Shown here one piece after another: positions 1 to 64,000 of a stretch of DNA of 64,000 bases (position 1 is its first letter; the number at the start of each line of letters is the position of its first letter). Under the pieces are notes generated by a model that was not told where the DNA came from, did no database searches, and saw nothing but the letters and a program-made list of their open reading frames with translations. Source of the stretch: Rhodospirillales bacterium (lineage in GTDB: Bacteria > Acidobacteriota > Terriglobia > Bryobacterales > Bryobacteraceae); the NCBI GenBank assembly GCA_050261015.1, contig JBLNCW010000003.1, forward strand, positions 12,295 to 76,294. The letters are read 5' to 3'. A program made the position numbers and the translations under genes.

Positions 1-193
1 CGGGTTGTACGAAGTCAGCGACAAGGGCACGAGCTGGCTGGCGCCGCTGATTTTCGGGCTGGCGCTCCAGCTCACGCAGAGCTACCGCCTGGCGATCCTT
101 TCGCTGGTCGTGTTTTTCATCTCGGGCATGGCGGTGCTGGCGCGCGTCGATGTGCGCCGCGGCGCGCTGGACGCCGGCAACCAGCCGGTCTGA
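1..193 (+). CDS. C-terminal fragment of a membrane transporter (MFS-like); 5' end lies outside the window
   Basis: The reading frame is open to the window edge. Two hydrophobic helices (WLAPLIFGLALQL, LAILSLVVFFISGMAVL) are followed by a short polar tail. The family call is weak. Confidence 0.4.
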   Translation, partial: GLYEVSDKGTSWLAPLIFGLALQLTQSYRLAILSLVVFFISGMAVLARVDVRRGALDAGNQPV

Positions 194-249
194 CCGGAGC
201 GCGGCGCCCCGGCTGCGCTCTGATAGAATATTGGCCGGACACCTCCCTT

Positions 250-1452
250 ATGGATTCACGTCGCAGGTTTATCGGGAAGATGACCGGAGGCATCGCCGGA
301 AGCATCGCGGCGCCCCCGGTAGTACTAGGCGCAAACGACCGCATCCGGCTGGGCCTCATCGGCGCCGGCGACCGCGGCATGCAGATCGCGCGCGAGGCGC
401 TCGCGTGCCCGAACACCGAGTTCGTTGGATTTGCGGACGTCTACACGAGGCGGCTTGAAGAGGCGAAAAAGCTGGCTCCGGAAGCGAAGACTTACTTCGA
501 TTACCGCTATTTGCTCGATGACAAGAGCATCGACGCCGTCCTGATCGCCTCGCCGCAGCACCTGCATTGCGAGCACTTCTGCGCCTCAATCGACGCCGGC
601 AAGCACGTCTACCAGGAAAAGACGATGGCCTTCACCGTCGAGCACGCCAAGCGCATGCGGGCGGCCTTCCAGCGGGCCGGCAAGCGCACCGTGCAGATCG
701 GCCATCAAGCCTGCACCTCCGGCCAGATGACGGATGCCATGAGGATCCTGGCCACCGGGTACGTGGGGAAGATCACCGCCATCCACGCGCACATGTACCG
801 CAACACGCCGCACGGCAAACCGCAGTGGAGCCGGCCCGTGTACCCGGACATGACCCCCGAAAACATCATCTGGAGCGCGTTCCTGGGCGAAGCGCCCAAG
901 CGTCCTTTCGACGCCAACCGTTATTTGAACTGGCGCTTTTTCTGGGACTATTCCGGCGGCAATTTCTACGAGAACATGTGCCACCAGGTGGCGTTCTGGT
1001 ACAAGGCGCTCGGGCTGCAAATTCCCAAAGCCGTCACCACCGTGGGCGGAATCTATCTGTGGAAGGACGGCCGCGAAGTTCCGGACACAATGAACGTGGC
1101 GATGGAACAGCCCGAGGAGATGCTGTTCACCTGGGATTCGGGGTTCGGCAACAATCACTATGGCGTAACGGAAGACGTGCTCGGAACGGACGGCACCATC
1201 TCCAAGGGCCAGCAGATCCGTTACTTCCCCCAGAAGGTGAACCGCCCGGACGGCACCGAGATGGTGGGCCAGACACCGACCCCGCGGCACGCGCACATGC
1301 AGAACTTCCTGGATTGCATACGGTCGGGTCAGGAACCGAACTGCCCGTTCGAACTGGGCTACCGCGTCACGATCGCCACCCGGATGGCGGTGGAGAGTTA
1401 CCGGCAGAAAAGGACCGTCCGCTGGGATCCCGCTAGCGAAGAAATCGTCTAA
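250..1452 (+). CDS. Gfo/Idh/MocA-family oxidoreductase with twin-arginine (Tat) signal
   Basis: 400-aa ORF. The N-terminus SRRRFIGKMTGGIAGSIAA is a Tat motif. It has a Rossmann motif LGLIGAGDRG and the family-typical HVYQEKTMAF block. Confidence 0.85.
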   Translation: MDSRRRFIGKMTGGIAGSIAAPPVVLGANDRIRLGLIGAGDRGMQIAREALACPNTEFVGFADVYTRRLEEAKKLAPEAKTYFDYRYLLDDKSIDAVLIASPQHLHCEHFCASIDAGKHVYQEKTMAFTVEHAKRMRAAFQRAGKRTVQIGHQACTSGQMTDAMRILATGYVGKITAIHAHMYRNTPHGKPQWSRPVYPDMTPENIIWSAFLGEAPKRPFDANRYLNWRFFWDYSGGNFYENMCHQVAFWYKALGLQIPKAVTTVGGIYLWKDGREVPDTMNVAMEQPEEMLFTWDSGFGNNHYGVTEDVLGTDGTISKGQQIRYFPQKVNRPDGTEMVGQTPTPRHAHMQNFLDCIRSGQEPNCPFELGYRVTIATRMAVESYRQKRTVRWDPASEEIV

Positions 1453-1458
1453 AACTGG

Positions 1459-2601
1459 ATGGATTTCGAGTACACCGCCGAGCAGCTTCAGCTCCGCAAG
1501 TCGGTGCGTGAATTCGCCGAGGCGGAAATCGCTCCCCACGTACTCGAATGGGATGAAACGCAGACCTTCCCCCGCGAGGCCATCCGCAAGCTCGCGGCGC
1601 TCGGCTACATGGGCGCGATTTTTCCAGAAGAACTGGGCGGAGCGGGCCTCGGCTACATCGAGTATTCGATCATCATCGAGGAACTGGCGCGCGTGGATCC
1701 CTCGGTTTCGTTGATCGTGGCCGCCCACACCTCGCTTTGCGCCAATCATATTCACAAGGCGGGGACGGAGGAGCAGCGGTGGCGGTACGTTCCGAAACTG
1801 GCAAGCGGCGAGTGGCTGGGCTGCTGGTCGTTGACCGAACCCGAGGCCGGTTCGGACGCCGCCGGCACGCGCTCCAACGCCGTGCGTGACGGGGACTGCT
1901 GGGTGCTCAACGGCTCGAAGACATTCACCACGAACGCGCACGAAGCCGATGTCTGCGTTGCGATGGCTGTGACGGACCGCGCCGCCTCCCACCACGGCAT
2001 CTCGGCCTTTATCATAGAAGCCGGCACGCCGGGCTTCCGCCTGGGGCGCAAGGAAAACAAGCTGGGCATGCGGGCCAGCCCCACCGGTGAAGTCATTTTC
2101 GAGAACTGCCGGCTAGCGGCTTCGCAACTGCTCGGCAAGCCCGGGGAGGGATTCATCGACAGCCTGAGAATCCTCGACGGCGGCCGCATTTCCATCGCGG
2201 CGCTCTCGGTGGGCCTGGCCCAGGGCGCTTACGACATCGCGCTGAGCTACTCCAGGCAGCGCCGCCAGTTCGGCCGGCCGATTTCAGAATTCCAGGCCAT
2301 ACAGTTCAAGCTGGCCGACATGGCCGCATCGATCGAGGCCTCCCGGCTGCTGACCTACCGGGCCGCTTACCTCAAGGATCAGAACCGGCGCGTGACGCGC
2401 GAATCCGCCATCGCCAAGCTGTTCGCCTCCGAAGCCGCAGTAAAGGTGGCCGAGCAGGCAGTGCAGGTGCTCGGCGGGTACGGTTTCATCAAGGATTACC
2501 GGGTGGAGAAGTTCTACCGCGACGTGAAGCTGTGTACCATCGGGGAAGGCACCAGCGAGATCCAGCGCCTGGTGATCGCGCGCCAGCTTCTCAAAGGTTG
2601 A
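1459..2601 (+). CDS. acyl-CoA dehydrogenase
   Basis: 380 aa. It carries [13 protein letters not shown] and the C-terminal ACAD signature [37 protein letters not shown]. Confidence 0.9.
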
Positions 2602-2602
2602 C

Positions 2603-3511
2603 ATGTCCAAGTGGGCGGAAATGATCGTTGCCGGAGATGTCCGCGCGCTTGCCCGCGCCGCCACCGCGGTGGAGAACCGCCGGCCTGAAGCCGTCCCGCT
2701 CATGCAGGAGCTGTTCCCGCGCACCGGCCGCGCGCTGCTCGCGGGCATCACCGGGCCGCCCGGCGCGGGCAAGAGCACGCTGGTCGATCAACTGGCGAAA
2801 GCGCTGCGAGGCCAGAACCGGCAGGTGGGCATTCTCGCCGTCGACCCAACGAGCCCGTACTCCGGCGGCGCGATTCTGGGCGACCGCATACGCATGCAGC
2901 AGCACCACGCCGACCCCGGCGTGTTCATCCGCTCAATGGCCTCCCGCGGCTCGCTCGGCGGCATTGCCCCGGCGACGCTGGATCTGGCGCTGCTGCTCGA
3001 TGCCGCGGGCAAGGACGTGGTGCTGATCGAGACGGTCGGGGTGGGCCAGGACGAAGTCGAGGTCGCGCAGCTCGCCGACGTCACGATCGTCGTGCTGGTG
3101 CCCGGAATGGGTGATGATGTGCAGGCGATCAAAGCAGGTATCATGGAAATCGCCGACATCTTCGTCATCAACAAAGCCGATCGCCCGGGAGCCGGCGCTC
3201 TGGAACGCGAAACGCAAGCGCTCGTGGAGATGGCCGGGCAGAACGGAAACTGGCGCCCGCCGGTCCTCAAAGCGGTTGCGACCGAAGGGCGCGGAATCGG
3301 CGAGATCCTGGATGCGGTGCGGAAGTTCCAGGAGTCCGGCGGGCGGGCGAATCGCCGCGCGGATTTGTGGCGGATGCGCCTGCGCGAGATGCTGCGGGAG
3401 CGCCTGCTGGAGCGGCTGCCCGAGGAAGAACTCGAAGCCGCTGCGCGGAATGTTGCAGCGCGCATCCGCGATCCCTATTCCGTCATCGAGGAGTGGCTTA
3501 GGCGGATGTAG
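2603..3511 (+). CDS. meaB: methylmalonyl-CoA mutase-associated G3E GTPase (MeaB/ArgK family)
   Basis: P-loop GITGPPGAGKST, ETVGVGQ switch motif and NKADR (NKxD). The start lies 2 nt after the ACAD stop. Confidence 0.88.
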   Translation: MSKWAEMIVAGDVRALARAATAVENRRPEAVPLMQELFPRTGRALLAGITGPPGAGKSTLVDQLAKALRGQNRQVGILAVDPTSPYSGGAILGDRIRMQQHHADPGVFIRSMASRGSLGGIAPATLDLALLLDAAGKDVVLIETVGVGQDEVEVAQLADVTIVVLVPGMGDDVQAIKAGIMEIADIFVINKADRPGAGALERETQALVEMAGQNGNWRPPVLKAVATEGRGIGEILDAVRKFQESGGRANRRADLWRMRLREMLRERLLERLPEEELEAAARNVAARIRDPYSVIEEWLRRM

Positions 3512-3560
3512 CGCCGGACGCGCGGCAGGCCGGAACGTAATTCATAATACGGAGCGCACA

Positions 3561-4418
3561 TTGAAAGCACAGATCGGAATCATCGGTGGAAGCGGGCTTT
3601 ATTCGATGCCCGGATTCGAGTTTCAGCAGGAGGTCGCGATTGATACTCCCTGGGGCCGCCCCTCGGACAACTACATGGTCGGCCAGATGGAAGGCAGAAG
3701 CGTGGCCTTTCTGGCGCGTCACGGCCGCGGCCACCGCATTTCGCCTTCGGAGTTGAACTTCCGGGCCAATATTTACGGTTTCAAGGCGATGGGCGTCGAG
3801 CGCATTATTTCTCTCAGCGCGGTCGGCTCGCTCAAGGAGGAACACGCGCCGCTCGATTTCGTCATCCCGGACCAGTTCTTCGACCGCACCAAGGCCCGCC
3901 CGTCGACGTTTTTCGGCGAGGGCCTGGTGGTCCACATCAGCTTTTCCGACCCCATCTGCCCGCAGATGTCCCAGGTGGTCTACCAGGCTTGCCTCGCCGA
4001 ACAGGTGAGAGCGAAGCTCGGCGGAACCTACGTGTGTATGGAAGGCCCGCAGTTCTCGACCAAGGCGGAGTCCAACTTTTACCGCAGCCTGAGCATGGAC
4101 GTGATCGGGATGACCAACCTGCAGGAAGCCAAGCTCGCGCGCGAGGCCGAGATCTGCTACGTGACAATCGCGATGGTGACGGATTACGACTGCTGGCATC
4201 CGGATCACGACGCTGTGACGGTGAGCCAGATCGTCAGCAACCTGACCCGGAACGCCGAGAACGCCTGCAAGGTGGTGAAGCGCGCGGTGGCGCAGTTGCC
4301 GGACGCGCGGGAGTGCAAGTGCGGCTCAGCGCTCGCCCACGCCATCATCACGGATCGTACGACGGTCCCCGAACTCACTCGAAAGAAGCTGGAACTGCTT
4401 GTCGGAAAATATCTTTGA
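3561..4418 (+). CDS. mtnP: S-methyl-5'-thioadenosine phosphorylase
   Basis: Motifs IGIIGGSGLY, FLARHGRGHRISPSELNFRANI and GMTNLQEAKLAREAEICY. The 435-aa track ORF (3111..) overlaps meaB and has no in-frame ATG near the conserved N-terminus. I place the start at the in-frame TTG at 3561. Confidence 0.85.
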   Translation: MKAQIGIIGGSGLYSMPGFEFQQEVAIDTPWGRPSDNYMVGQMEGRSVAFLARHGRGHRISPSELNFRANIYGFKAMGVERIISLSAVGSLKEEHAPLDFVIPDQFFDRTKARPSTFFGEGLVVHISFSDPICPQMSQVVYQACLAEQVRAKLGGTYVCMEGPQFSTKAESNFYRSLSMDVIGMTNLQEAKLAREAEICYVTIAMVTDYDCWHPDHDAVTVSQIVSNLTRNAENACKVVKRAVAQLPDARECKCGSALAHAIITDRTTVPELTRKKLELLVGKYL

Positions 4419-5595
4419 GATTGCCAGGAGAATACGGGACTGCGCCATCCGCGGCGAAGCGTGGACGGATGTCGATCTCGCCCGGCTGGCGGCGGAAGCC
4501 TCAAGCGATGAGGGCAGTTCAGCGCTGTTCGGCATTCTGGCCGAGGGGCTGAGCGATCTGTTCGAGCCGCGCCTGGTGGACGCCTACGCGCGCATCTTTT
4601 CGGAAGTGATCGCGGCAGCGCTCCCGCAGTACCGCGCCGAAGAGCTTCGCGCGCGTTACGGCCGCGTTCGCCGGCCGCGGCGGATCGAGGGGAATCCGCG
4701 AATTGTTTACGTGCTCTCGCGCGTTACGCTCGGCGCGGACGTGGCGATCACCAGCGTGATGCTCGACGCGGCCCGGCGGCGTTTCCCCGAAGCGCGCATC
4801 GTGCTTGCGGGAAGCGAAAAGAGTTATGCCCTGTTCGCCGCCGACCCGCGCATCGATCATCTGCCGGTTTCTTACGTGCGCCGCGGCGCCCTGCGCGACC
4901 GGCTCGCGGCCTGCCCGCGCTTCGACGAGCTGGACAGCATCGTGATCGATCCCGACTCGCGCCTGACCCAGCTCGGCCTGATGCCGGTGTGCCCTGAGGA
5001 GAACTATTACTTTTTCGAGAGCCGCTCGTATGGCGGCGATACGGACGAGTCCCTCGGCATCCTGGCGCGCCGCTGGGCGGCCGAAGTGTTCGGAATCGCG
5101 GACGCGCGGGCTTTCATCTGCGCCGGAGAGGAGCCCGGGATCGCCGCTGACGTCGCCGTGAGCTTCGGAGTGGGAGAGAACCCGGCCAAGGGCATGCCGC
5201 ACCCCTTCGAGCAGCAACTGCTCGCGGCGCTTGCCGGACGCGGTCTGCGCATCGTGGTGGATTCCGGACCCGGCGGCGAGGAGGAAGAGCGCGTGCGGCG
5301 CGCGGCCGGCGCGTGCGGCGATTCCGTCCGGATATTCCGCGGGTCGTTCGCCGCCTTCGCCGGCATCATCGCGGCCAGCCGTCTCTATATCGGCTACGAT
5401 TCCGCGGGTCAGCATGCGGCCGCGGCTTGCGGCACACCGCTCATTACCGTATTCGCCGGCGCCCCCTGCCCTCGCTTCACCGCGCGCTGGCGTCCTACCG
5501 GTTCCGGACCGATGGAAATCATTCGGGTGGAAAATCGCGACCCCGCCGGCGTCCTCGCCCGGACGCTTGAAGTCGTGGACCGGCTGCTCGGCTAA
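4399..5595 (+). CDS. glycosyltransferase family 9 (heptosyltransferase-like)
   Basis: The C-terminal block LYIGYDSAGQHAAAACGTPLITVFAG matches the conserved GT9 donor-binding region. The TTG start overlaps the mtnP end by 20 nt, so the start is uncertain. Confidence 0.65.
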   Translation: MSENIFEIARRIRDCAIRGEAWTDVDLARLAAEASSDEGSSALFGILAEGLSDLFEPRLVDAYARIFSEVIAAALPQYRAEELRARYGRVRRPRRIEGNPRIVYVLSRVTLGADVAITSVMLDAARRRFPEARIVLAGSEKSYALFAADPRIDHLPVSYVRRGALRDRLAACPRFDELDSIVIDPDSRLTQLGLMPVCPEENYYFFESRSYGGDTDESLGILARRWAAEVFGIADARAFICAGEEPGIAADVAVSFGVGENPAKGMPHPFEQQLLAALAGRGLRIVVDSGPGGEEEERVRRAAGACGDSVRIFRGSFAAFAGIIAASRLYIGYDSAGQHAAAACGTPLITVFAGAPCPRFTARWRPTGSGPMEIIRVENRDPAGVLARTLEVVDRLLG

Positions 5596-6194
5596 CGCCC
5601 GTAGATCTCCCGCACTAGCCCGGCGATCTCTTCCGGAACCAGATGCTCCCACGCTTCGCCGCTTCGGATGCGCCGGCGGACCTCGGTGGCCGAGATTTCG
5701 TCGCACTCGGCCGGCACGGCAAGCGTGTGAATCCGCTCGCGCATCTCAGGCGGCGGCTCGTAAGCGCCTTTGCGCGGCGCGACCAGCAACTGGTACTCGC
5801 GCAGTTGTTCCAGGAACGCGTCCGGGCGGCCGTAATCCCAGTTCACAATGCGGTCGGCCGCGTCGCGCCCGCACAGGAAGTAGAGCTCGACGCCGGGACC
5901 GTACTCCGCGCGGCACTCGCGCGCAATCTCGATGAACAGCCCCCTCTCGCTGGCGGCGATCGAGAAGCGCGGCTCCTCGTCGATGGCGATTTCCAGCATG
6001 CGCACGCGGTCCGCGAAGCTCGCCCCTTCCCATTCCTTGTGCGGAAGCACGTGCGGGAGAACGAACAGGACTTCGTCCACCGCCGCCAGCGCGGCCCGCG
6101 CCAGGGCGAGGTGCGCGCGCGTGGGCGGATTGAAGGTCCCGGCCAGCACGCCGAGCTTTTGCGGAGTCACAGCGGCGCGGCGAAAGAAGTCCAT
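5592..6194 (-). CDS. nicotinate/nicotinamide-nucleotide adenylyltransferase-like cytidylyltransferase
   Basis: 200 aa. GTFNPPTRAHLAL resembles the (H/T)xGH nucleotidyltransferase motif, and the C-terminal ISATEVRRRI resembles the ISSTxIR motif of NadD. Confidence 0.6.
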   Translation of the reverse strand: MDFFRRAAVTPQKLGVLAGTFNPPTRAHLALARAALAAVDEVLFVLPHVLPHKEWEGASFADRVRMLEIAIDEEPRFSIAASERGLFIEIARECRAEYGPGVELYFLCGRDAADRIVNWDYGRPDAFLEQLREYQLLVAPRKGAYEPPPEMRERIHTLAVPAECDEISATEVRRRIRSGEAWEHLVPEEIAGLVREIYGR

Positions 6195-6230
6195 GAAGTT
6201 ATCCTATCCGCAACGTGTCATCCTATCGTT

Positions 6231-7322
6231 ATGCAGATTCGCAAGATTCGTGTGGCTCTCATCGGACAGGGTTTCATGGGCCGGGCGCACTCGAACGCAT
6301 TTGCTCAGGTAAAACATTTTTATAATGTTCCGTTTGATATAGAGCGGGCGGTAATTTGCGCTCGCGACCGCAGCCGTCTGGAAGTCACGGCCGCGACGTG
6401 GGGCTGGCGGGAAATCGAGACCGACTGGCGCGCCGTGGTGTCGCGCAAGGATATCGACCTGGTGGACGTGGCCGTCCCCAACGCCCTGCACGCGCCTATA
6501 TCCATCGCGGCTGCCGAGGCCGGCAAGATCATCCTGTGCGAGAAGCCGCTCGCCGTGTCCGCCGAAGAGGGCGCGCGAATGGTGGAGGCGGCGCGCGGCG
6601 TGCCCAACATGGTCTGGTTTAATTACCGCCGCGTGCCGGCGGTGGCATTTGCGCGCCGGCTGATCGAGGAGGGGCGCGTTGGCCGCGTGTTTCATTACCG
6701 TGCCGCCTACTTGCAGCAATCCGGCAACGACCCCACGCGCCCGCCGAGCTGGAAGACGCAACGGGCGCTGGCCGGCTCCGGCGTCATCGGCGATCTGCTC
6801 TCGCACTCCGTAGACACGGCGATGTGCCTGAACGGGCCTATCCGGGAGGTGACCGCGCTGACGGAAACCTTCGCGCCCGGGCGGGACGTCGACGATGCCG
6901 CGATCGCGCTCGCGCGCTTCGCCAACGGCAGCGTGGGTTCGCTCGAAGCCAGCAGGTACGGAGTCGGCTGCCGGAACAGAAACGCCTTCGAGATCCAGGG
7001 CGAGCGCGGCATGATCCGCTTCAACCTGGAGAACATGAACCACCTTGAGTTCTACGACGCCTGCGAGCCGCGGAACATCCAGGGCGCCCGCAGCATCCTG
7101 GTGACCGGGCCGGACCAGCCCTACGCCGGCGTGTTCTGGAAACCCGGGCATACCATCGGATACGAGCACACGTTCATCATTGCGCTCGGCGATTTCCTGA
7201 GTGCGCTGGCGAAAGGCGAGGAATATCATCCGAATTTCGCCGATGCGCAGCAGGTTCAGATGGTGCTTGAAGCCATTGAAAAATCGGCCCAGTCGGGCAA
7301 GTGGCTGCCTGCGTTACATTAG
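6231..7322 (+). CDS. Gfo/Idh/MocA-family oxidoreductase (cytoplasmic)
   Basis: The start MQIRKIRVALIGQGFMGRAHSNAF is a Rossmann motif, with CEKPLAV (the EKP motif). The upstream part of the 559-aa track ORF is antisense to the nadD-like gene and was rejected. Confidence 0.85.
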   Translation: MQIRKIRVALIGQGFMGRAHSNAFAQVKHFYNVPFDIERAVICARDRSRLEVTAATWGWREIETDWRAVVSRKDIDLVDVAVPNALHAPISIAAAEAGKIILCEKPLAVSAEEGARMVEAARGVPNMVWFNYRRVPAVAFARRLIEEGRVGRVFHYRAAYLQQSGNDPTRPPSWKTQRALAGSGVIGDLLSHSVDTAMCLNGPIREVTALTETFAPGRDVDDAAIALARFANGSVGSLEASRYGVGCRNRNAFEIQGERGMIRFNLENMNHLEFYDACEPRNIQGARSILVTGPDQPYAGVFWKPGHTIGYEHTFIIALGDFLSALAKGEEYHPNFADAQQVQMVLEAIEKSAQSGKWLPALH

Positions 7323-7330
7323 GAAGTGAA

Positions 7331-8005
7331 ATGTTCACCTGGATCTGCCCGAAGTGTGGGAAAGAAGTTCCGCCGTCTTATTCGGACTGCCCCACCTGCG
7401 ATGTAAAGGAGCAGTCCGCCCCGGAACAAGCGGCTTCCCCGCAAGCGGCTCCTCAGCAAGCGGGTTCTGCAGAAGCGGTTGCGCCGCCAAAGGCGCCCCA
7501 ACCGGCGCTTCGGGCACGGCCGCAGCGCCGCCGCGTTCCCGCCTGGCTCTTGACCATCGTGTCCGCGGCCGTATTCGTCGGCGTGGGTGTTGGAACTTTT
7601 ATGCTGTTCCGCGCTCCGCGGGAAGAGCCGGCCCAGGCCGCACAGGCTGCCGCGGCTGCCCCGGCGTTTGAAACCCCTGCGCTCCAGCAGGCGGCGGCGC
7701 AGATCAACCCCGCCTACCGGCACGTGGAACTGACCGGCCTGCGCCTGATGGAAGAAAAACGGAGGGTGTTTCTGCAGTTTGTGCTGGTGAACCATTCAGC
7801 GATGGACCTTGGCGATCTGTCTTCTAAGGTCGATATCAAGTCGATCAAAGCCGGCCCGGCGGACCCGCCCATTGGAACGTTCGAATTCAAGACTTCCCTC
7901 GGCCCCTACGAGGCGAAAAACCTCAAGGTGCCGGTCGACACCAAGCTGCGCGCCTACGAACTGCCGGACTGGCAGTTCCTCCGCGCGGAAATCAAGGGGC
8001 AGTAA
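7331..8005 (+). CDS. hypothetical zinc-ribbon membrane protein
   Basis: AGGAAG lies 5 nt upstream of the ATG. The N-terminus CPKCGKEVPPSYSDCPTC is a CxxC..CxxC ribbon. It is followed by a Pro/Ala/Gln-rich linker, one TM helix (WLLTIVSAAVFVGVGVGTFMLF) and a C-terminal globular part. Confidence 0.6.
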   Translation: MFTWICPKCGKEVPPSYSDCPTCDVKEQSAPEQAASPQAAPQQAGSAEAVAPPKAPQPALRARPQRRRVPAWLLTIVSAAVFVGVGVGTFMLFRAPREEPAQAAQAAAAAPAFETPALQQAAAQINPAYRHVELTGLRLMEEKRRVFLQFVLVNHSAMDLGDLSSKVDIKSIKAGPADPPIGTFEFKTSLGPYEAKNLKVPVDTKLRAYELPDWQFLRAEIKGQ

Positions 8006-8085
8006 GCGCCCCAGGCTTGTCCGTTTTGCCGCCCGCAACTCAGGCCCGGGGACGGGGTTCAATATAAGCAGGGGGGCATCCAGCC

Positions 8086-8700
8086 ATGCGGTTTCAGTGC
8101 AGCCTTGCCGCCGCGCTTCTAATCTGCGGAACGGCGTGTGCCCAGGTAATCCCAAGGGGAACGCACCTGCTCCTGCGGATGGTGAATTCCGTGAGCACGC
8201 GGACCGCGCAGGAGGGCGACTACGTTTACCTGCGGACGGCGAGTCCCATCACGGACGGAAACCGGATCGTCGTGCCGGTAGGCTCATACGTGCAAGGAGT
8301 CGTGGGCCACGTACAGCGAAGCGGCAGGGTGAAGGGGCGCGCGGCCCTCGGAATCCGGCTGGAAACACTCACTCTGCCCAGGGGCAAGGTGGTGCGGTTT
8401 TCGCCGCGCCTCGATTCCCTGGACCCGAATGAAACCGGCCAGCAGGTCGATCGCGGGCAGGAAGTAGTCAGGCAGGCCCCGGGCGTGGGCGGCGACACGG
8501 CGCAGATCGTGATTCTCGCCGGCAGCGGCGCGGCGCTCGGCGGCATTGCGGATCGCGGCTGGGAGGGAGCGGGCATCGGAGCGGGCGTGGGCGCCGGGGT
8601 CGGCATTGCTACCGTGCTGCTCACGCGCGGCCGCCCGGTCGAACTCCGGCGCGGCTCCACGCTTGACGTCGCGTTCGACCGGGCGGTGGAACTCCGTTAG
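8086..8700 (+). CDS. hypothetical secreted protein with C-terminal glycine-zipper segment
   Basis: Signal peptide MRFQCSLAAALLICGTACAQ. The C-terminal GIGAGVGAGVGIATVLL is glycine-zipper-like. I recognise no family. Confidence 0.55.
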   Translation: MRFQCSLAAALLICGTACAQVIPRGTHLLLRMVNSVSTRTAQEGDYVYLRTASPITDGNRIVVPVGSYVQGVVGHVQRSGRVKGRAALGIRLETLTLPRGKVVRFSPRLDSLDPNETGQQVDRGQEVVRQAPGVGGDTAQIVILAGSGAALGGIADRGWEGAGIGAGVGAGVGIATVLLTRGRPVELRRGSTLDVAFDRAVELR

Positions 8701-8711
8701 CGCGCGGGAGG

Positions 8712-9560
8712 CTAGGCGTCCAGCAGCTTCCGTGCGAATGACAGGTTGCGACGCAGGTCGTTCTCAATGTTGCCCGAAGGCGCCGAGGTCTCCAGCATGG
8801 CGTACCCCGTAAAGCCGATCTCGTTGATGGCCCGCATCACCGCGGGAAAATCGACTTTGCCTTCTCCCATGTATCCCCTGTCCTTGAAGTGGAACTGGCA
8901 GATGCGGTCCTTGCCGAGCCAGCGGATCTCCTTCGGCGCATCATACCCGCCCTGGTTGGTCGCGTTGCCGACGTCGTAGTAAACCTTGAGCGCATTCGAA
9001 CCGACGCGATCGAGCACGCGCGCGCTTGTTTCGGCCGGCAGCGTGTTCTCAAACCCCAGAATCACGCCCGCCTTCTCGGCCGCCGGCGCGAGTTCCTTGA
9101 GCGCAGCCGTTACGGCGTCCAGTTCCTGCTCATTCGTGTTAGCCAGCGCGCACTTGCCGAAGAACACCAGCATCAGAATCTGCGCGTCCAGTTTGCGCGT
9201 GATTTCGATGCCGTCGCTGACCCATTTCTTCGCCAGCTCGTCGTTCTTCAGGCAGTTGACGTGGAGGATGTCGAGGTAGGTGGCGCCGATCGGCATCTTG
9301 TGCCGCCTTGAGGCGGCGAAATACGCGCCCTGCAGGCCGGGGTTGGAGAGCGGCAGCTCGCCTCCGGGCCTCGCCCTGCCGATGGTGATCTGCAGCCCTT
9401 CAAAGCCGAGGGCGGCCGCCCGCTCCACGGCCTCTACTTTTCCCTCAAGCTTGAAGCAGCCGTCCATCACGCCTATGCGCAGTCCTGACTTCTTCCCGGC
9501 GGCATGGCCGCCAAGGGCCGCCGCCGCGGTGGCGGCGAGCATCGTTCTCCTGGTGAGCAT
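8712..9560 (-). CDS. sugar phosphate isomerase/epimerase (xylose isomerase-like TIM barrel), Tat signal
   Basis: The N-terminus TRRTMLAATAAAALGG is Tat-like. The body (ILGFENT..., FHFKD...GEG.VDF) is typical of the AP-endonuclease-2/xylose-isomerase-like fold. Confidence 0.75.
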   Translation of the reverse strand: MLTRRTMLAATAAAALGGHAAGKKSGLRIGVMDGCFKLEGKVEAVERAAALGFEGLQITIGRARPGGELPLSNPGLQGAYFAASRRHKMPIGATYLDILHVNCLKNDELAKKWVSDGIEITRKLDAQILMLVFFGKCALANTNEQELDAVTAALKELAPAAEKAGVILGFENTLPAETSARVLDRVGSNALKVYYDVGNATNQGGYDAPKEIRWLGKDRICQFHFKDRGYMGEGKVDFPAVMRAINEIGFTGYAMLETSAPSGNIENDLRRNLSFARKLLDA

Positions 9561-9645
9561 AGGAAGATTCTACAGCCAGGTTCCGGCGGTGCGCATCGCG
9601 CCGTGCGGAAAGCCGTACACTATATAGAAGACAAAGAGGAGCCAG

Positions 9646-10506
9646 ATGCCTATGCCCGCGAACATCCAGACCGCAACCGCCGTTGAGAAACTGCCCGCCG
9701 TGCCCTTAACCCTTGAGGGCTACAGCGTGCTGCACCAGATGTTCCGCTTGCGCTGGCCGGCCTGGAAAGCACTCGGCCGCGATCACCGCGCGGAAGCGTT
9801 GGTGGAAGCCGCCCGCGTGCTGGAAAGCATGGAGCAGAACGAGGAAGGCCAGTCCGCCGTCTACTCGTTGATCGGACACAAGGGCGATCTGCTGTTTCTC
9901 CACTTTCGCAATTCCTTCGCCGAACTAAACCGGGCGGAACTGCGGTTGTCCAGGCTGCGGCTGGCGGACTTCCTTGAACCCACCACGTCGTATTTGTCCG
10001 TCATCGAGCTTGGTTTGTACGAATCGAGTATCAAGCTTTACAGGGCTCTGGCCGAGCGGGGGGTTGAGCCGCACTCCGCGGAGTGGAACGCGGAGACCGA
10101 AGCTTTGCTGGCTACCCAAAGGAAGGCGATGCATTCGCGGCTTTACCCGAAAATTCCCCAGCACCGCTATATCTGCTTCTACCCGATGGACCGCAGGCGC
10201 GGCGAGGGAAAGAATTTTTACACGCTGCCCATACTCGAGCGGGGCCGCATGATGCGCGAGCACGGACTGGTCGGCCGGCGCTACTCCGGCGAGGTGCAGC
10301 AAATCATCACCGGTTCGATGGGCTTCGACGACTGGGAGTGGGGCGTAGACCTGTTCGCCGACGATCCCCTGCTTTTCAAGAGACTCATTTACGAGATGCG
10401 GTTCGACGAAGTTAGCGCGATTTACGCGCTGTTTGGATCGTTTTATCTAGGCGTGCGAGTGGCGGCGCCTCGCATCGGAGCGCTGCTTGAAGGAGAGCTG
10501 GCCTGA
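9646..10506 (+). CDS. chlorite dismutase-family protein (coproheme decarboxylase HemQ/ChdC-like)
   Basis: The block YICFYPMDRRRGEGKNFYTLPILERGRMMREHGLVGRRYSGEVQQIITGSMGFDDWEWGVDLFADDP matches the conserved core of Cld/HemQ-family proteins. Confidence 0.8.
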   Translation: MPMPANIQTATAVEKLPAVPLTLEGYSVLHQMFRLRWPAWKALGRDHRAEALVEAARVLESMEQNEEGQSAVYSLIGHKGDLLFLHFRNSFAELNRAELRLSRLRLADFLEPTTSYLSVIELGLYESSIKLYRALAERGVEPHSAEWNAETEALLATQRKAMHSRLYPKIPQHRYICFYPMDRRRGEGKNFYTLPILERGRMMREHGLVGRRYSGEVQQIITGSMGFDDWEWGVDLFADDPLLFKRLIYEMRFDEVSAIYALFGSFYLGVRVAAPRIGALLEGELA

Positions 10507-10590
10507 CCGTCCCAAGGCGCTCATTCCAAAATCCCCTCACTGCCGCGCGCGGCTGCAACATCGCGCGAGCATTAACCATACGAGGATTAT

Positions 10591-11118
10591 ATGAAACTGC
10601 GCGAAAGAAGCACCATGGCAATCTCCTTGCGTTCCGCAATTTATGTTGCGATCGCCGCTGCGCTGATCGGTTATCAACTCGCCGGGTGGAGAGTTACCGT
10701 AGCCAGCGCCGCCAGGGACCGGGCCCGCGAACTCATGGAGGCCGACCGCGCCTTCGATGAGGCAACCGCCTCCGAGGGCGTCGAGGGCTGGGTTTCGTAC
10801 TTCGACGACGACGCCGTCATGCTGCCCGCCGGCAGCGATGTGGTGGTGGGCAAAAAGGCAATCCGCGAATTCGTACAGAAACGCTTTACCACGCCCGGAT
10901 TCAGCCTGCGCTGGGAGCCTATCGACGCGCGCGTATCGGGCGACCTTGGATACACATACGGGGTGTACAAGGCGTCGCGCACGGAGCCAGGCGGTAAGCG
11001 CGTCACCTCATATGGTAAGTACGTCACCATATGGAGAAGGCACCGCGGCGGAGAGTGGAAGGTGGCGCTCGATATCGGGAATGATAGTCCCGCCCCCGCG
11101 GCCAGGCAGATGGACTAA
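10591..11118 (+). CDS. DUF4440/SnoaL-like (NTF2-fold) protein with N-terminal membrane anchor or signal
   Basis: GAGGA is 4 nt upstream of the ATG. An N-terminal hydrophobic helix is followed by ...AFDEATASEGVEGWVSYFDDDAVMLPAG...GKYVTIWRRHRGGEWKVALDIGN, which is typical of NTF2-like DUF4440 proteins. Confidence 0.65.
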   Translation: MKLRERSTMAISLRSAIYVAIAAALIGYQLAGWRVTVASAARDRARELMEADRAFDEATASEGVEGWVSYFDDDAVMLPAGSDVVVGKKAIREFVQKRFTTPGFSLRWEPIDARVSGDLGYTYGVYKASRTEPGGKRVTSYGKYVTIWRRHRGGEWKVALDIGNDSPAPAARQMD

Positions 11119-11205
11119 ACCGGCACTTTTCACCGCGACGCCATGCGCTCGCGGTTCGCGCCCTCCCAAACGAGATAAGTGAATAACAGGCCCTAAATAC
11201 ACTGC

Positions 11206-11239
11206 GTAGCTTGAGAGTTGCTTGAGAGTTGAAAGCTAC
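11206..11239 (+). repeat. perfect tandem 11-mer (GCTTGAGAGTT x2, 11209..11230) held inside a 7-bp inverted repeat (GTAGCTT/AAGCTAC)
   Basis: Read directly: gtagcTTGAGAGTTGCTTGAGAGTTgaaagctac. It lies in the leader upstream of the 11283 gene. Confidence 0.9.
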
Positions 11240-11242
11240 TTA

Positions 11243-11280
11243 CCCTCCTCCTACACTGAAGTTAGAGTAGTGAGGGGGGG
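11243..11280 (+). promoter_or_regulatory. candidate SD-sequestering hairpin in the 5' leader of the 11283 gene
   Basis: CCCTCCTCCTAC (11243-11254) can pair with GTAG-t-GAGGGGGG (11267-11279), giving about 12 bp with a 1-nt bulge and one G-U. The 3' arm is the purine-rich SD that ends 3 nt before the ATG at 11283. Confidence 0.3.
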
Positions 11281-11282
11281 AG

Positions 11283-12221
11283 ATGCGTAAGAACCAACTA
11301 ACGATGGTGCCCGTATTGCTTTCCGCCGGTCTGCTCCTGGCGCAAGCCCCGCAGCAGGGATCCATGGGCCAACAGCAACCGTACGGCGGGCAGGGCCAAC
11401 AGCAACCCTACGGCGGACAGATGCAACAGCCCGCCAGCAACCAAACCCAGCCGGTTCAGGTATCAGTTCCTTTCGGTGCTACAAACGGCCGGCTGGTGAC
11501 CTCGGGCGAGGACCTGATTTTCATCGACGACCAGCAGCCGCAGAACAGCTTTGTCGTCAGACGGGACCAGATCCAGAGCGTCAGATTCGACGGGGCAAAG
11601 GTCTCAATGACGCTCAGCCGCCCGGTGCGCGACAGCTCGGGCGAGCGCAGTTCACTTGACTTCCGGTTCCAGAACCCCGCGGCTGCGAGCATGGTCACCT
11701 CATGGCTCGGCTCAAGCGCGGCGGCGCAACGGCCCACCCAAGCCAGCTCCCAAGCCCAGGCTCAGGCCCAGCCCCAGGCTCAGGCCCAGCCACAGGCTCA
11801 GGCTCACCCACAGCAGCCCCAGCCGCCGGCTGTCCGGGCCCCGGCCGTGTCCGACGGGTCTCTGAGCCAGTCAACTGTTACGTCCACCGAGCCCCAGACA
11901 CAGGTTTTTGACGTGAAGCGCGACCGCTTCATCGGCTCCGACACCGGCCGCCTGTTCCTCACGCCGAACGAGATCATTTTCCAATCGCTGGACAATCCCG
12001 GCGCCTCCCGCCGGTGGTCAATGGCGTCGATCGAGAGAGTTGAGCGCAGAAACCCGTTCCGCTTGAGAGTTAAACCATTTGTGGGTAACCAATTCAATTT
12101 CCGCATTCTGAGCGGCAGCGGCATTTCCACGCCGGAATATACGGCCCTGGTGGAGCGTGTAAACAGGGCGCACATGAAAAACAATCAGACGATCCAGACC
12201 GATGGCGAGAGCTATCGGTAA
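11283..12221 (+). CDS. hypothetical secreted Gln-rich protein with two similar globular modules
   Basis: Signal peptide MVPVLLSAGLLLAQA. It contains QQQPYGGQ repeats. Two segments have a GRAM/PH-like pattern (GRLVTSGEDLIFID... and GRLFLTPNEIIFQS...), separated by a (QAQAQP)n linker. Confidence 0.6.
   Translation: MRKNQLTMVPVLLSAGLLLAQAPQQGSMGQQQPYGGQGQQQPYGGQMQQPASNQTQPVQVSVPFGATNGRLVTSGEDLIFIDDQQPQNSFVVRRDQIQSVRFDGAKVSMTLSRPVRDSSGERSSLDFRFQNPAAASMVTSWLGSSAAAQRPTQASSQAQAQAQPQAQAQPQAQAHPQQPQPPAVRAPAVSDGSLSQSTVTSTEPQTQVFDVKRDRFIGSDTGRLFLTPNEIIFQSLDNPGASRRWSMASIERVERRNPFRLRVKPFVGNQFNFRILSGSGISTPEYTALVERVNRAHMKNNQTIQTDGESYR
11370..11431 (+). repeat. in-frame 27-nt tandem repeat (QQQPYGGQG/QQQPYGGQM)
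   Basis: caacagcaaccgtacggcgggcagggc is followed by caacagcaaccctacggcggacagatg and then a partial third unit. Confidence 0.9.
11751..11826 (+). repeat. in-frame 18-nt tandem repeat encoding (QAQAQP)n
   Basis: caggctcaggcccagcc[c/a] occurs about 2.8 times, within a wider CAG/CCC-rich tract. Confidence 0.9.
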
Positions 12222-12240
12222 GTTACAACTTCAGCGGATG

Positions 12241-14667
12241 TCAATTCAAAATGGCGCGGAGCATGGCGGCCAAAGTCGCCTGTTCCGCGCCGTTCAACTT
12301 TCTTCCATCAGCAGTCACATAGAATACGTCAACTGCCTTGTTCCCCTGAGTGTCGATCAGCGCAAGCTCGATGTTAGCGCCCGCCGATGAGATCGTCGAG
12401 GCCAGGTCATAGAGCAGACCCGGGCGGTCTTCCGCCACCACCTCGATCAATGTAGCTGTCTGGGAAGCCGCGCCGTCGAACGAGACTGCCGGGTGCACGC
12501 GCGGCCGCTGGCCCGAAAAAGGCCTGGAGCGGCTCGGCGGCTTCACCCCCGCCTTTCCGAGCGCCACCCGCTCCAGCAGAATCCGGAGCCTGTCCGCCTC
12601 CGAGGGATTCAGTTCGAGCGTGCGGTGGGGATCGGAAAAAACGAACGTGTCAAGAATGGCGCCGTGGCGATTGGCGAAGCCCTCCATCTTGAGTATGTTC
12701 ATTCCGAAGCCCGAGAGCGCGCCCGCCAGCGAGGCGAGCAGCGACGGCCGGTCGCGCGCCACCAGCCTGAGCCGGTAAAATCCGTTCTCCTTGCGAATAT
12801 CGAGAGCCACGCCGCGCTCGCGGCTGCGCCGGTCCAGTTGCAGATCGGCCGCAATCTCGGACTCCGAATGCGTGCGAAGGTAGCGCACCGGAAAGCCTTC
12901 CAGAAACTCCGCCCGGTCCGGCGCCCCTGGAAGCCGGTCCTCTTCCAGTTCCCTGGTGAGTTCGTTGTACACGGCCAGATAAGCGCACCAGAGCTGCTCC
13001 GTGCGCCACGGGCTGAGAGCGGTGGGATTTACCGCGCCGATGTCCGCGAACGTGAGCAGGGCGAGTTTCTTCGCCAGTTCGAGCGTTCCGGCGCGGCCGG
13101 CCAGCATCCGCGCCGTGCCCGGCTCGTCCAGGTCCCGCGACGCCATCGCGATCGAGAAGTCCAGGTGGCGGTCGATGAGCAGCCGCACGTCCCGGCGCTG
13201 GTTTTCGGGCACGCCGAGGCGTTCCATCGCCGCTTCCGCCAGCCGCACGGATTCGGCAACGTGCGGTCCCTCGGGTTTCGCCTTTCCCAGATCGTGCAAC
13301 AGCAGCGCCAGCCACAGCGTCGCCGGATCGTCCACCTCCGCCAGCAGCCCGGCGAAGCGCTGCTTCAAGGGGTCCTGCGGCGGCGAGTACAAGTCCTCCA
13401 GGATCTGAACGGCCACCAGCGTGTGCTCGTCCACCGTGTACCGATGGTAGAAGTCGCGCACCACCAGGCAGTCGATTTCCTCCCACCCCGGCAGCAGCGC
13501 GTCGAGCACGCGGGTCTGATGCATGAGGCGAAGAGCGAGGGCGCGGTGCTGTCCTTCGAGAATTTGCCTGAACTCCCCCCAGAGATAGATGCGCCGCTCG
13601 GAGAAGCAGCGCCGCAGCGCCGGCAGATAGTTCGCGATGCGTAGGTCCGTCTCCGGCGCCAGCCGCAGCCCGTGGCGCGCGACGAATTGAAACAGGCGCA
13701 GCGCCAGCTCGGGCTCATGCTCGAGCCGGTGCGGCTCGCGAAAATAGACGCGCTCGCGTGAGACAGAGAACTCGGCGTTGGAGACGCGCGACCGCCACTG
13801 TTTGAACTGCACCAGCAGCGTACTGGCGCGCTCCTCGGCCAGGTCCAACTCGCGCGCCGCGGCGCGATGGATTGCGCGCGCGTGCCCGTAGTATTCGCGC
13901 ATCCAGACCGAGGGATCCACACCCGCGTGCGCGGCCGCTTCCTCCTGCAAATCGAAGGTAAGCAGATTGGAGTCCCTGCCGATGCGCTGGTGCAGGTGGA
14001 AACGCAGCTCGGTGAGAAAATCGCGCGCAGCCTCGAGCCCGGCGGGGACCTCCGGCGGCGGGAGCCGGTCCGGCGAACAGTTGCGCAGTTGTCCGAACCA
14101 GCACACCACCTGGTAGTCGCGCAGCCCGCCCGGGCCGTCCTTCACGTTCGGTTCGAGCTGGTAAATCGAGCCGCCGGCCTTCAGATGCCTTTCGCGCGCC
14201 AGGTGGCAAAGCCCGCCGGCAATCGCCTGCCGCTGCGCGTGAACGAAGCGGGCAAACGCGGCGCTCAGGCGGTCGAAAAGGACGCGGTCGCCCGCGAGGT
14301 ACCGGTGGTCCAGAAGGCTGATGCTCAGCTCGACATTGCCATCCTGCACCTCGCAACATTCCGATGGCGTGCGGACCGAGTGGCTGACGCGCAGCCCGCC
14401 GTCCCACAATTCCTGAAGGAACCTGGAAATGGCCGGCCTCTGCCCCTCGGCGAGCGACTGGCGCTCCACCACCAGCAGCAGATCGACGTCCGAGTGCGGA
14501 AACAGCTCGCGGCGGCCGAAGCCTCCGACGGCGAGCAGCGCGATCCCCTCCGGCATGAGCGGGCGGAGAAAGCGTTCATACGACTCTACCGCCAGCCGCT
14601 CCACCAGTGAGGTTCGTCTGAGCAGCGCCTCGCGAGCGCTAGAGGGCTGCTTCCCCGCGGTCGTCAT
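12241..14667 (-). CDS. glnD: [protein-PII] uridylyltransferase/uridylyl-removing enzyme
   Basis: 808 aa. It has an N-terminal nucleotidyltransferase motif (GGFGRRELFPHSDVDLLLV), an HD domain (LLHDLGK) and two C-terminal ACT-like segments. It is adjacent to a PII gene. Confidence 0.9.
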   Translation of the reverse strand: MTTAGKQPSSAREALLRRTSLVERLAVESYERFLRPLMPEGIALLAVGGFGRRELFPHSDVDLLLVVERQSLAEGQRPAISRFLQELWDGGLRVSHSVRTPSECCEVQDGNVELSISLLDHRYLAGDRVLFDRLSAAFARFVHAQRQAIAGGLCHLARERHLKAGGSIYQLEPNVKDGPGGLRDYQVVCWFGQLRNCSPDRLPPPEVPAGLEAARDFLTELRFHLHQRIGRDSNLLTFDLQEEAAAHAGVDPSVWMREYYGHARAIHRAAARELDLAEERASTLLVQFKQWRSRVSNAEFSVSRERVYFREPHRLEHEPELALRLFQFVARHGLRLAPETDLRIANYLPALRRCFSERRIYLWGEFRQILEGQHRALALRLMHQTRVLDALLPGWEEIDCLVVRDFYHRYTVDEHTLVAVQILEDLYSPPQDPLKQRFAGLLAEVDDPATLWLALLLHDLGKAKPEGPHVAESVRLAEAAMERLGVPENQRRDVRLLIDRHLDFSIAMASRDLDEPGTARMLAGRAGTLELAKKLALLTFADIGAVNPTALSPWRTEQLWCAYLAVYNELTRELEEDRLPGAPDRAEFLEGFPVRYLRTHSESEIAADLQLDRRSRERGVALDIRKENGFYRLRLVARDRPSLLASLAGALSGFGMNILKMEGFANRHGAILDTFVFSDPHRTLELNPSEADRLRILLERVALGKAGVKPPSRSRPFSGQRPRVHPAVSFDGAASQTATLIEVVAEDRPGLLYDLASTISSAGANIELALIDTQGNKAVDVFYVTADGRKLNGAEQATLAAMLRAILN

Positions 14668-14977
14668 TGCGGATCCGGATGGCGTCGGTGACGTCGTAGA
14701 CGAACAGCTTGCCGTCGCCGATCTTCCCGGTGCGGGCCGCCTGCGTGACCGTCCGCAAGACTTCCTGAAGCCGGTTATCGCAGATCACCATTTCGAGTTT
14801 GATTTTGGGCAGCAGGTCCACCTGGTATTCCTGCCCGCGGTAGACCTCCTTGTGGCCCTTCTGGCGCCCGTGACCGCGCACCTCGGTAACCGTCATGCCA
14901 TCCACACCGATGGCTTTGAGCGCGTCCTTGACGTCTTCCAGTTTGAACGGTTGGATAATCGCTTCGACTTTTTTCAT
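14639..14977 (-). CDS. glnB: nitrogen regulatory protein P-II
   Basis: 112 aa, MKKVEAIIQPFKLEDVKDAL... The T-loop GHGRQKGHKEVYRGQEY contains the conserved Tyr51. The protein lies between amt and glnD and could equally be called glnK. Confidence 0.95.
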   Translation of the reverse strand: MKKVEAIIQPFKLEDVKDALKAIGVDGMTVTEVRGHGRQKGHKEVYRGQEYQVDLLPKIKLEMVICDNRLQEVLRTVTQAARTGKIGDGKLFVYDVTDAIRIRNDDRGEAAL

Positions 14978-15001
14978 CGAGTCCTCTTGTTCCTGCCGCT
15001 G

Positions 15002-16447
15002 TTATGCTTCGAAATTGTAGGCCTCTTCGCCGTGCAGGCTCAAGTCGAGGCCCTCAGTTTCGTGCATGGGATGCACGCGCAAGCCGATCAGAATGTCGCA
15101 GATTTTCAGAATGATCAGCGTGCCCACGATGGCCAGCACCCAGGCGATCGCCGCGCCCAGCGACTGGTTGATCACCTGCGCCGCATTTCCATCCACCCAG
15201 CCCAGCGCCACGGGATTCCCCGAGTCGTCCTTGAGCCCGCTGTTCACGAGGGCGGTTGCGAAAACGCCGGTGAGGACAGCGCCCAGCGTCCCTCCCGCGC
15301 CGTGTACGCCGAAAGCGTCCAGGGAATCGTCATAGCCGAACCTACGCTTCACCGCCGTCACCATGAAGTAGCAAACCACGCCCGCGGCGAAGCCGATAGC
15401 CAGCGCGGCGAGCGGCGTGACGAATCCCGCCGCCGGCGTGATCGCCACGAGCCCGGCCACCGCGCCCGAAACCGCCCCGAGCACGCTCGGCTTGCCCGCC
15501 CGTATCCACTCCGCAATCATCCATCCCAGCGTCGCCGACGCCGCGCTGAAATGCGTCGCCACGAACGCGCTGGTCGCCAGCGCCGAGGATGAGAGCGCGC
15601 TGCCGGCGTTGAATCCGAACCAGCCCACCCAAAGCAGGCAGGCGCCGACGAAGCTCAGCACGAGGCTGTGCGGTTTCATCGATTCGCTCGGGTATCCCTT
15701 CCTCCGCCCGAGATACACGGCGCACACCAGCGCGGATACGCCCGAGGTGATGTGCACAACCGTTCCGCCGGCGAAATCGAAGCATGGCACGCGCCCGCCG
15801 GAGAACGCGTTCAGCAGCCCACCCTTGCCCCACACCATGTGCGCCATTGGGAAGTACACAAACAGCGACCACAGCGTCATGAACAGCAGCATCGCGCTGA
15901 ACTTCATGCGCTCTGCAAACGCGCCGGTGATCAGCGCCGGCGTGATGATGGCGAACATGAGCTGGAAAATCATGAACGTCTGCTGGGGAATCGTAGGCGC
16001 GTAATCGGGATTGGGCGCCGAACCGACCCCGTTCAGGAACGCATACCGCAGGCCCCCGACGAACATATTGCCCTCGGCGAACGCGAGGCTGTAGCCCACA
16101 ACGGCCCACAGCACCGTCACCAGAGCCATCATAATGAAGCTCTGCATCATGGTGCCCAGCACGTTCTTCTTGCGCACCAGCCCCCCATAGAAGAGAGCGA
16201 GCCCGGGGCCGGTCATCATGAGAACAAGCGCGGCGCAAACCAGCATCCACGCATTGTCGCCGGCCGACTGCGCGGCTTCGACGGTGCTCTGTAGGGCTGC
16301 CCACCTGGCGTCCGCGTTCGCAACCGTCTCACCGGCCGCCGCTGAGGACAGAATTAGCGCTAGAGAAACAACCTGGTTGAAACGATGCACGTTAGATGAC
16401 CTCACCCTAATCATGCATCGGGAGTTCGCTTCCGGGAAGCGGAACAT
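15002..16447 (-). CDS. amt: ammonium transporter
   Basis: Multi-TM protein with Amt signatures (DFAGGTVVHITSG, AFGVHGAGGTLGA). The start is uncertain; an alternative ATG at 16414 lies just before the signal-like segment. Confidence 0.9.
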   Translation of the reverse strand: MFRFPEANSRCMIRVRSSNVHRFNQVVSLALILSSAAAGETVANADARWAALQSTVEAAQSAGDNAWMLVCAALVLMMTGPGLALFYGGLVRKKNVLGTMMQSFIMMALVTVLWAVVGYSLAFAEGNMFVGGLRYAFLNGVGSAPNPDYAPTIPQQTFMIFQLMFAIITPALITGAFAERMKFSAMLLFMTLWSLFVYFPMAHMVWGKGGLLNAFSGGRVPCFDFAGGTVVHITSGVSALVCAVYLGRRKGYPSESMKPHSLVLSFVGACLLWVGWFGFNAGSALSSSALATSAFVATHFSAASATLGWMIAEWIRAGKPSVLGAVSGAVAGLVAITPAAGFVTPLAALAIGFAAGVVCYFMVTAVKRRFGYDDSLDAFGVHGAGGTLGAVLTGVFATALVNSGLKDDSGNPVALGWVDGNAAQVINQSLGAAIAWVLAIVGTLIILKICDILIGLRVHPMHETEGLDLSLHGEEAYNFEA

Positions 16448-16549
16448 TTCTATACCGGCGATTGAAAATTCTTATTGGGATTGCCCGGCGCAAAGACAGC
16501 CCGCTCCGCACGCGGCGCCTGAAGCGTCGGATTCTTCGGCGGGTGTGAC

Positions 16550-16999
16550 TTATTCCGTCTTGCGCGGCCGCGCCTGATCGTCCGGCTCGGACGGAAGTGC
16601 CGTTGAGTGGTCCTCCAGCAGGCCGGAGATGGTCGTGATCAGGCGGTGCGCCGTGAAAGGCTTACGAATAAGAGGAAGCCCTGAAAGCGTCCGCCCCGTG
16701 CTCTCCAGCAGCACCGTATCGGTAAACCCGGACATGTAGAGCACCTTGACGTCCGGCCGTCCGGCTTTCACTTGCCCGGCGAGTTCGAAGCCGTTCATGT
16801 CCGGCATGAGAACATCGGTCAGCAGGACATGAATGGCCGCGGGATGAGTCGCGGAAATCTTCAGCGCCTCGGCCGCGCTCGACGCATCAAGAACATTGAA
16901 ACCGGCGCGCCACAGCATCGTGCGCGCCAGCGCGAGCACCGACGCCTCGTCGTCCACCACCAGGATCGTGACGCCGCTGTGGCCGTTCTGAGAGTGCAT
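16550..16999 (-). CDS. single-domain response regulator (CheY-like receiver)
   Basis: ILVVDDE acidic pocket, phospho-acceptor context LLTDVLMPDMNG, and conserved KPF. No output domain is present. Confidence 0.85.
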   Translation of the reverse strand: MHSQNGHSGVTILVVDDEASVLALARTMLWRAGFNVLDASSAAEALKISATHPAAIHVLLTDVLMPDMNGFELAGQVKAGRPDVKVLYMSGFTDTVLLESTGRTLSGLPLIRKPFTAHRLITTISGLLEDHSTALPSEPDDQARPRKTE

Positions 17000-17060
17000 G
17001 CCGAAATTCTATCATTCCACGGCGGCATCATCCTTGCCGTTACACTGTATTCAGAGGGGC

Positions 17061-18152
17061 ATGAACGTACGAAGGAAACTTCTGGGCATCCCACGCCGTT
17101 TTCGTGAAGCGAAGATGTTTGCGCGCGCCATGCAGTTTCCGCGGCGCCCGGTTCTCGCTCACATCGTTCCCATGCGCCGCTGCAACCTCGCATGCGCCTA
17201 TTGCAACGAGTTTGACAGCGTCTCCGCACCGGTGCCGCTGGATAGGATGCTGGCGCGCATCGACCGGCTGGCCGCCCTGGGCGTCAGCATGATCACCATC
17301 AGCGGCGGCGAGCCCCTGCTGCACCCCGATCTCGAACGCATCATCGCGCGTATCCGCGAGCGCGGCATCATTCCGACCCTCATCACCAACGGCTACCTGC
17401 TGACGCCGGAACGCATCCGCCGTTTGAACCGCGCCGGCCTGCACAATCTCCAGATCAGCATCGACAACGTGAATCCGGACGAGGTGTCGAAGAAAAGCCT
17501 GAAAGTGCTGGATCGCAAGCTGCAATGGCTGGCTGAATACGCCCACTTCGACGTCAACGTGAACGCGGTGGTCGGTTCCGGGGTCGGAGTCCCGGAGGAC
17601 GCGCTGACGGTGGCGCGGCGCGTGCAGGCGCTCGGCCTCAACATAACTACCGGCGTGATTCACGACAGCTCCGGCCAGGTGCGCCCTCTGGGCGCCCGCG
17701 ACCGCGCCGTGCTCGACAAACTCCACCGCCTCCGCAAACCGCTGTTCTCGTTCGTGCGGCACAACGGCTTCCAGCGGAACCTGATGCGGGGCCTGCCGAA
17801 CCACTGGCACTGCCGCGCCGGAAGCCGCTACCTGTATGTTTGCGAGGACGGCCTGGTACATTGGTGCTCGCAGCAGCGCGGCCGGCCGGGCGTTCCGCTG
17901 GAGCGCTACACGGCCGCGGACATCGAACGCGAGTACCACACCGAGAAAGCGTGCGCGCCCTTCTGCACCATTACCTGCGTCCACCAGATTGCCGTGCTTG
18001 ACAAGCTGCGCGAGATGCCGCGGGAAACGATCAGCGAACTGGTCGCCTCAAATCCCCCGCTCTCGGTGCGCGTACTCTCGTGGCTCTTCCTCACCAGCAG
18101 CAGCCGGCGCTGGTTCTCCAAAGCCGCTTTGAAGCTTTTGAGAACAGAGTGA
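17061..18152 (+). CDS. radical SAM protein with Cys-rich SPASM/twitch-like C-terminal domain
   Basis: The CNLACAYC (CX3CX2C) motif follows IVPMRR, and the GGEPLL SAM-binding motif is present. The C-terminal region has six more Cys (HWHC, YVC, HWC, KAC, PFC, ITC). An alternative start exists at 17115. Confidence 0.8.
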   Translation: MNVRRKLLGIPRRFREAKMFARAMQFPRRPVLAHIVPMRRCNLACAYCNEFDSVSAPVPLDRMLARIDRLAALGVSMITISGGEPLLHPDLERIIARIRERGIIPTLITNGYLLTPERIRRLNRAGLHNLQISIDNVNPDEVSKKSLKVLDRKLQWLAEYAHFDVNVNAVVGSGVGVPEDALTVARRVQALGLNITTGVIHDSSGQVRPLGARDRAVLDKLHRLRKPLFSFVRHNGFQRNLMRGLPNHWHCRAGSRYLYVCEDGLVHWCSQQRGRPGVPLERYTAADIEREYHTEKACAPFCTITCVHQIAVLDKLREMPRETISELVASNPPLSVRVLSWLFLTSSSRRWFSKAALKLLRTE

Positions 18153-18215
18153 AGCGCGGGTATTCCTGCTAGCAGTTTCCGGCAGAAATGAAGATTAAAA
18201 CATGATACTCTTCGA

Positions 18216-19361
18216 TTGTTTGACCATAGCACCGCCATGACGGTCACAATCGAGAAGTTTTTCGAAACGCAAAACACGCCTTCTCAGGTCAAGTCCGCTA
18301 TTGCTAGCAACTACTTCGGCGCGTGGGCCACGATTATGACGAAGCGGGCCGGCAAGCGTGTCATAGGCTATGCAGACCTGTTCGCCGGACGAGGTCGGTT
18401 CGACGACGGCTCAGAGTCCACACCGCTCATCATTGTCAGGCGGGCGGTTAACGATCCGGCACTCAAAACTGCGCTGAAGACATTCTTCAACGACAAGAGC
18501 GCGGACGAAATCGCCACCCTTGAGCGGGAAATCGGTTCCATACCTGGCATTGAAGGGCTCTTGTACGCGCCAAGGTTTTGGAGTGAGGCCGTTAGCGCGC
18601 AGATAATCAGAAAGGTAACGGATTTCCGTTCGGTTCCAACGTTCCTCTTTGCCGATCCCTTCGGATACATGGGGATTTCTCTCAAACTGATCAAGCTGCT
18701 GTTGGAGAACGAAAAGAGCGAGGCCCTGATCTTTTTCAATACGAACCGAATCAATGCAGGTCTAAGCAACGAGTTCGTTCGTGAACACATTGACGCGCTG
18801 TTCGGAGCCCGGCGCGCTGAAGCCGTCCGCGCAAAGGTCGCCAGCCTGCACGGCGCTGACAGGGAGCGGGTAGTTCTGGACAGCTTCCAGGATGGCCTGA
18901 AGGGTATCGGGTTCAAGTATGTCCTCCGATTTCGTTTTCTCTCCCGCTGCGCGGACCGGACCAGCCACCATCTGATCCACTGCTCCCGGCATCCGCTTGC
19001 CGAGAAAATTATGAAAGAGGTGATGGATCGATATAGCGTCAAGAGCTTCGATGGGATACCGCTTTTTGAAATCCCGCATGAGGATTTCGGGCAGGGATCG
19101 CTTTTCGAAAAACCACTGCCGCCGGTCGGCCTTGCGGAAGAATTGCTGCGCGTCTTTGCGGGAAAGACTCTCACGTTGCGGGAGATTGTGCACCGTCACA
19201 GCCCAGGCACACCGTACGTCGCGCGGAATTACCGTGCGGCGCTGTCGTACCTCATCGAGCAAGGGAAGGTCTCGTGCGATCCTTCTGCCGCGACGATGCG
19301 CTTCAGGCAAGGCAAGCGAATCTGGCCGGCGCGAACCCGGTTCACATTTCCGGCACAATAG
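18216..19361 (+). CDS. three-Cys-motif partner protein (TcmP-like); methyltransferase-fold-like
   Basis: 381-aa ORF, with an alternative start at 18237. DLFAGRG (18375..18395) resembles SAM-MTase motif I. FADPFGY (DPF at 18654..18662) resembles motif IV (DPPY/F). The overall N-terminal pattern and its position directly upstream of a DUF5131 gene match my recollection of TIGR04474. Two hand-counted 60-nt rows are about 45-47% GC, against about 73% in a row of the neighbouring rSAM gene. Confidence 0.65.
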
Positions 19362-19372
19362 AAAGAGCGCCC

Positions 19373-20128
19373 ATGGGATTGAAATCAGCAATCGAGTGGA
19401 CAGAATCGACGTGGAATCCGGTCACGGGCTGCGACAAGATCAGTCCCGGTTGCAAGAACTGTTACGCCGAGAGGATGGCCCTCCGGCTCCAAGCCATGGG
19501 ACAGCCGAACTACGTAAACGGTTTCAAACTGACGCTCCATGAGCACACTCTGGAACTCCCCCTGCGCTGGCGAAAACCGCAAATGATTTTCGTCAACTCC
19601 ATGAGCGACCTTTTCCACAAGGACGTCCCCATCGAATTCATCCGCCGCACGTTTCGATTAATGCGCGAGGCCTACTGGCACCGTTTCCAGGTGCTCACGA
19701 AACGATCGGAAAGACTTGCGGCGGTGAGCGCCGAGCTAGACTGGCCCGAAAACGTCTGGATGGGTGTCAGCATCGAGACGGACAAGTACTGCTTCCGTGC
19801 CGATCATCTTCGCCGGACCGGCGCCCGGGTGAAGTTTCTCTCGCTCGAGCCGCTCCTCGGACCGCTCCCTAGCCTGAATCTATCCGGCATCAATTGGGTG
19901 ATTGTCGGAGGAGAGTCAGGACCCAAAGCCAGGCCGATGAGAGAGCAATGGGTCCTGGATATCCAAGCCGCATGCGCGGAAGCCGGGGTGGCCTTCTTTT
20001 TCAAGCAATGGGGAGGCTCCAATAAGAAGGCGGCCGGACGCATGCTCCGAGGGCGCACGTACGACGAAATGCCCCAGTTAGCAGAACCGGTTCAGAAACA
20101 CCCGCGTGAACTGCGCGTAGTGGGGTAA
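19373..20128 (+). CDS. DUF5131 / phage Gp37-Gp68 family three-Cys protein
   Basis: The N-terminus [27 protein letters not shown] is the hallmark of this family (Cx6Cx2C at 19430..19462). Also present are ...[10 protein letters not shown]..., ...QVLTKR..., ...[11 protein letters not shown]..., and ...[13 protein letters not shown]...FFFKQWGG. The start is 11 nt after the TcmP-like stop. Confidence 0.8.
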
Positions 20129-20140
20129 GCCTCCCGCCTC

Positions 20141-21181
20141 CTAATACCCCTCCTCCTCCAGCCGCACCTTGCCCGCGAAGTGGCGGTAAATGAAAATCGT
20201 GTATCCCGCCACCAGCATCATTCCCGGAATCCACCATGCCAGCGCTACGGATAGCCCGTGGGACGCCGTTGCGGCGCTCCAGATCGTCAGGCCGCGCGCG
20301 GGATCCGCGTTCGAGGGAAGCACGTAAGGGAACACCCCGAACGCCGCGCTGGTCAGCATGCCCGCGATATACACGCAGGATGCGATAAACGGCTTCAGCT
20401 CCTCTCCCCGGCTGCGGAACCACTGGATGCCCACCAGCCCGCCAATCGCCAGGGCCGGAAACACGTAGCCCCACGGCCAGGCATTGAGATTGGCCGCGAC
20501 TTGCGGCTGCACGCGGAAAGTGGCGGCGGTCACGATCAGCGTCATGCCGGCCACGCCGTACCACGCCAGGCTCGCAGCCCTCCGCGCCCGCTCCTGCAAG
20601 ATGTCCTCGGTCTTGTACACCAGCCACAGCGCGCCGTGCTGCGCCAGCACCAGGAACGCAAACACCCCTACCAGCACCGTGTACCAGTCCAGAATCCCGA
20701 CCTCACCCGTCGTGGTGAAGTGCGTCCACAGCGGCAGGAAGAAGTACCCCGACTCGTCCAGCGGAACGCCGCGCACAACATTGCCCAGCGCGGCGCCGAA
20801 AAAGATCGCCAGCAGAATGCTGGCTCCGGCGAACACGAAATCGAAAAACGGCGGCCAGACGGGCGCTTCCAGGTGATTGCGGAACTCGATCGCGATGCCG
20901 CGCAGGATCAGCAGCCACAGCACGATCATCAGCGGCAGGTAGAATCCGCTGAAGCTCGAAGCGTAGAGCGCCGGAAAGGCCAGGTATAGGAGGCCGCCGC
21001 CCGCCAGCAACCATACTTCGTTGCCGTCCCAGACCGGGCCGATGGACTTCAGCAGCCTCTGCCGCTGGGACTGCGTGCGCCCCACCAGGTAGTAGACAAT
21101 GCCGGTGCCGATGTCGAAGCCGTCGAGCACGACGTACACGGCAATCATTAATGCAACCAGACAGAACCAGATGGTTTCCAT
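20141..21181 (-). CDS. cydB: cytochrome bd ubiquinol oxidase subunit II
   Basis: 346-aa polytopic protein, METIWFCLVALMIAVYVVLDGFDIGTG..., which is the canonical CydB N-terminus. It lies directly downstream of cydA. Confidence 0.9.
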   Translation of the reverse strand: METIWFCLVALMIAVYVVLDGFDIGTGIVYYLVGRTQSQRQRLLKSIGPVWDGNEVWLLAGGGLLYLAFPALYASSFSGFYLPLMIVLWLLILRGIAIEFRNHLEAPVWPPFFDFVFAGASILLAIFFGAALGNVVRGVPLDESGYFFLPLWTHFTTTGEVGILDWYTVLVGVFAFLVLAQHGALWLVYKTEDILQERARRAASLAWYGVAGMTLIVTAATFRVQPQVAANLNAWPWGYVFPALAIGGLVGIQWFRSRGEELKPFIASCVYIAGMLTSAAFGVFPYVLPSNADPARGLTIWSAATASHGLSVALAWWIPGMMLVAGYTIFIYRHFAGKVRLEEEGY

Positions 21182-21190
21182 GTGCGCCTC

Positions 21191-22555
21191 CTATAAACGG
21201 ATGGGCTCCGGCCCGTGAACGACCGTCTTCGGGGCCACCCGCTCCGGCCCATGCTCGATTTCCCGGGCCGTCAGGAACAGAAAGAGAATGCCGAGCAGAG
21301 CGTACAGCCCCATGAAGCCGATCAACGTAAACAGCGTGTTGCCTGCCGAAACGTGACCCGACGGACCATCGGCGGTTCGCATCAGCCCGTAGATCAGCCA
21401 CGGCTGCCGCCCGACCTCCGCGGTGGTCCACCCCGCGGTATTGGCAATGAATGGGAAGGGCAGCGCAAGCATGATCACCCAGAGCCACGCCCGCGCCGTG
21501 TACAGACGTTTCTTCCACAGCAGCACGACCGACACGAGCGACACCGCGATGAAAATAGTGCCCAGCCCCACCATGATGCGGTAGCTGTAGTACAAGAGCG
21601 GGACGTTGTCAGGCAGGTCCTCCTTACGGAAGGCGTCCATGCCCTTGACCTCGGCCTCCCACCGCTTGTAGGTAAGGAAGCTCAGCATGCCCGGGATCAC
21701 GGCCGGGTTATCCAGCCTGCGCTTCTCGGTATCCGGCTGCCCGAGAATCGCCAGCGGCGCGCCCCCCTGCGTTTCGAAAAGCCCTTCCATGGCTGCCAGC
21801 GTGGCCGGCTGATGGTGCGCTACGTTATACCCCTGGCGGTCGCCGGTGGGAAACAGCATCAGCACCGACGCCACGCACCCCGCGATCACGCCGACCCGCA
21901 GGAACGTCCGCCCGTACTCCTCGAACTTCCGGCTCACCAGGTAGAACGCCCCCACGGAAGCCATTAAGAAGCTGCCCGTCACAACCGTTCCGATCATGGT
22001 GTGGGCGTACATCCAGCCGAGCCAGGGGTTCAGCAGGAGCGCCCAGAAGCTCTCCAGCACCAGGTTGCCGTCGGAAGCTATCTTGTACCCTACCGGGTGC
22101 TGCATCCAGGCGTCCGTCGCGACAATGAAGAAACCGGAAAGCCACGTCCCGACGAGCATCAGCAGCGAGACCGCCCAGTGCGCCCGGGCGCTCAGCCGCT
22201 TTTCGCCGAACAGCAGCAGCCCGAGAAACGTGGACTCCAGAAAGAACGAAAATACCCCTTCCATCGCAAGCGTCTGGCCGATGACCCCACCGGCCGCCTT
22301 CGAAAACTTCGCCCAGTTGGTTCCGAACTGGAATTCCATCGGAATCCCCGTAACGACGCCCAAGGCGAAGCCGATAGCGAAAAACTTAATCCAGAACCGC
22401 GCCGCTTTGTTGTAGTGATCGTTCCCCGTTTTGAGCGCCATTGTCTTCAGCACGAAGATCAATAGCGCCAGACCCATGGTCATCTGGGCAAAAACGTAAT
22501 GGAACGTAATTGTGAATGCGAAGTGCAATCGGTGGAGGGTCAGAACGGAATCCAT
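21191..22555 (-). CDS. cydA: cytochrome bd ubiquinol oxidase subunit I
   Basis: It starts LHRLHFAFTITFHYVFAQMTMGLA and carries a GWTTAEVGRQPW (Q-loop/periplasmic) motif. Confidence 0.92.
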   Translation of the reverse strand: MDSVLTLHRLHFAFTITFHYVFAQMTMGLALLIFVLKTMALKTGNDHYNKAARFWIKFFAIGFALGVVTGIPMEFQFGTNWAKFSKAAGGVIGQTLAMEGVFSFFLESTFLGLLLFGEKRLSARAHWAVSLLMLVGTWLSGFFIVATDAWMQHPVGYKIASDGNLVLESFWALLLNPWLGWMYAHTMIGTVVTGSFLMASVGAFYLVSRKFEEYGRTFLRVGVIAGCVASVLMLFPTGDRQGYNVAHHQPATLAAMEGLFETQGGAPLAILGQPDTEKRRLDNPAVIPGMLSFLTYKRWEAEVKGMDAFRKEDLPDNVPLLYYSYRIMVGLGTIFIAVSLVSVVLLWKKRLYTARAWLWVIMLALPFPFIANTAGWTTAEVGRQPWLIYGLMRTADGPSGHVSAGNTLFTLIGFMGLYALLGILFLFLTAREIEHGPERVAPKTVVHGPEPIRL

Positions 22556-22570
22556 ACCCGAAACTCCCCT

Positions 22571-22582
22571 TAATTCGAATTA
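22571..22582. promoter_or_regulatory. 12-bp perfect palindrome TAATTCGAATTA just 5' of the cydA Shine-Dalgarno
   Basis: Read directly. On the minus strand the order is TAATTCGAATTA-AGGGGAG-N7-ATG(cydA). A second inverted repeat, TATCCGC (22581-87) / GCGGATA (22623-29), lies in the same divergent region. Confidence 0.25.
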
Positions 22583-22671
22583 TCCGCGAAAATACATTCG
22601 ATGCTGCTAACAGGCTTAAGGATGCGGATATCCTCGACGCCCGCGGCTGGGCCGGAATCCCACCGGGTACA

Positions 22672-24216
22672 ATGAAAAATCCTGTGCTCAAGAGACTCTG
22701 GACCGGCAGACCGGATGCCGCAGCCGTCTTGATCATCTCCCTGGTATTTGGGATCAACGTGTACCGCGCCTGGACGCAGTCCTTCACCGCGGACGAAGCC
22801 TACAGCTATAATCTATTCATTTCAAAGCGTTTCTCGAACGTTTTCGCGGACTACAATGCGGGAAACCACGTCCTGCAATCCGCCCTCTCCAAGGTTTCCG
22901 CCAACCTGTTCGGGCTTTCCGAGTTCACGCTTCGGCTGCCCACCCTGCTGGGAGGGCTGCTCTACTTCGTCTCGGCCTTCCGGCTCTCACGATTTCTGTT
23001 CGGTGGCGGCTGGCTGGCGGTGCTTTCGGTGGCGTCTCTCTCGCTGAACCCCTTCATTCTGGATTACCTGTCGGCCGCGCGCGGCTACGGGCTGGGGCTC
23101 GGATTCCTGCTCTGGGCGGTGTACCACCTGCTGCTGTATTTCGAAGATTCGAATCAACTCCGGTTGTACAAAGCCGGCCTGGGTCTGGGCCTGTCGGTTT
23201 CCTCGGTGTTGATTTACCTGTACCCGGCAGTCGCCCTGCTGGCGCTGGTGGCGGCGATTCTGGTGGCCGACGGGGCGCTCAGTTCCCGGGACGAGGCCAA
23301 ACGCCGGTTCTGGTTCGCGGTGGACCAGTTCGCCGGTCCCGCCGCGCTCACAGCTTTCCTGATCCTGGTGATTCCGCTGAGCCGGGCCGCGCCTGAACAC
23401 TTCTATTACGGGACGGACAACCTGGACACCTTCGTCAAAAGCCTCACCCGCCCCTCCCTGTTCCATACGTTGAACGTGTACGCCATCATCAGGCACGTGC
23501 CGGGATTCATGTGGTGGGAGACGGCGGTGTACCGTGTCGTGATACCGGCGGTTCTTGCGGCCCTGGCGGCGCTCGCAATTCTGGCCGCGAGGAAATGGCT
23601 TTGCCTGCGGCGGTTCGACTCGCTCGACCGCAACGAGCGCGCCCTTCTGCTCATCGCAGGCGCGATCGCCTTGTCGCTGGTGATGATGATTGCAAACCAT
23701 CTGCTGTTCGGCGTTCCCTACCTGTTGAGCCGCACGGCGATCTTCTTCGTGCCGCTGTTTACACTGGCCGTGATGCTGCTTATCGCCCGGCCCGAAAGGC
23801 CGCTTGCGATTCCCGCGCTGGCCTTCGCCGTCTGGGCCGTCGGAATGTTCGCCGCCGGCTTCAACGCCGGTCATTACACCGAGTGGAAATACGACCGCAA
23901 CACCAAAACCGTCATGCGAATGCTCAAGCAGCGAAACAGCGCCGGGCGCGAGGTGCGGATGGGCGTGCACTGGCAGTTCGAACCGAGCGTCAATTTCTAC
24001 CGCCGGCTCTACCGCCTGGACTGGCTTAAGCGGGTGGACCGCAGCGGGCCCGACGGCGATTTCGATTACTACTATCTCGGCTACACCGATACCGGGCTTG
24101 TCGAGAAGCGCAGACTGCGACCCCTGCTGACCGATGCCGAGGCGCAGGTCATATTCGCAGTCAGGTCGTCTGAGACACAGCCCGAGTCCCAGCAGCATGC
24201 TTCAACGACTCCATAA
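22672..24216 (+). CDS. polytopic membrane glycosyltransferase (GT-C fold, ArnT/PMT-like)
   Basis: About 12 hydrophobic segments. The first-loop acidic motif FTADEAYSYN matches the DE motif of GT-C enzymes, and there is a C-terminal soluble domain. The start is at ATG 22672 (MKNPVLKRLW); the upstream part of the track ORF overlaps the cydA start region. Confidence 0.6.
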   Translation: MKNPVLKRLWTGRPDAAAVLIISLVFGINVYRAWTQSFTADEAYSYNLFISKRFSNVFADYNAGNHVLQSALSKVSANLFGLSEFTLRLPTLLGGLLYFVSAFRLSRFLFGGGWLAVLSVASLSLNPFILDYLSAARGYGLGLGFLLWAVYHLLLYFEDSNQLRLYKAGLGLGLSVSSVLIYLYPAVALLALVAAILVADGALSSRDEAKRRFWFAVDQFAGPAALTAFLILVIPLSRAAPEHFYYGTDNLDTFVKSLTRPSLFHTLNVYAIIRHVPGFMWWETAVYRVVIPAVLAALAALAILAARKWLCLRRFDSLDRNERALLLIAGAIALSLVMMIANHLLFGVPYLLSRTAIFFVPLFTLAVMLLIARPERPLAIPALAFAVWAVGMFAAGFNAGHYTEWKYDRNTKTVMRMLKQRNSAGREVRMGVHWQFEPSVNFYRRLYRLDWLKRVDRSGPDGDFDYYYLGYTDTGLVEKRRLRPLLTDAEAQVIFAVRSSETQPESQQHASTTP

Positions 24217-25903
24217 GCGGTTGAACGCCGCTGTTGGCCGCGGGCGGCGGTGCTGGTTCTGGGTTGCCGTGGCCCTCCTCCTCGGCGCGATGGGCACGGC
24301 GCAGGTCACCTCGGCGCTTCAGGAAACACAGACCTGGGACGAGGCCATCCACATTGCGGCGGGCTACTCTTACCTGAAGACCGGCGATTACAGACTAAAC
24401 CGCGAACACCCTCCCCTTTTCAAGCTGCTGTCGGCAGCGGCGCTCCTCCCGCTCGATCCGGCGCTGCCGCTCAACAGCGAAGCCTGGAGGAAGGCGGACG
24501 GCGTCGAATTCGGCGATCTGTTCCTCTACAAGAACCGCGTCCATCCGGAAACGATGCTGTTCCTCGCTCGCGCCGTCATCATTGCGCTTACGCTCGCGCT
24601 GGGGCTCGCGCTGGCCCTGTGGACACGGCGGAAGTTCGGCCCCGCTGCCGGCATCGCGGCGCTCTTCCTGTTTGCCTTCGACCCGAACCTGATCGCGCAC
24701 GGGCATTACGTCACCAGCGACCTCGCCGCGACCGCCTTCATATTCCTCGCGATCCTTGCTTGGGAACGTTACCTTCAGACCCTGCGGCGGCGCGACCTGG
24801 CCGTCTCCGGCATCGTGCTCGGGCTTGCGCTGATCAGCAAGTTTTCCGCCGTATTCCTGGTGCCCGTTCTCGCGGTCTTGTACTGGCTTCGCCGGTGGCA
24901 ATTGGGGCCCGGCCGGCTGTCGCTGCGCCGCTTCGCCGCCGCCTCGGCAACCGTTGGGGTCATCAGCATTGCCGTTGTCGCGCTGGCTTATGGCCCCGAG
25001 TCAATCCGCTGCTGGAGCGGCCCGAAACTCAGGCAGGTCGTGGACCGCTCCACTATCCCCGGCGAAGTCCTCTTCCAGACCGGGAAACGCCTCGGATTGC
25101 CCGCCCACCCATACCTCGCCGGCCTCTCCGATGTCGTAGTCCACAACAAGATTGGGCACGACGCCTATCTCATGGGAATGCAGTCCCGTAAAGGCTGGTG
25201 GTATTACTTCCCGGTGGTCTTCGCGGTCAAGACGCCGCTCTCGGTGATTGCGCTGCTGGCCCTCTCAATAGCTATCGGGCTGCGCCCGGCAAACCCGCTC
25301 AAAATCCCGTTCCATTGGATCGTCCTGCTGCTCCCCCCGCTCGTGTACTTCGCATTCTGCATGAGCAGCAACATCAACATCGGCGTGCGGCATCTGCTCC
25401 CCGTGTACCCGTTTCTGTACGCCGCAATTGCCGGCGCGATCGCAGGCGCCGCCCGCCGCTGGCGCATTCTCTCCACCGCGCTGATGCTGGTGCTGGTTAT
25501 CGAATCCCTGTCGATCCACCCTCACTACCTGGCGTTTTTCAACGCCGCTGCCGGGGGTCCGGACAACGGGCCGAACTACCTCGTGGATTCCAATCTCGAC
25601 TGGGGGCAGGACCTCAAAAACCTCAAAAACTACCTGGACCGGAACGGCTTTGACAAGGTCTGCATCTGCTATTTCGGACGCTCCAGCATGGAGTTTTACC
25701 GGTTCGAGTATTCCGATCTGCCCAGAACCGATGAGCCGGAACGGCAGGCCGAAGCCGATTGCATCGGCGCGATCAGCGTCACCTCCCTGCGCGGCATTTA
25801 CGTCGGCGAGAACGCGTATAGCTGGCTGCTGGAGCGCAAGCCGATAGCGAAAATCGGCTATTCGATCTACGTATACGATCTGCGCAAACAGGCGCTCAGG
25901 TAG
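24197..25903 (+). CDS. glycosyltransferase family 39-like (phospholipid-carrier-dependent, ArnT/PMT family)
   Basis: TWDEAIHIAAGYSYLKTGDYRLNREHPPLFKLL is a typical GT39/GT83-like first-loop block. It is followed by many TM helices and a C-terminal domain ending YSIYVYDL. It overlaps the previous GT-C gene by 20 nt. Confidence 0.72.
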   Translation: MLQRLHKRLNAAVGRGRRCWFWVAVALLLGAMGTAQVTSALQETQTWDEAIHIAAGYSYLKTGDYRLNREHPPLFKLLSAAALLPLDPALPLNSEAWRKADGVEFGDLFLYKNRVHPETMLFLARAVIIALTLALGLALALWTRRKFGPAAGIAALFLFAFDPNLIAHGHYVTSDLAATAFIFLAILAWERYLQTLRRRDLAVSGIVLGLALISKFSAVFLVPVLAVLYWLRRWQLGPGRLSLRRFAAASATVGVISIAVVALAYGPESIRCWSGPKLRQVVDRSTIPGEVLFQTGKRLGLPAHPYLAGLSDVVVHNKIGHDAYLMGMQSRKGWWYYFPVVFAVKTPLSVIALLALSIAIGLRPANPLKIPFHWIVLLLPPLVYFAFCMSSNINIGVRHLLPVYPFLYAAIAGAIAGAARRWRILSTALMLVLVIESLSIHPHYLAFFNAAAGGPDNGPNYLVDSNLDWGQDLKNLKNYLDRNGFDKVCICYFGRSSMEFYRFEYSDLPRTDEPERQAEADCIGAISVTSLRGIYVGENAYSWLLERKPIAKIGYSIYVYDLRKQALR

Positions 25904-26576
25904 TTTTGTCGGGCGCGTAGCAGATGGTTTCCAGGGGGCATTCGGCGCAGCGCGGCTTCCTGGCGACGCAAAGCGCGCGGCCGTGCAGAATCAGCTCGTG
26001 GGAGAACGCGATCCATTTCTCCTTGGGAATGATTTTCTGCAGGTCCTGCTCGATCTTCACCGGGTCGGACTCTTTGGTCAGGTCGAGCCGCGCCGCCACC
26101 CGCTGCACGTGCGTATCGACGACCACGCCGCTTGGAATGCCGTAGGCCGATCCGAGCACCACGTTGGCGGTCTTTCGCGCCACGCCCGGAATGGTCAGCA
26201 TTTCCTCCATGGTGCGCGGCACCTGGCCGCCGAAATCGCTCAGGATCTTTTTTGCCGCCCCGATCAGCGCTTTCGATTTGTTGTTGAAGAACCCGGTGGA
26301 GCGTATGTCCATCGCCAATTCGGCCTGGTTTGCGTTCGCAAAATCGGTGATGGTGCGGTATTTCGCGAACAGCCCCGGAGTGACCTCGTTCACCCGCTTG
26401 TCCGTGCACTGCGCCGAAAGGATGGTCGCCACAAGCAGTTCCCACGGCGTGCGATAGTTGAGCGCGGTGGTCGCGTTGGGGTAAATTTCTTCCAAGATTT
26501 CCAGAATGCGGCGGACGCGCTCCTGCCGCTCCGCGGCCGTCCTGGGCCGCTTAACTCGATTTCCAAGCATTGCCAT
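25896..26576 (-). CDS. nth: endonuclease III (DNA-(apurinic or apyrimidinic site) lyase)
   Basis: HhH-GPD block LTIPGVARKTANVVL, with the catalytic-Lys context. The C-terminal 4Fe-4S loop is CVARKPRCAECPLETIC. Confidence 0.92.
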   Translation of the reverse strand: MAMLGNRVKRPRTAAERQERVRRILEILEEIYPNATTALNYRTPWELLVATILSAQCTDKRVNEVTPGLFAKYRTITDFANANQAELAMDIRSTGFFNNKSKALIGAAKKILSDFGGQVPRTMEEMLTIPGVARKTANVVLGSAYGIPSGVVVDTHVQRVAARLDLTKESDPVKIEQDLQKIIPKEKWIAFSHELILHGRALCVARKPRCAECPLETICYAPDKTT

Positions 26577-26588
26577 AAGTTTAGCGCC

Positions 26589-27926
26589 CTATTCGGGGGG
26601 CAATTCGAAATTCACCAGCTCGCCTTTGAAGCCTCGCGTTTTCCACGCCCCATAGCCTATGCCGGCCAGCATCCACGCCGCGCCGGCAAGCTGGGCCTTC
26701 CAGCTCAGGCTTAGCCATAAGGTAAGGCAGATCGCGAACCCGAACAGCGGCGGCAGCAGGTTCGTAAGCCGTTTCTGCTTCTCCCGCACGTAATAGCGGA
26801 CCAGCGCCGCCACGTTCACCCCCATGAACGCGATCAGCGCGCCAAAGTTCAGCATCTGCGCGCCCAAATCGTAGTCCATGATGAACGCGCCGCCCAGCGC
26901 CGCCGCGCCCACGAACATCACGTTATTCCTGGGAACGCGCCTCTTCGGATCCACCGCACCGAAAAACCGCTTCGGAAGCGCGTTGCTTCTCCCCATCCCG
27001 AACAGCAGGCGGGCCGCGCCCAACTGAGCCCCCATCCCCGACCCGAAGTTCGCCACCAGCAGCGTGACGCCAACCACGACGAACAGCGGCCCCCAGGCGC
27101 GCCCGGCGACGTGGACAAACGCGGTCGTCACATCCGGGAAGGGCTCCGACGCGGGCCACACCAGTTGCGCCGCGTAGACCTCAAGCGCCGACAGCCCACC
27201 GATCACCAGGCAGGTCAGCACCGTGGCCAGCAGGATATTCCGCCGCGGGTTCTTCGCTTCTTCCGACAGCGTCGAGATGCCGTCAAAGCCGATATAAGTG
27301 AGCACCGCGATCGACGTGCCCCCCAGCACCGCCCCCATCGAGAACGTGGACGGATCGTAGAACGGCCGCGTGAAGTCGGCCCCGTGCCCTGAGATGTACC
27401 GGGCCGCGGCCACAAAGAAGATCGCGATCACCACGCCCATTCCCGCCGCCAGGCCGGCGTTGATCTTCGCCGAAGTGCGAATCCCCAGCACGTTCAATCC
27501 CGTGAACACCAGCGCGAAAAAGACCGCCCACACGCCGTACGGGACTTCCGGCGCGAAAACGTGCGCCTGGCGGCTGATCCAGATGATGCAGATCATCGGG
27601 TTGAGCATGTAATCCATCACCATGCTCCAGCCCGTGACATAGCCCAGCGCGGGATTAATCTCCTGCCCGACGTAAGTGAACGCCGAACCTGCGCTCGGGT
27701 AGGCGCGCGCCATCCGCCCGTAGCTGATGGCCGTAAACATCATGCCGACCATCGCGATCAGCAGCGTGGTCACCACGTGCCCGCGTCCCCGCTCGCTCAG
27801 CACGCCGAACACCGACATCGGCGCCGTCGGCTGGATCACGATTACTCCGTACAGGATCAAATCCCACAATCCGAGGGCCCGCCGTAATCGCGGGCCGCCC
27901 TCCATTTTTGCCGGGCTGCTGGCCAT
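26589..27926 (-). CDS. APC-superfamily amino acid permease
   Basis: 445 aa with 12 predicted hydrophobic segments. The N-terminal LGLWDLILYGVIVIQPTAP is typical of APC permeases. An alternative start lies at 27905. Confidence 0.85.
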   Translation of the reverse strand: MASSPAKMEGGPRLRRALGLWDLILYGVIVIQPTAPMSVFGVLSERGRGHVVTTLLIAMVGMMFTAISYGRMARAYPSAGSAFTYVGQEINPALGYVTGWSMVMDYMLNPMICIIWISRQAHVFAPEVPYGVWAVFFALVFTGLNVLGIRTSAKINAGLAAGMGVVIAIFFVAAARYISGHGADFTRPFYDPSTFSMGAVLGGTSIAVLTYIGFDGISTLSEEAKNPRRNILLATVLTCLVIGGLSALEVYAAQLVWPASEPFPDVTTAFVHVAGRAWGPLFVVVGVTLLVANFGSGMGAQLGAARLLFGMGRSNALPKRFFGAVDPKRRVPRNNVMFVGAAALGGAFIMDYDLGAQMLNFGALIAFMGVNVAALVRYYVREKQKRLTNLLPPLFGFAICLTLWLSLSWKAQLAGAAWMLAGIGYGAWKTRGFKGELVNFELPPE

Positions 27927-27928
27927 GA

Positions 27929-29047
27929 TTGAACGATTGTGGCATGATCGATACGGTGCATGCAGTCTCGCGTTTCTTCCGGTCCTTCCTGAAACGCTTC
28001 TCCCAGCACTCGGTGACTCATGCCGGGCTCGTGTTCACTCTGGCCATTCTGCTGGTGGGCATCGCGGCGGCGGCCTCGGCGAACAACCTGCTTTTCCTCG
28101 TGCTGGCGGCGATGATCTCCACCCTCATGGTTTCCGGCCTCATCAGCCGCCTCTCGCTGGCCGGGCTGGAGTTGGATTTTGTCCTGCCCGAGCACATCAC
28201 CGCGCGCCGCAAGGCGATTGGGCGCCTCTACATCCGCAACACCAAGAGCTGGGTGCCGTCGTTTTCCGTCCACCTCAAAGGCTCGGAAGAGAACGTGCTC
28301 ACCACGCTTTACTTTCCCGTGGTGCCCGGCGGCGCCACCCTCGATGAAACCATCGAGGTCCGCTTCCCGCGCCGCGGCATCTATCGCGAAAGCGGGTTCC
28401 TCTTCACGACAGGCTTCCCCTTCGGATTCGTCGAACACCGGGCTCACGTGACGCTTCGCCGCGACGTGCTGGTGTACCCCTCCGTTCTCCCCCAGCCCGG
28501 GTTCGAGGACCTGCTGGCCGCCGTCCGCGGCGACCTGGAGACCCAATACCGCGGCCGCGGCCACGACTTTCACCGCATCCGCCCCTACGAGGCGCTCGAA
28601 TCCGCGCGGCACGTGGATTGGAAAGCAACCGCCAAGGTCGGCTCGCTCCAGGTACGCGAGTTTGCGCGCGAGCAGGAACGGCTGCTGGAGATTTTTCTCG
28701 ATCTGAACGTTCCCCTCGGGCGCGAGGAATGGTTCGAGCGGGCGGTGGACGCATGCGCTTTCCTGACCTGGCACATGGCCTCACAGGAGGCGCGCCTCCG
28801 TTTTCTTACCCAGGAGATCGATATCTCGGTGCCGGAAACGGGCGACGTCTACACGGTTCTGAGATACCTTGCGACCGTCTCGCACGCTCCGAACAAGCTT
28901 CCGGTGCCTCCCGGCGGCGAGACAAGCTGCAAAATCGTCTTCACTGCCTGCCGCGAGGACGCACTCGCCGAGGCGGGCTGGAGCCAGGCTCGCATCGTTC
29001 GCCCGGGCGCCCTCGGCGACCGGACGGAAAGCTCCCCGGGCGTTTAG
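27929..29047 (+). CDS. DUF58 domain protein (vWA-like), N-terminally membrane-anchored
   Basis: Two N-terminal TM helices. The signature is [36 protein letters not shown]. The ATG at 27944 is a likely alternative start. Confidence 0.75.
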
Positions 29048-29100
29048 CCGCGCGCGCTGAGCCCCTCCACGATGACGTCATAATGAATAGAGGTTCATCT

Positions 29101-29598
29101 ATGCGCATCGGAATCGCAGCCGATCACGCCGGTTTTCTGCTGAAGCAAGAGCTCCTGCCGCTGGTGGAGGGCCTTCACCACGAGGTGATTGACCTCGGGA
29201 CGCACAGCAGCACCGAACCGGACGACTACCCGGACTACGCCCTTGCCCTGGGCCGGCTCCTGGCCGGGGGGCGGGCGGAGCGCGGCATTCTCATCTGCGG
29301 CAGCGGTGTGGGCGCATCGGTGGCGGCCAATAAGATTCCCGGGATACGCGCCGGACTCTGCCATGACACCTATTCCGCGCGCCAGGGCGTCGAGCACGAC
29401 GATATCAACGTGCTGGTTCTCGGCGCGCGGGTCATCGGGAACGCTTTGGCAGGTGAACTGGTTGCGGACTTTCTCGAAGCGAGCTTCTCGGGAGAAGAGC
29501 GCCACCGCCGCCGTCTGGCCAAGGTCATGGAGATCGAGGCCCGGGGCCTTCAGGCCGGCGCTAACAAATCGGGCTCCGGATCGTCTAAGAAAGTGTGA
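29101..29598 (+). CDS. rpiB: ribose-5-phosphate isomerase B / RpiB-LacAB family sugar-phosphate isomerase
   Basis: [18 protein letters not shown]..., ...[23 protein letters not shown]..., ...NVLVLGARV... The upstream part of the 326-aa track ORF overlaps the DUF58 gene and was rejected. Confidence 0.85.
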
Positions 29599-29852
29599 GG
29601 AATACCGGATCGAGCTGGAGGAGAAATCGCCTCGGGTTCTTCTTGATCGGGGCGCTCTGTCTGGCCGGCGTCAGCCGGAGCGAGCCGGCCAGACGATTCG
29701 TGAGTTCAGCGCGGCAGTTCGCAGTCTACTATCACACGCTGGAGCGGACCAGCGTACGGGCCGGATTCTGGGACAGAATTGCACTCAGCCTCGCCCTGGC
29801 AAGCGCGGGCTACTCCCAGGAGGAGACCTTAAAAGCTATCCCTTCTTCTTAG
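29595..29852 (+). CDS. possible small secreted hypothetical protein
   Basis: The GTG start overlaps the rpiB stop (GTGTGA). There is a signal-like segment [16 protein letters not shown] recognise no family, and it overlaps the convergent neighbour by 17 nt. Support is weak. Confidence 0.3.
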
Positions 29853-31146
29853 TAGTGCTCCGGGTAGCCTTCTTCGGGGGAGCAGGTTCCGGCCAGCCGA
29901 TGATGTTCTTTTTCTCAGCTTCGAAAGTCACCATGAAAGGCTCTTTCGTAAACTCGCTGGCCACGCCGCGGAACTGGATCTTCGTGCCCGGCTCGGGCGC
30001 TCCCGGAAGCGGCGTCTCGAACTTCAGCGTGACTTCAGGCGTGTGGGGGTTGCTGATCCCCAGGACCACCGTCTTGGCGGCGCGAGGCCCATCCTGGCTG
30101 ATTACGTGCCCCGTAAAGGCCGGCTGATCTTCCGGCGGGACCAGCGCGTTCTTCATGCTGGTTTCGAAGTACTGTGCGCCTTCTTCGCTCGTCAGCGCGC
30201 TCTTCAGTCTCACCCACAACGCGAGCGACGGATCGGCGGCTTCCAGCTCCTTTTCCTTCTGCGCAAGCACTTCCGCTTCGCTCAGAATGACGAAGCCCTC
30301 CGGCGGAAAGGCATTGGCCTTCGCAAGGTTGAGCAGGTTCTTCAATCCCTCCGGGTCTTCGCCATGATACGCGGTGTAATTCTTGGTGATGTAATCGAGG
30401 ATTTGCTTTCTCGCGTTTGCCTCGATTGCGCCGGGACCGTCATAGGCCGCCGCGCGCGCGAACTGAAACAGCGCGTCCGACTGGCGCTCCGGCTTCTTCT
30501 GGGCCAGAATTACGGTGCCGAGCCAATAAGACGCCTCGGCGTCGTTCGGGTGGATCTTGAGGTTTTGCGTCAGCTCTTTCTCCGCGCTCTCGTAATTCTT
30601 GCGCTGCATGTGAGTCCAGCCCAGAGTCCGGTGCCCCAGGGCTTCAAGATCCAGGCGCGCCTGCTTCCATGCCGATTCCGGCGTGGCTGCCGGTTTCTTT
30701 TCCATCGCGAACACTTCGTCCAGACTGCCAAGCAGTGTCTGCGCGGATTTTTCACCGAGAGCCAGGTTCGCCGGCGTCGGCTGCTCGCCTACTATCAAAA
30801 GATTGATGTAGTAGACGGCGGTGGTGTTCTTCGGGTCTTCCGTCAAAATCTCCTGTGCCGTCTCGAGCGCCTTCTGGCGGTTGGCCGCCGCGGCGTACGT
30901 CGTAACGAGTTTCTCCAGACGGCTGATTTTGAAATCCGAGGTGGGGTACTTCTCCTTCCACTGGTTCAGAAGCTCGATTTTCTTGTTCGGATCCTTCTCG
31001 GCCTCGATCGCCGTAAAGAGGTCATATTCCGCCCTGTCCTTCCAGTTCGGTTGCTTTTGCTGCTGCGCCTGTCCCCATGCAGCACCGAGGCCCAACGTGG
31101 AAGAGATCGCGACCGCCAGAATCGCTTTCGAAAATTGAATGCGCAC
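29836..31146 (-). CDS. secreted TPR-like/helical-repeat hypothetical protein
   Basis: Signal peptide MRIQFSKAILAVAISSTLGLGAAWGQ. The N-terminal half is helical-repeat, with TPR-like YYINLL..., LGWTHMQRKNYESAEKEL and ASYWLGTVIL. The C-terminal tail is lysine-rich. Confidence 0.65.
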   Translation of the reverse strand: MRIQFSKAILAVAISSTLGLGAAWGQAQQQKQPNWKDRAEYDLFTAIEAEKDPNKKIELLNQWKEKYPTSDFKISRLEKLVTTYAAAANRQKALETAQEILTEDPKNTTAVYYINLLIVGEQPTPANLALGEKSAQTLLGSLDEVFAMEKKPAATPESAWKQARLDLEALGHRTLGWTHMQRKNYESAEKELTQNLKIHPNDAEASYWLGTVILAQKKPERQSDALFQFARAAAYDGPGAIEANARKQILDYITKNYTAYHGEDPEGLKNLLNLAKANAFPPEGFVILSEAEVLAQKEKELEAADPSLALWVRLKSALTSEEGAQYFETSMKNALVPPEDQPAFTGHVISQDGPRAAKTVVLGISNPHTPEVTLKFETPLPGAPEPGTKIQFRGVASEFTKEPFMVTFEAEKKNIIGWPEPAPPKKATRSTTKKKG

Positions 31147-31544
31147 TCACGCCTCCTGAATTTTTCCCTTACGTGTTCCGCTCCTGTAAGGTTAATTTGT
31201 CAAACCGCTCCTCACCCGCGTGAGAACGGCGATGCGAACGTGCAATTGCGGAGTATAGCCGAATCAAACTACAGGGCGCAACATGTGGGTCCACCTTAAA
31301 TTAGACGCCTCGGAGCGGGATCCTGTTTCGGTTCCCGGGCGGCGCCGCAAGGCGGTTTCCGGATCGCCCAGGTCCTGCCTCCGGGCTCCTTGTTTACACA
31401 TTTTACCGAGTACGCCGTGCGCGCGGCTTTTCGCGGAAATTGAGGCCGCCGGGGAGCCGAAAACCCCGGGGAAGAGGCCGCCGCGGCGCGCCTGCTCGCA
31501 ATATTATGTAGTCAAGCCCCCAGGACCTTTGCTAGTGTAGAGCC

Positions 31545-33014
31545 TTGCGGCATCCCGATCTGGCAATCATCCTCATTTACCTCATCGGCATCACCTGGTT
31601 CGGGGCCCGTTTCCGCCGGAAGCAGAAAAGCCTGAAGGATTATTTCCTCGGCGGCCGGGCCGCCCCCTGGTGGGCGATTGCCCTTTCCATCGTGTCCGCA
31701 GAGACGAGCACGCTGACCATCATCGGCACTCCCACGCTCGCTTTTGGCGGGAATCTCGGGTTTCTCCAGCTCGTCCTCGGCTATCTACTCGCCCGGATCG
31801 TGATCTCCACCCTTTTTCTGCCCCAGTATTTCCGCGGCGAAATGTTTACCGCTTATGAGCTCATGCAGCGGCGCTTCGGAGGGCGCATCCGCCGCCTGAC
31901 CGCCGCCACCTTCCTGGTGGTGCGCGGCCTCGCCGAGGGCGTCCGGGTGTTTGCCATCTCGATCGTGATCTCCATCATCCTGGGAACAGGAGAACTGGCC
32001 TCTATTCTCCTGATTGTCGGCCTGACCCTTTTTTATACCTTCGAGGGAGGCATGACGGCGGTGATCTGGACGGACGTGGTGCAGATGTTCCTGTACGTTT
32101 TGGGCGCCGTCGTGAGCTTCTTTGTGATCCTCGACCACATCCCGGGAGGCTGGGCACACGTCGTGGCGGTGGCGGCGCCCGCGGGCAAGTTCCAGGTCTT
32201 CGATTTCGGTTTCCAGTTTTCGGCCGAGTTCTTTTCCCGCACGTATTCGTTTTGGGCCGGAATCATCGGCGGGTGTTTTCTCACGACGGCCAGTCACGGC
32301 ACAGAGCAGTTGATGGTGCAGCGGTTGCTCGCGGCGCGTTCGCAGGCGGAAAGCAGGCTGGCGCTGATCGCCAGTTGGGTTGTCATTTTCGTGCAATTCG
32401 CGCTGTTTTTGGTGATCGGCGTAATTCTGTATGTCTTTTACCGCGACACCGGCCTCGCGCCGCCTCGGCCGCCCGACCGGCTTTACCCGGCGTTCGTCTG
32501 GCAGTACCTGCCCCCCGGCCTCGCCGGGCTAGTCATGGCCGCCGTGCTGGCCGCCGCCATGTCCAATTTGAGCGCGGCGCTCAATTCGCTCTCCTCGACG
32601 ACCGTGATGGATTTTTATCGGGCATTCAAGGAGCGCCCCGGCAAGCCTGCGAATCCGGAGCGTTTTGAACGGTCGTATCTCCGGCTTGCACGCGGCGCCA
32701 CCGTGGTTTGGGGCATCGTGCTATTCGGAATCGGCAGCCTGGCCCGCCATTGGGGACCCGTTCTCGAAGCCGGCCTGGCCATCGCATCAATAGCCTACGG
32801 CGGGCTGCTCGGCGTTTTTCTGCTCGGGCTGCTCACCCGGCAGGTCGGCGAGAAGGCCGCTATTGCAGGCATGGCGGCTGGACTTGGCGCCGCCGTCTAC
32901 GTGAAATTCGGCACCTCGATCGCCTTCACCTGGTACGTTCTGATTGGCACCAGCGTCACTTTTCTGACGGGATGCCTCGCCTCATTGATCTGGAGGGAGC
33001 ACGCGCGTGATTGA
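31545..33014 (+). CDS. sodium:solute symporter family (SSF) transporter
   Basis: 489 aa with about 13 TM segments. YFLGGRAAPWWAIALSIVSAETSTLTIIG is the typical SSF N-terminal block. It uses a TTG start. Confidence 0.85.
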   Translation: MRHPDLAIILIYLIGITWFGARFRRKQKSLKDYFLGGRAAPWWAIALSIVSAETSTLTIIGTPTLAFGGNLGFLQLVLGYLLARIVISTLFLPQYFRGEMFTAYELMQRRFGGRIRRLTAATFLVVRGLAEGVRVFAISIVISIILGTGELASILLIVGLTLFYTFEGGMTAVIWTDVVQMFLYVLGAVVSFFVILDHIPGGWAHVVAVAAPAGKFQVFDFGFQFSAEFFSRTYSFWAGIIGGCFLTTASHGTEQLMVQRLLAARSQAESRLALIASWVVIFVQFALFLVIGVILYVFYRDTGLAPPRPPDRLYPAFVWQYLPPGLAGLVMAAVLAAAMSNLSAALNSLSSTTVMDFYRAFKERPGKPANPERFERSYLRLARGATVVWGIVLFGIGSLARHWGPVLEAGLAIASIAYGGLLGVFLLGLLTRQVGEKAAIAGMAAGLGAAVYVKFGTSIAFTWYVLIGTSVTFLTGCLASLIWREHARD

Positions 33015-34389
33015 AGACAAGCGGCCGCAGCCCGGCTTAAGGCGCGAACTGGGCATCTGGAGCGCCGCCTCGATCGTGGTCGGGACCGTGATCGGAAGCG
33101 GCATTTTCCTTGTCCCGCGGGACATGATCAATAATGTCGGCTCGCCGGGCCTTGTGTTCTGCGTGTGGATCGCCGGCGGCCTGCTCTCGCTGTTCGGCGC
33201 CCTCACCTACGCAGAACTCGCCGCCGCCATGCCGGAAGCCGGCGGCGAATACGTGTACCTGCGCGAGGCCTACGGGCCTTTCTGGGGCTACCTGTACGGC
33301 TGGACGCAAATGTGGGTCGCGAAAGCGGGGTCGGTGGCTACGCTGGCGACCGGCTTTTTTTATTACCTGGCGAATTTTCGGCCGGAACTGGACGGAATCC
33401 TTTTCGTGGTGCGACTCCCGATCGGGCCGGGCGGAGGGCCGCTCGAGGTGCGGTACGGCCAGTTGCTGGCGATGTCGGTGATTCTGATTCTCGCCGTCGT
33501 GAATTACCTGGGCGTGAGATTTGGCGGCGGTGTCCAGTTGGCGGTTACCGTGGCCAAGGTGGGTCTGATTGCGGCAATTATTGCGATCGGGCTGGGGGGC
33601 GGCCAGGGTTCGGCGGCGAATTACGCTTCGTCGATCCCGGTGGCCGGCGGCGTGGCCGGTTTTTTCGCCGCCCTGGTGGGCGCTCTGTGGGCTTATGACG
33701 GCTGGAACAACGTCAGCATGGTTGCATCGGAGATTCGCAGCCCGCAGCGCAGCCTTCCGGTCGCGCTGATCGCCGGAACGGCCCTGGTAATTGTTATTTA
33801 CGTGCTCACAAATCTGGCTTATTTCTACGTGCTTCCGGCTTCGGAAGTGGCCCGGAGCAGCCGCGTGGCTGCCGACATGATGGGGCGAATCTTCGGGTCC
33901 GCCGGAGCGGGCGCCGTCAGCATCGCGGCGATGGTTTCGATTTTCGCGGCTTTGAATGGGTCGCTTCTGTCAGGGGCGCGAGTGCCCTACGCGATGGCGC
34001 GGGACGGGCTGTTTTTCCGTCCGCTGGCGCGGGTCCACCCGGAATATCGGACGCCCGGCGTATCGATTTTGGTCCTCTCTGCGTGGTCGGCGCTGCTGGT
34101 CCTGAGCGGCCATTTCCGGCAGCTCTACACGTACGTTATTTTTGCCAGTTGGATTTTTTACGGCATGACGGCGGCGTCGGTATTAGTGCTGCGGAGGAAG
34201 CGGGCGGATATGAGGAGGCCATATAAGACGGTGGGATATCCGTGGGTACCAGTACTATTCGTACTAGGTTCGCTGGGGGTGGTTTTCTTCACCCTGCGGG
34301 AGTCGCCACGGGAGGCGCTCATGGGTTTGGGCCTGATTTTTCTGGGATTACCCTTTTATTTTCATTGGCGGCGCCGATTTTTGTGTTAA
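33007..34389 (+). CDS. APC-superfamily amino acid permease
   Basis: 460 aa. LGIWSAASIVVGTVIGSGIF and YAELAAAMPEAGGEYVYLREAYG form the canonical APC signature. It overlaps the SSF gene by 8 nt. Confidence 0.88.
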   Translation: MIEDKRPQPGLRRELGIWSAASIVVGTVIGSGIFLVPRDMINNVGSPGLVFCVWIAGGLLSLFGALTYAELAAAMPEAGGEYVYLREAYGPFWGYLYGWTQMWVAKAGSVATLATGFFYYLANFRPELDGILFVVRLPIGPGGGPLEVRYGQLLAMSVILILAVVNYLGVRFGGGVQLAVTVAKVGLIAAIIAIGLGGGQGSAANYASSIPVAGGVAGFFAALVGALWAYDGWNNVSMVASEIRSPQRSLPVALIAGTALVIVIYVLTNLAYFYVLPASEVARSSRVAADMMGRIFGSAGAGAVSIAAMVSIFAALNGSLLSGARVPYAMARDGLFFRPLARVHPEYRTPGVSILVLSAWSALLVLSGHFRQLYTYVIFASWIFYGMTAASVLVLRRKRADMRRPYKTVGYPWVPVLFVLGSLGVVFFTLRESPREALMGLGLIFLGLPFYFHWRRRFLC

Positions 34390-34461
34390 TCTTGAATTAA
34401 TCCTCCCCCGCCGGAGCGGTCCTAGTTCTGTACCAGCAGCAACGCCGCGTCAAACTTTTCT

Positions 34462-34477
34462 GTTCTGATTTCGGAAC
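34462..34477. promoter_or_regulatory. operator-like imperfect palindrome GTTCTGATTTCGGAAC (site 1)
   Basis: It matches site 2 at 14 of 16 positions. It lies 85 bp upstream of site 2 in a visibly AT-richer intergenic region. Confidence 0.35.
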
Positions 34478-34546
34478 AAAGGTCTTGAAAAGTCCTGAAA
34501 AGTGCGATAAAACACTTCTAGCATTCATGTTGGTTGCGAGTTCGGT

Positions 34547-34562
34547 GTTCTGAATTCAGAAC
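34547..34562. promoter_or_regulatory. operator-like perfect 16-bp palindrome GTTCTGAATTCAGAAC (site 2)
   Basis: Read directly. It lies 40 nt upstream of the preferred ATG (34602) of the small basic protein gene. Confidence 0.4.
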
Positions 34563-34601
34563 GCAGCTTCGATGAGAAGAACGAACTCGCGGGAGCAAAC
34601 G

Positions 34602-34805
34602 ATGGACGTGGCAAAAATTTTAGGCGAACTCCGTCAGGAACGCGAACAGATCGAGGAAGCGATCATTAGTTTGGAGCGATTGGCACGCGGGCGTGGCCGC
34701 CGCAGAGGGCGTCCGCCCGCCTGGCTGGCAATGGCTAAAAAACGTGGCCGGCCGGTGGGCAGCAAGAACAAGACCAACAATACTGCGAAGCCCGCGGTCG
34801 CCTGA
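34602..34805 (+). CDS. small basic hypothetical protein with coiled N-terminus and RGRP (AT-hook-like) motifs
   Basis: GGGAG is 6 nt upstream of ATG 34602, whereas the track start 34572 has no SD. The 67-aa product is MDVAKILGELRQEREQIEEAIISLERLARGRGRRRGRPPAWLAMAKKRGRPVGSKNK... Confidence 0.5.
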   Translation: MDVAKILGELRQEREQIEEAIISLERLARGRGRRRGRPPAWLAMAKKRGRPVGSKNKTNNTAKPAVA

Positions 34806-34880
34806 TAGCAAGCCGATGAGGGACACCCACCGGCGGGTATAGGGGAGGGCGAGTCGACCTATGTCCGGTTTGCTCGCCTT

Positions 34881-37244
34881 TCATCTGTATAGCAGGTATT
34901 GACCCCGCAGCTTGAGGAAATCGCGCAGAGTTTCCTCCATGTCCTGCTGAATTTCCAGGGGGTCGCCTCCCGCCAGAATCCTTTTCACAACCTGCCGGGA
35001 CCCGATCAGCCGGGCGCAGTCCTCAAAGGCGATCCGGCCGGGATACAGTTTCTGAACCGCAGCCGCTATTTCCAGACCCAACCTCGAGCTGTCGAACGCT
35101 TCGCGGTCAGTTACCACGAAACGCACGCCGTCAATCAACCGCCCCGCGAAATTCGACGACGAGGGCCGAAAACGCGTCGGGTAAACGCGAATTCCCGGTA
35201 TAAAACGCGAATTGAGGTACGCTGCAAGTTCGGCGCCGCGGATCCAATCGGCGCCAATCTGCTCGAACGGCGCATCGGTGCCCCGCCCCACCGAGTAGTT
35301 TCTCGCGTATTCAAGCATCGCCACTCCGGGATAGAGCAGCGCCGCATTGAGGCTGCGCATATTCGGCGACGGGTCGACCCAGGTGAGGCCGGTCGAGTCG
35401 AACCAGTCGCCGCGCTGCCAGTTGCGCATCGGGACCACCTGGAGATCAGCCTGTAACCTGTTCTCGCCGTTGAACATGCGAGCCAGTTCGCCAATGGTCA
35501 TACCGTGCCGGAGCGGCAAGCCCGTCAGGTAGCCGATAAACGATCTCAGGTCCGCTTCGAGCAGCGGACCCTCGACGTGGACGCCGGTGATCGGGTTGGG
35601 TCTGTCGAGCACGAAGTACGGGATGCGTCGTTCGGCGGCAGCCTCCATTGCGTAGGCCATTGTGGTCGTATAGGTGTAAAAGCGGGCGCCGATGTCCTGA
35701 ATGTCGAAGACAAGCGCGTCGATATCGCGCAGCATTTCCGCCGTGGGCCGCCGGGTTTTGGACGAGTAGAGGCTCCAGACCGGGATGCCGGTGGCGGGGT
35801 CCTTGGCGTTATCGACGTTTTCGCGGTCTTCCTGTCCAGCAATGCCGTGTTCCGGGGAAAAGAGCGCGGTGACACGGACGCCGGCCTCGACCATGCGGTC
35901 GATATTGCGTTTCCCTTCGCGATCCAGGCCGGTGTGGTTCGTTATCAGCCCCACGCGGCGGCCGGCAAGCTGCGCGAATCCGTCCTGCGCCATGGAGTCG
36001 AACCCGGTGAGGACCTCCGCGTTGCGCGCCACGGTGCGGCGGACGCCCGCGCCCACCAGCGCTTCGTTGTAGCCGGTGATAACCACACCGGGCTCGGCAA
36101 CACCCAGCGCCGCGGCAACCACGGTTCCCACCCGGCAGCGTAGCGAAGTGATGGCCGGACGGACCCGCGGGTGCACCGAGTTTGCCAGCAAAATGACGTA
36201 GCTTTGCGAAACCGGATCGATCCAAAGGGACGTGCCGGTGAAGCCGGTGTGCCCGTAGGAGCCTATCGGGAACAGTTCGCCGCGGTTTCCGGAGTAGGGG
36301 GAATCGATATCCCAACCCAGCCCGCGCAGGATCGGCTGGCCGGGCGGCGATTGCGGGGTGGTGAACTTCCGCAAGGTAGCCGCGCTGAAGACGCGCACTC
36401 CCCGGTAGGTCCCACAGCCGAGCATCATTTCGGCGAAGCGTACAAGGTCGGCCGCGGTGCTGAACAGGCCGGCGTGGCCCGCGACGCCTCCCATGTACCG
36501 GGTGGTGGTGTCGTGCACGATCCCGCGCAGCGGCCTGCCGTTCACGATCTCGGTGGGCGCGATGCGTTGCCTGAGCGATGCCGGCGGCTGGAACATCGAC
36601 GTATTCATTCCGAGCGGCCTGAAAATGCGCTCCTGCACGTACCGCGGCAGGTCCACCCCGCTCACCTTGCGGACGATCTCGCCGAGCAGGATGAAATTGA
36701 TGTCGCTGTAAACAAAGCGCGCTCCCGGAGGCGCGAAGGACACTTCGGCCATCGCCTTCTTGATCCCGGTCTCATATCCGCTCCAGGCGGGGACGAGGTC
36801 GAGGTCCGGGCGCAAGCCGGAAAAATGCGTGAGCAGGCTTCGCACGGTGATGTCGCTCTTGCCGCCCTGGAACTCGGGCAGGTATTTCGTCACCGGATCG
36901 TTCAGCCGCAGCCTGCCGTGTTCGAACAGGTGCATGATCGCCGAAGTGGTGGCCACGACCTTGGTGAGCGAGGCGACGTCGAAAATCGTGTCGAGGGTCA
37001 TGGGTTCCCGGCGCGGCACGAGGGCGCGGCAGCCGTAGGCCTTCCGGTACACGATAGCGCCGCGGCGCCCCACCACGAGCACCGCTCCCGGAATCTGGTC
37101 TTCTTTGATCGCCTGGGTGATGATGGCGTCCAGGTCGGCCGCGCCCCGAAAAACGGGCGCGCGCGCCGGGGCGGGTGCAGCGGCGCGCGAAGCGGCCGGG
37201 GACACGCCTAGAGCGGTTACCAGGGAACGGCGGGAGATCCTCAT
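34881..37244 (-). CDS. fusion protein: serine hydrolase (beta-lactamase/PBP-like) + DUF1343 (NamZ-like exo-beta-N-acetylmuramidase)
   Basis: Tat/Sec-like N-terminus RRSLVTALGVSPAASRAAA. The beta-lactamase motifs are SLTK (SxxK), YSD and HTGFTG. The C-terminal half GLITNHTGLDREGKRNIDRM...FSPEHG...FDIQDIGARFYTY is typical of DUF1343. Confidence 0.8.
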   Translation of the reverse strand: MRISRRSLVTALGVSPAASRAAAPAPARAPVFRGAADLDAIITQAIKEDQIPGAVLVVGRRGAIVYRKAYGCRALVPRREPMTLDTIFDVASLTKVVATTSAIMHLFEHGRLRLNDPVTKYLPEFQGGKSDITVRSLLTHFSGLRPDLDLVPAWSGYETGIKKAMAEVSFAPPGARFVYSDINFILLGEIVRKVSGVDLPRYVQERIFRPLGMNTSMFQPPASLRQRIAPTEIVNGRPLRGIVHDTTTRYMGGVAGHAGLFSTAADLVRFAEMMLGCGTYRGVRVFSAATLRKFTTPQSPPGQPILRGLGWDIDSPYSGNRGELFPIGSYGHTGFTGTSLWIDPVSQSYVILLANSVHPRVRPAITSLRCRVGTVVAAALGVAEPGVVITGYNEALVGAGVRRTVARNAEVLTGFDSMAQDGFAQLAGRRVGLITNHTGLDREGKRNIDRMVEAGVRVTALFSPEHGIAGQEDRENVDNAKDPATGIPVWSLYSSKTRRPTAEMLRDIDALVFDIQDIGARFYTYTTTMAYAMEAAAERRIPYFVLDRPNPITGVHVEGPLLEADLRSFIGYLTGLPLRHGMTIGELARMFNGENRLQADLQVVPMRNWQRGDWFDSTGLTWVDPSPNMRSLNAALLYPGVAMLEYARNYSVGRGTDAPFEQIGADWIRGAELAAYLNSRFIPGIRVYPTRFRPSSSNFAGRLIDGVRFVVTDREAFDSSRLGLEIAAAVQKLYPGRIAFEDCARLIGSRQVVKRILAGGDPLEIQQDMEETLRDFLKLRGQYLLYR

Positions 37245-37537
37245 AGCAGAGTCCGCGCGGCCTCCTCAAGCACTTCAGCCAACCGGACATCCCTCGCCGT
37301 CACGCCTCCGGAGTCGTGCGTGGTGAGGTCCACCGTAACCCGGTTGTAAACATTCGACCATTCCGGGTGGTGGTCCATGGCCTCGATCTTCAGGGCCGAG
37401 ATGATCATGAACCCGATGGCGCGCGCGAAATCCGCGAACTGGTACTCACGATGCAGCTTGTCATTTTTGAGCGTCCAGCCCGGCAGTTTTCCCAGAGCCG
37501 CCTGAATCTCCTGCGGGGTCAGCTTCGGAGAAGGCAT
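37241..37537 (-). CDS. phhB: 4a-hydroxytetrahydrobiopterin dehydratase (PCD/DCoH)
   Basis: 98 aa. It contains LPGWTL.....L.REYQF.DF..A.GF and DHHPEW.NVYNRV.V.L.TH. The stop overlaps the next gene's start (ATGA-type 4-nt overlap). Confidence 0.85.
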   Translation of the reverse strand: MPSPKLTPQEIQAALGKLPGWTLKNDKLHREYQFADFARAIGFMIISALKIEAMDHHPEWSNVYNRVTVDLTTHDSGGVTARDVRLAEVLEEAARTLL

Positions 37538-37600
37538 AGCTCTATCTTATCCCGAGTTCTCGGCGTGCCTGCGAATGCGCGGCCTATAGGACGCAGTGGA

Positions 37601-38578
37601 TTAAAATTTCAGCGCGAGTGCGTATGCCTTATCGAAGAGTTCCGGCGAGAGCGCGATATCGAGCCTCACCGTGCGTCCCCGCGGCTCCAACCGGATCGCG
37701 TTGCAGACTTCCTGCAGTACCGGATCCGAAGCACTCACGCGCGCCAGCCCGATCAACCCGCTGATTCCGCCGGCGAGCGAACGCGCATCCTCTTCCGTTC
37801 GCGCCTCTCCCTGAACGAACGCCTTGAGCCCGTTCCGCAGGTCGGCTCCGGCGGTTGCGCTCTCCAGCGTGGAAAATACCCTGACAAGATTTGCGAGGTT
37901 GCCACTCCGCGGGGCGGCCTTGGCCAGTGAGGCGAATTCACCGGCGGCGGCGAGCCAGATCTGGTTGTCCGCGGGAATCGATAGCGCCGCCTGCCACAAC
38001 GCCTCCGGGGGGCCCTGGGACCGGCCGCGCTGGTCGATGATGAACTTCACCGCCTCAGGCCGCCCCGCCACAACCAGTGTCGAGTTGAGAAACGTGAATG
38101 CGCTCTCCTCGTTGCCGATCAGCGTGTGCTCCTTGTAGGGAGTGCGCACCATGCCCGGCCGCTGGATATTGGGCTCCAGGCCCTGCTCGGCGAAGCGCCC
38201 GCGCGCCAGCAACGCGCTATGCACGCCGTCTGAAACGAAGAGGGCCTGCCAGAGATCCTTGCGCGCGTTTAGCCCGGTCCGGTTCTCGAAATCGTCCAGC
38301 AGCGGCAGAGAGGCTTTTTCGAACCACGGCGTCTTCCGCAGGGCGTCCATGTTGATCCCCGCCAGCAGAACCGCGTCGTGGGGCACGAGCAGCCTCAGCG
38401 CGGGGTCGACTCGCACGCCGCCGCTCCGCGCGGGCCCGCAGCCCAGCATCGCGGCGCAGACGAGCAGGCAAAGCCCGCGTATCAGGAGAATTCTGATCGG
38501 GCTACTCCTTTCTGAGGCTGACTTCTTTGAAATAGACGACGGAGCGGGGGTCGTGGTTTTGAAGACCGAAATAGCCAA
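37601..38578 (-). CDS. hypothetical (lipo)protein; start uncertain
   Basis: The lipobox-like segment LLIRGLCLLVCAAMLGCGP lies upstream of the only nearby ATG (38449). The nearest canonical upstream start is TTG 38578, which overlaps the DUF1080 gene by 77 nt. I recognise no family. Confidence 0.45.
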   Translation of the reverse strand: MAISVFKTTTPAPSSISKKSASERSSPIRILLIRGLCLLVCAAMLGCGPARSGGVRVDPALRLLVPHDAVLLAGINMDALRKTPWFEKASLPLLDDFENRTGLNARKDLWQALFVSDGVHSALLARGRFAEQGLEPNIQRPGMVRTPYKEHTLIGNEESAFTFLNSTLVVAGRPEAVKFIIDQRGRSQGPPEALWQAALSIPADNQIWLAAAGEFASLAKAAPRSGNLANLVRVFSTLESATAGADLRNGLKAFVQGEARTEEDARSLAGGISGLIGLARVSASDPVLQEVCNAIRLEPRGRTVRLDIALSPELFDKAYALALKF

Positions 38579-39122
38579 AATCGGGACGCGGCCCGCGCAC
38601 CGGCTCATACCACAGCTTGCGCGGCGGAACATCCTGCCCGCCCGAGAACTCGTTGACCTTCTCACCGTTCAGGTAGACAGTGGTCAATTGCCCCTTGAGC
38701 ACGATATCCATCGTATTCCACTCGCCCATGGGTTTCTGGTTCCGCTTGAGGGTCTTGCTGAGCGAGTAGATGGCCCCGGTGCAGTGCCACTCGTCGCCGC
38801 TGGCGTCGATCTGCACCTCGTAGCCGTTGTGGACGGCATACCAAGGGTCCCTGGGCTCTTCGGGGAGCCGGATGAAGACTCCGGAGTTGGCGCTGCGCGA
38901 GGCGGTCTTGAACACCACGCGGAGAGTCGCGTTGCCGATTTTCTCTCCGGTGTAATAGAGCAGCCCCATGCCGCCTTCGGTCTTCATTAGGCCGTCCTCG
39001 ATAACGAAGCGCCCGGGGCCTACCATCTTCCAGCCGCTCAGATCCTTGCCATTGAACAATTGCTTCCATTCAGCCGCTGAACACAGGCTTGAGAGAAGGA
39101 AAACCAAAACCGCCGCTTTCAT
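38502..39122 (-). CDS. DUF1080 (3-keto-disaccharide hydrolase-like) secreted protein
   Basis: Signal peptide MKAAVLVFLLSSLCSA, followed by WKQLFNGKDLSGWKMVG...F.IEDG....., SG.FIR, YE.QI.D and GLQNH. This is the classic DUF1080 pattern. Confidence 0.8.
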   Translation of the reverse strand: MKAAVLVFLLSSLCSAAEWKQLFNGKDLSGWKMVGPGRFVIEDGLMKTEGGMGLLYYTGEKIGNATLRVVFKTASRSANSGVFIRLPEEPRDPWYAVHNGYEVQIDASGDEWHCTGAIYSLSKTLKRNQKPMGEWNTMDIVLKGQLTTVYLNGEKVNEFSGGQDVPPRKLWYEPVRGPRPDFGYFGLQNHDPRSVVYFKEVSLRKE

Positions 39123-39237
39123 ACTGTTCTGATTTTACGCCAAGGGACGCGATTCGCCGGCGCCCGCGGGCCGGAAATCCAGCATAGGTGGCCTGGATCT
39201 CCTGATAAAATAATCGCTTTCACCTCTGGAGGTTTCT

Positions 39238-42200
39238 GTGGTCGTCAGATTGCTGGCGCTGTGCGCCCTGTCTATTCTTCCCCTTTTCGCGCAGACGAAG
39301 CTCCTGCGCTTCCCCGATATCCACGGGGATAAGGTCGTGTTCACTTACGGCGGTGATCTCTGGACTGCTCCCGCCTCCGGCGGTACGGCGACGCGGCTCA
39401 CCGCGCACCCCGGGATCGAACTGTTTGCGAAGTTCTCTCCCGACGGCAAATGGATCGCTTTCACCGGCCAGTACGACGGCGACGAGCAGGTCTACGTGAT
39501 CCCGTCCACCGGCGGCGAGCCGCGCCAGCTCACGTATTATCCGGCGCGCGGCCCGCTGGCCCCGCGCTGGGGCTACGATAATCAGGTCTACGGCTGGACG
39601 AACGACGGCAAGCGCATCGTGTTCCGCTCGCATCGCGACTCTCGCACGCTTCCCATAAGCAGGCTCTACACGGTCGCGCTGGAGGGCGGCCCCGCCGAGC
39701 CGCTCCCCATGCCCGAATCGGGGGCGGGCGCCTACTCGCCCGGGGGCAACAAAATGGTCTACTCGCCGCGTTCCCGCGACTTCCGCTCAGAGAAGCGCTA
39801 CAGCGGCGGCCAGGCAAACAGCCTGTACATCTTCGATCTCGAAACCTACGAGGCGAAGCTGATCACCGACGGGCCGCGCGCCAGCCGCGATCCCATGTGG
39901 ATCGGCCAGACCATTTTCTACAACTCGGACCGCGACGGCCATTTCAACCTCTACGCCTACGATGTCAACAGCGGCAAGACCAGCCAGGTGACGTTCAACA
40001 AAGTCTGGGACGTCCGCTGGCCCAGCACCGACCGCACGAGCCGCATCGTGTATGAGCTGAACGGCGAGTTGCAAATACTCGACGTGAAGTCGCGCAAGAG
40101 CAGGCCGATTTCGATTCTGGTGCCGGACGACGGGCTGGCGCGGCGCCCGAGCCGTGTCTCGGCCGCCAACCTGATCGAGAACTTCGGGCTCAGCCCGAAG
40201 GGCGAGCGCGTGCTGTTCGCGGCCCGGGGCGACATCTTCACCGCGCCCATCGAAAAAGGCCCGACGCGCAATTTGACCCGCACTTCCGGGGCGCACGACA
40301 AATGGCCGTCCTGGTCGCCCGACGGCTCCACCATCGCCTTCCTGTCGGACCGCAGCGGCGAAGAGGAGATCTGGCTGGTTGCGCAGGACGGCTCGAAACC
40401 GCCGGAGCAGATTACCAGCGGCGGCAAGGCGATGCGGTACTCGCCGGAATGGTCGCCGGACGGCAAGCGGATCGCCTTCAGCGACAAAGATGGCGGCGTG
40501 TACGTTCTGACCCTGGCGGACCGCAAGATCACGGAGGTGGCGCCGTCCCGCACGGGCGCGGTGCGGGATTTCGTATGGTCGCCGCGCGGCAATCATCTGG
40601 CCTTCAGCATGGCCGGTTCGAACAACTTCTCCTCGATTTATATCTGGAGCGCGGGGGACGGCAAGCTGCGCCGCATCACGGAAGAATACTTCGACGCCGA
40701 CACTCCGGCCTGGGACCCCGAGGGCAACTACCTCTACTATCTCGGAATGCATGAGTTCGCACCCGCGATCTCCGCCGTCGAGTTCAACTTCGCCACCACG
40801 CGCAGCCGGGGCATCTTCGCGCTGGCGCTGCGCAAGGACGTGAAGCCGCCCTTCGCCCCGGAGAGCGACGAAGTCACCATCACCAAGGAAGAAGAGAAGC
40901 CCGCCGCCGAAAAGGCTAAGGAGAAGGAATCAAAGCCGCCCGCCGATCTGGTCATCGATTTCGACGGCCTGGCGGCACGAGTGGCGCGCGTCCCGGTGCA
41001 GGCGGACAACTACTCGGGCCTGAAAGCCAAGAAGGATTACCTGATCTACAGGGTTCAAGGAAATTTTTACTACGGCCGCGATTCGGAGCGCCCGCCTGCG
41101 CTTCGCATTTACTCTCTGAAGGAACGCAAGGAGACGAACCTGCTGGACGACGTTCGCGGCTTCACGCTCTCCCAAGACGGCGCGAAAATTCTTGCGGCGC
41201 AGGGCCAAAACTGGTTCGTGATGGATGCCACGCCAGCGGGCGCAGCAGGCAAGAAAGCCGTCTCGACCGCGGGCCTGATGGTGGACCGCGTCCCCGCCGA
41301 GGAATGGCGGCAAATTTTCGACGAGGTGTGGCGGCGCTACCGCGATTTCTTCTACGTGAAGAACATGCACGGCTATGACTGGGAGAAAATCCGGGAGCAG
41401 TACCGCCCGCTGCTGGACCACGTCGCGCACCGGTCGGATCTCAACTACGTCATCAGCGAGATGATTTCCGAACTCACCGTGCAGCACGCCTATATCGACG
41501 GCGGCGATTTCCAGATCCCGCCGCGGCCGAAGGTCGCCCTGCCCGGGGCGCGGTTCGAACTCGATAAGGCATCCAACCGCTACCGGATTTCAAAGATCTT
41601 CGAGGGCCAGAACGAGGAAGAAATCTACCGTTCTCCGCTGACGGAAATCGGCGTGGACGTGAAGGTGGGAGATTACGTGCTGGCCATCAATGGCGAGGAA
41701 CTCACGGGGAAGGACGACCCCTACCGCCTCCTCCGCCATGCCGCCGATCACCCCGTTCGCCTCACGGTCAACTCGAAACCGGATACCAACGGCGCGCGCA
41801 CTGTCAGCTACCGCCCGATCACCGATGAGAGCAACTTGATTTACCTGGATTGGGTGAACCGCAACCGCCGGATGGTAACCGAACTCTCCGGGGGCCGCAT
41901 CGGGTACCTGCACGTCCCCGACATGGGCGCGGCCGGGATCCGCGAGTTCATCAAGTGGTACTACCCGCAGATCCGCAAGGAAGGCCTGATCGTGGACGTG
42001 CGGGCTAACGGCGGCGGCAACGTTTCGCGCATGCTGATCGAGCGGCTGCGCCGCAAGCTGCTCGCCGTCGGCTTCTCGCGCACGGTGGAGGATCCCTCCA
42101 CCTACCCGGACGGCGTGTTCGTGGGCCCGATGGCCGCATTGCTGGACGAAAACTCCGCCTCGGACGGCGACATTTTCCCGGCCATGTTCCGCCAGGCGGG

Positions 42201-42501
42201 GCTCGGGCCGCTGATCGGGAAGCGTTCGTGGGGCGGCGTGATCGGCATCACCAACCGCGGCCAGTTGATTGACGGAGGCACGGTCAACGTCCCCGAGTTC
42301 GGCTTCGCCAGCACGAAGGGCGAATGGGTCATCGAAGGACACGGCGTGGATCCGGATATCGAGGTGGAGAACGACCCCAAGTCCGTGATTGAGGGCCGCG
42401 ACCCGCAACTGGAAAGGGCCGTAGCCGAGGTCATGAAGAAGCTGAAGGAGTCGCCGGTGAAGCTGCCGGCGCGGCCGCCCGACCCGGTGAAGCTGAAGTA
42501 G
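39238..42501 (+). CDS. tricorn-like protease (beta-propeller + PDZ + S41 peptidase)
   Basis: 1087 aa with GGAGG upstream of a GTG start. LRFPDIHGDKVVFTYGGDLWT is the tricorn N-terminus. Repeated SPDG..IAF motifs indicate WD40-like/TolB-like propeller blades. The C-terminal S41 block is LIVDVRANGGGNVS. Confidence 0.85.
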   Translation: MVVRLLALCALSILPLFAQTKLLRFPDIHGDKVVFTYGGDLWTAPASGGTATRLTAHPGIELFAKFSPDGKWIAFTGQYDGDEQVYVIPSTGGEPRQLTYYPARGPLAPRWGYDNQVYGWTNDGKRIVFRSHRDSRTLPISRLYTVALEGGPAEPLPMPESGAGAYSPGGNKMVYSPRSRDFRSEKRYSGGQANSLYIFDLETYEAKLITDGPRASRDPMWIGQTIFYNSDRDGHFNLYAYDVNSGKTSQVTFNKVWDVRWPSTDRTSRIVYELNGELQILDVKSRKSRPISILVPDDGLARRPSRVSAANLIENFGLSPKGERVLFAARGDIFTAPIEKGPTRNLTRTSGAHDKWPSWSPDGSTIAFLSDRSGEEEIWLVAQDGSKPPEQITSGGKAMRYSPEWSPDGKRIAFSDKDGGVYVLTLADRKITEVAPSRTGAVRDFVWSPRGNHLAFSMAGSNNFSSIYIWSAGDGKLRRITEEYFDADTPAWDPEGNYLYYLGMHEFAPAISAVEFNFATTRSRGIFALALRKDVKPPFAPESDEVTITKEEEKPAAEKAKEKESKPPADLVIDFDGLAARVARVPVQADNYSGLKAKKDYLIYRVQGNFYYGRDSERPPALRIYSLKERKETNLLDDVRGFTLSQDGAKILAAQGQNWFVMDATPAGAAGKKAVSTAGLMVDRVPAEEWRQIFDEVWRRYRDFFYVKNMHGYDWEKIREQYRPLLDHVAHRSDLNYVISEMISELTVQHAYIDGGDFQIPPRPKVALPGARFELDKASNRYRISKIFEGQNEEEIYRSPLTEIGVDVKVGDYVLAINGEELTGKDDPYRLLRHAADHPVRLTVNSKPDTNGARTVSYRPITDESNLIYLDWVNRNRRMVTELSGGRIGYLHVPDMGAAGIREFIKWYYPQIRKEGLIVDVRANGGGNVSRMLIERLRRKLLAVGFSRTVEDPSTYPDGVFVGPMAALLDENSASDGDIFPAMFRQAGLGPLIGKRSWGGVIGITNRGQLIDGGTVNVPEFGFASTKGEWVIEGHGVDPDIEVENDPKSVIEGRDPQLERAVAEVMKKLKESPVKLPARPPDPVKLK

Positions 42502-42511
42502 CCGGCGGGCT

Positions 42512-43861
42512 TCACTTGCCGATGCAGAAGGTGGAGAAGATGCGGTTGAGGATGTCGTCGGCGGTGGTTGCGCCGGTGATGGCGTCGAGAGCCTGAAGCG
42601 CGGCGTAAAGATCGAGCAGCAGCATTTCGTGCGGGATACGCTGCCCGACAGCGGCGCGGGCCTTTTCGAGCGCGGCCAGCGCGTCCCTGAGCAGCCGTTC
42701 GTGGCGCAGGCTGGTGATGAATCCCGCCTCGCAGTTCAAGCCCGCGGGCACGATGGCTTCGGCGATTGTGCGCCGCAGCTCGGGAATTCCTTCACCGGTC
42801 AGCGCCGAGACAGCGGTGATGTCCTCGGCGATTTCAGCCCGCCGCGGCAGGTCTGACTTGTTGCCGACGAGCAGGCAGCGGCCCTGCCGGCGGGCGCGGT
42901 CCACCAGTTCCAGGTCGGCGGCTTCGACCGGAGAGGAAAGGTCGATCACCACCAGGGTCAGATCCGCATCCGCCATGGCCTGGTAGCTGCGCTCGATGCC
43001 GAGCGCCTCGACGCGATCCTGCCCGGCGCGTATGCCCGCGGTGTCGATGAATTTCACCGGTATGCCGTCGATGGCGGCCACCTCGCTGACCATGTCGCGG
43101 GTGGTCCCCGGAATCTCGGTGACGATCGCGCGCTCCTGCTCGAGCAGGCGGTTAAACAGGCTGCTCTTGCCCACGTTGGGCCGCCCGACGATAGCCAGTG
43201 TGAATCCCGAGTGGACCAGCTTGCCGTAGGCGAAACTCTCGGCGAGAGCGGAGAGCCCTTGCGCGAGCGGGCCGATGCGGCCCAGGATCTCTTCGTCGCT
43301 CGCGACGGTGATGTCGTCTTCGGCGAAGTCGATGCCCGCTTCGAGCAGGGCGATCAGTTCGAGCAACTGCTCCTTGAGAGGAGCGATGCGGCGGGAAACG
43401 GCTCCCCCGGCTTGCTGCGCGGCGATCCGGGCCTGATAGAGCGTGGTGGCCTCGATGAGGTCGCGCACGGCTTCGGCCTGAGGGAGATCGATGCGGCCGT
43501 TCAGGAAGGCACGCAGCGTGAACTCGCCCGGTTGCGCCAGCCGCGCGCCGGCATCGCAGGCCCTCTCCACGGCGTAGCGCAGCACGACGGGCGCGCCGTG
43601 GCAGGAGATCTCCACCACGTCCTCGGCCGTGTAGGAACGGGGCCGCCCGAAGTACGTAACGACGACCTGATCGACGGAGTGGCCCTCCGGGCCGGGAAGC
43701 TCGGCCAGGATGGCGGTCCAGGGTTTCCATTCCGGGGGCTTGGGGAAGCGCAGGATTTGCGAGGCGATGCGGCGGGAATTCTGGCCCGAAAGGCGTACGA
43801 TTCCGAGCCCGCCCCTGCCCGGGGGAGTGGAGACAGCCACAATGGTATCGGAGAGGTTCAC
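42512..43861 (-). CDS. mnmE: tRNA uridine-5-carboxymethylaminomethyl(34) synthesis GTPase
   Basis: The start [23 protein letters not shown]-domain [22 protein letters not shown], and C-terminal FCIGK. Confidence 0.95.
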
Positions 43862-43865
43862 CCCG

Positions 43866-44408
43866 CTATCGGCGTCTGCCGCGGCGCGGCGCGGGCCTGG
43901 GGGAAAGAGCCTGGCGGCCGTCGGAGGGAGGCGTGGGCATGTTTGCCGGGTAGATCACCACCTGCCGGTGCGGACCCATGCCCGAGCTCTCGCTGCGCAC
44001 GGCCGTTTCGTTCCTCAACGCCAGGTGAATGATGCGGCGCTCGCGGCTGTTCATCGGGTTGAAGCGGAATGGCATGCCGCTCCGCTTCACGCGCTCGGCC
44101 GCGGTCAGCGCGCTGAGCCGCAGTTCCTCGATGCGGAGCATGCGGTAGTCATTGGCGTCGAAGCAGAGCAGGGAGTGCTCTTCCGGCAGCATCCGCAGCA
44201 CTTCCACGGTGAGCTGCTCGAGCGCCAGCAGCAATTCGGCCTTGTTGGCGAGCAGCAGCTCTACATCCGGCCCGGAAAATTTCACCACCACTTCCGGGTT
44301 CTCAAAATCGGGATGCCGCGTCTCCCCGCGGCAGAGCTGGAACGACAGGTCGAAGCCGGCGTTCCCAATCACCCGATTCAAGAATTCGCAGATGCGCTGC
44401 TCGTTCAC
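43866..44408 (-). CDS. jag: Jag/KhpB-like RNA-binding protein (KH + R3H)
   Basis: The GTG start forms a GTGA overlap with the yidC stop. The C-terminal R3H-like block is [35 protein letters not shown]. It occupies the conserved position between yidC and mnmE. Confidence 0.75.
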
Positions 44409-46138
44409 CCTCTTTTGCCTTTCCTGGGCTTCGGACCGGAAACGGCTTCGGCAGGCTGCGGAGCCGGCGCCGGCATGGTCCTGTTGATAAACCACTGCTG
44501 CCCGATTCCCACGATGTTGCTGGTGAGCCAGTATAACACCAGGCCGCTCGACATGTTGTAGAACATGAAGCCGAACACCAGTGGCATCATCAGCATCATC
44601 CGCTGCTGTGCCGGGTCCTGGCCGGGCGCCGGCGTCATCTTCTGCATGACGAACTGCGCGATGACCATCAATACCGGCAGGATGTGAATCGGCAGGTGCT
44701 CGGGCTGCGAGAGGTCCGTCACCCAGAGCCAGCTCGCGCCGCGCATCTCAATGGCCACCTGGAGCACGCTGTAGAAGGCGATGAAGAAGGGGATCTGAAG
44801 CAGCATGGGCAGGCATCCGCCCATGGGGTTGATGCCGTGCTTCTTGTAGAGCGCCATCACCTCGGCATTCTGCTCGGCTTTGCGCGGATCCCGCAATCCC
44901 ACGTTCTTGTACTTGGCGTTGATGGCGGCGATCTGCGGCTGAAGGGCCTGCATCCGCTTCATCGACTTCATGCTGGAGAGCTTCAGCGGCAGCATCGCGA
45001 AGTTAATGATCACGGTGACAACGACGATGGCCCAGCCGTAATTGTGCACGAGGTGGTTGTTTAACCAGTTCACCAGCAGAAACAGCGGCTTGGCGAGCCA
45101 GCCGAACCAGGTACCGAAATCGACAAGCTGCTCGAGCTTGGGGTTGATCTTCTTAAGCAGGTCGACGTCCTTCGGCCCCACAAAAACGGCGAACTGGTTC
45201 TGAGCATGCCCTCCGACGGCGACGCCCACGTGGGGCTTCTCGGTCTTGTCCACCGCGCCGGGCACTTTGTCGGCGATGGTATGGACGGTCAACTGGCCAC
45301 CGTCATTGGGCAGGAACACTGCGGCGAAATAGTTATCCTGAATGCCGGCGAAAGTGAATTGGCCCGTATCGGTCAGCGCGCCGTCCTCGGCGTCGCCGGC
45401 CTTTTTCAACCTGAGCTTTCCGGCCGAGGCATCATAGAAAACGACACGCTGGGCACCGGCCGCATTCTGCACCGCTGCGTCGCCGAAACCGCCGCGCCAC
45501 GCCACGAAAGACGGAACCGGGGCGCCGTTCTGGGTGACCTCGGAAGTGAATGCCGAGAGGTAGCTGTCCTTTTGGAAACGGAAAGATTTCCGGACCACGA
45601 CGTTGCCATTGGAGTACTCGTAATCTATGCCCAGGCCGTCCGGGGTGGGCTTGGCCGCATAGAGTACGTCATTGACGTTCACGTCCGGCGTCTTGTCGCG
45701 GAAGGCCAGCGAGAGCGGGTAGCCGGTCTTCGGCGCTCCGGCTGGGTTCACCAGTTCAAGCGGCTTGCCGGCGCTGTCTTTGTAGTGCTTCAGGGTCCAG
45801 CTCCGCACCACCCCGCCGCGGTTCGAGAGAGTGAGGCTGTAGACATCGGTATTGATGGTAAACAGTTCCTCTTTCTCCGCCGTGACCGGCGCGACCGCAG
45901 CCGGAGCGGAAGCCGCCTTTTCCGCGGCCTCGGGCTTCGCCGGCTCGGCCGCGGTCTGAGTCTTGGATGCGGCCGGCTGAGGCGCTGGCGCGGGAGGCGT
46001 TATGTTCCTGTACAGGTAGGGCGTGAGGAACAGCACCGCGCCCATGAGAACGAATGCCAGGAGCAGTCGCTTCTCCATGGACGGTTCCGCCCCGGTTTGG
46101 GAGTCCGCCCTTTTATTACCGTTGGGGGTATCCGCCAT
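44405..46138 (-). CDS. yidC: membrane protein insertase YidC
   Basis: 577 aa. An N-terminal TM is followed by a large periplasmic domain and then the conserved core ...GWAIVVVTVIINFAMLPL..., ...MGGCLPMLLQIPFFIAFY... and ...YWLTSNIVGIGQQW... Confidence 0.95.
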   Translation of the reverse strand: MADTPNGNKRADSQTGAEPSMEKRLLLAFVLMGAVLFLTPYLYRNITPPAPAPQPAASKTQTAAEPAKPEAAEKAASAPAAVAPVTAEKEELFTINTDVYSLTLSNRGGVVRSWTLKHYKDSAGKPLELVNPAGAPKTGYPLSLAFRDKTPDVNVNDVLYAAKPTPDGLGIDYEYSNGNVVVRKSFRFQKDSYLSAFTSEVTQNGAPVPSFVAWRGGFGDAAVQNAAGAQRVVFYDASAGKLRLKKAGDAEDGALTDTGQFTFAGIQDNYFAAVFLPNDGGQLTVHTIADKVPGAVDKTEKPHVGVAVGGHAQNQFAVFVGPKDVDLLKKINPKLEQLVDFGTWFGWLAKPLFLLVNWLNNHLVHNYGWAIVVVTVIINFAMLPLKLSSMKSMKRMQALQPQIAAINAKYKNVGLRDPRKAEQNAEVMALYKKHGINPMGGCLPMLLQIPFFIAFYSVLQVAIEMRGASWLWVTDLSQPEHLPIHILPVLMVIAQFVMQKMTPAPGQDPAQQRMMLMMPLVFGFMFYNMSSGLVLYWLTSNIVGIGQQWFINRTMPAPAPQPAEAVSGPKPRKGKRG

Positions 46139-46166
46139 GGTCCTTAATCGTTTTCCTCTTTCCGTT

Positions 46167-46376
46167 TCATCGAACAGGGTCGAAGCCGCCTTCGTGGAAC
46201 GGGTGGCAGCGGAGCAGGCGTCTGAATCCGAGCCAGACGCCGCGCAGCGGCCCGTACTTCTCCACAGCCTGGAACATGTATTCCGAACAGGTCGGGTGAT
46301 AGCGGCAGGCAGAAGGCAGCAGCGGCGAGATCAACCGTTTATAGAGCGTCAGCAAAAACAGGATTACTGCTTGCAT
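46167..46376 (-). CDS. yidD: membrane protein insertion efficiency factor YidD
   Basis: 69 aa, ...[54 protein letters not shown], which is the canonical YidD sequence. The longer 201-aa track ORF was rejected. Confidence 0.9.
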
Positions 46377-46816
46377 CGGGAAAACAGCCGCTCGACTTCG
46401 CGGGCCAGATCCTCCATTGGCGCTGTGAGCACGGACCGGCGAGGGTTGAATACAATATCCCACTCTGGTTCTAATCGGAAAAGCCGGCGGCGTACCGCTT
46501 CTCGCATGCGCCGCTTGATCCTGTTCCTGACCACCGCTTTGCCCAGCGATTTCGGAGCGGTAAACCCGACCCGGGGCCCGTCCGCTCCGCCACGTCGCAG
46601 GCAGAAAGCTGCGAAGTACGGACCCGACACCTTGGCGCCCCCCGCGTACACGCGGCGAAAGTCGGCGGGACGGAGAATGCGAACACGCTTCGGAAACGAT
46701 TGGTCCGGCGTTCCCGCTTGAACTGCCCGTACTGGCACCGCACTCCCCCCGCTTGCGGCTGGGTCTCTGCAAAGGACGGGTTTAATCGGCGTTGGCGTAA
46801 CGAACGGAGCGCTCAT
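46364..46816 (-). CDS. rnpA: ribonuclease P protein component
   Basis: [22 protein letters not shown]..., ...[27 protein letters not shown] is the RNR-box motif. The start is uncertain: ATG 46816 overlaps rpmH by 35 nt, and the alternative GTG 46738 lies downstream of the rpmH stop. Confidence 0.8.
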
Positions 46817-46955
46817 CGCTGACGGTCAGCTTCCAGCGGCCCTTCGCCCTGCGGCGTGCGAGGACAGCCCGGCCGTCCTTGGACTTCATCCGTGCTCGGA
46901 ATCCATGAGTCTTGGCCCGGCGACGATTATTCGGCTGATACGTACGTTTTGGCAT
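46782..46955 (-). CDS. rpmH: 50S ribosomal protein L34
   Basis: Hand-translated because it is below the ORF-track length cutoff: [57 protein letters not shown]. It has the canonical L34 core and the conserved position upstream of rnpA. Confidence 0.88.
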
Positions 46956-47028
46956 TTTGCGTTCCGACCCGGAAGAGAGGCGCTCGCAAGCACAATCCTG
47001 GCTTCGAGATCAAACTCCAAGAAATTTT

Positions 47029-47058
47029 AGTATATAGGCCTGGACAACAGGGTGTCAA
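47029..47058 (-). promoter_or_regulatory. candidate sigma70-type promoter of the rpmH operon
   Basis: The minus strand reads TTGACA-N16-TATATAct, with -35 at 47058..47053 and -10 at 47036..47031. It lies about 75 nt upstream of the rpmH ATG. Confidence 0.35.
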
Positions 47059-47254
47059 ACGCGGCAGAGCCGCCAGCCTGCTCCTTGATTCCACTGTCGC
47101 ACCCGGGGCCGGGCCGCCGCAAGCGGCGTGAAAAGATCCCCGGAGATTCGGGTTCAGGGCCGCCGGGCGTTCCGTATCCGCCTCCGTTATCTGTAGAATG
47201 AGTTTGCAGGCAGCGGGCCGGTCGGCCCGGAACAGCTCAAATCGACAGGTTCAT

Positions 47255-48217
47255 ATGCGATACCGGAAACTCGGCAGGACGAATTGGGAAATCAGCGAGA
47301 TCGGCTACGGCGCCTGGGGCGTCGGCGGCACGCAATGGCTCGGCGGCACGGACGACGAGTCGCTTGCCGCCCTGCGCAGGGCGATCGAGCTCGGGGTGAA
47401 TTTCATCGACACGGCGCTGGCGTACGGCGACGGCCACAGCGAGACCCTGGTGGGCCGCTTGGCGCGGGAAGCGGAAAAGAAGATCTACATTGCCACCAAA
47501 GTGCCGCCCAAAAACCAGCTCTGGCCCGCCCGGCCAGGCATCGGAATCGAGCAGGTTTTCCCGTACGACTACATCATTCGCTCGACCGAACAAAGCTTGA
47601 AGAATCTCGGGCTTGAACAGATCGACCTCCAGCAGCTCCACGTCTGGAACCCGGAATGGCTGGAGCGCGACGAGTGGCGCCGCGCGGCGGAGGACCTCAA
47701 GCGGTCCGGCAAGATCCGCGCCTTCGGCGTTTCCATTAACGATCACGAGCCGGATTCGGCGCTGGAGCTGATCAAGACGGGGCTGATCGATACCGTGCAG
47801 GTGATCTACAACATCTTCGACCAGTCCCCCGAGCGCAACCTGTTCCCGCTCTGCAGCGAGCGGAACATCGGCGTGCTGGCTCGAGTTCCCTTCGACGAGG
47901 GCGCGCTCACGGGCACGATCCGCGAGGACACCCAGTTCGATCCGAAGGACTTCCGCTCCTTCTACTTCCGGGGCGAGCGCAAGAAGCAGGTCATCGAGCG
48001 CGTCGCGGCGCTCCAGCGGGACCTGGGCGATCGCAACCTGCCGCAGACCGCGCTGCGGTTTTGCATTTCGCACCCGGCGGTTTCGACCGTGATTCCCGGA
48101 ATGAGGAGAGTGCGGAACGTGGAGGCCAACTGCAAGGCTTCCGACCTCGGGCCGCTCGATCCGGCAACCCTGGCGATCGTAAGAAAGCACGCCTGGGAGA
48201 AAAACTTCTATTCGTAG
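47255..48217 (+). CDS. aldo/keto reductase
   Basis: MRYRKLGRTNWEISEIGYGAWGVGG..., ...INFIDTALAYGDGHSE..., ...IDLQQLH..., ...RAFGVS... This is the classic AKR pattern. Confidence 0.88.
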   Translation: MRYRKLGRTNWEISEIGYGAWGVGGTQWLGGTDDESLAALRRAIELGVNFIDTALAYGDGHSETLVGRLAREAEKKIYIATKVPPKNQLWPARPGIGIEQVFPYDYIIRSTEQSLKNLGLEQIDLQQLHVWNPEWLERDEWRRAAEDLKRSGKIRAFGVSINDHEPDSALELIKTGLIDTVQVIYNIFDQSPERNLFPLCSERNIGVLARVPFDEGALTGTIREDTQFDPKDFRSFYFRGERKKQVIERVAALQRDLGDRNLPQTALRFCISHPAVSTVIPGMRRVRNVEANCKASDLGPLDPATLAIVRKHAWEKNFYS

Positions 48218-48275
48218 GGCGCGGCCGGCGCGCGCGCATTGCGATAGCTTGCTGGAATCCGCTAGATTGGTGGGC

Positions 48276-48365
48276 GGAGGAATGGCCGAGTGGTTGAAGG
48301 CGGCGGTCTTGAAAACCGTTAGGGTCGTAAGGCCCTCGGGGGTTCGAATCCCTCTTCCTCCGCCA
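48276..48365 (+). tRNA. tRNA-Ser (anticodon UGA), encoded CCA
   Basis: Folded by hand. The acceptor stem is GGAGGAA/TTCCTCC. The D-arm is GCC-GAGTGGTTGAA-GGC. The anticodon stem GCGGT/ACCGT carries the loop CT-TGA-AA. There is a long variable arm (GGGTC..GGCCC). The T-arm is GGGGG-TTCGAAT-CCCTC, followed by discriminator G and CCA. Confidence 0.9.
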
Positions 48366-48381
48366 GTTCTTAACTGCTTGA

Positions 48382-48618
48382 CTATACAAGGCAAGCATTG
48401 GCCTCCCGCCAATTCCGCTTCTCCGTGTTTTCCACGTTTCCGGCGCAGACGAGTTGGTAAAGGATGGTCTGCGACGTGTAATCCTTTCCGCCGTGGTACT
48501 CCGTCTTCAAGTCAAGCGCCCGAGCAGTGTCGGCGTGGGAAAGGCTGTCAGGGTGTTGCGCCAGCAAGTCGAGCATGGCATCGTAAATCAGGGTAAATCC
48601 CTGTTTAGAAACGCACAA
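48382..48618 (-). CDS. orphan small protein, possibly winged-helix-like
   Basis: 78-aa ORF with a TTG start; the first ATG gives MLDLLAQHPDSLSHADTARALDL...ILYQLVCAGNVE. It ends 17 nt from the tRNA-Ser 3' end in a locally low-GC patch. I recognise no family. Confidence 0.4.
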   Translation of the reverse strand: MCVSKQGFTLIYDAMLDLLAQHPDSLSHADTARALDLKTEYHGGKDYTSQTILYQLVCAGNVENTEKRNWREANACLV

Positions 48619-48644
48619 TTTTCCGGCTAGAGGTGATCCGAAAA

Positions 48645-49067
48645 ATGGCTATGTTCGGCATCGGGGCAAACTATGACGGCCACGGGGACATGACCGAAGA
48701 TTTTCTGGAGCATGGGCTTGCTTGCATTGGCTGGCCCTATAACGAGGCTCCTTCTTTGCACGAGATCATGAGGAGCTTTCAGGTGGGTGACATCATTTAC
48801 ATCAAGTCTCACCCGCCGCATATCGGTCTTATTGTGAAAGCAATCGGAATCGTAGAGGATTCCGAAGTCCGTCCATTGGAAGGGCACGGACAGGCGTGCG
48901 TCCGGGTTAACTGGATTTGGAGAGGGCCGGCGGTGACCATCGGTCATGTCCACGACCGCTATAACGTCAGGAATAACACGCTGTACGAGGAGTGGAATCC
49001 CGACATTCGCACTCGCATCCTGAACCTCCTTTTGAATCGTGAACAGCAACTGGCGGCTCAAGCTTGA
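48645..49067 (+). CDS. orphan hypothetical protein (small beta-rich domain; PUA/EVE-like pattern is only a guess)
   Basis: A strong SD, AGAGGTGA, ends 7 nt before ATG 48645. The 140-aa product is MAMFGIGANYDGHGDMTEDFLEHGLACIGWPY...FQVGDIIYIKSHPPHIGLIVKAIGIVEDS... One hand-counted row is about 47% GC. Confidence 0.5.
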   Translation: MAMFGIGANYDGHGDMTEDFLEHGLACIGWPYNEAPSLHEIMRSFQVGDIIYIKSHPPHIGLIVKAIGIVEDSEVRPLEGHGQACVRVNWIWRGPAVTIGHVHDRYNVRNNTLYEEWNPDIRTRILNLLLNREQQLAAQA

Positions 49068-49324
49068 TCTCGGATTGCCGGGACCTAGTGAATGATTCTG
49101 AACCCCGATTTGTACATTTTCCTGCCCATTTTCAGCGACACGCTGAACGGGCTCCGCACCGCACTACGACTGTGTCGAGTGTCGCCAGTCGGACGCTCAC
49201 GGATTCGCTCATTCAAACCTGTAGCCAACCCTCTCCACCTGTGCAGCTGTTACAGCGGCCGAAACAGCGGGCTCGGCGGTTAGCGAAACGAAAGAGGGTG
49301 AGCGGTGACGTGCCCCTATTCGAC

Positions 49325-49344
49325 TTCGGATCCCCCCGTCCGCC
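49325..49344 (+). repeat. degenerate copy of the tRNA-Ser 3' end (possible attR-like remnant)
   Basis: ttcggatccccccgtccgcc was compared with the tRNA at 48343..48364, ttcgaatccctcttcctccgcc. There are 17 matches over 22 aligned columns with one 2-nt gap. It lies at the far edge of the low-GC islet, 12 nt before the trpB-like stop. Confidence 0.3.
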
Positions 49345-49356
49345 GTGTCGATCAAC

Positions 49357-50706
49357 CTACGGCAGCGCTTCCATCGCTTCGGCGATCGCCGCTCCCGGAT
49401 GCTCGAAATCCTGCAAGCGGCCGCCGAGGTAAGCATCGTACGATGCTAAATCGAAGTGCCCGTGCCCGCTCAGGCAGAACAGGATGGTCCGCGGTTTGCC
49501 CTCCTGGCGGGCGGCTTCCGCTTCTTCGAAGACCGCGCGGATCGCGTGCGAGGATTCCGGCGCCGGCAGAATCCCTTCCGTTTGCGCAAATTTCACCGCC
49601 GCTTCGAACACCGGAAGCTGCGTGTGGGCCCGCGCTTCGATCACACCATCCTGCAGGAGCTTGCTCAGCAGCGGCGACGCGCCATGGTAGCGCAGGCCGC
49701 CGGCGTGAATGCCGGGCGGCACGAAATCGTGGCCCAGCGTGTACATCTTGAGCAGCGGGGTAAGCTTGGCGGTGTCGCCGAAGTCGTAGGTGAATTTTCC
49801 GCGCGTCAGGCTGGGGCAGGCGGCGGGCTCCACCGCGACCAACCGCACCGCCGAACCGTTGAGCTTGTCGGGCACGTACGGCAGCGCGATTCCCGCGAAG
49901 TTGCTGCCGCCGCCGAAGCAGCCGATCACGATATCCGGCGAGTCGCCCGCCAGTGCCATCTGCTGTTTCGCTTCCTCGCCGATCACCGTCTGGTGCAGCA
50001 TGACGTGGTTCAGCACGCTGCCGAGCGCGTAATTCGTGTCGGCGTGCGCGGCCGCGTCTTCCACCGCCTCGCTGATGGCGATGCCGAGGCTGCCGGGCGA
50101 ATCCGGATGCGCCGCGAGCACTGCCCTGCCCGCCTCGGTGCGCGTGCTGGGGCTCGCGAACACCTCCGCGCCCCAGGTGTTCATCATCATGCGGCGGTAG
50201 GGCTTCTGCTCATGGCTCACCTTCACCATGTACACGGTGCATTCGAGCCCGAACATGCGGCAGGCCAGCGCGAGCGCGCTGCCCCACTGTCCGGCGCCCG
50301 TTTCAGTGGCAAGCCGCTTGATGCCAGCCTGCTTGTTGTAGTACGCCTGCGCCACCGCCGTGTTCGGCTTGTGGCTGCCCGCGGGACTGACGCCTTCGTA
50401 CTTGTAGTAAATGCGCGCCGGCGTGTCGAGCGCCTTCTCAAGACGCAGTGCGCGGTAAAGCGGCGTCGGCCGCCAGAGCCGGTAGATGTCCAGCACCTCG
50501 CCCGGAATGTCGATCGCGGGAAGCGGCGAGAACTCCTGCTCCAGCAGAGACGCCGGGAAAATCGGCGCCAGCGCCTCCGGACCGATGGGCTTACGCGTCG
50601 CCGGATCGAGCGGCGGGTCGAGCGGCTCCTTGAGAAGCGCAAGGACGTTCACCCACGCGGTCGGGATCTGGTCGTCGTTCAACAAATACTTCGTTCTTTC
50701 CGGCAC
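49357..50706 (-). CDS. TrpB-like PLP-dependent enzyme (TrpB2-type tryptophan synthase beta)
   Basis: AAGGAG is 5 nt upstream of GTG 50706. Motifs are ...[25 protein letters not shown] (PLP-Lys context) and ...[12 protein letters not shown]... The length of about 449 aa and the N-terminal extension are typical of TrpB2. Confidence 0.85.
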
Positions 50707-50794
50707 TACAGCTCCTTGAAATGAAACCGACCATTGTATGTGCAGCGGGCTTCGAGCCGCAACGTGCCCCCCGCGCGCCAACCGAAAGCGGGGT

Positions 50795-51673
50795 CTAGCC
50801 GCCGGCTTGGGAGGCCGCTTCAGCCGCGTGATAGGAACTGCGCACCAGCGGTCCTGCTACCACGTGCGTGAACCCCATCTCGCGGCCCTCGCGGCGGTAC
50901 GCGGCGAACTCCTCCGGCGTAATGTACCGGATGACGGGCAGGTGTTTGGGCGAAGGACTGAGGTATTGCCCCAGCGTGAGAATATTCACGTTGTGCGCCC
51001 GCAGGTCGCGCATCACCGCGAGCACCTCGTCCCGCGTCTCTCCCAGGCCCAGCATCATCCCCGACTTGGTGGGAATCTCCGGCCTGACTCGCTGCGAGTA
51101 CGCCAGAATGTCGAGCGAGCGCTCATACCGCGCCCCGAGCCGCACCTGCCTGTACAGCCGCGGCACGGTCTCGATGTTGTGGTTCATAACGTCCGGCGCG
51201 GCTTCGAGCACGATATCCATGGCGGCGTGCGAACCCTGGAAATCGGGGATCAGCACCTCGACGCTGCAATCCGGCACACGCTCGCGAATGGCTCGGATGG
51301 TGAGCGCGAACAGTTCCGCGCCGCCGTCCTTGCGATCGTCGCGATTCACGCTGGTGATGACGGCGTAGCGCAGCCCGAGCGTGGCGACGGCTTCGGCCAC
51401 GCGGCGGGGCTCGTCGTAGTCCACCGGGAGCGGGCCGCCTTTCTGCACCGCGCAGAACCCGCACCGCCGCGTGCACACGTTGCCTAAAATCATGAAGGTT
51501 GCCGTGCGATGGTTCCAGCACTCGCCCACATTCGGGCAGGCGGCGCTTTCACACACCGTGTGCAGCCGCAGCCGCTCCACCAGCGCTTTCATGCCGCGAT
51601 AGTTCTCCCCGACGGGAGCGGGCGCGCGCAACCATTGAGGCCGGGCGTGATTCCGGGTGATCGTTACCAGCAC
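50795..51673 (-). CDS. lipA: lipoyl synthase
   Basis: [17 protein letters not shown] is the auxiliary cluster motif and [10 protein letters not shown] is the radical-SAM CX3CX2[11 protein letters not shown] is also present. Confidence 0.95.
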
Positions 51674-51678
51674 TACGT

Positions 51679-53091
51679 CTATTGTAGTGCGGCCAGGCGC
51701 TGCTCCATGGATTTCCGGAACGCTTCGTCCTGAATCGCTGAAAGGTTGGCGCGCACATTAGCGAGGGCGCCGGAGAGCGCCGCGGAGGCAAGCGCGCGCC
51801 CCGTTTCGAGATCCGATGCGAACTTCGCTGGCGCCTCCCGCAGCAGAGTCTCCAGCCGGGCGCGGAGCCGGAATGACCGCTCGGCAACCTCCATGGGAAC
51901 TTCGGCGGCGCTGTGGAGCGCCTCCTCGACAAATGGCGCCCGCTCCTCCTTCGGCCTCCTGTACGCCGCCATGACGCCGCGGAACGCCTCCGCGTCGCGC
52001 TCGACGGCGGCGGCGAGAAACCGGCGGTCGGCCTCGAAATCGTAGTCGGAGCGCCGCGCGAGCTGCGCAACCATAGACCCGAGCGCGGCCGCCATGGCGC
52101 CCGCTGCCGCCGCCGCGCTGCCGCCGCCCGGAGCGGGTGTAGCAGCGGCCAAGGCATCGAGGAACTCGTCGAGCCCCCCGCCGCCCGCCTCTTCAGCCAG
52201 GCGGTTCTCCAGCACGATATCCGGGCGGAAGTTTTCCGCGCGCAGGTAGAACTCGGCCGCCATCTCGAGGGCCTTCTTGGGAATCAGCCCGATGATCTCG
52301 CTGCCCACCACCGGGACGCCGTACCGCTCCGCCTCCACGCGAACGGCCTCGAAGACGCGGTGTACGGGAGTCTGTTCGAAATCGGTGAGGTTCATCGAGA
52401 CCTGCGCGATGTTGCGCGAACTCAGCAGCACGCCCATCGCCTTCACGTAGCGGAAGCCGCCGCTCGAGAACCGGATCGCCCTGGCAATCCGCTTTGCGAT
52501 CTCCACGTCCGGCGTGCCCAGGTTGATGTTGTAGGCGATCAGAAATTTCCGCGCGCCCACGACGGTTGCGCCCGCGGTGGGATGCACGCGCGCCTCGCCG
52601 ACGTCCGGCGCGCGGTCGGGATTGACGCCGATCTCGCTGCGCAGGCCCTCGAACTGCCCGCGCCGGATGTTCTCCAGGTTCACGCGGTCCGGCCGCCGCG
52701 CGGCCGCCTCGTAGAAATAAACCGGAACCTGGAACCGCCGCCAGATCTCCTCGCCGGCGCGCACGGCGATGCGCACGCAGTCCTCGATCGTGACACCCTC
52801 AACGGGCACGAACGGCACCACGTCCACCGCCCCGATGCGCGGATGCACGCCGCTCTGCCTGTTCAGATCGATGAGTTCCACCGCCTTGCCCGCCGCGCGG
52901 ACGGCCGCCTCGCAGACGGCCTCGGGCGGGCCCGCGAAGGTCAGCACCGAGCGGTTGTGGTCGGCGTCCATTTCGCGGTCCAGCATGATGACGCCCGGTA
53001 CCGAGCGGACGGCGCTCACCAGGGCTTCGACCTTCTCCGGGTCACGGCCCTCGGAGAAGTTAGGCACGCACTCGATCAGTTTTCGTCCCAC
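51679..53091 (-). CDS. ftcD: bifunctional glutamate formimidoyltransferase / formimidoyltetrahydrofolate cyclodeaminase (FtcD-like)
   Basis: KLIECVPNFSEGRD...HNRSVLTFAG is the formiminotransferase N-terminus. The C-terminal 170 aa or so, PAPGGGSAAAAAGAMAAALGSMV, is the cyclodeaminase motif. The start is at GTG 53091, overlapping the hutI end by 16 nt. The 688-aa track ORF extension lies inside hutI and was rejected. Confidence 0.8.
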   Translation of the reverse strand: MGRKLIECVPNFSEGRDPEKVEALVSAVRSVPGVIMLDREMDADHNRSVLTFAGPPEAVCEAAVRAAGKAVELIDLNRQSGVHPRIGAVDVVPFVPVEGVTIEDCVRIAVRAGEEIWRRFQVPVYFYEAAARRPDRVNLENIRRGQFEGLRSEIGVNPDRAPDVGEARVHPTAGATVVGARKFLIAYNINLGTPDVEIAKRIARAIRFSSGGFRYVKAMGVLLSSRNIAQVSMNLTDFEQTPVHRVFEAVRVEAERYGVPVVGSEIIGLIPKKALEMAAEFYLRAENFRPDIVLENRLAEEAGGGGLDEFLDALAAATPAPGGGSAAAAAGAMAAALGSMVAQLARRSDYDFEADRRFLAAAVERDAEAFRGVMAAYRRPKEERAPFVEEALHSAAEVPMEVAERSFRLRARLETLLREAPAKFASDLETGRALASAALSGALANVRANLSAIQDEAFRKSMEQRLAALQ

Positions 53092-54368
53092 CCCACATTC
53101 CCCTTTCCGTACAGCACCACCCCTCTTTTCATCGTCATCACTACCAGGTTCACCCCGAAATGATACGGGACTTCGCGGTAGTCCGGAACGTCGAACATCA
53201 CCAGGTCGGCCTCCTTGCCCGTCTCGATGGAGCCCGTGCGGTTGCCGCAGCGCAGCGCGTGGGCGCCGTTGATCGTGGCCGCACAGAAAGCCTCGGCCGG
53301 CGTCATCCGCATCTGCGAGCAGGCCAGCGAGAGGATCATCTGCATGTTGTACGTGGGGCTGGTGCCGGGATTGTAATCGGTTGCCAGCGCGACGGCCGCG
53401 CCCGCTCTGATCAGTTTGCGGGCCGGCGGGTAGCAGTCCAGCCCGAGGTGAAAGACGGCGCCCGGCAGCAGCGTGGCGATGGTATCGGAGGCGGCGAGCG
53501 CGCGCGCGTCGTCGTCGTTGATGTGATCGAGGTGGTCCGCGCTGGCCGCGCCCATCTCGACAGCCAGCATCGCCGCGCCTGTGCGCGAGAACTGCTCGGC
53601 ATGCACCTTCAGGCGGAATCCGAAGTCCTTTGCCGCCGACAAATAGCGGCGCGCCTGCTCGATGGTGAACCCGTCCTCGTCGCAGTAAATATCGACGAAC
53701 CGGGCCAGTTTTCGCCGCTTGAGTTTCGGCATGATGGACCGGCACATCCAGTCAATGTAATCGTCGGCCCGGCCGGTGTATTCCGGCGGCACGGCGTGAG
53801 CGCCCAGGTAAGTGGGGACCAGCTCGATGGGATCGTCCTGAAGCGCCTGGACCGCCCTCAGGGCCTTCCGCTCGCCTTTCTCGTCGAGTCCGTAGCCCGA
53901 TTTCGCCTCCAGCGTTGTCGTCCCGTGCGCGACGCAGCCGGCCAGCGTCTTTCGGGCCTGCAGCACTAGCCGCCGGATCGGCATTTCGCGCACCGCGCGG
54001 ACGCTGGCGAGAATGCCGCCGCCGGCCGCCGCGATCTCGCGATAAATAGCTCCGGCGAGCCTCATTTCGTAATCCACGAGCCGCGCCGGACCGCAAACCA
54101 AGTGCGTATGGCTGTCCACAAAACCCGGCGCCACGACGCGTCCGGTCGCGTCGATCTCACGGGCATGCCGGGCCAGAGAAAGATTCTCCACGCGCCTGCT
54201 CGGCCCCAGCGAGACAATCTTGCCGCCCCGGATCAGCACCGCGCCATCCGGGACGATCCCGAGATCCTGCATGGCTTCGCCGCGCCGCGGGCCGCGCGGA
54301 CCGCGCATTGTTAGTAACTGCCTGGCGCCGCGCACCAGGACCAGGGCATCGCTTGAGGATTCAGCCAT
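53076..54368 (-). CDS. hutI: imidazolonepropionase
   Basis: GFVDSHTHLV is the metal-binding HxH motif. ...VHAEQFS..., ...SADHL... and ...ALATDYNPG... form the amidohydrolase pattern typical of HutI. It is adjacent to hutU. Confidence 0.9.
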   Translation of the reverse strand: MAESSSDALVLVRGARQLLTMRGPRGPRRGEAMQDLGIVPDGAVLIRGGKIVSLGPSRRVENLSLARHAREIDATGRVVAPGFVDSHTHLVCGPARLVDYEMRLAGAIYREIAAAGGGILASVRAVREMPIRRLVLQARKTLAGCVAHGTTTLEAKSGYGLDEKGERKALRAVQALQDDPIELVPTYLGAHAVPPEYTGRADDYIDWMCRSIMPKLKRRKLARFVDIYCDEDGFTIEQARRYLSAAKDFGFRLKVHAEQFSRTGAAMLAVEMGAASADHLDHINDDDARALAASDTIATLLPGAVFHLGLDCYPPARKLIRAGAAVALATDYNPGTSPTYNMQMILSLACSQMRMTPAEAFCAATINGAHALRCGNRTGSIETGKEADLVMFDVPDYREVPYHFGVNLVVMTMKRGVVLYGKGNVGWDEN

Positions 54369-54404
54369 CTGAAAAAGATTAGTGTACCGGCCGGCTGATT
54401 TGCA

Positions 54405-56048
54405 TCAGGGCATAGGAGCTTTTATGCCCGCGCGCTCAGCGAACCGCACGGCCTCTTCGTAACCGGCGTCCACGTGGCGCAGCACTCCGATGCCGGGGTC
54501 GCAGGTCATCACCCGTTCCAGGCAGCGGGCGCCGGACTCGCTGCCCTCGGCCACCGTCACCTGTCCCGCATGCATCGAGTAGCCGATGCCCACGCCTCCG
54601 CCATTATGGAACGAAACCCAGCTTGCGCCCGCGGCGGTGTTTAAAAGCGCGTTCAAAACCGGCCAGTCCGCGATGGCGTCGCTGCCATCGCGCATCCCTT
54701 CCGTTTCCCGATAGGGTGAGGCCACCGAACCGCAGTCCAGATGGTCGCGACCGATCACGATGGGGGCCTTCAATTCGCCCGATGCCACCATGCGGTTGAT
54801 CTCGAGCGCGAAGCGCGCGCGCTCGCCGTACCCAAGCCAGCAGATGCGCGCCGGCAGCCCCTGAAAGCGGACGTGCTTTCGCGCCAGCCGGATCCAGCGC
54901 GCCAGCGCCTCATTGCCGGGGAACAGGCGGCACACCAGCTCGTCGGTGGCCGCGATATCGGAAGCTTCTCCCGAGAGCGCCACCCAGCGGAACGGCCCGC
55001 GCCCTTCGCAGAACATCGGCCGGATGTACTCGGGCACAAAGCCAGGGATCGTGAAGGCGTCCGACACGCCGCGGTCGGCCGCCATCCGCCGTATGTTGTT
55101 GCCGTAGTCGAACGCGACCGCTCCAAGGCGCTTGAGCTCCAGCATCGCGCGCACGTGCGTGGCGATGGAATCGAGCGCGCGGTCGACGTATTCGTCCGGG
55201 TTAGCCGCGCGCAGCTCCGCCGCCTGGGCGAGCGTCAAACCGGCCGGGATATATCCGTTGAGCGGGTCGTGGGCGCTTGTCTGGTCGGTCAGCAGGTCGG
55301 GAACGACGCCGCGGCGCACCAGTTCCGGCAGCACTTCGGCGCAATTGCCCACCAGTCCCACCGAGACGGCGGTCTTTTCGTGAACGGCGTTGCGCAGGAT
55401 CCGGAGCGCCTCGTCCAGAGTGCTGACCATGATGTCGCAGTAGCCCGTCCTCAACCGCCGCTTGATGCGCTCGGGATCCACTTCGATGCAGAGGAGCGCC
55501 GCGCCGTTCATCGTCGCCGCCAGCGGCTGCGCCCCGCCCATGCCGCCCATCCCGCCCGTCACCACCAGCTTTCCGGCCAGCGTTCCTCCGAAATGTTTGC
55601 GCGCCGCCGCCGCGAAGGTTTCGTAAGTGCCTTGCAGAATACCCTGAGTGCCGATGTAAATCCAGCTTCCCGCCGTCATCTGGCCGTACATGATCAGGCC
55701 GAGCTTTTCGAGCGCGCGGAACTGCTCCCAGTTCGACCAGCGCCCCACGAGGTTGGAGTTGGCGATCAGCACCCGCGGCGCTCCCTCGTGAGTGCGGAAT
55801 ACGCCCACCGGCTTGCCGGACTGCACCAGCAGGGTCTCGTCGTTTTCCAGCCGCTCGAGCTCCCGCACGATGGCGTGGAACGACGGCCAGTCCCGGGCGG
55901 CTTTGCCCTCCCCTCCGTACACCACCAAGTCCTGCGGCCGTTCGGCAACCGCGGGATCGAGGTTATTCATCAACATCCGCAGCGCCGCTTCCTGACGCCA
56001 ACCCTTCGCGCGCAAGGACGCCCCGCGCGGAGCGCGAATGGTTTGCAT
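54405..56048 (-). CDS. hutU: urocanate hydratase
   Basis: 547 aa. Motifs are ...[34 protein letters not shown]..., ...[13 protein letters not shown]... and ...GGGVGIG.S.HAG... Confidence 0.95.
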
Positions 56049-56094
56049 GCCTCCACTCTATAACAGACGGTTGCAGGTCGATCGCGGGGGGACG

Positions 56095-57237
56095 TTACAG
56101 CGCGTAGCAGGGCTGAAGCGGGCCGGCTGCGCCCAGATTGAGAACTCGCAGGATCTCCGAATAGAATTCCAGCGCGACCGCCGATTCGGTGCGCTCCGGA
56201 CCGGCCGCTTTTTCCAGAATGGCGGTGGACAGCTCCAGCAGTTTATTCGCTTCCGTGAAGCGCGCCTGCTCGCGGTACGTTCGGGCAAGCGCGTGCAGGT
56301 TGGAGACGATATCCGGGTGGTTCGGGCCGAGCGTCTTCCTGAGCATCTCCAGTGCGTAGGCGAACAGGGATTCCGCCTCGGCGTACTTATGCTGCGCGCT
56401 GTAAACCTCTCCCAGGCGCTTCAGATCCGCGGCCAGGCTGGGGTCGTCCCGCCCCACGATGCGCTGCTTGATGGCCAGCGCGCGCTTCAGCACCGGCTCG
56501 GCCTCGTTGTAGCGGCCGCCGCTCATATAGAACTCGCCCAGGTGGCCGAGCGTGACCGCGGTGCTCCAGTCGTCCGGCCCGAGCGCCGCCTCCTTGATGC
56601 TCAACGAACGCCGGAACGCGAAGAGGGCCGCGGAGCGGCGGTTCAGCGCCATGTACACCTCCCCGAGGCCGTCCAGAACCAGCGCGACGTCCGGATGGTT
56701 CTTCCCCAACGCGGCCTCGGTGATCCTCAGGGCGCGTTCGTATTCGACCGCGGCGTCGTCATAGCGATATTGAAACTTGTACGCATTGGCCAGGTTGAAA
56801 TGCGCCTGGCCGAGTTCGGCATCGTTCTGGCCGGGCGCGTTCTGGTAAATGGCGATCGCTTTTCTCAGCGCGCGCTCGGCGCCGCCGAAGTTGCCGTGGT
56901 TGCAATGGAGCACGCCCATGGCATTGAGACTTTTCGCCAGCCGGGGATCGCGGCGGCCCGCCTCGCCGGCCTCTTCAACCGCCTTGGCGACATACCTCAG
57001 GCAGGCGTCTCTGTCGCCCAGATAGAACAACCCCTCCGCAAGGTGCATGTAAAACTGCCAGGACGCTTCCTGGGATTCGAGCTCATAGGCCGAGTGCGGG
57101 GGAAGATCAGCCTCGACGGGCTGGACCTCGACCGTATGACGCACGTTCGCTCCGCGTTTCATGGGTGTCCTCAAAATCTGGTGCTTTGCCAGTATATTCA
57201 AGTGACTGAACGAGATACCACTCCCGCGAAATGACAA
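56095..57237 (-). CDS. tetratricopeptide (TPR_12-type) repeat protein
   Basis: About seven tandem 42-aa repeats of the pattern A..L..LG.VY...G.Y.EAE.L..RAL.I.E..LG..HP.VA. An alternative start gives MKRGANVRH. Confidence 0.75.
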   Translation of the reverse strand: MSFRGSGISFSHLNILAKHQILRTPMKRGANVRHTVEVQPVEADLPPHSAYELESQEASWQFYMHLAEGLFYLGDRDACLRYVAKAVEEAGEAGRRDPRLAKSLNAMGVLHCNHGNFGGAERALRKAIAIYQNAPGQNDAELGQAHFNLANAYKFQYRYDDAAVEYERALRITEAALGKNHPDVALVLDGLGEVYMALNRRSAALFAFRRSLSIKEAALGPDDWSTAVTLGHLGEFYMSGGRYNEAEPVLKRALAIKQRIVGRDDPSLAADLKRLGEVYSAQHKYAEAESLFAYALEMLRKTLGPNHPDIVSNLHALARTYREQARFTEANKLLELSTAILEKAAGPERTESAVALEFYSEILRVLNLGAAGPLQPCYAL

Positions 57238-57346
57238 TTTGCGTGGTCTGGGGTGGGTATTACTCCCGGTACTATTAGAACTGACACCCGGGGGAGTGGA
57301 TTACTCCCACCCTTCCCCGCCGCCGCCTGCCGCATCCGGTACTGTC

Positions 57347-59950
57347 TTAGCGTTCCGGATCGAGCGGCTCGCGCACCTTGGCCGGATCGAACAGGCGCGG
57401 ATTGATGGAAATGGCCTGATAGGGAGTGAAATCCGGCTCGCCGGTAAAGCAGTCGCTCAGATCCGAGGCGGCGGCGTCGAACAGGTTCAAGGGCGGCACG
57501 CCGAGCAGCCGGAAGATGGTCTTGAGGAGTCCGGGGAAGCTCGCGTTAACGTGCGACACATAGTTCTTGCGCGCGTAAGGGCCGGCCACGAGCAGCAGGG
57601 TGCGGTGTGCATCCACGTGGTCGACCCAGCCCCGCGCGCCGGCCTCGGTGACGAATATCGCCATCTCCGGCCACCACTTGGTGTTTGAGAGGTACTCGAC
57701 GATGCGGCCCAGCGCGTAGTCGTTATCCGCCATGTAGGAAGCCTGATACGGGTAGCCGTTCTCCGGACGGGCGGGCGCTAGGTGGTCCTGCGGCAGGTTT
57801 ATGTAGATGAATCGCGGCAAGGGCTCACCGCCCTTCACGTATTTGCTTTCGATCTCGGCGATGAATTGCGATGCCCGGAACTGATCCGGGATGTTCAGGT
57901 TGAACTGCGGATAATCGCGCGAGGTGTTTTGGTAGAGCGGGCCGGGCATTGGCACGTTGGTGAGGAAGCGCGCGCCGGTGGGCTTCAAACCTTCTCCCTG
58001 GTCCACGCCGGCCAGTTCGAAGCCTTCGCCGTAGTTGCGGAAGCTGATTTCGTGGCGCTCGAAATGGTGCCAGATGGCGCCGGCTTCCGGCAGCTCCTCA
58101 AGGTGTACTGAGGAACTGCCCTGGGGAAAGCTCAGCCGCCCGGGCGCGGTGGTTGAAAGCCGGAAGTCCTTCTGGCCGCCCAAAGCCGCCATCGCCGAGC
58201 TGACAGTCCAGGCGTTGGGATAGGCGCCGGCGAGCCAGTGGTGACCGCTCGCGTTCCCCTCCGAGCCGGCATAGAAGTTGTCGCTGAACGCCCACAGCTC
58301 CGCCATACGGTGGTGGTTCGGGGTAATGTTGACCGCCATCATGATGGGCCGCTGCCGCAGCCCCCTGCGCTCCGAAGCGACGTTAGCGTGGCGGCCAAAG
58401 CGCGCCAGCGTGGGTTCGGCGTTCACCGGACCGTTCGAAGCCGTTTCGACGTCGCCGAAGACCTCGTCAAACGTGCGGTTCTGCTTCACGATGAGGACCA
58501 CGTGGCGGATTGCCTCCGGCAGCGTGGCGGGAGGTTTCTCCTGCGGGCGGAAGCCGTTGTTCTCCAGCACCTGCTCGGTCAGCTTGTCGAACTCGCCGGC
58601 GGCGCGCAGGGGGAAGATGGTAACGCTGCCGCGGGGGAGCAGGCCTGCGGAAGCATCGCGCGGTATGGAGCGCGCGTGATTGGGCCCGGTGCCGTTTCCT
58701 TTCGCGTTGGCCACGTACACGATCCCGCGGTCCTCGACAACCCGGGTCGGGAACCAGCCCACCGGGGCGTGGCCCAGCACCCGCAGATTCCGCGCGTCGA
58801 TGACGGCGACGGCATTGATGCCCGCCTCGGCCACCAGCACCCAGTTCATTTCGGGCACGTACGCCACCCCTATGGGAAGCACACCACGCAGGTTTTCCAG
58901 GCCCGGGATCCGGATGGGTATCTCGGCGCGGACCCGGTTCGTGCCGGGATCGATCACGGTGACCGAATCATTATGGGCGTTCGAGACGAACACGGCGTCC
59001 CGCGCGGCGGCGATACCGGACGGACTGCTGCCGCCCAGGCTGCCGTGGCCGAACGGCCGTCCCGTACGGACGAATGCTTCCAGCCGCGGCTTCTCCGGGT
59101 CGCTGAGGTCCACGACAGCCACGGAATTCGACTCCGGCGCATTAGGGTCGCCGAGGCCCGGGACATCCACCGGCCCCCGCGCAGTCTCGCGCCTTACCCC
59201 CGCCGAGGCCTCCGCGGAAGGAAATCCGAAAGCGGGAAAGGGCAATCCGGTTTCGCGCGCCTGGTTCGGGTCGGCGCCCGGGATGGGCCGGTACTGAAAC
59301 ATGCCCAGGTTCGTGATGTAGGCCTTGCGTTTGTCCGGAGAGAGCGCGATGGCAAACGGCAGCCGGCCGGTCCGCAGCGACGCGATCACCCGGCGTCTCC
59401 GGGTATCGATCGCGGCCATGCGGAAATTCGCCTGGTCGAGCACGTAAAGGATGTCGCGCTCGCGGTCGAAGGCGAGATCACCCGTGTAGCTGTCCTGGAA
59501 GCCGTCCACGTTGAGGTCGTAAACGCGCTTTGTCGCGTTGTTGGACGGGTCGATCAGCCGCACGCGGCCCGAGTTTCCTTCCGAAACGAACAGCGAGCGC
59601 TCGCCTTCGAAGGCCAGGCCCATGAACACGCTGCTCCAGCCGTTGCCGTCAGCGCCCTCTCCTACCGGCGCGTCTTTGACCCACCAGTACATCTTGTCGC
59701 GGCGCAAAACGGTAAGCGAACACTGCGGGCCGCCGTTTGCGGAAATCACCAGGTTGCCGCTCGGGCTGATGGCGAGTCCGAACGGGGCCGGTCCGGTGGC
59801 GTAAGAGCGCCCCAGCGGCGTGATCAGCCTGCCGCCGGGCAGAATGCTTTCGGCGCCGGGACGGGGCAACGCGGGACGCGTCCCGGCGGGCGCGGCATAA
59901 TCCGCCGCCGCCAGAACGCTTGATATTAAAAGAAATAGAAGGAAGCGCAT
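57347..59950 (-). CDS. fusion: YVTN/YncE-like beta-propeller + phosphoesterase (PLC/AcpA family)
   Basis: Signal peptide MRFLLFLLISSVLAAA. The N-terminal half has repeated propeller-blade motifs (..P.G.A.SPDG..LYV.N...N.V.VID). The C-terminal half has the phosphoesterase hallmark VVLIVKQNRTFDEVFG and ...TEAGARGWVDHVDAHR... Confidence 0.75.
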   Translation of the reverse strand: MRFLLFLLISSVLAAADYAAPAGTRPALPRPGAESILPGGRLITPLGRSYATGPAPFGLAISPSGNLVISANGGPQCSLTVLRRDKMYWWVKDAPVGEGADGNGWSSVFMGLAFEGERSLFVSEGNSGRVRLIDPSNNATKRVYDLNVDGFQDSYTGDLAFDRERDILYVLDQANFRMAAIDTRRRRVIASLRTGRLPFAIALSPDKRKAYITNLGMFQYRPIPGADPNQARETGLPFPAFGFPSAEASAGVRRETARGPVDVPGLGDPNAPESNSVAVVDLSDPEKPRLEAFVRTGRPFGHGSLGGSSPSGIAAARDAVFVSNAHNDSVTVIDPGTNRVRAEIPIRIPGLENLRGVLPIGVAYVPEMNWVLVAEAGINAVAVIDARNLRVLGHAPVGWFPTRVVEDRGIVYVANAKGNGTGPNHARSIPRDASAGLLPRGSVTIFPLRAAGEFDKLTEQVLENNGFRPQEKPPATLPEAIRHVVLIVKQNRTFDEVFGDVETASNGPVNAEPTLARFGRHANVASERRGLRQRPIMMAVNITPNHHRMAELWAFSDNFYAGSEGNASGHHWLAGAYPNAWTVSSAMAALGGQKDFRLSTTAPGRLSFPQGSSSVHLEELPEAGAIWHHFERHEISFRNYGEGFELAGVDQGEGLKPTGARFLTNVPMPGPLYQNTSRDYPQFNLNIPDQFRASQFIAEIESKYVKGGEPLPRFIYINLPQDHLAPARPENGYPYQASYMADNDYALGRIVEYLSNTKWWPEMAIFVTEAGARGWVDHVDAHRTLLLVAGPYARKNYVSHVNASFPGLLKTIFRLLGVPPLNLFDAAASDLSDCFTGEPDFTPYQAISINPRLFDPAKVREPLDPER

Positions 59951-60014
59951 GAATCAACACTGCCCGCCGGCAGCCATTTCAGTGTATGCCAAACGGCGGA
60001 AACGGACGCCGCGG

Positions 60015-60992
60015 CTATTTCGGCGGCTGGCTGGCCAGTTGCACCAGCGCCTCCAGAACCCGGACGCGCTGGGTATCATCCACAATGAGATACCGGTGCT
60101 TCCCGCCGGGGCTTTCCGCGAAGAGGGTGCGGCCCTTCTCGTCGGTGGAAATCTGTCCGGGCGGCGACAAGGAGAAGTAGCCGCGGTCCGGGCGAACGGC
60201 GTAGAGTGCGGCGGTCAGGTCCCAGGTTTGGCGGTCATAAGGCATCTTCTTATAGGCCCGGTAGGCGTCCACCACCGGATGGTTCTCGACGTACCGGTAA
60301 TCGCGCTCGATGCTGACGGCCGGGTACAGAATCGCATTGCCGATTTCTAACCCGCTCGCCACGATCGGTGTCGGCCACTCGGCGAACACCTTTTGCGATG
60401 CGGGCAGATCGGTTTTCACGTTGTACTCCGCGACGCCGGTAGGAAACGCGCCTGCCATCACCACCAACAGCTTCACCTTGCGCGCGATCAGGTCGCGATC
60501 GGAATCGAGCAGCCGCGCCATGTTGGTGAAGAAGCCCACCTGGACGATGGTGACCGAGTTGTCCGGCTGCGATTCCAGGACCCGGCGCAGCACGGTGGAG
60601 GCATCCGGCGCCGTGCGGCCATCCTCCAGCCGCCGCGGGTACACGGGCGTACCATCGGCCCGCTTCCGCTCGCAGGGGACGCGGATCATTGCGCTATCCT
60701 CGGGCGTCTTGCCGTTCTTCACGACGCCGATCGGGATTTCCGGGCGGCCGTAAAACGTGTTGACCAGATCGACGTAGGTCGCGGCGTAGCGGTTGTCCTT
60801 GGTGAGGGTGACGGCAAGCAGTTTGGCCTCGCCGCGGCTTTCAAACGCGTGCAGGACGGCGAGCGCCAGCGCATCGTCCACGTCGTTGCCCATGTCCGTG
60901 TCGAAGATGATGGGTACCGGCTGGGCGTGTGCCGCGCACATTGCGGCAAGAAGCATGAACAGGGCTAGCAATCTGTGTTTCACAGGCTGCAT
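60015..60992 (-). CDS. nucleoside hydrolase (IU-NH family), secreted
   Basis: A signal peptide is followed by the Asp-cluster fingerprint IIFDTDMGNDVDDALAL. Confidence 0.85.
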   Translation of the reverse strand: MQPVKHRLLALFMLLAAMCAAHAQPVPIIFDTDMGNDVDDALALAVLHAFESRGEAKLLAVTLTKDNRYAATYVDLVNTFYGRPEIPIGVVKNGKTPEDSAMIRVPCERKRADGTPVYPRRLEDGRTAPDASTVLRRVLESQPDNSVTIVQVGFFTNMARLLDSDRDLIARKVKLLVVMAGAFPTGVAEYNVKTDLPASQKVFAEWPTPIVASGLEIGNAILYPAVSIERDYRYVENHPVVDAYRAYKKMPYDRQTWDLTAALYAVRPDRGYFSLSPPGQISTDEKGRTLFAESPGGKHRYLIVDDTQRVRVLEALVQLASQPPK

Positions 60993-61019
60993 GGTATCAG
61001 ATGTGGCAGTCTAGGAGGT

Positions 61020-61568
61020 ATGCCTCTGGTTCGCCTGATTCTTGCGCTGGCCGCCGCCGCTCTCGCCGTCGCTCCGCTGGCTTGCAGGCGGCCGCAGCCG
61101 CGGGTCGAGCCGATCGAGGACGGCAACCAGCCCGCGTTGAGTTCGCTCCACGCGGCCAACCTCCGCGCCGCCACGCAGTTCCTCGCCGGCGTCCATGAAC
61201 TGGAAAACAACACCTATCGCTGGACGCAGCGCAGGTTTTCCGTGGTTCTTCAGCCGCCGGAGGGGGCCGCGCAGGCAGGGGCGCGGCTGGAGCTCCGGTT
61301 CGTACTGCCGGAGAGCGTCATCTCGCGCCGGAAGGCGGTCACGTTGTCGGCTGCTGTCGAAGGGCAGGCGCTCGAGCCGGAAACTTACACGGCGGAAGGC
61401 GAATATGTTTACCTCCGCGACGTGCCCGCTTCAGCGTTTGCCGAAGCCTCGGTAAAGGCCGATTTCGAGCTCGATAAATACCTGGCGGCCGGAGAGGTGG
61501 AAACGCGCGAGCTTGGGATCCTGTTCCTGAGCGCGTCCCTGCTGCCGCGCGGAAAACCGCGGCGCTAA
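61020..61568 (+). CDS. hypothetical lipoprotein
   Basis: AGGAGG is 1-2 nt upstream of ATG 61020. The lipobox-like signal is MPLVRLILALAAAALAVAPLAC. I recognise no family. It overlaps the convergent fabF-like stop by 4 nt. Confidence 0.55.
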   Translation: MPLVRLILALAAAALAVAPLACRRPQPRVEPIEDGNQPALSSLHAANLRAATQFLAGVHELENNTYRWTQRRFSVVLQPPEGAAQAGARLELRFVLPESVISRRKAVTLSAAVEGQALEPETYTAEGEYVYLRDVPASAFAEASVKADFELDKYLAAGEVETRELGILFLSASLLPRGKPRR

Positions 61569-62818
61569 GCCACCTTGCGCAACAGCAGCGCCGAATTCTT
61601 GCTCCCGAACGCGATGCAATTGCACAGGGCGTACTCTATGTCCGCGCGCCGTCCGATGTCGGTGACGTAGTCGAGGTCGCATTCCGGGTCGGGCACATCG
61701 AGATTGATGGTCGGCGGCAGCACACCATCGCGCATGGCCAGCAGCGTGGCCGCGACTCCCGCCGCTCCGCAAGCGCCCTGGGGGTGGCCGATCATGCTCT
61801 TGAGCGACGAGCCGGCCAGCTTCCGCGCGTGGCCGTCGAAGGCCAGGTGCGTGGCGCGGGTCTCGATCCGGTCATTCAGCTCGGTGGAGGTCCCGTGGTA
61901 GTTGATGTACTGCACGGCGTCGGGCGGGATGCCGCCTTCGCCGATGGCCAGGCGCATGGCGCGCGCCGGCTCCTCGCCGCACTCCTCCAGCCGCACGCGG
62001 TGGAACGCCTCGCACGTGGAGCCATACCCGGCGATCTCGCCATAGATCTTCGCGCCGCGGGCGCGGGCCCGCTCCATCTCCTCCAGGACGAAGAACCACG
62101 ACCCTTCGGCGATGACGAACCCGTCGCGGTCGCGGGAAAACGGGCGCGAGGCGCGCTCGGGCTGGTGGTTCCAGCGCGTGGTCATGATCCTCATGAGCAT
62201 GAACCCGCGCAGGATCAGCGGGGCGATGGGAGCGTCCACCCCTCCGGCCACAATGGTGTCCAGCACTCCGGCGCGGATATTCCGGTAGGCGTACCCGATG
62301 GCGTCGGTCGAGGAAGTGCAGCCGGTGGAGATCACGTGGCTGAGCCCGCGGAAGCCAAACCGCATGGAAACTTCCCCCGCCAGCGTCCCGATGGTGCCGG
62401 TGGGGATGACATAGACGCTGCACCGGCGTTCCTTGCCTTCGTAGTAGAGCCGGTACTGCTCCTCGGTGAATTCCTGGCTGCCCCCGCCGGAACCGACGAT
62501 CAGCCCGATGCCGCGGAGTTCGTCGCGAGACATGCCGCCGGGTTCCACCCCGGCATCGGCCAGGGCTTCCTCCACCGCCGCGATTGCCAGCGGCGCCACG
62601 CGGGAGACGTGCGGCCTGTCCTTGGGAGCGATGTACTTTTCCTCGCAGAATCCGACAACCTCTCCGGCCACCTGGACGGCGTAACGGGAAACGTCAAAGC
62701 GGGAGATGCGTCGAACCCCGCTGCGGCCGTTGCGGGTGGCTTCCCAGAACGCCTCTCTTCCGATGCCGTTAGGGCTTACGGCCCCGATTCCTGTTACAAC
62801 TACCTTGCGGCTCATCAA
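61565..62818 (-). CDS. fabF: beta-ketoacyl-[ACP] synthase II-like condensing enzyme
   Basis: RKVVVTGIGAVSPNGIG; active-site Cys in ISTGCTSSTDAIGYA; His residues in YINYHGTSTELND and KSMIGHPQGACG; and C-terminal NCIAFGSKNSALLL. It is standalone, with no other fab genes adjacent. Confidence 0.82.
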   Translation of the reverse strand: MMSRKVVVTGIGAVSPNGIGREAFWEATRNGRSGVRRISRFDVSRYAVQVAGEVVGFCEEKYIAPKDRPHVSRVAPLAIAAVEEALADAGVEPGGMSRDELRGIGLIVGSGGGSQEFTEEQYRLYYEGKERRCSVYVIPTGTIGTLAGEVSMRFGFRGLSHVISTGCTSSTDAIGYAYRNIRAGVLDTIVAGGVDAPIAPLILRGFMLMRIMTTRWNHQPERASRPFSRDRDGFVIAEGSWFFVLEEMERARARGAKIYGEIAGYGSTCEAFHRVRLEECGEEPARAMRLAIGEGGIPPDAVQYINYHGTSTELNDRIETRATHLAFDGHARKLAGSSLKSMIGHPQGACGAAGVAATLLAMRDGVLPPTINLDVPDPECDLDYVTDIGRRADIEYALCNCIAFGSKNSALLLRKVA

Positions 62819-62884
62819 GCCTCCGGATTATCTGTAACTGCGCGTATGTGGCGGCATGCGCTTGTGCTAGTATAGGCTCTTTTA

Positions 62885-63412
62885 ATGGGTCCCGGGAATC
62901 AGCGGCGGGCATCTCCACTGCTCCTGTGCGCACTCGCCGGCATCAAGACGGGGATTTTGGGAGGCCTGGCGATGCTCGGATGGCTAGCTGCAAGCTCCGC
63001 TCTTGACCGGCAATCGATCTGGATCCTTTCGAACCTGTTAGGTTCGGTGTTTTACGGCAGCGATGTGCTGCGGCGCAGCTTTAGCTGGGTCACAATGGAT
63101 GGCCTGGCGCTCCACTTTTTTGTGTCCGGTTTGATCGGACTGGCGTTCGGCATCTCGACCGGCAGATCCCGCAGCCGTCTGCGGGTGGCGCTGCTGGGTA
63201 TTTTGACGGGATTGCTCTGGTACTATTTTTCGGAGGCGTTGTTTTGGAGGAAGCTGGGGGTTGTGGCGAGAATTTACGGCCCGCCGCGATCCCTGCTGCT
63301 GGCGCACTTGATCTACGGATTTGTTTTGGCGCGCTTCCCTAGCGCCTTGGCCTCGCTCGAACGGCGTTCTCAAGGCGAGGCGGTCTCCGCCCCGAAGTCC
63401 CTGGAGCCGTAG
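62885..63412 (+). CDS. hypothetical integral membrane protein
   Basis: 175 aa with four or five hydrophobic segments (LLLCALAGIKTGILGGLAMLGWL, LALHFFVSGLIGLAFGI, VALLGILTGLLWYYF, LLLAHLIYGFVLA). I recognise no family. Confidence 0.5.
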   Translation: MGPGNQRRASPLLLCALAGIKTGILGGLAMLGWLAASSALDRQSIWILSNLLGSVFYGSDVLRRSFSWVTMDGLALHFFVSGLIGLAFGISTGRSRSRLRVALLGILTGLLWYYFSEALFWRKLGVVARIYGPPRSLLLAHLIYGFVLARFPSALASLERRSQGEAVSAPKSLEP

Positions 63413-63550
63413 GCTTGCGTTTTCAAATGCACCCGGCCCAATCAGTTAGAATGAGAAGTTCAGGTCTGCGCTGAGTGGGACCATGGTGAAACCCTGTTGT
63501 CGAATTCGACGTCGAAAGGGAAGCGCAGAGTGGAGAGGAACTAGATTTGC

Positions 63551-64000
63551 ATGAAGTTTGACAGGCCCGGGCGCCTGCTCGCACTACTCGTTTGCGCCTG
63601 TTCATTGAGTTCGGTTGCACAGGCGCAAGAGGCGGCGGCGCCCCAGCAGAAGAAGCAGCCAAGTCCTTTCGAATCGGTTCCGCAGGCCACTGAGCCGGCC
63701 AAGCCGTCCACTCAGAAGAAGCAGGCAAGTCCATTCGAATCGGTTCCGCAAGCCACCGAACCGGCCACGCCATCCACTCCTCAGACCCAGCCGCAGCTTG
63801 AGGCCCCGAAGACCGCCGTGGAGCCCAAACCGCCGGCCGCGGCGAAGGAGATCATTGAGGCCATCGAATTCCGCGGCGCCCGCCGCGTTCCGCAGGACAC
63901 CCTCCGCGCGATGATCTTCAGCAAGAAGGGAGATTATTACGATCCTGAAACCCTGCGGCGCGACTTCATGGCGCTCTGGAACACAGGGCGCTTCGACGAC
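63551..64000 (+). CDS. bamA: outer membrane protein assembly factor BamA (N-terminal fragment; continues past the window)
   Basis: Hand-translated; it is open to the window end and therefore absent from the track. The signal peptide is MKFDRPGRLLALLVCACSLSSVAQAQ. A Pro/Gln-rich repeat region follows, then POTRA-1 IIEAIEFRGARRVPQDTLRAMIFSKKGDYYDPETLRRDFMALWNTGRFDD. Confidence 0.78.
   Translation, partial: MKFDRPGRLLALLVCACSLSSVAQAQEAAAPQQKKQPSPFESVPQATEPAKPSTQKKQASPFESVPQATEPATPSTPQTQPQLEAPKTAVEPKPPAAAKEIIEAIEFRGARRVPQDTLRAMIFSKKGDYYDPETLRRDFMALWNTGRFDD
63647..63778 (+). repeat. in-frame 66-nt tandem duplication in the bamA N-terminal linker
   Basis: Unit 1 (63647..63712) encodes QKKQPSPFESVPQATEPAKPST. 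Unit 2 (63713..63778) encodes QKKQASPFESVPQATEPATPST. They differ only by a few synonymous or conservative changes. Confidence 0.9.

Follow-up and report, generated by a model that had tools for sequence, protein, structure and literature searches.

The window, which is the whole 64,000-nt stretch of DNA analysed here, contains two intact and co-directional ORFs on the + strand, encoding a TcmP protein and a DUF5131 protein. The genes and features of the locus are as follows.

18155–20132, + strand: complete cassette as inserted, comprising the leader and both genes with their spacer, bounded by the homology break against the relative L104 and of lowest GC
18155–18236, + strand: AT-rich 5' leader, presumed promoter, absent from L104
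18237–19361, + strand: TcmP gene (three-Cys-motif partner protein), 374 aa, TIGR04474
18375–18395, + strand: methyltransferase (MTase) motif I, DLFAGRG, SAM-binding glycine loop; D47, G51 and G53 invariant in all 115 family members
18648–18668, + strand: MTase motif IV-like FADPFGY (D-P-aromatic-G); D140 and P141 invariant in all 115 family members
19131–19286, + strand: C-terminal winged helix-turn-helix (GMT-wHTH), PF22560, E = 6.8e-09
19362–19372, + strand: intergenic spacer, 11 nt, AAAGAGCGCCC, read directly from the sequence
19373–20128, + strand: DUF5131 (phage Gp37/Gp68 family) gene, 251 aa, predicted radical-SAM-like, PF07505
19430–19462, + strand: CX6CX2C triad (C20, C27, C30), putative [4Fe-4S] ligands, invariant in 79 of 79 homologues
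19907–19921, + strand: GGESG stretch after strand beta6; G179, G180, E181 and S182 invariant in 79 of 79 homologues

A sequence-only reading of this DNA had described the same two ORFs with an 11-nt gap and a convergent cydB gene 12 nt further on. Both ORFs and the spacer were found as described, and the stop of the DUF5131 gene is indeed 12 nt from the cydB stop. The positions given for DLFAGRG and for the Cx6Cx2C triad were confirmed as well, while FADPFGY, correctly recognised in TcmP, lies three bases before the place assigned to it (about 18651–18671). The TcmP gene had been started at a TTG at 18216, which gives a protein of 381 aa; its start is probably the ATG at 18237, because the database copy has 374 aa and the alignment of homologues begins there. 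The FFFKQWGG stretch, taken for the end of the DUF5131 protein, is actually located at residues 208–215 of 251.

As stated in that reading, tRNA, integrase and transposase genes are not adjacent to the pair: the nearest tRNA is at 48276, and no integrase or transposase family was found among the called genes in the 10 kb on each side. A promoter and terminator scan at the cassette gave no signal beyond the shuffled expectation, and a sigma-70 promoter search of the leader gave no significant match. The leader, with ~40% GC in the 60-nt row from 18181, presumably holds the cassette promoter. A 17-nt repeat 5' of both genes was dismissed as not above chance. The radical SAM gene upstream (17115–18152) was also considered as a part of the module and ruled out, because it has the native GC3, is kept in the relative with the empty site (L104) and is missing from all other loci of our census.

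The GC content of the module is 56.9%, compared with a window mean of 63.4% (SD 2.4%), and no other 1.9-kb segment of the window is lower. At third codon positions the GC content (GC3) is 68–71% in the pair and 82–85% in the neighbouring genes. The compositional anomaly noticed earlier is real but milder than described, and the contrast by which it was expressed (45–47% against 73%) came from atypical rows; those of 45–47% are located at 18601–18780 and are not typical of the module.

L104, a syntenic relative, has flanking proteins that are 90–95% identical to those of the window and in the same order, without the TcmP-DUF5131 pair. Nucleotide homology between the two breaks off at 18154 and picks up again at 20133, and the cassette of 1,978 nt stands in place of an unrelated spacer of 206 nt in L104, which is direct evidence of gain or loss of the cassette. 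This empty site in a close relative, together with the GC3 deviation, bears out the horizontal acquisition that had been proposed. Neither terminal repeats nor a recombinase gene were found at the cassette ends (18155/20132), and the locus is a clean case of a recombinase-free cassette inserted into the spacer between two genes. Moreover, homologous pairs of 84% and 52% identity are located in neighbourhoods unrelated to that of the window, and the pair in L103 is flanked by IS66 and a resolvase. The segment is best read as a cassette of two genes from the TcmP/DUF5131 family that is self-contained and horizontally mobile; it corresponds to the PADLOC candidate PDC-M30.

Profile searches placed both proteins in the families that had been expected of them. 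TcmP scores 161.3 bits against TIGR04474 (cut-off 53; E = 4.1e-47) over profile positions 3–262 of 263, and the DUF5131 protein scores 336.6 bits against PF07505 (cut-off 28.9; E = 1.1e-100), with residues 5–234 aligned to profile positions 2–243 of 243. Compared with the TIGR04474 and PF07505 pairing in general, the window pair is typical, being adjacent, above the cut-offs and in possession of all family-wide invariant residues. The A and B component models of PADLOC PDC-M30 are both matched, by the adjacent genes: TcmP matches PDC-M30A (E = 1e-17), and the matches of DUF5131 to the B models are at about 1e-117 to 1e-122 (PDC-M30B, 7.9e-117; PDC-M41B, 7.9e-122). DUF5131 also matches phrog_2045 and, at 6.5e-19 but below the cut-off, TIGR04471 (radical SAM mobile pair protein A).

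The pair is not an undescribed system, as had been supposed, since TIGRFAMs already named the pairing and PADLOC-DB v2 lists PDC-M30 and PDC-M41. These two candidates originate in a guilt-by-embedding screen and are outside the set of candidates tested in it (Payne et al., bioRxiv 10.1101/2024.01.29.577857). The statement that no biochemical function has been assigned agrees with the literature, in which we found no functional study of DUF5131/PF07505/Gp37Gp68, TcmP/TIGR04474, PDC-M30/M41, GMT-wHTH or Rv2734, no paper assigning a function, and no published phage-protection test of PDC-M30. The window pair is a further member of a known, uncharacterised TcmP/DUF5131 family.

The AF2 model of TcmP (pLDDT 88.9, pTM 0.87) gave 98 Foldseek matches in the PDB at E <= 0.001, and 49 of the best 50 are SAM methyltransferases, in line with the methyltransferase fold suggested from the motifs. 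From this model, TcmP can confidently be assigned a predicted class I SAM-methyltransferase fold followed by a C-terminal winged helix. The winged helix had been missed in the sequence-only reading; PF22560 covers residues 306–357 of the 381-aa form, and the domain is found in 29 of 34 aligned TcmP family members. Pfam MTase families gave no match to the 34 TcmP proteins at E <= 1, and sequence and profile searches against PDB chains gave only marginal matches, to M.HhaI (E = 0.025) and RlmJ. The DLFAGRG stretch aligns to motif I of both, and the motif order is colinear with that of M.HhaI. The acidic residue after beta2 (position 86) is D or E in all 115 family members.

The signals for the subclass of TcmP are split. 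Matches by PDB fold point to the RNA N-methylases Trm1 (3axs, 2dul; top match, 1.1e-05) and RlmJ (6qe5; fifth), with HNMT also among the matches, while the profile search and the best viral fold match point to C5 DNA MTases. All of these share with TcmP the class I Rossmann fold and the D-x-F-A-G-x-G form of motif I, but the identity is only 8–15% and the TM-score at most 0.39, and it is only TcmP that has the C-terminal wHTH and an obligate radical-SAM-like partner. Motif IV of TcmP reads D-P-[W/F/C]-G, to be compared with the NPPY type of N-methylases and with PC plus ENV of C5 MTases. Most TcmP proteins have W or F where C5 MTases have the PC cysteine, and N where these have the ENV glutamate. 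Among the 115 family members, residue 142 is W (79), F (22), C (13) or Y (one), and the glutamate is matched by N168 in 112. If TcmP is of C5 MTase origin, the catalytic residues have therefore been replaced in most members, and these proteins may not methylate. Trm1 likewise has D-P-F-G as its catalytic motif, a point in favour of an RNA substrate.

The nearest structures, the tRNA m2,2G26 methylase Trm1 and the rRNA m6A methylase RlmJ, whose alignment also covers motif I, would fit a pair that modifies tRNA or rRNA, TcmP methylating an exocyclic amine of a structured-RNA base that DUF5131 then elaborates, as Trm5 and then TYW1 do. However, the TM-scores to these structures are low (0.31–0.39), many unrelated class I MTases score about equally, and C5 DNA MTases match TcmP as well. 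Alternative partners of TcmP come from DNA-acting clades, and the genomic contexts are dominated by DNA-modification systems (both described below), and we consider an RNA substrate improbable. A modification of this kind might protect RNA from phage or toxin nucleases, or sensitise RNA to them.

The AF2 model of DUF5131 (pLDDT 74) is a beta/alpha partial barrel with seven strands. Its Cys loop (residues 20–30), modelled with low confidence, is placed between beta1 (12–15) and alpha1 (31–41), which is the position of the cluster loop in radical SAM enzymes; the predicted topology and this position agree with the radical-SAM-like barrel that had been suggested. Foldseek matches of the model (LipA/LIAS, SPL and NifB) are non-significant, with a best E of 5e-3. 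The CX6CX2C triad is kept also in solo phage and archaeal-virus copies of DUF5131 and would bind the cluster, and the GGESG stretch, by its resemblance to the radical SAM GGE motif, may contribute to SAM binding. The link of DUF5131 to the radical SAM superfamily is an indirect one, made by the sub-threshold TIGR04471 match, by RadicalSAM.org and by the TcmP partner in L069 (both below). The window protein itself has no match to PF04055 (E <= 0.01) or to PF20903 (spore photoproduct lyase, SPL), its motif is CX6CX2C and not the canonical CX3CX2C, and sequence and profile searches against PDB chains found nothing. An hhalign comparison with the SPL-type partner of TcmP in L013 gave a probability of 0.6%, with a low-diversity profile (Neff 1.75).

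At RadicalSAM.org, DUF5131 is located in Megacluster-5-2, adjoining SPL in 5-3 (PMC9477430). SPL and the PA0069/Rv2578c "SplB-like" families of the same megacluster have in common with DUF5131 the Cys loop after beta1 and an "LTK" strand motif, whereas DUF5131 has the CX6CX2C spacing rather than their CX3CX2C and is smaller (251 aa vs about 340).

No nuclease domain was found in TcmP or DUF5131 with Pfam, TIGRFAMs and PADLOC profiles. Prokaryotic viperins are radical SAM enzymes acting as defence effectors, and a pair without a nuclease might likewise produce an antiviral small molecule, DUF5131 modifying a free nucleotide and TcmP methylating the product or its precursor. Against this, the pVip models of PADLOC match neither TcmP nor DUF5131 (generic pVip similarity is seen only for the unrelated upstream radical SAM gene), and TcmP has a wHTH domain and a fold resembling that of nucleic-acid MTases. 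A kinase or nucleotide-handling gene is not associated with the pair either, because no third gene recurs, and we give a small-molecule product very little credence.

A gene-neighbourhood census covered 80 species. A detectable DUF5131 adjoins TcmP in 78 of them, which confirms that the two genes are conserved as neighbours; one exception (L037) is at a contig end, and the other (L069) has a divergent radical SAM partner. The gene order of the window is shared by 61 loci, typically with gaps of 9–120 nt. No third conserved gene was found near the pair, no family being present in more than 6 of the 80 loci. Of the two proteins, DUF5131 shows the higher conservation in 74 of 75 loci (medians of 56% for DUF5131 and 40% for TcmP). 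In rare cases the partner of TcmP is not DUF5131 but a genuine radical SAM enzyme or a member of the SPL family. For example, the TcmP proteins of L069 and L013 clear the TIGR04474 cut-off (213 and 186 bits), while the partner in L069 scores 41.1 bits against PF04055, above the threshold, and 25.4 bits against PF07505, just short of it, and the partner in L013 passes PF20903. P0006, a candidate for a natural TcmP-DUF5131 fusion, was rejected, because the 1.6-kb contig that carries it probably contains a frameshift.

Phage records present a different picture, with 179 containing DUF5131 and only 5 containing TcmP; DUF5131 is alone in 174 of the 179, and these solo genes are placed in early, replication and recombination regions. 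The overlapping genes upstream of solo phage DUF5131 (phiE125 gp38 and TChen gp65) were examined as cryptic TcmP genes and are not related to it. Outside phages, Rv2734 of M. tuberculosis is similar to phiE125 gp37, according to the note in that record, and has been reported, together with recX and recA, in a cluster that responds to mitomycin C (PMC5057432).

A mobile cassette of two genes, an MTase-like protein and a second enzyme, with R-M-like mobility and occurrence among R-M systems, could also be a selfish addiction module or non-canonical R-M system, in which DUF5131 damages unmodified DNA and TcmP methylation protects it. However, DUF5131 is not inherently toxic without TcmP, because it is solo in most phage records and as Rv2734, and it is TcmP that was never found alone in the census. 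In typical R-M systems the restriction component is the less conserved half, whereas here the putative restriction half is the more conserved one. A restriction endonuclease component is also missing: both proteins are free of nuclease domains, the pair has no recurrent third gene, and R-M genes are neighbours in only 14 of 80 loci. This reading is, in our judgement, decidedly improbable.

Type I R-M operons enclose the pair in L024 and L026; in L007 a type I R-M system adjoins it, and in L022, L032 and L054 the pair is either within or next to a type III-like system. In 10 of the 80 census loci, R-M components are within 4 genes of the pair, and MADS, Hma, HerA+SIR2, DISARM, DRT and BREX proteins are also among the neighbours. 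Most loci, including the window, are not adjacent to known defence genes. The kind of context behind the PDC-M30/PDC-M41 candidates, pairs embedded within type I R-M operons, was seen here independently; in contrast, the window copy is solo, without a neighbouring defence system, and the candidates themselves are predictions. In Gordonia phage Easley, the gene that immediately follows the immunity repressor in the lysogeny module is TcmP. The TcmP gene of S. meliloti adjoins hna and is co-regulated with it (PMC12445080).

These contexts also bear on whether the pair is a module for processing or repairing DNA lesions, in which DUF5131, like SPL, would use radical chemistry to reverse or process a lesion that its base-flipping partner TcmP recognises. 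DUF5131 groups with the SPL clade, enzymes of the SPL family and of the PA0069/Rv2578c-like kind can stand in for it beside TcmP, and both the position of Rv2734 in the mitomycin-C-responsive cluster and the regions occupied by solo phage copies are in favour of repair. Yet a patchy, cassette-like distribution is not predicted by housekeeping repair, nor are the embedding in R-M operons and the site beside a prophage repressor, and the invariant SAM-binding residues of TcmP would be needless for a pure lesion reader. We regard repair as unlikely.

The explanation that we prefer, with a probability of roughly 0.45, is a mobile SAM-dependent cassette for DNA-directed base modification, in which TcmP provides targeting and DUF5131 a radical step, with a role in phage conflict. 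TcmP, which has the winged helix, would bind SAM and select its nucleic-acid target, and would either methylate a flipped-out base or hold that base. The relationship to the SPL clade, the wHTH domain and the contexts suggest that this target is most likely DNA. DUF5131 would be a non-canonical radical SAM enzyme of the SPL clade with a CX6CX2C cluster loop, which would cleave SAM and carry out a 5'-deoxyadenosyl-radical step on the target base or its methyl group, and the outcome would be a two-step base modification. DUF5131 may be the conserved catalytic core, able to act without TcmP as in most phages, and TcmP the faster-evolving partner for targeting or for making the substrate.

The logic would resemble that of wybutosine, in which the product of the SAM methyltransferase Trm5 is the substrate of the radical SAM enzyme TYW1. 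The proposed order, methyltransferase and then radical SAM enzyme, is the same, but the analogy is conceptual only: the pair has no homology to TYW1, and the wybutosine pathway is a conserved housekeeping tRNA route, not a mobile cassette.

The role of such a base-modifying cassette would most likely be in conflict with phages or mobile elements, either by marking the host's own DNA or by a disabling modification of invader DNA. The lack of a nuclease or other evident effector in the pair counts against this explanation. A more specific version, which we think rather doubtful, needs no nuclease: the MTase-fold protein would flip out a DNA base and present it, or pre-methylate it, for a compact, non-canonical radical SAM enzyme, giving a novel hypermodification or a targeted radical lesion as a nuclease-free immune mark or weapon, and the solo radical SAM half in phages would be a counter-measure or a self-mark. 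The broader proposal of the sequence-only reading, SAM-dependent nucleic-acid modification for self-marking or against phages, is compatible with all findings here.

DUF5131 is a very large and highly conserved family, with homologues in at least 8,000 clusters (90% identity) at E <= 1e-10 from many phyla, and is sizeable among the radical SAM groups without an assigned reaction. Its pairing with TcmP offers an experimental handle, as the system has two small genes, no further component and natural presence/absence variants, and its positions within R-M operons and next to a prophage repressor add to this handle. If the pair modifies DNA, radical-based modification would join the known epigenetic and defence marks, and this would account for the many phages that carry the radical SAM half.

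Both open reading frames proposed by the sequence-only reading exist as stated. In profile searches, gene 1 matches TIGR04474 (TcmP; 4.1e-47) and gene 2 matches PF07505 (DUF5131, phage Gp37/Gp68; 1.1e-100), each far above the curated cut-off, and these are the two families that had been expected. Gene 1 also contains a C-terminal GMT-wHTH domain (PF22560).

18216 (TTG) or 18237 (ATG) to 19361, forward strand: gene 1, TcmP, 374 aa from the ATG
19373-20128, forward strand: gene 2, DUF5131, 251 aa

The end of gene 1 at 19361 stands, but the ATG at 18237 is a likelier start than the TTG at 18216, because P0001, the 100% identical database copy, is 374 aa long and the homologues align from this ATG. 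A longer gene 2 frame (GTG 19274, overlapping gene 1) gets no support from homologues. The gaps of 11 nt between the genes and 12 nt from the gene 2 stop to the convergent cydB stop are as claimed, and the motif coordinates are right to within 3 nt, while FFFKQWGG, taken for the end of gene 2, is internal (residues 208-215).

The pair had been proposed as an undescribed system; however, it is already contained in TIGRFAMs, Pfam and PADLOC-DB, in the last as candidates PDC-M30 and PDC-M41. These are among the 145 candidates of Payne et al. (bioRxiv 10.1101/2024.01.29.577857), whose source was genes found inside BREX, DISARM and type I restriction-modification (R-M) systems. They are untried predictions in that work, and a later study testing eight candidates did not include them. 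In PHROGs, DUF5131 is phrog_2045 (unknown function) and no TcmP family was found. No functional study of TcmP or DUF5131 was found in the literature, which agrees with the earlier statement that neither has a known biochemical function. In summary, the earlier finding is real and correctly identified, and the pair is typical of its family, which is catalogued but uncharacterised.

The low GC content of the module is confirmed (56.9%, against a mean of 63.4% and SD of 2.4% for equal-length segments of the window), although the rows of 45-47% counted before are real but extremes. Only 0.6% of segments are lower, every one overlapping the module, and GC3 is 68% and 71% in the pair versus 82-85% in five neighbouring genes. 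PMT_2/ArnT-like glycosyltransferase genes lie at 22516-24216 and 24134-25903, and between cydA and the first of them is a second dip in GC (22200-22800; 52-54%).

L104, a 197-kb JGI metagenome contig, contains amtB, a response regulator, a radical SAM gene, cydB and cydA in the same order and orientation as the window, with proteins 90-95% identical, but TcmP and DUF5131 are absent. Nucleotide homology ends at 18154, 2 nt past the radical SAM stop codon, and restarts at 20133, 5 nt past the gene 2 stop; between both breakpoints L104 has 206 unrelated nt. These breakpoints define the mobile unit:

18155-20132: cassette, both genes with an AT-rich leader before them

Gain or loss affected the cassette as a whole, and its horizontal acquisition, first suggested from composition, is directly supported by the empty site in L104 together with the GC3 deviation. 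The pair also occurs in unrelated neighbourhoods at 84% (L004) and 52% (L007) TcmP identity. As had been noted, no tRNA is adjacent (the only one in the window is at 48276), and the genes called within 10 kb to each side include none of an integrase or transposase family. No terminal repeats flank the cassette. An imperfect 17-nt direct repeat lies upstream of each gene (TTTCCGGCAGAAATGAA at 18176-18192; TTTCCGGCACAATAGAA at 19347-19363), but its 14/17 matches are about the chance expectation in 2.4 kb. The radical SAM gene upstream (17115-18152, forward strand; PF04055, 1.8e-22; Cys-rich C-terminus) matches no equivalog, shows native composition, has 356 JGI metagenome relatives and is kept in L104; elsewhere it is not linked to the pair.

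TcmP was scanned in one genome per species, and the census covers the best 80 of at least 424 relatives. They span Planctomycetota, Acidobacteriota, Cyanobacteria, Chloroflexota, Poribacteria, Nitrospira, Myxococcota, Desulfobacterota, Alphaproteobacteria and further groups. In 78 of these 80 loci a DUF5131 gene can be detected no more than 500 nt from TcmP, so the predicted conservation as neighbours is borne out. It is downstream on the same strand in 61 (with one exception, at gaps of 9-120 nt), convergent in 12 (all cyanobacterial), upstream on the same strand in 4 and divergent in 1. The two exceptions are L037, whose contig ends 212 nt past TcmP, and L069, with a different radical SAM partner. 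The module consists of two genes and no more, because no other family exceeds 6 of the 80 loci when all flanking ORFs are clustered; the few recurrent ones are Nostocales housekeeping synteny or R-M subunits. Of the two proteins, DUF5131 is the better conserved at 74 of 75 loci; median identities to the window copies are 56% for DUF5131 and 40% for TcmP. One 447-aa product on a 1572-nt JGI contig (P0006) runs from TcmP into the DUF5131 N-terminus; this is probably due to a frameshift or to misassembly, not to natural fusion.

The predicted TcmP structure is confident (pLDDT 88.9, pTM 0.87) and combines a class I methyltransferase fold with a helical insertion and, at the C-terminus, a winged helix, in line with the fold proposed earlier. 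Foldseek against PDB gave 98 matches at E <= 0.001, and 49 of the 50 listed are SAM methyltransferases, headed by Trm1 (1.1e-05), histamine N-methyltransferase and RlmJ. Among viral structure models, a C5 DNA methyltransferase ranks first. Searching PDB sequences with a profile gave a marginal colinear match to M.HhaI (E = 0.025) and a marginal RlmJ match over motif I, and no Pfam methyltransferase family matches even at E <= 1. All 115 family members share D47, G51, G53, P63, D140, P141 and M259 and have an acidic residue (D or E) at position 86, after strand beta2; at position 142, 102 carry W, F or Y and the other 13 carry C. Because of these invariant residues and the constant acidic position, the SAM-binding apparatus is predicted to be intact.

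The DUF5131 model is of moderate quality (pLDDT 74). Its seven beta strands and its helices alternate, and between beta1 and alpha1 lies the CX6CX2C loop. Its fold matches are weak (best E = 5e-3), and all are TIM-like barrels, including radical SAM lipoyl synthase, spore photoproduct lyase (SPL) and NifB. In 79 homologues, including solo copies (without TcmP) from mycobacteriophages, Burkholderia phage phiE125, Rhodobacter phage RcapNL and haloarchaeal virus PhiCh1, the invariant residues are C20, C27, C30, D79, T109, K110, E159, G179-G-E-S182, R187 and K211. RadicalSAM.org places DUF5131 in Megacluster-5-2, next to SPL (5-3) and MJ0683-like proteins (5-1) (PMC9477430). Partner swaps at three loci, where a non-DUF5131 radical SAM protein stands beside TcmP, also tie DUF5131 to this superfamily:

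L069, 11126-11896: CX3CX3C protein bridging PF04055 and PF07505
L013, 8934-9992: CX3CX2C protein, SPL family

In L069, TcmP (213 bits, above cut-off) is followed by a 256-aa protein with motif GCSHGCLYPCYA, which passes the Pfam Radical_SAM threshold (41.1 vs 29.5 bits), falls just short for DUF5131 (25.4 vs 28.9), aligns with the DUF5131 N-terminus (E = 6.8e-05) and is similar to the radical SAM families PA0069 and Rv2578c. In L013 and L014, DUF5131 is replaced by a 352-aa protein upstream of TcmP (186 bits, above cut-off), with a canonical CPFKCAYC motif, which passes the SPL family threshold. In other members of the distant TcmP subfamily, DUF5131 remains the partner. These swaps suggest that, in the loci examined, TcmP always has a radical SAM partner of the SPL-like clade, usually DUF5131.

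Most copies of the pair, including the window copy, have no neighbouring defence system, and some sit in housekeeping spacers, as here or in L076 (7491-14516, an Abditibacteriales MAG), where the pair is co-directional between gyrB and gyrA. At least 10 of the 80 loci have R-M subunits no more than four genes away, and at least 14 have them within 10 kb, for example:

L026, type I R-M, one strand with overlapping junctions: hsdM, hsdS, DUF7380/DUF4209 protein, 274-aa unknown protein, TcmP, DUF5131, hsdR
L054, type III-like R-M: Res-type helicase, TcmP, DUF5131, N6/N4 methylase

L024 repeats the L026 layout from hsdS onward, the pair adjoins hsdR in L007 and hsdM plus hsdS in L046, and a Res-type endonuclease is immediately upstream in L022 and L032 (type III-like). 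The 625-aa DUF7380/DUF4209 protein just upstream of the pair (L026, 7044-9845; L024, 7545-9416) and the 274-aa protein of L026, which has no family match, are possible further defence candidates. Two neighbours per side at 35 loci gave strong matches to MADS, Hma, HerA+SIR2, DISARM DrmD, DRT reverse transcriptase, BrxH and PDC-S39. Mobile-element settings include a conjugative coupling protein (L047) and IS66 with resolvases (L103), and toxin-antitoxin-rich islets surround the pair in L004, L009, L011 and L013. L011 also encodes a HicA-domain protein close by and, two genes upstream of the pair, a 549-aa protein with a dCMP/cytidine deaminase domain (7791-9440), which may be another conflict gene. 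In S. meliloti, a TcmP gene adjoins the Hna defence gene and is co-regulated with it (PMC12445080).

Among phage records, DUF5131 occurs in 179 and TcmP in only 5, representing three Gordonia phages. In the 2.9 million contigs of IMG/VR, TcmP has just 31 relatives, many of them close to provirus ends.

Gordonia phage Easley: integrase, HTH protein, gene 37, DUF5131, then TcmP convergent, with TcmP directly downstream of the immunity repressor

This spot is the usual place of lysogen-expressed defence genes. Solo phage DUF5131 genes lie in early or replication regions, and in 3 of 5 records inspected a DNA methylase (N6/N4 or C5 type), which may be an alternative partner, is two to five genes away:

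L096: M. abscessus prophage prophiGD53-3
L099: Rhodobacter phage RcapNL
L100: Mycobacterium phage TChen

The gp37 of phiE125 (L098) is annotated as similar to M. tuberculosis Rv2734, which is reported to lie in a mitomycin-C-responsive cluster with Rv2735c, recX and recA (PMC5057432); for solo DUF5131 this is a hint of a connection to DNA damage.

The mechanism is constrained because TcmP was never seen without a putative radical SAM partner while DUF5131 often lacks TcmP, because DUF5131 is the more conserved, and because TcmP retains the SAM-binding residues and winged helix. In the simplest scheme, catalysis would centre on DUF5131, with a nucleic-acid base as its target, and TcmP would supply or present this substrate: it would either methylate a flipped-out base or hold it in place. 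RNA could be this substrate, as the Trm1 and RlmJ fold matches of TcmP would suggest, but DNA is favoured over RNA by the relationship to the SPL clade, the embedding in R-M operons and the link to DNA damage. The biological role is most likely in conflict with phages or mobile elements, but most copies, the window copy among them, stand alone. As a subject for experiments the pair is promising, but it does not represent a new kind of system.
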